In this document: one piece after another, positions 1-22,883 of the stretch
How positions within the stretch are numbered: the first letter of the stretch is position 1
Layout: every line of letters begins with the position of its first letter
Origin: an uncultured Lentisphaeria bacterium
GTDB taxonomy: Bacteria > Verrucomicrobiota > Lentisphaeria > JABSQK01 > JAJFLO01
Direction: 5' to 3'
NCBI GenBank assembly: GCA_951812855.1
Contig: CATOSW010000002.1
Location: forward strand, 1 to 22,883
Length of the DNA: 22,883 nt
Position numbers and translations under genes: made by a program
The notes under the pieces: generated by a model
The model's input: the letters and a program-made list of their open reading frames with translations, nothing else
What the model was told of the DNA's origin: nothing
Databases searched by the model: none

Positions 1-2
1 TA

Positions 3-73
3 GCACGCATAGTTTAACGGTAAAATGGTTGACTTCCAATCAGCGGTTGTGGGTTCAATTCCCACTGTGTGTA
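3..73 (+). tRNA. trnG: tRNA-Gly (anticodon UCC)
   Basis: Acceptor gcacgca/tgtgtgt (two G:U pairs). Anticodon stem gttga/tcagc, loop cttccaa. T-arm gtggg-ttcaatt-cccac. 71 nt. Confidence 0.9.
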
Positions 74-93
74 ACAAGTAATTTAATCCTTCA

Positions 94-164
94 TGTAGAG
101 TAGACTAATGGTTGGTCACTAGACTCATGATCTAGGTATGTAGGTTCGATTCCTACCTCTGCTT
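94..164 (+). tRNA. tRNA with CAU anticodon (Met initiator, Met elongator or Ile-lysidine; not resolved)
   Basis: Anticodon stem ctaga/tctag, loop ctcatga. T-arm gtagg-ttcgatt-cctac. Acceptor tgtagag/ctctgct with a 1:72 T:T mismatch, which is an initiator-like trait. Confidence 0.85.
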
Positions 165-170
165 TAACCC

Positions 171-195
171 CACTCCTGTAATAATTTTAGGAGTG
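171..195 (+). other. Stem-loop in the trnM-nad2 spacer
   Basis: cactcct (171-177) pairs with aggagtg (189-195). 7 bp stem, 11-nt loop. Second copy at 20431..20455. Confidence 0.5.
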
Positions 196-218
196 TTGAG
201 TTTAAAGACAATAAAGAA

Positions 219-1616
219 ATGTATGAAGCTTTTTATCCAGAATTATTTCTAAGTCTAGCAGTGTTGGTCCTGGTTATCTATGGAGTTTATCAGCCAACAT
301 TAAAAACAGCAATAATAATTTTGTTGGTTACAGGATTAATGGCCCTCCCTAACGAACAGTTTTTATTTTGAGAAGATAAGACGCTTGATCTAACAAACGG
401 GCTTTTGACAATTAATAGTTGAATATCTATTACAAAATTAATTATTATAGTAGGGTCTATTTCTATATTATTAATGTTGAAAGACACCAAAATTTCGGGA
501 CAAGCATCATTTGATTCCCCCGTTTTAATTTTAATTGTAACATTGGGATCTGTGCTTTTAGTTTCATCAATTAATTGACTTTCTGTTTATTTGGCCATTG
601 AATTACAAACTTTATCCTTATTTGTTTTAACCGCATTAAAAAGAGATAGTGCATACGGCGCTGAAGCCGGGCTTAAATATTTTGTCTTAGGGGCGTTATC
701 ATCCGGCCTATTTTTATTTGGATGTGCTTTACTTTATGGTTTAACCGGTGAAACAAGCGTACATGCTGGTGGACAAATATGTGCTCTTACATCAAATGGT
801 GAGGTAGGAAAAATTCTTATAACAATTTCGTTATTATTTAAACTATCTGCTGCGCCATTCCATATGTGAGCCCCCGATGTATATGAGGGAGCACCAACAA
901 CAACAACCGCACTATTGGCTATAGTGCCAAAAGTTAGTGTGTTTGCTATTTTAGTTCAAATAGGACCAGTAGTTAATGTATTATTAGCAAGTGCAATACT
1001 ATCTATGATATATGGAGCTATAGGGGCCTTAAATCAAACTAAAATTAAACGACTATTAGCATATAGTGGTATTGGTCACATGGGGTTTGTTCTTTTTGGT
1101 GTAACAATTGGTTCATTTGAAAGTATTCAAGCAAGCTTAATATATATGATTATATATGTTATAATGTCTATATGTAGTTTTTCAATAATACTAACATTAG
1201 GATTATCTAAAAACTTAATAGTGGAGTTTAGCGGCCTTTCTAGGAGACATCCTGTTATGGCAGTAACCCTAGCTTTTACTTTTCTGTCTACAGCCGGAAT
1301 CCCACCTTTAGCAGGGTTTTTTAGTAAGTGGTTAGTGTTATTATGTGGAATATCCTCTCAATATTATTTAACTTCAATCATAGCCGTGCTTTGCTCCGTT
1401 ATAGCGGGGGTATATTATGTAAGAATAGTAAAAATAATTTACTTTCAAGCAGAATCTTCTCTTTTAATTTGAAAAGATGTACTTACAGGAGATAAAAGAG
1501 GAGAATTCAGAAGATCAATATTAATCGGATTATCACTATATATAATACTATTCATAATGATATCTCCAAACCTGTTATTACAAATAGCACATGATGCTAC
1601 GATGGGGCTATATTAA
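219..1616 (+). CDS. nad2: NADH dehydrogenase subunit 2
   Basis: ATG at 219, TAA at 1614-1616. Frame 3 joins ORFs 591..869 and 915..1472 through in-frame TGA (Trp). Hydrophobic ND2-type sequence (LAIELQTLSLFVL, LLAYSGIGHMGF). 465 aa. Confidence 0.93.
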
Positions 1617-1631
1617 TAATCTGTAAGGATA

Positions 1632-1678
1632 GTGTTGTTATAAAAATATTAACCCGCCGCAGTGGCGGGTAACAACAC
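1632..1678 (+). other. Two-tier GC-rich stem-loop in the nad2-nad5 spacer
   Basis: Outer stem gtgttgtt (1632-1639) pairs with aacaacac (1671-1678). Inner stem acccgcc (1652-1658) pairs with ggcgggt (1664-1670), loop gcagt. A 12-nt one-sided internal loop sits at 1640-1651. Second copy at 21892..21938. Confidence 0.75.
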
Positions 1679-1717
1679 GCCTTTGTATCAATAAAATTTT
1701 TGGTGAGAGAAAAAGAG

Positions 1718-3619
1718 ATGTATCTATTAGTATTATTTATACCATTATTAAGTGCTGCAATATCTGGTTTATTCGGAAGAAAAATTGGTGAAAAAGGTGC
1801 AGGTATTTTTACTTCAAGTAGTATAGTAATATCTTGAGTGTTATCAATGTTAATATTTTATGAAACAAATATTAATGCCTCTTCCACATATATAAAATTA
1901 TGAAGATGATTCGATTCAGATTTATTAACTATTTATTTTGGCCTACAATTTGACGCCTTAACAGGCATAATGCTAGTTGTTGTTACTAGTGTTTCAGCCT
2001 TAGTTCATATTTATTCAACTGGCTACATGTCAGGAGATCCACATATACCCAGATTTATGTCATATTTATCCTTATTTACTTTTTTTATGATTGTTTTAGT
2101 AACAAGTGATAATTATGTTCAATTATTTATAGGTTGAGAAGGTGTTGGTTTATGTTCTTATTTATTAATAAATTTTTGACTTACAAGAATCCAAGCTAAT
2201 AAAGCAGCTATAAAAGCCATGTTGGTAAACAGAGTCGGAGATATTGGATTAGTTTTGGGTATGTTTGCTATATTTAAAGAATTCGGAAGCTTAGAATTTT
2301 CAACAGTATTTAGTACGGTGAATGAAGTATCTCAACCTAATAGCATAGCTTTAATATGTATATTATTACTTATTGGGGCAGTGGGTAAATCTGCTCAACT
2401 AGGTCTACATACTTGACTTCCAGATGCTATGGAAGGTCCAACGCCTGTGTCGGCATTAATTCATGCTGCCACAATGGTTACAGCCGGGGTTTTTCTAATA
2501 ATACGGTCTGGGCCTCTTTTCGAGGGTTCTCCTTTAGCATTAACTGTTACAACAGTTGTAGGAGCCTTAACAGCCTTTTTTGCTGCCACGGTTGGATTAG
2601 TACAAAATGACTTAAAGAAAGTTATTGCTTATTCTACGTGTAGTCAGTTAGGGTACATGGTAATGGTTTGCGGGGTATCCAACTATTCAACTAGTTTATT
2701 CCATTTAATGAACCATGCTTTTTTTAAGGCTCTATTATTCTTAAGCGCAGGCTCTGTAATTCATGCATTAGCGGATGAACAAGACATGAGAAAAATGGGA
2801 GGTCTAATTAGATCTATACCCTTTACGTATGTAATGATACTTATAGGGTCTCTATCTTTAATGGGATTCCCGTATTTAACAGGATTTTACTCTAAAGATT
2901 TAATTTTAGAGCTAGTTTATGATAAATATTATCTAATTTTTGCTTACTGATTGGGGGCCTTTTCAGCTTTATTAACTGCATTTTATTCAATAAGATTAAT
3001 ATATTTAACTTTTATTTCTAATACTAACTCTAAAAAAGAAGTTTTAATGAATGTTCATGAATCTTCTTGAAATATTACACTTCCCCTATTTTTATTAGCT
3101 TTAGGAAGCATTTTTGTGGGGTATATAGCCAGAGAGGTTGTGGTAGGAACAGTATTACCTCCTATAATACCAAGTTCAATAAAACTTGTTCCTGTTGTTT
3201 TAAGTTTATTAGGAGCTACTTTAGCCTTTTTAAGCTATAATACATTAAGCGGCTTTAAAATGTTCCTTCCTAAAATAAAACCACAAACGGTGGTAAACTT
3301 GTTTAATCCTGCAATATACACTTTTTTAAATTCAGCCTGACAATTTAATTATATAATTAATCATTTCTTGGTTGCAAAAGCATGAAAATTCGGGCATTTA
3401 ATTTCTTATCGTGTAATAGATAGAGGCTTACTTGAAATAATTGGCCCTAGGGGGATATCTAAATTAATTATAGGTGTTAGCCAAAAAATTAGTAATCTTC
3501 AATCTGGTCTAGTCTTTAATTATGCCTTAATTATGTTAGTGTTTACAACCCTATTTATATCAGGAAGCGGAGTAGGTGGCTTCGCATCACAACAATGGGC
3601 ATACATTATGTTTAGCTAA
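1718..3619 (+). CDS. nad5: NADH dehydrogenase subunit 5
   Basis: ATG at 1718, TAA at 3617-3619. Frame 2 joins ORFs 2219, 2429 and 3116 through TGA=Trp. ND5 motifs present ([35 protein letters not shown]). 633 aa. Confidence 0.95.
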
Positions 3620-3623
3620 AAGG

Positions 3624-3646
3624 GGGGTACAACTGTACTCTACCCC
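3624..3646 (+). other. Stem-loop 5 nt after the nad5 stop
   Basis: ggggta (3624-3629) pairs with tacccc (3641-3646). 11-nt loop. Confidence 0.55.
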
Positions 3647-3650
3647 ATAA

Positions 3651-3723
3651 GGGAGTGTGGTGTAAACGGTGAACACGGCTGGTTTAGGCCCAGTTAATGC
3701 AGGTTCAAGTCCTGCCAACCCCA
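3651..3723 (+). tRNA. trnL: tRNA-Leu (anticodon UAG)
   Basis: D-stem gtgt/acac. Anticodon stem gctgg/ccagt, loop tttaggc. T-arm gcagg-ttcaagt-cctgc. Acceptor gggagtg/caacccc has two adjacent mismatches (4:69 and 5:68). Short variable region. Confidence 0.75.
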
Positions 3724-3724
3724 A

Positions 3725-4894
3725 ATGACAAGGGCTTTTAGAAAAGAAAATCCTGTCCTATCCATAGTCAATGAAACATTTATAGATGTACCTTCGCCCT
3801 CAAATATAAGTTATTTATGAAATTTTGGATCAACGTTAGGTATTTGCTTGATTATACAAATAGTAACAGGAATATTTTTAGCAATGCATTATTGCCCTGA
3901 AACAGATCTAGCTTTTGCCTCTGTTGCACACATTATGCGAGATGTAAATTATGGGTTTGTATTAAAAGCTATACACGCTAACGGAGCCTCTATATTCTTT
4001 TTATGCGCATATATGCACATAGGGAGAGGACTATACTACGGAAGTTATAGCAGAGAAATGGTGTGAAATATCGGAATAGTAATATTTTTATTAATGATGG
4101 CCACAGCCTTTATTGGTTATGTATTGCCTTGGGGTCAAATGTCTTTTTGAGCTGCTACGGTAATAACTAATTTCTTATCAGCTATTCCATATGTAGGGAA
4201 TGATATAGTTGAATGAGTTTGAGGTGGCTATAGTGTGTCTAATGCTACATTAAACCGATTTTACAGTCTTCATTATTTATTACCTTTTATATTAGCTGCA
4301 TTAGCCTTAATACATATATTTCTTTTACACGAAGAGGGTTCTAATAATCCAATAGGGGTAAGGGGTGATATCGATGTAATACCTTTTCATCCTTATTATA
4401 CTTTTAAGGACTTATATGGTTGAATATTAATGGTTATATTGTTAACAGTTCTTGTGTTCTTCGCACCAAATTTATTAGGAGACGCAGAAAACTTTAAACA
4501 AGCCAATCCTTTAGTAACCCCTGTCCACATACGACCAGAGTGGTATTTTTTATTTGCCTATGCAATATTACGTTCTATACCTAATAAGCTGGGTGGTGTA
4601 TTAGCCTTGTTCGCAAGTATTTTAATTCTTTTCCTTTTACCTGTACTACATAAAAGTCTTCTTAGAGGATTAACTTTTAGACCACTTGGAAAATTATTCT
4701 TTTGAATATTTGTGGCCAACTTTTTAGTACTAACTTGAATAGGTGGTGAACCTGTTGAAGACCCGTATGTTTTAATAGGACAAATATCTTCAATAATATA
4801 TTTTGCCTACTTTTTAATAATTACTCCACTAGTGGGATACCTGGAAAATAAGCTGTTATTCCAGCGAACTACTGGTGGGGTAGTTGCACATTAG
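3725..4894 (+). CDS. cob: Apocytochrome b
   Basis: ATG at 3725, TAG at 4892-4894. Frame 2 joins ORFs 3848, 4235 and 4430 via TGA=Trp. Motifs [36 protein letters not shown]. 389 aa. Confidence 0.96.
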
Positions 4895-4896
4895 TA

Positions 4897-4918
4897 TTTA
4901 TATTAGCACCAATATAAA
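4897..4918 (+). other. AT-rich stem-loop 3 nt after the cob stop, at the convergence of the two transcription blocks
   Basis: tttatatt (4897-4904) pairs with aatataaa (4911-4918). Loop agcacc. Confidence 0.5.
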
Positions 4919-4947
4919 GATGTCAGAGTGTCTAGAAAATTAATTAC

Positions 4948-5019
4948 AGGTGTAAAGAGGAGTTGAACCTCTGAATATAGCATATGAGGCTATTGTTTTA
5001 CCCACTAAACTATTACACC
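4948..5019 (-). tRNA. tRNA with CAU anticodon (Met or Ile-lysidine; not resolved)
   Basis: Reverse complement: acceptor ggtgtaa/ttacacc, D-stem gttt/aaac, anticodon stem atagc/gctat, loop ctcatat, T-arm agagg-ttcaact-cctct. Confidence 0.88.
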
Positions 5020-5020
5020 T

Positions 5021-5094
5021 TGGAGTGCACAGGACTTGAACCTGTAACCTTCGATGTGCAAAACCGACACTCTTCACCATTGAGCTAGCACCCC
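5021..5094 (-). tRNA. trnA: tRNA-Ala (anticodon UGC)
   Basis: Reverse complement: acceptor ggggtgc/gcactcc including the G3:U70 alanine identity pair, anticodon loop tttgcac, T-arm acagg-ttcaagt-cctgt. Confidence 0.93.
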
Positions 5095-5115
5095 AAGCAA
5101 GAGCCATACTAATAA

Positions 5116-5415
5116 TTAGCCCCTAAGTAAGTTTAGAGATTTTACAGCAATTGTGCCCCTAATCCTGTAGTAGGCTACTAGTATGGCCAGACCTATAGAC
5201 GTTTCCGCTGCAGCGACAGTTAAAATAATTATAGTAAAAATTTGTCCTATTAAATTATCAATTACCACCGAATTGATTAAAAATAAAAAAGAAATTGCCA
5301 ATAACATCAACTCTATGGACATCAACATGATTATAAGGTTACTTCTATTAAGTACTATACCTAGAACCCCTAAAATAAATAATATGGTCCCTACTGTAAA
5401 ATATTCATAATACAT
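5116..5415 (-). CDS. nad4L: NADH dehydrogenase subunit 4L
   Basis: Supplied ORF, 99 aa, ATG to TAA. ND4L-type sequence (LMLLAISFLF, ILTVAAAETSIGLAILV). Confidence 0.93.
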   Translation of the reverse strand: MYYEYFTVGTILFILGVLGIVLNRSNLIIMLMSIELMLLAISFLFLINSVVIDNLIGQIFTIIILTVAAAETSIGLAILVAYYRIRGTIAVKSLNLLRG

Positions 5416-5452
5416 TTAGTTTTTTCGAGGTATGATTAATAACCTACCCCCT

Positions 5453-5523
5453 AATGTCCGAAGGGAATCGAACCCCTATCCTCTGTTCCGAAGACAGTAA
5501 TTTTACCTTTAAACTACGAACAC
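5453..5523 (-). tRNA. trnR: tRNA-Arg (anticodon UCG)
   Basis: Reverse complement: acceptor gtgttcg/cggacat, D-stem gttt/aaat, anticodon loop cttcgga (stem 4 bp plus an A:A pair), T-arm agggg-ttcgatt-ccctt. Confidence 0.85.
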
Positions 5524-5524
5524 T

Positions 5525-5542
5525 ATTAGCGGGCCCGCTAAT
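5525..5542 (-). other. Perfect 18-bp GC-cored palindrome between the nad3 stop and trnR
   Basis: attagcgggcccgctaat is its own reverse complement. It lies 15 nt downstream of the nad3 TAA on the minus strand. Confidence 0.8.
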
Positions 5543-5556
5543 TAGACCCTTAGTGG

Positions 5557-5913
5557 TTATTCTCATTCTAGCCCACCCTTCATCCACTCGTATATTAAGC
5601 CTAAAGTTAATATGAATAAAAATATTATCATAGTTCAATAACCAAATAAAGAAATTTGGTTATAAACAACACTTCAGGGGAAAAGGAATGATATTTCGAG
5701 GTCAAAAATTAAAAATAAAATACCAATTAAGAAAAATCTTACAGAAAATGGGATTCGAGATGATTCGAATGGGTCAAAGCCGCATTCATAAACAGATACT
5801 TTTTCAATATCCGGTTGTTTAACTCCTAAAATATAAGAGGCGCCGGAGATAGCAACAGATATGACTATGCTAAGGCACAACGCTATGAAAATACCATAAA
5901 ATTCCGCGCTCAT
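5557..5913 (-). CDS. nad3: NADH dehydrogenase subunit 3
   Basis: ATG at 5913-5911. The supplied ORF stops at a TGA (5676-5674). Reading it as Trp extends the frame to TAA (5559-5557) and recovers the conserved C-terminus ...[15 protein letters not shown]. 118 aa. Confidence 0.93.
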
Positions 5914-5972
5914 TTGGTTTTCTTAATCAGAGGGGGTATTGTGGCTATAAACCACTATAGCGTTTAGTGCGA

Positions 5973-6566
5973 TTATTGCCATAATGATCGACTTGTTTGT
6001 GTGAAAAGATCTTGTCTTTTTAACTCTGCTCCTAACTCATGAGTTAAAACTATAGCTCCTATCATTGCTACTAATAATATAAAGCTTGCTATGATAAATA
6101 AATAATAATAATCTGTGTATAAAATTCGCCCTAAGACTTCTATATTTGAGGATTTTATTATTTCTATAGAGGCATCTCATGCGTCAACTCCTCCTTTTAA
6201 GCATTCGTGATCTATGTCTCGATAATTATATGCAGTGGCTTCTCTTCCCATAATTAAAACTTCAAATAATAAAAGAACTCCTATTCCAGAGCCAATTGGA
6301 ATATAATTTGACATATCCCCGCCCCCCTCAAGGTCAGTAAGATTTAGCATCATAATTACAAACAAAAATAATATCGCAATTGCTCCCACATAAACGATTA
6401 AAAATATTAATGCTATAAAGTCAATACCTAATAAAATAAATAGGGCTGAAGCGCCCAAAAATACTACTATTAACCAAAACACTGAATGTATTGGATTAAG
6501 TGCTGAGATTACCATTATCCCAGATATTATAACACCTAATGCAAATATATAAAATAACCCTTCCAC
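5973..6566 (-). CDS. nad6: NADH dehydrogenase subunit 6 (GTG start inferred)
   Basis: The frame of ORF 6177..6689 continues through TGA=Trp to TAA (5975-5973). The ORF's upstream part overlaps trnE and trnH. The first plausible start is GTG at 6566-6564, 2 nt after the trnE 3' end. 197 aa. Confidence 0.85.
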
Positions 6567-6568
6567 TG

Positions 6569-6640
6569 TACTCCCAAGGAGAATTGAACCCCTGTTTTTT
6601 AGTTGAAAACCAAATGTCCTGACCACTAGACGATGGGAGC
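6569..6640 (-). tRNA. trnE: tRNA-Glu (anticodon UUC)
   Basis: Reverse complement: acceptor gctccca/tgggagt, D-arm gtc-tagtggtcag-gac, anticodon stem tttgg/ctaaa, loop ttttcaa, T-arm agggg-ttcaatt-ctcct. Confidence 0.9.
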
Positions 6641-6641
6641 G

Positions 6642-6715
6642 GGTGAAAGAAGAGACTTGAACTCTCGGTCTTAGGTCCCACAAACCCACGCTTTACCGAC
6701 TAAGCTACTTCCACC
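6642..6715 (-). tRNA. trnH: tRNA-His (anticodon GUG) with a genomically encoded G-1
   Basis: Reverse complement: acceptor gtggaag/ctttcac, anticodon stem tgggt/accta, loop ttgtggg, T-arm gagag-ttcaagt-ctctt. The base 5' of the acceptor is G (complement of c6715), opposite discriminator C. Confidence 0.9.
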
Positions 6716-6728
6716 GGTCTACCACACT

Positions 6729-8204
6729 TTATCATGTGTGGCTTTCTTGGAATATAATAGTACCTTTTACTGTGTCTATTATGGCAGAAGGATATATTCC
6801 CATTAAAATTGTTAATGCCACTAATGGCAGCAGAGTATAAAATTCTCGTCTATTTACATCTCTAGAAAAGATAATGTAATTAGATGAATTACCAAAACAC
6901 ACCCTATTATATAAATAAAGAGAATATGCTGCACCTAAAACCATACCTAGAGAGGCTAATACACCAACTATAATACTATATTCAAATGCGGCTAATAACG
7001 ATAAAAACTCTCCCACAAAATTACAACTTAAAGGTACTGCTATATTAGCTAAAGTCATTAACAACATTATTGTGGCAAAAATTGGCATTGTAATTGTCAT
7101 ACCACGATAGTATTTAATAAGACGAGTATGATGCCGTTCGTATAAAAGAGTTACAATTATAAATAATGAAGAACTTACAAGACCGTGAGCTAACATTAAA
7201 AAAATTGCTGCAACTAGCCCTTGAATTGTGTGTGTAAATATCCCTAAAGTAACTAAGCCCATATGGGCAACTGAGGAATAAGCAATTAGCCTTTTAAAGT
7301 CTACTTGTCTGCAAGTTGTTAAACTTCCATAAATCACAGCAAGCAAGCTTAATGTTAATATTAAAGGGGCAAAGTATTCTGAAGCCTCAGGTAATATTGG
7401 TCAGGAAAATCTTATAAAACCATATCCCCCTATTTTTAATAAAACTCCAGCTAACATTACTGAACCAGCACATGGAGCTTCAACATGAGCTTGAGGTAGT
7501 CAAATATGAAATGGGATCTTAGGTATTTTAATAGCTAAACTTACAAAAAAGCCCATAAACACTCATTTTTGGGTTTCGCCATTAAGTCGAAGTCCACACA
7601 ATGTTTGATAATCTGTCGTCCCTGTATTACTATATAAGACAAATATTCCTAATAACATAAACACAGAACCGATTAAAGTGTAAAAGAAGAAATAATATGA
7701 GGCTAAGACTTTTTCTTCTCTTGCCCCTCATATGCCTATGATTAAAAACATTGGTATTAGTATTCCCTCAAATAATATGTAAAATAATAATAAATCTAAT
7801 GCAGTAAAAACACCCATTAATAAAATTTCTAAAAATATTAAACATAATAAAAACTCTTTAAGAAGGAATTTTATAGAGTTTCAGCTGATTAATATACATA
7901 TTGGAATTAATAGTGCTGTTAAAATTATAAAAAATATAGATATACCATCAACTGCAAAAACAACCATTCCACTAGATCATAGATCAGTTGTGCTACTTAT
8001 CCATTCTATTATTTGAGTTGCTTGAAATTGGCCCTCGCCGTCAAATGAGATTCATAATATTATTGTAGCAGTTAATGTGGCTAAAGTTCACTGTAAAGCT
8101 GCAAGCTTTAATTTAATACTATTTTCTCTTGGTATAAACATCACGTGTAACGCCCCGATTAAGAGCAATGTAAATATTAATCCTAACATCTTTTTATCTC
8201 TCAT
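6729..8204 (-). CDS. nad4: NADH dehydrogenase subunit 4
   Basis: ATG at 8204-8202, with an in-frame stop just upstream at 8210-8208. I checked the frame codon by codon from 7320 to 8204 and found only TGA. The ORF end TGA at 6734-6732 is Trp, followed by TAA (6731-6729). 491 aa. Confidence 0.94.
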
Positions 8205-8234
8205 AGCTTAAAATGTGTCCTACTTAATAAAATT

Positions 8235-8307
8235 TCAGGGAAATGGGACTTGAACCCATAACCTTCTACTCCCAAAGCAGATAATCCACCAATTAATCTA
8301 TTCCCTG
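8235..8307 (-). tRNA. trnP: tRNA-Pro (anticodon UGG)
   Basis: Reverse complement: acceptor cagggaa/ttccctg, anticodon stem tctgc/gtaga, loop tttggga, T-arm atggg-ttcaagt-cccat. Confidence 0.9.
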
Positions 8308-8314
8308 ATGTAAA

Positions 8315-8400
8315 CGACGAGAATGGGATTTGAACCCATGGACCTATAAGATGGTCACAGTTTAGCAAACTGTCGCTTTACCTGACTCAGCCATCTCATC
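8315..8400 (-). tRNA. trnS: tRNA-Ser (anticodon GCU) with a long variable arm
   Basis: Reverse complement: acceptor gatgaga/tctcgtc, anticodon stem acagt/actgt, loop ttgctaa, 17-nt variable arm (gacc...ggtc), T-arm atggg-ttcaaat-cccat. 86 nt. Confidence 0.9.
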
Positions 8401-8406
8401 TAACAA

Positions 8407-8424
8407 GGAGGCTCATTGAGCTCC
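8407..8424 (-). other. Stem-loop downstream of atp9
   Basis: ggag-g-ctc / gag-ctcc (7 bp with one bulged G, loop att). It lies 42 nt after the atp9 TAA on the minus strand. Confidence 0.45.
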
Positions 8425-8465
8425 TAAATTACAAAAGATATTAAGCATTCTTTATTACCTAGAAG

Positions 8466-8729
<264 letters not shown>

Positions 8730-8755
8730 TTAGTTAATTCGATCATAAATTTTCT

Positions 8756-8828
8756 AGCCTTTAGTAGGAATTGAACCCACACTATTTTACTTACAAGGTA
8801 AATGCTCTACCAATTGAGCTATAAAGGC
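8756..8828 (-). tRNA. trnT: tRNA-Thr (anticodon UGU), copy 1
   Basis: Reverse complement: acceptor gccttta/taaaggc, D-arm gctc-aattggta-gagc, anticodon stem tttac/gtaaa, loop cttgtaa, T-arm gtggg-ttcaatt-cctac. Confidence 0.92.
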
Positions 8829-10105
<1,277 letters not shown>

Positions 10106-10149
10106 TTGGTAATATTGGAATTGAACCAATACAATTAACCCCGTTACCA
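10106..10149 (-). ncRNA. Truncated tRNA-like element (T-arm plus acceptor helix only) abutting the rns 5' end
   Basis: Reverse complement: tggtaac-ggggttaattgt-attgg-ttcaatt-ccaat-attacca-a. The T-arm is perfect and the acceptor helix has 6 bp, but there are no D or anticodon arms. An alternative 5' strand ggcaata (to 10166) would overlap trnF by 4 nt. Too short for a cloverleaf in the 57 nt available. Confidence 0.45.
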
Positions 10150-10162
10150 TAAAATTCACTAT

Positions 10163-10235
10163 TGCCCAGGATTGGACTCGAACCAACAATCTAAACATTT
10201 TCAGTGTTACGCTCAACCAATTAAGCTGCCTGTGC
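10163..10235 (-). tRNA. trnF: tRNA-Phe (anticodon GAA)
   Basis: Reverse complement: acceptor gcacagg/cctgggc (one A:G mismatch), D-arm gctt-aattggtt-gagc, anticodon loop ctgaaaa, T-arm gttgg-ttcgagt-ccaat. Confidence 0.85.
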
Positions 10236-10301
10236 TATATTTTATTTCTCTATCACTTAACTAATTATTTCTACCTTATTAACGAGGGTTAGTGGTCGTC
10301 C

Positions 10302-10338
10302 ATTGATGGGGGTACCTTTATTTAACTCCCCCATCAAT
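10302..10338 (-). other. Perfect 11-bp stem-loop enclosing the cox3 stop codon
   Basis: attgatggggg (10302-10312) pairs with cccccatcaat (10328-10338). The 15-nt loop contains the cox3 TAA (10322-10324). Confidence 0.8.
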
Positions 10339-11107
10339 ATATGCAAACATAAAGAAACAATCAAACTACATCCACAAAATGTCAATATCAGGCTGAGGCC
10401 TCAAATCCAAAGTGATGGTGTCGGGTTAATTGGTATGCTATCAATCTTACTAAACATACCATTAAAAATGTTGTTCCGATTATTACATGGAGACCATGAA
10501 AGCCTGTGGCTACGAAGAAAGTTGAACCATATACTGAGTCTGATATAGCAAAAGGAGCCTCATAATACTCCATTGCTTGTAAACTTGTAAATAATATACC
10601 TAATAATACAGTTAATGTTAACCCTATTATTGCTTCTTTTCTTTTACCACTAATAATACCATGATGAGCTCAAGTTACAGTTGCCCCTGAACTTAATAAA
10701 ACAGCTGTATTTAATAAAGGAACAGAAAATGGGTTCAATACGTCAACTCCCTTAGGTGGTCAAACTGCTCCTATTTCTATAGCAGGTGCTAAGCTACTAT
10801 GAAAGAAGGCTCAAAAAAACGAAAAGAAAAAACAAACTTCTGAAATTATGAATAAGATCATTCCATACTTTAATCCTTGTTTTACTATTAATGTGTGGTG
10901 TCCTTGAAAAGTAGACTCTCTAATTACATCTCGCCATCATACGATCATTGTAAACCCTAATGTAGTTAACCCTAAAAGTACTACTCAAGCTTGATTATAA
11001 TGAAAATACATTACAGCCCCAATAGTAGTAAATAAAGCTCCACAACCACCTATATAGGGCCATGGGCTTGGATCTACTAAGTGATAAGGATGATATTGAT
11101 GTGACAT
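10322..11107 (-). CDS. cox3: Cytochrome c oxidase subunit 3
   Basis: ATG at 11107-11105 ([17 protein letters not shown]...). I checked the frame codon by codon and found only TGA=Trp. The end reads ...[22 protein letters not shown], then TAA at 10324-10322. 261 aa. Confidence 0.96.
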
Positions 11108-11108
11108 T

Positions 11109-11165
11109 TATCGACTGTGAGATTTGAACTCACTTAACCAAAGAAATAAAAAATTTTTAGTCGAT
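11109..11165 (-). ncRNA. Truncated tRNA-like element (acceptor, possible D-arm and T-arm; no anticodon arm) abutting the cox3 start
   Basis: Reverse complement: atcgact-aa-aaat-ttttt-attt-ctttggttaa-gtgag-ttcaaat-ctcac-agtcgat-a. The 7-bp acceptor and 5-bp T-arm with a TTCAAAT loop are both perfect. 57 nt. No 17-nt window folds as an anticodon arm. The 3' end lies 1 nt from the cox3 ATG. Confidence 0.55.
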
Positions 11166-11173
11166 TTTATTAA

Positions 11174-11246
11174 AACATCCAGCAGGAATTGAACCTACAA
11201 CCATTTACTTAGAAGGTAAATGCTCTACCAATTGAGCTATGGGTGT
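11174..11246 (-). tRNA. trnR: tRNA-Arg (anticodon UCU)
   Basis: Reverse complement: acceptor acaccca/tggatgt (one C:A mismatch), D-arm gctc-aattggta-gagc, anticodon stem tttac/gtaaa, loop cttctaa, T-arm gtagg-ttcaatt-cctgc. Confidence 0.88.
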
Positions 11247-11250
11247 TTGG

Positions 11251-11272
11251 GGCGCCGATTTAATCCGTCGCC
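11251..11272 (-). other. Imperfect GC-rich stem-loop between the atp6 stop and trnR(UCU)
   Basis: ggcg-c-cg (11251-11257) pairs with cg-t-cgcc (11266-11272). 6 bp with one mismatch. Confidence 0.4.
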
Positions 11273-11290
11273 TATATGGTGTGTAATAAA

Positions 11291-12028
11291 TTAATGTAAT
11301 GCTACTGTATCCCCTAAATAAATTGTCGTTAACAAACAAAACACATAGGCCTGTATTACAGCTACAGCCATCTCTAAAAGTGTAATAAATATCATTATCA
11401 GCATAGGAAATACACTTAAAAGAGCAAGTCCATTAGTTAACATATCAAAAGTAAAGCCCGATAATATTGCAAATAAAAGGTGTCCTGCTGATAAATTTGC
11501 TGCTAGTCGAACTCCTAATGAAATAGCTCGAGATAAATAACTAATTGTCTCAATTAGCACTAAAAAGGGAGCTAAAACTAATGGCGCACCTCCTGGCACA
11601 AATAAACTCATAAAGTTTGCTCTAAACTTAAATAACCCAATTATTGTAACTCCTATTAGTATTGACAATGATAAACCAAAAGTTACTATTATGTGTACTG
11701 TTGGTGTAAAGACATAAGGGAATAACCCAAAAACATTCAATAATACAATAAAAATAAAGAGACATAGTACAAATGGGAAATATTTAGCCCCCTCTTTGCC
11801 TAAGTTATCTCTTACCATTGTACGGATAGCTGAGTGCATTAATTCCATAATTAATTGTCATCTTGTTGGTATAATTTTTTCCCCCTTAAACAATAATCAA
11901 AACACAGTAATTACAGATAACATCATTAATGATGAATTAGTAAAACTTACTGCGAAGTCCCCTAAAAATGGGGCTCGTATTGTTATTAAACTAACAATAT
12001 TAAACTGATCAAAATATGCTGCTGTCAT
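11291..12028 (-). CDS. atp6: ATP synthase F0 subunit a (subunit 6)
   Basis: ATG at 12028-12026 (MTAAYFDQFNIV...). The frame is joined to ORF 11291..11848 through two TGA=Trp codons and was checked codon by codon. TAA at 11293-11291. 245 aa. Confidence 0.95.
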
Positions 12029-12029
12029 T

Positions 12030-12230
12030 TTATAGTTGTAACAACTTTTTGATAAGTTGTGGGTCTGTCGTTTTTCTTAAAACCTTAGAACTAAGGGGTG
12101 TTGATCTTATCTTCAAAATCTTTTCAATTTGAGGTAATATTTTTGTTACTAGTAAAGAAAATAAGATGAATAAAGCTATTAATGTTCAAGTATACTGCGT
12201 TAAAAAGGTTACTGTATCTAATTGTGGCAT
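12030..12230 (-). CDS. atp8: ATP synthase F0 subunit 8
   Basis: ATG at 12230-12228. The N-terminus MPQLDTVTFLTQYTW is the canonical atp8 signature. TAA at 12032-12030, 1 nt before the atp6 ATG. 66 aa. Confidence 0.88.
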
Positions 12231-12233
12231 TTA

Positions 12234-12305
12234 TAGGTGTTGAAAGGATCGAACTTCCGACCATTGTGGTGTAAACACAACACTCTACCGCTGAGTTAAA
12301 CTCCT
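12234..12305 (-). tRNA. trnV: tRNA-Val (anticodon UAC), minus-strand copy
   Basis: The reverse complement matches the plus copy at 16322..16393 at 70 of 72 positions. Anticodon loop tttacac. Acceptor aggagtt/aacacct has an A:A mismatch at 4:69. Confidence 0.88.
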
Positions 12306-12355
12306 AATTTCTCCACATAATCAATATATTTCATACCTTGTAAATAATTGTTATT

Positions 12356-12428
12356 AGCCTTTAGTAGGAATTGAACCCACACTATTTTACTTACAAGGTA
12401 AATGCTCTACCAATTAAGCTATAAAGGC
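12356..12428 (-). tRNA. trnT: tRNA-Thr (anticodon UGU), copy 2
   Basis: Identical to 8756..8828 except A12416 versus G8816, which changes a D-stem C:G pair to U:G. The offset is exactly 3,600 bp. Confidence 0.9.
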
Positions 12429-12437
12429 TTGATATCA

Positions 12438-12456
12438 GCGTACTTTTTTAGTACGC
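12438..12456 (-). other. Stem-loop between the nad1 stop and trnT copy 2
   Basis: gcgtac (12438-12443) pairs with gtacgc (12451-12456). Loop tttttta. Confidence 0.55.
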
Positions 12457-12473
12457 CGCAATTATTCGTTTAT

Positions 12474-13457
12474 TTATATACCACCAAAAGGAGGTAAACC
12501 ATTAAACCCAATAAGAATGCTAGACACTAATACAACAAGGCCTAAACTGAGGGGTAAATATGATTTTCAAAGTAGAGCCATTAATTGATCATATCGAATT
12601 CTAGGGAAAGATGCCCTAACTCAGATGAATAAGAATATTATTAAGGCTGTTTTAATTGCAAATCATACTACACTTCCTTTAAAAATTGACTCCATCATTG
12701 GAGCTTTCCATCCCCCTAAAAATAAAATAGTAGTAAAAGCACTCATTAAAATTATATGACCATATTCAGCTAAAAAAAATAAGGCAAAAGACATTGAAGA
12801 ATATTCTACATTATAACCCGAAACTAGTTCTGACTCTCCTTCTGTTAAATCAAATGGAGCTCTGTTTGTTTCAGCTAAAGCGGAAACAATAAACATAATA
12901 GCAGCGGGAAAAAGAGGAAATATGAATCATATTTTACTTTGAGCTGTTACAATGTCTGTAATGTTTAATGAACCTGCGCATAATACAACAGAAATTATTA
13001 TTAACCCAATTGATACCTCATAACTTACCATTTGTGCTGCTGCCCTAATTGCACCTAAAAAGGCATATTTAGAGTTACTTGCCCATCCTGACATTAATAT
13101 TGAATAAACACTTATTGACGAAACTGCAAATAAGTATAATATTCCTATATTTAAATCACTTAAAACTACATTTTGTGTAAAAGGTATAACAGCTCAAGCT
13201 ATAAAAGCTAAAACTAATGATAAAATTGGAGCCATTATATATATGAAAATGTTAGCATGGTTAGGAATAATCATTTCTTTTGTAAATAATTTTACACCAT
13301 CTGCTATAGGTTGCAATAAACCATATACTCCAACAACATTAGGTCCTTTTCTACACTGCATATACCCTAATACTTTCCGTTCTGCTAAGGTTAAATAAGC
13401 GATTGAGATTAATAATGGGATTATTATTGCTAATATTTTAATTATTGTCGCGAGCAT
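12474..13457 (-). CDS. nad1: NADH dehydrogenase subunit 1
   Basis: ATG at 13457-13455 ([40 protein letters not shown]). The frame links ORFs 13194..13502 and 12663..12896, with gaps checked codon by codon (only TGA). TAA at 12476-12474. 327 aa. Confidence 0.95.
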
Positions 13458-13475
13458 CTCCTTTTTCTTTCTACA

Positions 13476-13548
13476 TTGGTATGGATGGATTTGAACCATC
13501 AACCTTTAAGTTAAAAGCCTACTACTCTACCAATTGAGTTACACACCA
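13476..13548 (-). tRNA. trnK: tRNA-Lys (anticodon UUU)
   Basis: Reverse complement: acceptor tggtgtg/catacca, D-arm actc-aattggta-gagt, anticodon loop cttttaa (stem 4 bp plus a G:A pair), T-arm gatgg-ttcaaat-ccatc. Confidence 0.85.
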
Positions 13549-13550
13549 AA

Positions 13551-13622
13551 ATGCGTTAATAGGATTTGAACCTATATAAGAAGTTTTGCAAACAACTGCA
13601 ATACCAATTATGCTATAACGCA
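13551..13622 (-). tRNA. trnC: tRNA-Cys (anticodon GCA) with an aberrant anticodon stem
   Basis: Reverse complement: acceptor tgcgtta/taacgca (perfect), T-arm atagg-ttcaaat-cctat, anticodon loop ttgcaaa. Stem gttgt/acttc carries two adjacent U:U mismatches. The alternative fold is a 4-bp stem with an 8-nt loop. Confidence 0.75.
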
Positions 13623-13643
13623 ACAATAAGTTTATTTTTTACA

Positions 13644-13713
13644 CGAGGTTACCGGGACTCGAACCCGGATTAATTACTCGACAAGCAAGCGTTTTTCTTT
13701 AAACTATAACCCC
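13644..13713 (-). tRNA. trnD: tRNA-Asp (anticodon GUC)
   Basis: Reverse complement: acceptor ggggtta/taacctc, D-arm gttt-aaagaa-aaac, anticodon loop ttgtcga, T-arm ccggg-ttcgagt-cccgg. Confidence 0.88.
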
Positions 13714-13747
13714 CCTCTTATTTAAACATACATTTATTTTATCTTAA

Positions 13748-13832
13748 AGGAAAGAATGGGATTTGAACCCATGAGCCCACAAAAGGGCTGTTGTTTTCAA
13801 GACAACCGCATTAACCACTCTGCCATCTTTCC
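13748..13832 (-). tRNA. trnS: tRNA-Ser (anticodon UGA) with a long variable arm
   Basis: Reverse complement: acceptor ggaaaga/tctttcc, anticodon stem gttgt/acaac, loop cttgaaa, 17-nt variable arm (agccc...gggct), T-arm atggg-ttcaaat-cccat. 85 nt. Confidence 0.92.
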
Positions 13833-13845
13833 TCCCAATTCGGGC

Positions 13846-15411
<1,566 letters not shown>

Positions 15412-15531
15412 GTTATCTCTCTGCACAATAAGTCGTTGGCTCAAATTTCGTACAAATCTGGCGGCTTACACATACCGCGTGATATGCACACAATGGCGGC
15501 CGATAGTGTATGTACATGCTGTAAGATAAAA
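15412..15531. promoter_or_regulatory. Largest non-coding spacer, between divergent cox1 and cox2; candidate control region with bidirectional transcription start
   Basis: This is the only place where the two gene blocks diverge. It appears relatively GC-rich. tggcggc occurs twice (15459-15465 and 15494-15500). There is a palindrome atgtacat (15510-15517) and an inverted pair acatac (15470-15475) / gtatgt (15508-15513). Confidence 0.5.
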
Positions 15532-16281
15532 ATGTCAGTGGATGCACTATGGGGTTTATCCTTGGGGTTTAAAGATGTACCTGAACCGTGACAATTAGGC
15601 TTTCAAGATGCGGCCAGCCCTGTTATGGAGGAGGTTATATATTTTCATGATCAAATAATGTTTATATTAATGATAATCATCACGACAGTATTGTGATTGA
15701 TTATGCGTGCTTTGACTGGTAAACATTATGACAGATATTTAACAGATGGTACTTTAATAGAAATTATTTGAACTCTTATCCCCGCAGCAATCTTAATATT
15801 CATAGCGTTTCCTTCTTTAAAATTATTATATTTAATGGACGAAGTAGTAGACCCAGCCCTAACTATTAAAGCAATAGGGCATCAATGGTACTGATCTTAC
15901 GAATACTCAGACTATCCAACAGACACTTTAGAGTTTGACTCATATATGGTTCCTACATCAGATTTAGAAAGTGGGGATTTAAGATTATTAGAGGTGGATA
16001 ATAGACTAGTCGTGCCAATACAAACACAAGTAAGAGTGCTAGTGACTGGGGCGGACGTAATACATTCATTTGCAGTACCGTCTTTAGGTGTTAAAATAGA
16101 CGCGGTACCAGGGCGTTTAAATCAAACAAGTTTTTTTGTAAAAAGGCCGGGAATATTTTATGGTCAATGTTCAGAAATATGTGGGGCAAATCATTCTTTT
16201 ATGCCTATAGTTGTAGAAGCAGTTTCTTTAGATAAGTATATACATTGAGTAGAGTCTCAAGCTAATGAGCTTACAGACTAG
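15532..16281 (+). CDS. cox2: Cytochrome c oxidase subunit 2 (start ambiguous)
   Basis: The frame of ORF 15946..16248 extends upstream through TGA=Trp to ...[20 protein letters not shown]. In-frame ATGs occur at 15532, 15493 and 15484. I chose 15532 because it gives the usual short N-terminus. TAG at 16279-16281. The CuA site [12 protein letters not shown] is present. Confidence 0.9.
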
Positions 16282-16291
16282 TTATACGTTG

Positions 16292-16308
16292 GGCCCCCTA
16301 ATGGGGCC
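16292..16308 (+). other. GC-rich stem-loop between the cox2 stop and trnV
   Basis: ggcccc (16292-16297) pairs with ggggcc (16303-16308). Loop ctaat. Confidence 0.6.
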
Positions 16309-16321
16309 TGTGCAAGAAATT

Positions 16322-16393
16322 AGGTGTTTAACTCAGTGGTAGAGTGTTGTGTTTACACCACAATGGTCGGAAGTTCGATCCTTTCAACACCTA
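16322..16393 (+). tRNA. trnV: tRNA-Val (anticodon UAC), plus-strand copy
   Basis: Acceptor aggtgtt/aacacct (perfect), D-arm actc-agtggta-gagt, anticodon stem ttgtg/cacaa, loop tttacac, T-arm ggaag-ttcgatc-ctttc. Confidence 0.93.
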
Positions 16394-18897
16394 TAAAAGT
16401 TAGTATTAACGAGTAACGAATGGATGACTAGGTTGTTCCAAATGGACGTAAAAAAAAACGAAATGTCGACTATAAGAAATTGTGAATGTCGAATATCCAC
16501 ACGGGAAACCAATAAAAAGTAACCCTGGGAACTGAAACATCTTAGTACCAGGAGGAAAAGAAATCAAGCGAGATTCCGTAAGTAGCGGCGAGCGAAAGCG
16601 GATTTTTAGATAGATCAAAATCCAAAGAGGGTATGAGTCCCGTAGATCTATCCTAAAGTCTTTATAGTAGAACTATTTGAAGATAGGTGAATCACACATC
16701 TAAGACTAAATATTGGAACAATCCGATAGTGAACAAGTACTGTGAAGGAAAGTTGAAAGAGAGTAAATATCCTAAAGCCCTAGAGGTAAATGGATATGAA
16801 GTGAAACAGAGCCTGAAATTCGTTAACTTACAAGCAGTGTGTAAACACGTACCTTTTGTATAATGGGTTCGCGAGAATAAGATTTGGCAAACTTAAGTTG
16901 ATAAACGAAGGTGTAGCGAAAGCAAGTTTTAATAGAGCGAAACATTTCAGTCAAATTTAACCCGAAACCAAGTGATCTAGTCATGGACAGTTTGAAGCTA
17001 ATTTAACAGTTAGTGAAGGAACGAACCGGTGATTGTAGCAAAAATCTCGGATGATCTGTGACTAGCAGTGAAATGCTAATCGAACTTGGAAATAGCTGGT
17101 TTTCTGCGAAATCTATATAAGTAGAGCATCATACATTATTCTTACATTGTAAAGCACTAGATGGTGTTGGAGGCACTAAGCCGGCCACATCAACTAAACT
17201 CTGAATGTGGAAGAATTTAAGTATGGTAGACAGACAATAGGCGACCAGGTCTATTGTCGAGAGGGGAACAGCCCAGATCAGAAGTTAAGGTCACGAAAAA
17301 ACTCTAAGTGTAAAAGGGAATCTATCAATTAAGACAATGAGGAAGTAGGCTTGGAGCCAGCCATCTTTGTAAGATTACGTAACAGTTCACTCAATGAATT
17401 TATAGATCCCAAAAATTAAGGTGGCTTAAGTTTTAACCGAAACTCTGAATAATGTATATGGTAGCAGAACGTACTGTATAAAACTAGCGAAAGCGTGTAT
17501 CAGTAGTGATAATGCGAACATGAGTAAAAAACAGTGTGAGAAACACTGATCACCGCCTAAGGGTTCCAATTAAAGGGTAATCCTAATTGGGTTAGACAGC
17601 CCCTAAGAGACACTGCCAAAGCAAATTCTTAATGGGTTATCCAATAATCTACGCTCTAATGGGCCAAGAAATAATTATTGGATGAGGACTGTACTATAAA
17701 CTGACTCAAGTGGGCGTAAAGTGATGGTAAAATTTATCTTAAGGAACTCGGCAAAATAACCCCGTAAGTTCGCAAGAAGGGGTACCAACTTAATCCCGTA
17801 ATCAATCGTGGATTAAATGGTCGCAGAAAAGAGGGAGTGCCGACTGTTTACCAAAAACACAGCTTCCAGCAAATATTAGAAATAGTAGTATTGGAGGTGA
17901 GGCCTGCCCAATGATTGTATCCAAAACCAAGTGGTGATTAAGCTATTTGGATAAGGACAATTAAATGGCCGCGGTAAAACTGACCGTGATAATGTAGCGC
18001 AATCAATAGCCAATTAATTGTTGGCAAGTATGAATGGCGTAACGAGTGCTCCACTGTCTCAAGATAAAAACCAATGAAATTGAATTCGTAGTGAAGATGC
18101 TACGTACAAATTGTTAGACGAGAAGACCCCATTGAGCTTTACTGGAAACTTATACTGTTCACATCAAATTAATTGTATTATTGGTGGGAAGAGTGTATAA
18201 ACATTCTAAAACCACTCTTTAATTTTGAGGGGGACTTAGACGGCAAAACCGACGAAACGTGTAAGTCAGACAGTTTGGTTGGGGCGACCGCCTTCTAAAA
18301 AGTAACGAAGGCGTACACAGGGTAAAGATATAATAGTATAAAGCCTGACTGTAAAGATGACAATCTGAGCAGGGCCTATATGGGCGGTTATAATGACCCG
18401 TTAATATAGAGTGAAATAGTTAACGATCAACGGATAAAAGTTACCATGGGGATAACAGCGTAATATCGTTCAAGAGTTCATATCGACGACGATGTTTGCG
18501 ACCTCGATGTTGAATTGCGGTATCCTGGAGGTGCAGCCGTTTCCAAGGGTTGGACTGTTCGTCCATTAAAACCGTACATGATTTGAGTTCAGTGCATCGT
18601 GAGATAGCACGGTTTCTATCTACAATTTGTAAAGGAAACATTATATATATTATCTTCTAGTACGAAAGGACCGAAGGATAATCGTCCACTGGTGTACCAA
18701 TTGTAATTACATGTTGGGTAGCTACGACGAAAAGTATAATCGCTGAATGCATCTAAAGCGAGAAGACTAATATAATTTTTTGTTTCCGTCGTTTAACGAC
18801 TCAGGGCCGTTCAAGATAAGGACGTTAATAGGATCTGTGTGTGAGCTACGGCAACGTAGTCCGCTTAAGATTACTAATGCCCGGCATACTGATTTTT
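16394..18897 (+). rRNA. rnl: Large-subunit (16S/23S-like) ribosomal RNA; ends approximate
   Basis: Conserved LSU blocks are present: gggaactgaaacatcttagtaccaggaggaaaagaaatcaagcgagattccgtaagtagcggcgagcgaaa (5' domain), gacggaaagaccc-like gacgagaagaccccattgagctttactg, the peptidyl-transferase region ggataacagcgtaatatcg...cgatgtttgcgacctcgatgttgaattg, and a 3' end ...gattactaatgcccgg. Confidence 0.92.
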
Positions 18898-18903
18898 TCA
18901 AGC

Positions 18904-18924
18904 CCGTCCGCTTGCCGCGGGCGG
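18904..18924 (+). other. GC-rich stem-loop between the rnl 3' end and tatC
   Basis: ccgtccgc (18904-18911) pairs with gcgggcgg (18917-18924), 8 bp including one G:U. Loop ttgcc. Confidence 0.7.
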
Positions 18925-18939
18925 AAGTTTTAAGATAGT

Positions 18940-19668
18940 TTGACTAGACATTTAAATGAATTAAAGTTAAGAGGAATTTATTTAATTTTAGGTTTTATAA
19001 TAACAATAGTTATAGGTTATAATTATTGTGAAGAAATAATATTTTTAGTTTTTTATTTAAATTCTATGAATGATGAAATTCAATTAAAACTAATTTTGAC
19101 CAATGTATATGAAGGGTTATTTTCTTATTTATTAATCTCTTGTGGTCTTGCTTTTTTTGTAATGATACCTATAATTATTTTTCAATTAATTTTATTTATA
19201 GCTCCTGGTTATCATTACTATGAGTATAGAGTATTATTAAAATCTTTTTTATTGTGTATTATAACTTATTTATTAACTATTTACATTGGATATAGCTGAA
19301 TTAATCCGGTAATATTAAAATTTGTGGGAGGGTTCTCTTCTACTTATCCCCCCATAGAAGTTAATATTAAAGCGAGTGAGTTATCTAATTATTTAATAAA
19401 ATTAACTGGCTTAATCGTATGTATGGGTATTATAATAACTTTATTATGATTTGCTCCTTCTTTTATGCCCTCACGTTTTATAATTAAACACTGATGGATA
19501 AGACCTACAATAATTATAGCAAGTCTGATGATAGGAGCCATTTTATCTCCATCGGATATAATCATTCAATGTTTAATCGCTGCACCTATTTATTGTTTTT
19601 TTGAAATCTGACTATTTTTATTTTTATTGAAAGACCAGTATAATAAAAGGAATAACCCCACTAAATAA
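18940..19668 (+). CDS. tatC: Twin-arginine translocase subunit C (TatC/MttB) homologue, non-ATG (TTG) start inferred
   Basis: ORF 18940..19299 continues through four TGA=Trp codons to TAA (19666-19668). 242 aa and polytopic. The N-terminus HLNELKLRGIY resembles the bacterial TatC HLxELRxRL motif. The C-terminal ILSPSDIIIQCLIAAPIYCFFEI resembles the LTPPDVxSQ...P...FE motif. TAA at 18931 lies upstream in frame, and the first in-frame ATG is about 42 codons downstream. Confidence 0.85.
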
Positions 19669-19671
19669 ATT

Positions 19672-19742
19672 TGGGAGTTAGCTTAATGGTAAAGCATTGG
19701 ACCTTGGACCCGACAATGTGGGTTCGATTCCCACACTCCTAT
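19672..19742 (+). tRNA. trnQ: tRNA-Gln (anticodon UUG)
   Basis: Acceptor tgggagt/actccta, D-arm gctt-aatggta-aagc, anticodon loop ccttgga (stem ttgga/cccga with one A:C mismatch), T-arm gtggg-ttcgatt-cccac. Confidence 0.82.
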
Positions 19743-19747
19743 TGTCC

Positions 19748-19819
19748 TCTACAATAGCTTAATGGTAAAGCTTTTGGCTGTTAACCAAAAGAATATCAGT
19801 TCGATTCTGATTTGTAGAG
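19748..19819 (+). tRNA. trnN: tRNA-Asn (anticodon GUU)
   Basis: Acceptor tctacaa/ttgtaga, anticodon stem tttgg/ccaaa, loop ctgttaa, T-arm atcag-ttcgatt-ctgat. Confidence 0.92.
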
Positions 19820-19828
19820 TAATATTTA

Positions 19829-19899
19829 AGGAGATTCGGTTAATGGTAGGCCAGTAGCCTTCAAAGTTATTAGCATTGGTTCGATTCCAGTATCTCCTG
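19829..19899 (+). tRNA. trnW: tRNA-Trp (anticodon UCA, decodes UGA and UGG)
   Basis: Acceptor aggagat/atctcct, anticodon stem gtagc/gttat, loop cttcaaa, T-arm attgg-ttcgatt-ccagt. Confidence 0.9.
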
Positions 19900-19909
19900 A
19901 ATGAAAATA

Positions 19910-19982
19910 AGGCTGATAGCTTATTTGGTAAAGCATGTTGCTCATAACAATAAGAAAGTTGGTTCGAGTCCAACTCAGTCTA
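19910..19982 (+). tRNA. tRNA with CAU anticodon (Met or Ile-lysidine; not resolved)
   Basis: Acceptor aggctga/tcagtct, D-arm gctt-atttggta-aagc, anticodon stem tgttg/caata, loop ctcataa, T-arm gttgg-ttcgagt-ccaac. Confidence 0.88.
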
Positions 19983-19999
19983 GTACTATCTAACCCCTA

Positions 20000-20072
20000 T
20001 AGCAAGCAGCTTAATTGGTTGAGCTTTCCATTGATAATGGAAGGGTAATTGGTTCAAATCCAATCTTGCTAG
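20000..20072 (+). tRNA. trnI: tRNA-Ile (anticodon GAU)
   Basis: Acceptor tagcaag/cttgcta, D-arm gctt-aattggtt-gagc, anticodon stem ttcca/tggaa, loop ttgataa, T-arm attgg-ttcaaat-ccaat. Confidence 0.93.
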
Positions 20073-20074
20073 TA

Positions 20075-20157
20075 AGTGAGATGGCAGAGAGGTTAATGCG
20101 CTCCGCTGTAAACGGAGTCCGTGAAAACGGTCGAGAGTTCGAATCTCTCTCTCACTA
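20075..20157 (+). tRNA. trnY: tRNA-Tyr (anticodon GUA) with a long, bacterial-type variable arm
   Basis: Acceptor agtgaga/tctcact, anticodon stem ctccg/cggag, loop ctgtaaa, 15-nt variable arm (tccg-tgaaaa-cgg), T-arm gagag-ttcgaat-ctctc. 83 nt. Confidence 0.92.
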
Positions 20158-20175
20158 AATAATTATACTTAGTTG

Positions 20176-20250
20176 GCCACTGTGGTGGAATAGGTAGACA
20201 CGTCAGACTTAAAATCTGATATAATATGGGTTCAAGTCCCATTAGTGGCG
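20176..20250 (+). tRNA. trnL: tRNA-Leu (anticodon UAA)
   Basis: Acceptor gccactg/tagtggc, D-arm gtgg-aataggtag-acac, anticodon stem tcaga/tctga, loop cttaaaa, short 6-nt variable region, T-arm atggg-ttcaagt-cccat. Confidence 0.9.
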
Positions 20251-20262
20251 ATTACAAGACTA

Positions 20263-20333
20263 GCACGCATAGTTTAACGGTAAAATGGTTGACTTCCAAT
20301 CAGCGGTTGTGGGTTCAATTCCCACTGTGTGTA
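20263..20333 (+). tRNA. trnG: tRNA-Gly (UCC); same locus as 3..73
   Basis: Identical to 3..73 (offset 20,260). Confidence 0.9.
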
Positions 20334-20353
20334 ACAAGTAATTTAATCCTTCA

Positions 20354-20424
20354 TGTAGAGTAGACTAATGGTTGGTCACTAGACTCATGATCTAGGTATG
20401 TAGGTTCGATTCCTACCTCTGCTT
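20354..20424 (+). tRNA. tRNA with CAU anticodon; same locus as 94..164
   Basis: Identical to 94..164 (offset 20,260). Confidence 0.85.
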
Positions 20425-20478
20425 TAACCCCACTCCTGTAATAATTTTAGGAGTGTTGAGTTTAAAGACAATAAAGAA

Positions 20479-21876
20479 ATGTATGAAGCTTTTTATCCAG
20501 AATTATTTCTAAGTCTAGCAGTGTTGGTCCTGGTTATCTATGGAGTTTATCAGCCAACATTAAAAACAGCAATAATAATTTTGTTGGTTACAGGATTAAT
20601 GGCCCTCCCTAACGAACAGTTTTTATTTTGAGAAGATAAGACGCTTGATCTAACAAACGGGCTTTTGACAATTAATAGTTGAATATCTATTACAAAATTA
20701 ATTATTATAGTAGGGTCTATTTCTATATTATTAATGTTGAAAGACACCAAAATTTCGGGACAAGCATCATTTGATTCCCCCGTTTTAATTTTAATTGTAA
20801 CATTGGGATCTGTGCTTTTAGTTTCATCAATTAATTGACTTTCTGTTTATTTGGCCATTGAATTACAAACTTTATCCTTATTTGTTTTAACCGCATTAAA
20901 AAGAGATAGTGCATACGGCGCTGAAGCCGGGCTTAAATATTTTGTCTTAGGGGCGTTATCATCCGGCCTATTTTTATTTGGATGTGCTTTACTTTATGGT
21001 TTAACCGGTGAAACAAGCGTACATGCTGGTGGACAAATATGTGCTCTTACATCAAATGGTGAGGTAGGAAAAATTCTTATAACAATTTCGTTATTATTTA
21101 AACTATCTGCTGCGCCATTCCATATGTGAGCCCCCGATGTATATGAGGGAGCACCAACAACAACAACCGCACTATTGGCTATAGTGCCAAAAGTTAGTGT
21201 GTTTGCTATTTTAGTTCAAATAGGACCAGTAGTTAATGTATTATTAGCAAGTGCAATACTATCTATGATATATGGAGCTATAGGGGCCTTAAATCAAACT
21301 AAAATTAAACGACTATTAGCATATAGTGGTATTGGTCACATGGGGTTTGTTCTTTTTGGTGTAACAATTGGTTCATTTGAAAGTATTCAAGCAAGCTTAA
21401 TATATATGATTATATATGTTATAATGTCTATATGTAGTTTTTCAATAATACTAACATTAGGATTATCTAAAAACTTAATAGTGGAGTTTAGCGGCCTTTC
21501 TAGGAGACATCCTGTTATGGCAGTAACCCTAGCTTTTACTTTTCTGTCTACAGCCGGAATCCCACCTTTAGCAGGGTTTTTTAGTAAGTGGTTAGTGTTA
21601 TTATGTGGAATATCCTCTCAATATTATTTAACTTCAATCATAGCCGTGCTTTGCTCCGTTATAGCGGGGGTATATTATGTAAGAATAGTAAAAATAATTT
21701 ACTTTCAAGCAGAATCTTCTCTTTTAATTTGAAAAGATGTACTTACAGGAGATAAAAGAGGAGAATTCAGAAGATCAATATTAATCGGATTATCACTATA
21801 TATAATACTATTCATAATGATATCTCCAAACCTGTTATTACAAATAGCACATGATGCTACGATGGGGCTATATTAA
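20479..21876 (+). CDS. nad2: NADH dehydrogenase subunit 2; same locus as 219..1616
   Basis: Identical to 219..1616 (offset 20,260). Confidence 0.93.
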
Positions 21877-21977
21877 TAATCTGTAAGGATAGTGTTGTTA
21901 TAAAAATATTAACCCGCCGCAGTGGCGGGTAACAACACGCCTTTGTATCAATAAAATTTTTGGTGAGAGAAAAAGAG

Positions 21978-22883
21978 ATGTATCTATTAGTATTATTTAT
22001 ACCATTATTAAGTGCTGCAATATCTGGTTTATTCGGAAGAAAAATTGGTGAAAAAGGTGCAGGTATTTTTACTTCAAGTAGTATAGTAATATCTTGAGTG
22101 TTATCAATGTTAATATTTTATGAAACAAATATTAATGCCTCTTCCACATATATAAAATTATGAAGATGATTCGATTCAGATTTATTAACTATTTATTTTG
22201 GCCTACAATTTGACGCCTTAACAGGCATAATGCTAGTTGTTGTTACTAGTGTTTCAGCCTTAGTTCATATTTATTCAACTGGCTACATGTCAGGAGATCC
22301 ACATATACCCAGATTTATGTCATATTTATCCTTATTTACTTTTTTTATGATTGTTTTAGTAACAAGTGATAATTATGTTCAATTATTTATAGGTTGAGAA
22401 GGTGTTGGTTTATGTTCTTATTTATTAATAAATTTTTGACTTACAAGAATCCAAGCTAATAAAGCAGCTATAAAAGCCATGTTGGTAAACAGAGTCGGAG
22501 ATATTGGATTAGTTTTGGGTATGTTTGCTATATTTAAAGAATTCGGAAGCTTAGAATTTTCAACAGTATTTAGTACGGTGAATGAAGTATCTCAACCTAA
22601 TAGCATAGCTTTAATATGTATATTATTACTTATTGGGGCAGTGGGTAAATCTGCTCAACTAGGTCTACATACTTGACTTCCAGATGCTATGGAAGGTCCA
22701 ACGCCTGTGTCGGCATTAATTCATGCTGCCACAATGGTTACAGCCGGGGTTTTTCTAATAATACGGTCTGGGCCTCTTTTCGAGGGTTCTCCTTTAGCAT
22801 TAACTGTTACAACAGTTGTAGGAGCCTTAACAGCCTTTTTTGCTGCCACGGTTGGATTAGTACAAAATGACTTAAAGAAAGTT
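21978..22883 (+). CDS. nad5: NADH dehydrogenase subunit 5, 5' part truncated by the window end; same locus as 1718..
   Basis: Identical to 1718..2623 (offset 20,260). Confidence 0.93.

Follow-up and report, generated by a model that had tools for sequence, protein, structure and literature searches.

Gene order and the tRNA-like element upstream of cox3

The window, that is, the whole stretch of 22,883 nt that was analysed, was the circular 20,260-bp mitochondrial DNA of the sponge Oscarella lobularis read past its origin. Bases 1-2623 were repeated exactly at 20261-22883, and the molecule was therefore circular. The product of its cox3 gene was identical to the O. lobularis entry YP_004123305.1, the usual mitochondrial protein genes were present (genetic code 4), and the rns and rnl genes were bacterial-like. 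Of the 29 cloverleaves that ARAGORN found across the window, two lay inside the circular overlap, which left 27 distinct tRNA genes; both trnT and both trnV copies were among the full cloverleaves. On the minus strand the order of the region of interest was atp6, trnR(ucu), a short tRNA-like element (element 1), cox3, trnF, and rns, and three other O. lobularis assembly contigs were identical over the entire 1.2-kb block. The features were as follows, all on the minus strand:

11291-12028, minus: atp6
11173-11247, minus: trnR(ucu), a full cloverleaf 8 nt upstream of element 1 (ARAGORN; Rfam 67.7 bits)
11109..11165, minus: element 1, a 57-nt tRNA-like minihelix (sequence, MFE fold, shuffle test)
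11165-11159, minus: acceptor 5' strand ATCGACT of element 1, perfect complement of 11110-11116
11158-11134, minus: 25-nt AU-rich linker AAAAATTTTTTATTTCTTTGGTTAA, in place of the D and anticodon arms
11133-11129, minus: T-stem GTGAG
11128-11122, minus: T-loop TTCAAAT, canonical T54-T55-C56-A57-A58
11121-11117, minus: T-stem CTCAC
11116-11110, minus: acceptor 3' strand AGTCGAT
11109-11105, minus: discriminator A11109, then A11108, then the cox3 ATG
10322-11107, minus: cox3, 261 aa, with ATG at 11107-11105 (ORF, genetic code 4)
10163-10235, minus: trnF
8823-10111, minus: rns (Rfam SSU position 1 at 10111)

A first-pass annotation of this DNA had described element 1 as a tRNA-like structure that lacked an anticodon arm and ended 1 nt before the cox3 start codon. 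Its 7-bp acceptor helix was stacked directly on the 5-bp T-stem, both of them perfect, and the helix, the T-stem, the TTCAAAT loop, the stacking and the discriminator were confirmed base for base. The same was true of the 25 nt between the acceptor 5' strand and the T-arm and of the single A (A11108) that separated the element from the ATG. The RNAfold minimum free energy structure coincided with the centroid and consisted of exactly the acceptor helix and the T-arm (-10.8 kcal/mol, z = -2.3). The nucleotides at tRNA positions 8-9 were AA, so that U8 was lacking.

A scan of both strands looked for perfect 7-bp helices on which a 5-bp stem, likewise perfect and capped by a 7-nt TTCNA loop, was stacked directly. 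The eight sites found in the genome were seven true tRNAs and element 1. Since this pattern was expected 0.0025 times per dinucleotide-shuffled genome, element 1 represented a real tRNA-type architecture.

The rest of a tRNA was missing. In a search of the linker for an anticodon arm, none of its 17-nt windows had five pairs; the O. lobularis candidates with four were AU-rich, had no U33/R37 features and lacked a counterpart in L001, the oscarellid contig considered below. The absence of an anticodon arm was thus borne out. A D-arm made of A and T only (AAAT-TTTTT-ATTT), which had also been proposed, did not hold up: the linker alone folded at 0 kcal/mol, no better than its shuffles, and the stem was absent in L001.

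Element 1 might nevertheless have been an odd decoding tRNA, e.g., a D-armless one with its anticodon arm hidden in the linker. ARAGORN in metazoan-mitochondrial mode with an 80% score threshold did report an 'mtRNA-Thr (ggt)' with exactly the boundaries of the element. However, at default thresholds the element was not called in either the standard or the metazoan-mitochondrial mode, a 301-nt search gave no match between it and the Rfam tRNA model RF00005 even at E <= 10, and the sole 4-bp arm candidates were those dismissed above. Moreover, the 27 canonical, bacterial-like cloverleaves already served all codon families, in agreement with the earlier statement that this was not a missing tRNA. 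We therefore considered a decoding function extremely improbable, and the data supported a tRNA-derived, non-decoding element that was redundant with the 27 cloverleaves. Other weak Rfam matches in the region (TtnuHACA5 with E = 0.017, snoU36a, osmY) were far under the gathering scores and were attributed to chance.

Conservation in Oscarellidae and a second element upstream of rns

Oscarellidae DNA could be retrieved for O. lobularis and for L001, a 2,551-nt Logan contig from SRR2835683 (RNA or DNA); the other eight species were represented by protein records only in the cox3/atp6 protein searches and cluster listings. The cox3 product of L001 differed by 3 aa from that of O. carmela, and its atp6 product clustered with the O. 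carmela, O. malakhovi, O. pearsei, and O. balibaloi proteins. An exact look-up of a 40-aa cox3 fragment (genetic code 11) gave no match, a scan of the JGI metagenomes with the cox3 start sequence gave three chance matches in unrelated DNA, scans of GTDB genomes returned nothing or alphaproteobacterial cox3 only, and a scan of IMG/VR for Oscarellidae DNA returned nothing.

L001 carried element 1 at the same location. The two sequences agreed at all 7 nt of the acceptor 5' strand and at all 26 nt running from the T-stem to the discriminator and the +1 A, so that none of the 33 positions in the helices, T-loop, discriminator and +1 site had changed. In contrast, 7 of the 25 linker positions differed, through four substitutions and a 3-nt deletion that left L001 with the 22-nt linker AAAGTTATATTTCCCTGGTTAA (Fisher p = 0.0016 for helices versus linker, a contrast inflated by the linker being a mutation-prone A/T run). 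The 3' part of the linker, TGGTTAA, was variable-loop-like and was conserved in L001. At four-fold sites of cox3 and atp6 the two sequences differed at 31/198 positions (15.7%), and at this rate the probability of no change in 33 sites was 0.0036. Overall coding divergence was modest (approximately 5.5%), and the adjacent trnR(ucu) had 7 differences in 73 nt. These comparisons provided evidence for purifying selection on the helices, the T-loop and the discriminator of element 1. The suggestion in the first-pass annotation that a processing-relevant half (acceptor, T-arm, discriminator) had been kept agreed well with this contrast. Conservation of the acceptor and the T-arm, which it had proposed to check together with compensatory changes, took the form of identity in L001; there was no covariation because the helices were invariant between the two Oscarellidae.

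A scan for T-arms then revealed a second element that the first-pass annotation had missed:

10149-10106, minus: element 2, a 44-nt minihelix between trnF and rns

T-arm-like hairpins outside tRNA genes numbered three, namely that of element 1, one antisense in cob, and one at 10130-10114 (minus strand). The last was the T-arm of element 2, which read TGGTAAC, a 12-nt linker GGGGTTAATTGT, ATTGG/TTCAATT/CCAAT, ATTACCA, and a discriminator A. Its acceptor had 6 of 7 pairs, and it possessed neither an anticodon arm nor a D-arm. The hairpin antisense inside cob (4748-4764, minus strand; GGGTC/TTCAACA/GGTTC) had no adjoining acceptor helix, and about one such hairpin per genome was expected by chance.

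Element 2 ended at the 5' end of rns. Homology to the plakinid rns started with AAG[G/A]CTTTGATTTTGGG (AAG[G/A]CTTTGA), directly after the element 2 discriminator. In the demosponge contig L090, a genuine trnF lay 4 nt before the conserved rns motif CTTTGG; because the spacing between discriminator and motif was the same for element 2, the stub filled a slot held elsewhere by a real tRNA. In L001, the helices and the loop of element 2 were identical and the linker carried three substitutions and an indel (12 versus 13 nt), that is, 0/32 changes in the conserved parts versus 4/13 in the linker. With both elements pooled, the contrast between helices and linkers reached p = 6e-6. A relaxed scan, which allowed G-U pairs and one acceptor mismatch, a linker of 5-35 nt and a TTCRA loop, returned elements 1 and 2 as the only minihelices outside tRNA genes. 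As a bare pattern element 2 was not significant (by chance, the relaxed criteria would yield 0.34 such sites per genome), and its credibility came from its position, strand and conservation. We also speculate that the GG conserved in the linker of each element might mimic G18 and G19 at the tRNA elbow.

Neither element was found in the plakinid and the two demosponges that were compared. The plakinid contig L002 had the order atp6, 42 nt, cox3, 41 nt, rns, with no tRNA, no tRNA-like structure and neither element at its 6.8-kb locus. The demosponge contigs L089 and L090 had atp6, trnR(ucu) and cox3 with cox3 leaders of 26 and 10 nt, and both elements were absent. Thus, among the loci examined, element 1 was confined to the two oscarellids. 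As a separate observation, L002 contained a short direct repeat, GAAAGTTTAAGA twice, at 3790-3835 (plus strand) just before the 5' end of rns.

The parentage of the elements was less clear. No parent tRNA could be named for element 1, for which the best candidate was trnY, whose match at 21/32 positions exceeded the mean by approximately 2.7 sd. Element 2 was nearest to trnI and trnK (24-25/32 positions), which was not decisive, and trnT and trnV were outside the seven closest tRNAs to either element. We rejected the idea that a remolded trnT copy had taken the place of an original trnR(ucu) surviving as element 1: the present trnR(ucu) is the ancestral one, sharing its acceptor stem (ACACCCA) and its position with demosponges. 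It was true that trnR(ucu) and the two trnT(ugu) genes (8756-8828 and 12355-12429, minus strand) had a near-identical D-arm and anticodon arm. Their common stretch was ATAGCT[C/T]AATTGGTAGAGCATTTACCTT[C/G]TAAGTAAA, in which the three genes differed only at the middle base of the anticodon and at a single D-arm position (C/T, in the second trnT copy). L089 and L090 showed this likeness too, and it was therefore old, which also spoke against such a displacement; the likeness fitted the clustering of trnT and trnR noted previously (PMC11886574). A further pair of near-identical genes, the trnV(uac) copies at 12233-12306 (minus strand) and 16321-16394 (plus strand), lay on opposite strands, and such an inverted pair flanks the large inversion of O. 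pearsei (PMC5593202).

A rival reading is that element 1 is a neutral relic. It would be the functionless, decaying remnant of a tRNA gene that was duplicated and suffered an internal deletion, and the apparent conservation of its helices would merely reflect how closely the two available species are related. Duplication, remolding and loss of the anticodon arm are documented for tRNAs in Oscarellidae (PMC3001884, PMC5593202), the low coding divergence and the absence from Plakinidae and demosponges agreed with such a history, and the neighbouring trnR(ucu) made element 1 dispensable as punctuation. However, neutral decay would have to leave all 33 positions intact at the four-fold-site rate while the linker changed, and the contrast between helix and linker was repeated independently in element 2. 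Moreover, the acceptor helix of element 1 was perfect and yet unlike that of any extant tRNA (at most 6/14 positions alike), which implied a long divergence during which complementarity was maintained. We therefore regarded a neutral relic as unlikely, while giving it some weight.

A candidate processing signal for the cox3 and rns 5' ends

The reading that we put forward is that element 1 is a tRNA-derived processing signal similar to the t-elements of plant mitochondria; in our judgement the chances of this are about even. A tRNA stub would have lost its D and anticodon arms while purifying selection retained the minihelix of the acceptor and the T-arm. In a minus-strand polycistronic transcript with atp6, trnR(ucu), element 1 and cox3, the RNA of the element would adopt the fold of the upper half of a tRNA. 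A cut by mitochondrial tRNase Z after the discriminator A11109, at a site predicted between 11109 and 11108, would then leave the released cox3 mRNA with a leader of 1 nt; RNase P might or might not make a further cut on the 5' side. Element 2 (10149-10106) would do the same for the 5' end of rns, with an rns start at approximately 10105. Both the cleavage at element 1 and the selection for that cleavage are inferred here. Somewhat more tentatively, oscarellid mitochondria might have at least two dedicated non-decoding minihelices that are selected solely for setting the 5' ends of cox3 and the SSU rRNA as tRNase Z punctuation.

Besides the non-chance architecture, the selective conservation in both elements and the proven precedent of the plant t-elements, two lines of evidence made a processing signal the best explanation, namely that real tRNAs of this genome shared the geometry at gene starts and that the conserved parts were the minimum needed by tRNase Z. 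Real tRNAs ended 1-3 nt before cob, atp8 and rnl in O. lobularis mtDNA. In particular, trnL(uag) ended at A3723, with a single A between it and the cob ATG, one trnV copy was followed by atp8 (MPQL...) after 2-3 nt, and the other by rnl after 2 nt. [quoted passage not shown] The conserved parts of element 1 equalled the former and matched the latter, and thus the tRNase Z half of the RNase P/tRNase Z punctuation suggested in the first-pass annotation fitted a published minimum substrate. The RNase P half was doubtful: PRORP1, a plant protein-only RNase P, cuts a substrate made of the acceptor and the T stem-loop more than 1000-fold slower than one that bears a D-arm (PMC4836652), and therefore a 5' cut and a discrete 57-nt RNA were uncertain.

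Several observations counted against a processing signal. The trnR(ucu) 8 nt upstream already provided a cut between atp6 and cox3, so that element 1 was not strictly needed as punctuation, and given that cut it would trim only approximately 66 nt of leader. Other genes of O. lobularis mtDNA had leaders of 17-62 nt, and thus a leaderless cox3 was not obviously required. In addition, Plakinidae and demosponges managed without either element.

It could also be proposed that element 1 encoded a stable non-decoding small RNA of approximately 57 nt, possibly CCA-added, with its own role, and that the processing of the mRNA was a side effect. A CCA-adding enzyme requires an acceptor, a T-arm and a discriminator, and element 1 kept all three. 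Conservation of similar tRNA-like genes without an anticodon is documented between O. pearsei and O. balibaloi (PMC5593202) as well as between Xestospongia and Ephydatia (PMC2444032, PMC11886574), and plant t-element RNAs accumulate and gain non-encoded C and A (PMC1920247). However, element 1 had no conserved D-arm, unlike the published Oscarella cases, and its linker, the sole part free to confer specificity, was the least conserved. Both elements were also placed precisely at the point where the next gene has its 5' end, which a free-standing gene would not require. A small RNA with its own role was in our view improbable.

Another possibility was a helix that stays uncleaved in the 5'-UTR of the cox3 mRNA, protecting its 5' end or modulating the initiation of translation. 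The acceptor 3' strand ended only 2 nt before the AUG, and conserved hairpins were common in the spacers of O. lobularis mtDNA. On the other hand, a generic hairpin needs no TTCAAAT T-loop, no coaxial 7 + 5 geometry and no discriminator, the other conserved hairpins were GC-rich, lacked T-loops and lay 3' of genes, and element 2 preceded an rRNA, which is not translated. This made a UTR structure quite improbable.

The hairpins in the spacers of this AT-rich genome were a subject in themselves. GC-rich hairpins, such as GGCGACGGATTAAATCGGCGCC at 11251-11272, were located almost exclusively downstream of protein and rRNA genes (nad2, nad5, nad3, atp9, atp6, nad1, cox2, rnl), and the leader spacers from a tRNA to a gene mostly lacked them. 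The spacers were:

1617-1717, 3620-3650, 16282-16320, 18898-18990, plus: GC-rich hairpin spacers
5525-5556, 8401-8465, 11248-11290, 12430-12473, minus: GC-rich hairpin spacers

This distribution suggested that the hairpins serve as a general signal for 3' ends, distinct from the tRNA-like elements. At the tRNA-free junction of nad2 and nad5 (1634-1676, plus strand) a bulged hairpin had a minihelix-like geometry, with a perfect 7-bp GTTGTTA/TAACAAC, a 12-nt 5' bulge and a stacked 5-bp CCCGC/GCGGG. Its 7-nt loop, CGCAGTG, was not a T-loop, and as approximately 0.4 perfect 7 + 5 structures with any loop were expected per shuffled genome (linkers of 15-62 nt), it could have arisen by chance. Finally, a perfect 11-bp inverted repeat, ATTGATGGGGG...CCCCCATCAAT, spanned the cox3 stop codon (10322-10324) at 10302-10338 on the minus strand. 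Both of its arms were identical in L001, and a possible role is to mark the cox3 3' end or to affect the stability of the mRNA.

Because elements 1 and 2 were conserved only in the parts read by tRNase Z, a processing signal makes specific predictions that are cheap to check in O. lobularis, a sponge already well established in the laboratory, namely RNA ends at 11108 and at approximately 10105. If these ends fail to appear, the elements would be slowly decaying tRNA relics. If a processing signal is the true explanation, the loss of decoding leaves selection on the processing role of a tRNA gene, gene boundaries in sponge mitogenomes could be annotated better, and the recurrence of anticodon-less tRNA-like genes in these genomes (O. 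pearsei, O. balibaloi, trnX) would be easier to explain.

Comparison with known systems

Elements 1 and 2 were unmentioned in the literature searched, which left out the original O. carmela paper (Wang & Lavrov 2007); anticodon-less tRNA-like structures at other Oscarella loci are already published. Namely, in the duplicated trnT of O. pearsei and O. balibaloi, and also in a trnV copy of O. balibaloi, the anticodon arm is replaced by a 9-nt loop (PMC5593202, Ereskovsky et al. 2017). Like our elements, these structures belong to the same family and genome type, keep the acceptor and T arms and are conserved between species. However, they retain a well-conserved D-arm and the normal positions of trnT and trnV, whereas elements 1 and 2 have neither. 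The linkers of the latter are 25/22 and 12/13 nt (O. lobularis/L001) rather than 9 nt, and the elements resemble neither trnT nor trnV.

The trnX of other sponges is likewise a mitochondrial tRNA-like structure with conserved arms and an anticodon arm that is incomplete or varies (Wang & Lavrov 2008, PMC2444032; Xestospongia, PMC11886574). By its published description, which was the basis of our comparison, it differs in being of full tRNA size and in its location, which in haplosclerid and spongillid demosponges is downstream of cox1.

The plant mitochondrial t-elements are tRNA-like structures without an anticodon stem-loop that are cut by RNase Z and PRORP to form mRNA ends (PMC1920247, PMC3790967, PMC4836652). 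They share with elements 1 and 2 the lack of decoding, the conserved T-arm and acceptor helix, and the location in polycistronic transcripts (PMC1920247, PMC3790967). The t-element search motif GGTTCRANYCC was matched at 11/11 positions by element 2 (GGTTCAATTCC) and at 9/11 by element 1 (AGTTCAAATCT). On the other hand, t-elements are usually approximately 70-75 nt long with a recognisable cloverleaf remnant, whereas elements 1 and 2 are 44-57 nt with no D-arm. The former occur in the large, sparsely punctuated genomes of angiosperms and the latter in a compact animal genome, where, unlike t-elements, each is found just downstream of a genuine tRNA. The ends of t-elements coincide with 5' or 3' ends of mRNAs, and those of elements 1 and 2, where cleavage is predicted, lie 1 nt before the cox3 ATG and at the point where rns homology starts.

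According to reviews, tRNA punctuation is not applicable to many non-bilaterian animals (PMC5633667). The mechanism proposed here would be the same as in classical tRNA punctuation (Ojala et al. 1981, as cited in PMC5633667), in which a tRNA-shaped RNA directs the endonucleolytic release of its neighbour, except that the mark would be something other than a functional tRNA. If so, the two elements would be an animal counterpart of the plant t-elements and a natural experiment that splits the processing of a tRNA from its decoding.

Follow-up and report, generated by a model that had tools for sequence, protein, structure and literature searches.

Bacterial TatC proteins, for which chains from Escherichia coli (9dzz/9e01) and Aquifex aeolicus (4b4a) have been solved, are built on six transmembrane (TM) helices. 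A 2026 cryo-EM study of E. coli TatBC assigned signal binding to H12, E15, F94, Y100 and E103, and TatA/TatB docking to M205, T208 and Q215; in the TatBC-substrate structure, H12 and E15 contact the twin-arginine signal peptide (PMC13323110). In plants (OrfX/MttB) and in protists such as Naegleria and Malawimonas, TatC is encoded in mtDNA that carries no TatA, an arrangement shared by the sponge gene described below. The plant protein has a nuclear-encoded TatB partner, and the one mitochondrial Tat function demonstrated is that of plant TatBC, which exports the Rieske Fe-S domain. Naegleria and Malawimonas are 'TatC-only' protists, and Oscarella has been placed in the same 'TatC-only' class (Petru et al. 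2018).

The presence of tatC in the mtDNA of Oscarella was first reported by Wang & Lavrov (2007), and the gene was later found in all Oscarellidae and to be absent from Plakinidae (PMC3001884). It has since served as a phylogenetic marker, with O. lobularis sequences deposited that include the complete mtDNA HQ269361 (PMC3667853), and as a barcode (bioRxiv 2024.10.26.620226); it has been written into the genus diagnosis (PMC5593202), covered in reviews, and made the subject of a dedicated paper (Pett & Lavrov 2013). The closest described genes are those of O. lobularis and O. tuberculata (AGC78750.1, YP_004123638.1; mtDNA HQ269361; Gazave et al. 2010, 2013), which encode proteins of the same length, 242 amino acids, and reside in mtDNAs of the same 20,260 bp with 27 tRNAs, tatC again lying between rnl and a tRNA cluster. 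The 27 tRNAs and the duplicated trnV are likewise published features of oscarellid mtDNA (PMC3001884, PMC5593202). In the lobularis/tuberculata clade, TatC lacks 7 residues of the first loop on the intermembrane-space side and has a shorter C-terminus than in other Oscarellidae. O. carmela (Wang & Lavrov 2007) carries the same gene with the same TTG start (PMC2444032 Table S2), and there, too, it is the fastest-evolving mitochondrial gene (PMC5593202). A restriction of tatC to oscarellids among animals, noted in the first-pass annotation of the present sequence, has been in the literature since 2007-2008. In fact, the gene, its TTG start, its oscarellid restriction and its exact sequence are all already published or deposited, and none of them is new here.

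The window analysed, a stretch of DNA 22,883 nucleotides long, is the mtDNA of Oscarella lobularis in the form of a redundant linear read-out of a circular genome. The circle measures 20,260 bp, and the read-out runs on for another 2,623 bp: the opening 2,623 bases of the window recur unchanged at an offset of 20,260. The 20,260-bp unit holds 15 protein genes, two rRNAs and 27 distinct tRNA genes, the protein genes being split into one plus-strand and one minus-strand block. With tatC, 27 tRNA genes, trnV(uac) present twice on opposite strands and two gene blocks of opposite polarity, it displays the full set of features of an Oscarellidae-type mtDNA. An independent ENA assembly contains a contig of 20,260 bp that is identical to the window across the 6.7 kb around tatC. 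The protein encoded by the tatC open reading frame (ORF) equals O. lobularis TatC (AGC78750.1/AGC78752.1) at every position save the initiator, which is Met in the database entry and Leu in a literal translation of TTG. We therefore consider it highly likely that the ORF is the already-described mitochondrial tatC of this homoscleromorph sponge. The first-pass annotation had singled out tatC as the strongest taxonomic marker of the window and had pointed to an oscarellid mtDNA; both judgments led to the correct source.

The tatC ORF occupies the place that had been claimed for it, between rnl and a tRNA cluster, as borne out by the sequence, its translation, Rfam and a tRNA scan (Table 1). The spacers are tight, 42 nt to rnl and 3 nt to trnQ, and the nine-tRNA cluster continues from trnQ in the order trnN, W, M, I, Y, L, G, M. 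Translation requires that five in-frame TGA codons be read as Trp, and application of the bacterial code truncates the product at 119 amino acids. A tRNA with anticodon UCA, labelled as a selenocysteine tRNA ('SeC') by ARAGORN, is the one that reads TGA as Trp. Both TatC motifs quoted in the first-pass annotation are present, HLNELKLRG as residues 4-12 and SPSDIIIQCLIAAPIYCFFE as residues 203-222, but the number of dots given for the C-terminal one misses the true spacing by one or two residues. The spacer between rnl and tatC contains a GC-rich hairpin of 8 bp that is kept in a relative assembled from Logan data (L001), where a U-to-C change converts a G.U pair into a G-C pair. This hairpin may be a candidate transcript-processing or 5'-end element. 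In a search for further GC-rich hairpins, the 25 longest short-range inverted repeats of the window proved to be nearly all AT-rich palindromes.

Table 1. Coordinates of tatC, its predicted transmembrane helices and other features in the 22,883-nt window
Feature	Position	Strand	Basis or remark
rns, bacterial-type	8823-10111	-	Rfam
atp8	about 12230 to 12030	-	MPQLD...
rnl, upstream neighbour of tatC	16397..18897	+	Rfam LSU_rRNA_bacteria, 1518 bits, full model
GC-rich 8-bp hairpin CCGUCCGC-uugcc-GCGGGCGG	18904..18924	+	fold; inside the 42-nt rnl/tatC spacer
In-frame TAA, third codon upstream of the tatC TTG	18931..18933	+	sequence and translation; kept in the Logan relative
tatC CDS	18940..19668	+	242 codons and TAA stop; genetic code 4, five TGA=Trp
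tatC TTG initiation codon	18940..18942	+	sole ATG/GTG/TTG between upstream TAA and codon 43
TM1, residues 13-35	18976..19044	+	hydropathy, charge, AlphaFold2 helix 2-28, alignment to E. coli H12/E15
TM2, residues 59-88, including F86 (E. coli F94)	19114..19203	+	hydropathy, charge, AlphaFold2, alignment
TM3, residues 99-118	19234..19293	+	hydropathy, charge, AlphaFold2, alignment; preceded by the E95-bearing matrix loop
TM4, residues 149-172	19384..19455	+	hydropathy, charge, AlphaFold2; V-C-M-G (C161, G163) replaces F-E-x-P
TM5, short helix, residues 190-202	19507..19545	+	hydropathy, charge, AlphaFold2
TM6, residues 207-230	19558..19629	+	hydropathy, charge, AlphaFold2, alignment
tatC TAA stop	19666..19668	+	three nt before trnQ
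trnQ(uug), first of the nine-tRNA cluster downstream of tatC	19672..19742	+	
tRNA with anticodon UCA	19829-19899		ARAGORN

The assignment of the ORF to the TatC family, made from the sequence alone in the first-pass annotation, holds against profile libraries. The Pfam family TatC (PF00902) matches at 85.8 bits, well above its gathering cutoff of 25.1 (E = 4.5e-24), and residues 4-216 cover the profile essentially in full (positions 2-208 of 208). NCBIfam TIGR00945 is likewise covered from end to end (1-215 of 215) at 98.6 bits, a score below the equivalog cutoff of 132.7; the shortfall is attributed to a divergent, AT-biased mitochondrial sequence being held to a threshold tuned on bacterial proteins. 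On these profile matches homology to TatC is not in doubt, while the TIGR00945 score does not certify functional equivalence. Congruent with the profiles, the ORF can be aligned over its whole length with the TatC chains solved from E. coli and Aquifex (E about 3e-13). Hydropathy delineates the six hydrophobic segments expected of a TatC, and the loops flanking them carry 11 Lys and Arg residues on the predicted matrix side compared to 3 on the intermembrane side. This charge pattern predicts an N-in/C-in topology with both termini facing the matrix, as in bacterial TatC. An AlphaFold2 model, computed from a shallow alignment of 24 sequences, is all-helical in the expected pattern at low confidence (pLDDT 63, pTM 0.41). 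Its Foldseek comparison with the PDB returned three matches, all of them TatC chains, at non-significant E values of 0.09-1.3. Given this weak support from AlphaFold2 and Foldseek, the family assignment rests on the sequence-profile evidence, by which the ORF is judged to encode a TatC protein that is intact and complete in length. Its identity as a functional tatC can be regarded as virtually certain.

The residue roles defined in the E. coli cryo-EM study (PMC13323110) were mapped onto the sponge protein through alignments with the PDB chains and through the 24-sequence alignment. Binding of the twin-arginine signal involves five residues in E. coli, and four of them are retained: H12, E15 and F94 correspond to H4, E7 and F86, all three invariant in 24/24 aligned sequences, and E103 corresponds to E95, which is replaced (by Ser) in O. 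pearsei only. The fifth, Y100, is not conserved and appears as H92. H4 and E7 belong to the matrix-side N-terminal motif H4-L5-x-E7-L8-K9-x-R11 that immediately precedes TM1. Two of the three docking residues are also kept, one unchanged (Q215, the invariant Q210) and one conservatively substituted (T208 to S203, with the hydroxyl preserved), while M205 is changed to A200. These two positions lie at the junction of TM5 and TM6, where an S203-P204-S205-D206 turn and Q210 correspond to T208, P209, P210, D211 and Q215 of E. coli, the aspartate of this turn being kept. As mapped by alignment, the Q210/S203/A200 cluster is compatible with docking of a partner.

Against this background of retention, the sponge protein departs from bacterial TatC in several respects. 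Architecture, length class and end-to-end alignment are shared, yet identity is only about 20-29%, and just 3 residues of the N-terminal tail are left ahead of the His. In addition to the Tyr-to-His and Met-to-Ala replacements at the positions of Y100 and M205, there is a departure in TM4. An F-E-x-P motif, invariant in 17/17 bacterial homologues, was not found in this helix in any of the seven Oscarellidae or in the TatC of the window, Cys or Ser standing in place of the Glu and Gly in place of the Pro. The intramembrane Glu of this motif is presumably E170 in E. coli and E165 in Aquifex. Finally, unlike its bacterial counterparts, the sponge gene has no adjacent tatA or tatB.

That neither partner gene is encoded anywhere in this mtDNA, as the first-pass annotation had stated, is supported by several lines of analysis. 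All 15 protein genes, two rRNAs and 27 tRNAs could be placed, and the largest spacer left between them is about 100 nt. A TatA/TatB profile, built from four textbook sequences, was run with filters off against every six-frame ORF of at least 30 amino acids; the best score was 7 bits, compared to 54.6 bits for a spiked positive control. A regular expression for the TatA hinge motif matched across the window only inside nad5 and atp6. An apparent 156-nt gap at 12077-12232 was considered as a site for tatA and turned out to be atp8 (MPQLD...). TatC is the only Tat component encoded in the mtDNA, and the literature reports no TatA/B partner in sponges.

What might such a protein do? In the mechanism that best accounts for these observations, TatC would be made on mitochondrial ribosomes and then inserted into the inner membrane, where it would recognize signals and offer the docking site within a Tat pathway of reduced composition. 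The likeliest cargo would be the Rieske protein of complex III, whose Fe-S domain would be carried, already folded, from the matrix to the intermembrane space. Pett & Lavrov (2013) are cited as having proposed Rieske export for Oscarella TatC as well. The kept signal-binding site, together with most of the docking site, argues that TatC still recognizes a twin-arginine-type signal and contacts a TatA/B-like helix. Several observations count against this explanation: the lack of TatA/B in the mtDNA, the loss of the TM4 Glu-x-Pro, the change of Y100 to H92, the Ser in place of E95 in O. pearsei and, in addition, the TIGR00945 score (98.6 vs 132.7), the pLDDT of 63 and the non-significant fold matches. 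The Rieske twin-arginine motif, moreover, does not track the presence of Tat, and protist TatC-only proteins did not complement E. coli (Petru et al. 2018). Translocation of Rieske is reported to be the task of Bcs1 in yeast, possibly also in further opisthokonts, and as a rule in eukaryotes without Tat; given the existence of this route, a Tat route for Rieske might be redundant. Rieske export by a canonical receptor is therefore put forward tentatively, as a working mechanism that we would stop short of calling probable.

Conceivably, TatC could instead have been repurposed to function without TatA or TatB, for example as a membrane scaffold or as an assembly factor for respiratory complexes. 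An mtDNA devoid of tatA and tatB is what such a role would predict, and the absence of the TM4 Glu-x-Pro throughout Oscarellidae points the same way, as does a substitution rate of tatC above that of other mitochondrial genes. Support comes as well from other eukaryotes, in that the TatC-only proteins of protists failed to complement E. coli and, in Naegleria, assemble into stable high-molecular-weight complexes (Petru et al. 2018). Set against these points is the retention across Oscarellidae of the recognition residues H4, E7, F86 and E95 (the last again excepting O. pearsei, with its Ser) along with Q210 and S203, a pattern not easily reconciled with a protein that has given up binding signals and docking partners. 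We regard a repurposed, partner-free TatC as possible, about as likely as canonical Rieske export or slightly less so.

The Logan relative is about 83% identical to the window in tatC at the amino-acid level and about 86% at the nucleotide level, and the comparison yields a dN of 0.101 and a dS of 0.460, or a dN/dS of 0.22, far from a ratio near 1. The corresponding values are 0.016, 0.262 and 0.062 for nad4, and 0.019, 0.320 and 0.058 for nad5. Differences in tatC fall on the three codon positions as 28/21/57, and the 24 gap columns all form runs divisible by 3; no frame-disrupting difference was found. Purifying selection acts on the gene, some 3-4 times less strictly than on nad4 and nad5, and tatC is the fastest-evolving of the three genes compared. 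Consistent with this, synonymous and non-synonymous rates are both reported to be highest in tatC among oscarellid mitochondrial genes (PMC5593202).

One might read such a rate as the signature of a decaying relic, a pseudogene or a non-functional remnant. The dN of tatC, 0.10 vs about 0.017 for the genes compared, and its standing as the fastest mitochondrial gene (PMC5593202) would be in keeping with decay, as would the lack of an ATG start and of a partner gene. This reading is contradicted by the dN/dS itself and by the predominance of third-position differences. Further evidence against it comes from the wider family: at least 8 species-level lineages carry an unbroken ORF in which every indel is in frame, and the family-wide catalytic and recognition residues are invariant. 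The TTG start is conserved in the Logan relative and in O. carmela. Identity to TatC of O. tuberculata is 99%, that to O. viridis, O. kamchatkensis, O. pearsei, O. balibaloi and Pseudocorticium jarrei is 75-88%, and 134/242 positions are invariant across seven Oscarellidae. A relic is very improbable on this evidence.

The need for a TTG start, inferred in the first-pass annotation, is upheld by the codons around it. Between the upstream TAA and the TTG there are GAT and AGT alone, and the next ATG or GTG after the TTG, which is also the first ATG of the gene, is Met43. Both the TTG and the TAA are kept in the Logan relative. In the genome of the window, 13 genes have a plausible ATG, nad6 has GTG and only tatC has TTG, the same distribution that was published for O. 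carmela (tatC TTG, nad6 GTG, others ATG; Wang & Lavrov 2008, PMC2444032 Table S2); in the body of that paper the codon appears as 'TGG', evidently a typographical error. One might suppose that translation begins farther downstream, at ATG codon 43 or at some other non-canonical codon, yielding a shorter protein of five TM helices. That TTG starts no other gene in this genome would favor such a scheme, and genetic code table 4 nominally admits TTA (codon 5) and ATT (codon 13) as starts. A start at Met43, however, would delete TM1 and the H-L-x-E-L-K-x-R motif (residues 4-11), which holds the His and Glu that bind the twin-arginine signal and is invariant in 24/24 aligned sponge and bacterial sequences. 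Residues 4-41 as a whole are nearly invariant among Oscarellidae, again arguing against initiation downstream. Codons 2-41 taken alone give a dN/dS of 0.40 from just 3 synonymous and 5 non-synonymous differences, too few to inform, so that the case for their translation rests on amino-acid conservation. The persistence of the TTG and its adjacent TAA in a relative of about 86% nucleotide identity, and the published O. carmela annotation, which starts tatC at TTG, weigh on the same side. A downstream start is accordingly most improbable, and the TTG at 18940 is the only workable start of tatC, a well-supported assignment that is already in print.

With respect to its origin, the oscarellid protein forms an isolated clade. 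In an exhaustive profile search of 1.84 billion representative proteins, the oscarellid cluster scored 513 bits and the next match 78 bits. The nearest named non-sponge match is a TatC of Anaplasmataceae; likeness to that family may also reflect a shared AT-rich composition. [quoted passage not shown] The literature, too, holds to an alpha-proteobacterial/mitochondrial ancestry of oscarellid tatC and has entertained both vertical inheritance and lateral transfer. A bacterial symbiont tatC mis-joined to the mtDNA, an idea invited by the bacterial type of the nearest non-sponge relatives and by the richness of sponges in symbionts, is refuted for all practical purposes by the five TGA=Trp codons that the frame needs, by the close abutment of tatC on rnl and trnQ, by the recurrence of this gene order in assemblies made independently and in another species, and by a best non-sponge match of 78 bits vs 513 within Oscarellidae.

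The significance of oscarellid tatC has been recognized since 2007. It is the one gene that separates oscarellid sponges from all other animals in mitochondrial gene content, and it bears both on the ancestral gene content of animal mitochondria and on the loss of bacterial export machines from these organelles. The scientific interest that remains lies in the role of TatC in an animal mitochondrion without a known TatA/B partner. One answer, speculative and rather unlikely at present, is that oscarellid mitochondria operate a working Tat export system composed of TatC and a putative nuclear-encoded protein of the TatA/TatB type, as in plants. If this were true, TatC and its partner would carry the Fe-S domain of Rieske in its folded state, or some other protein with a cofactor, across the inner membrane, either supplementing Bcs1 or replacing it, and the family-wide loss of the TM4 Glu-x-Pro would mark a mechanistic adaptation of the oscarellid Tat pathway.

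One departure of the mitochondrially encoded TatC from its bacterial homologues lies in TM4. All 17 aligned bacterial proteins have F-E-x-P in this segment; the oscarellid proteins without exception have (V/A/T)-(C/S)-x-G instead (alignment A2). We found no mention of this family-wide loss of the TM4 intramembrane Glu in the literature examined. A second acidic position, E95, aligns with E. coli TatC E103, which is salt-bridged to the second arginine of the signal peptide (PMC13323110). Here O. pearsei (P0005) carries Ser, while the other Oscarellidae and the bacterial homologues carry Glu (alignments A1/A2). The lobularis/tuberculata clade is further marked by two in-frame, clade-specific indels: seven residues (x-I-Q-E-F-E-x) are absent from the first intermembrane-space loop, as are four near the C-terminus, all of which are present in other Oscarellidae.

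Features of the Oscarella lobularis mitochondrial genome discussed here (window coordinates unless stated)
Feature	Position	Strand	Remark
nad6 apparent start, GTG	6564-6566	-	immediately after trnE
trnT(ugu), two copies	8756-8828; 12355-12429	-
atp8	12030-12230	-	66 aa, MPQLDTVTF...; between trnV and atp6
trnV(uac), two copies	12233-12306; 16321-16394	-; +	opposite strands
Hairpin, GC-rich, 8-bp	18904-18924; 343-362 in L001		in 42-nt rnl-tatC spacer
TatC seven-residue deletion	about 19068		between residues 43 and 44
TatC E95	19222-19224
TatC TM4 motif site	19414-19428		residues 159-163
TatC four-residue deletion	about 19650		near C-terminus
trnW(uca)	19829-19899		decodes TGA as Trp

Public databases hold 119-aa shortened forms of this TatC (P0030, P0031), apparently called under a code that reads TGA as stop. 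The TGA decoder trnW(uca) is itself labelled 'SeC (tca)' by ARAGORN, a selenocysteine assignment that we reject. As for the start, TTG is given in Table S2 of PMC2444032, which lists O. carmela start codons, and in the references cited there; the main text disagrees, printing 'TGG'. Besides tatC, nad6 appears to be the sole gene in the genome with a non-ATG start, its GTG being common to the window, O. carmela and most demosponges.

The window reads a circular mitochondrial genome of 20,260 bp past its own origin, so that 2,623 bp are repeated exactly at its two ends (1-2623 = 20261-22883). Through this redundancy trnG, trnM, nad4 and the beginning of nad5 each occur twice. Each 20,260-bp unit contains three CAU-anticodon tRNAs, and both trnT and trnV are duplicated, the latter being the published inversion site in O. 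pearsei (PMC5593202). What first appeared to be the largest non-coding gap is no such thing, since atp8 occupies the site; the gene falls below the threshold of at least 70 aa for listing ORFs and is therefore absent from those listings.

Outside the GC-rich hairpin of the rnl-tatC spacer the genome is 65% A+T, and almost all of its 25 longest short-range inverted repeats are AT-rich. L001, a Logan-assembled relative, keeps the hairpin, with G-C in place of one G.U pair through a U-to-C change. This element might serve as a signal for transcript processing or for the mRNA 5' end.
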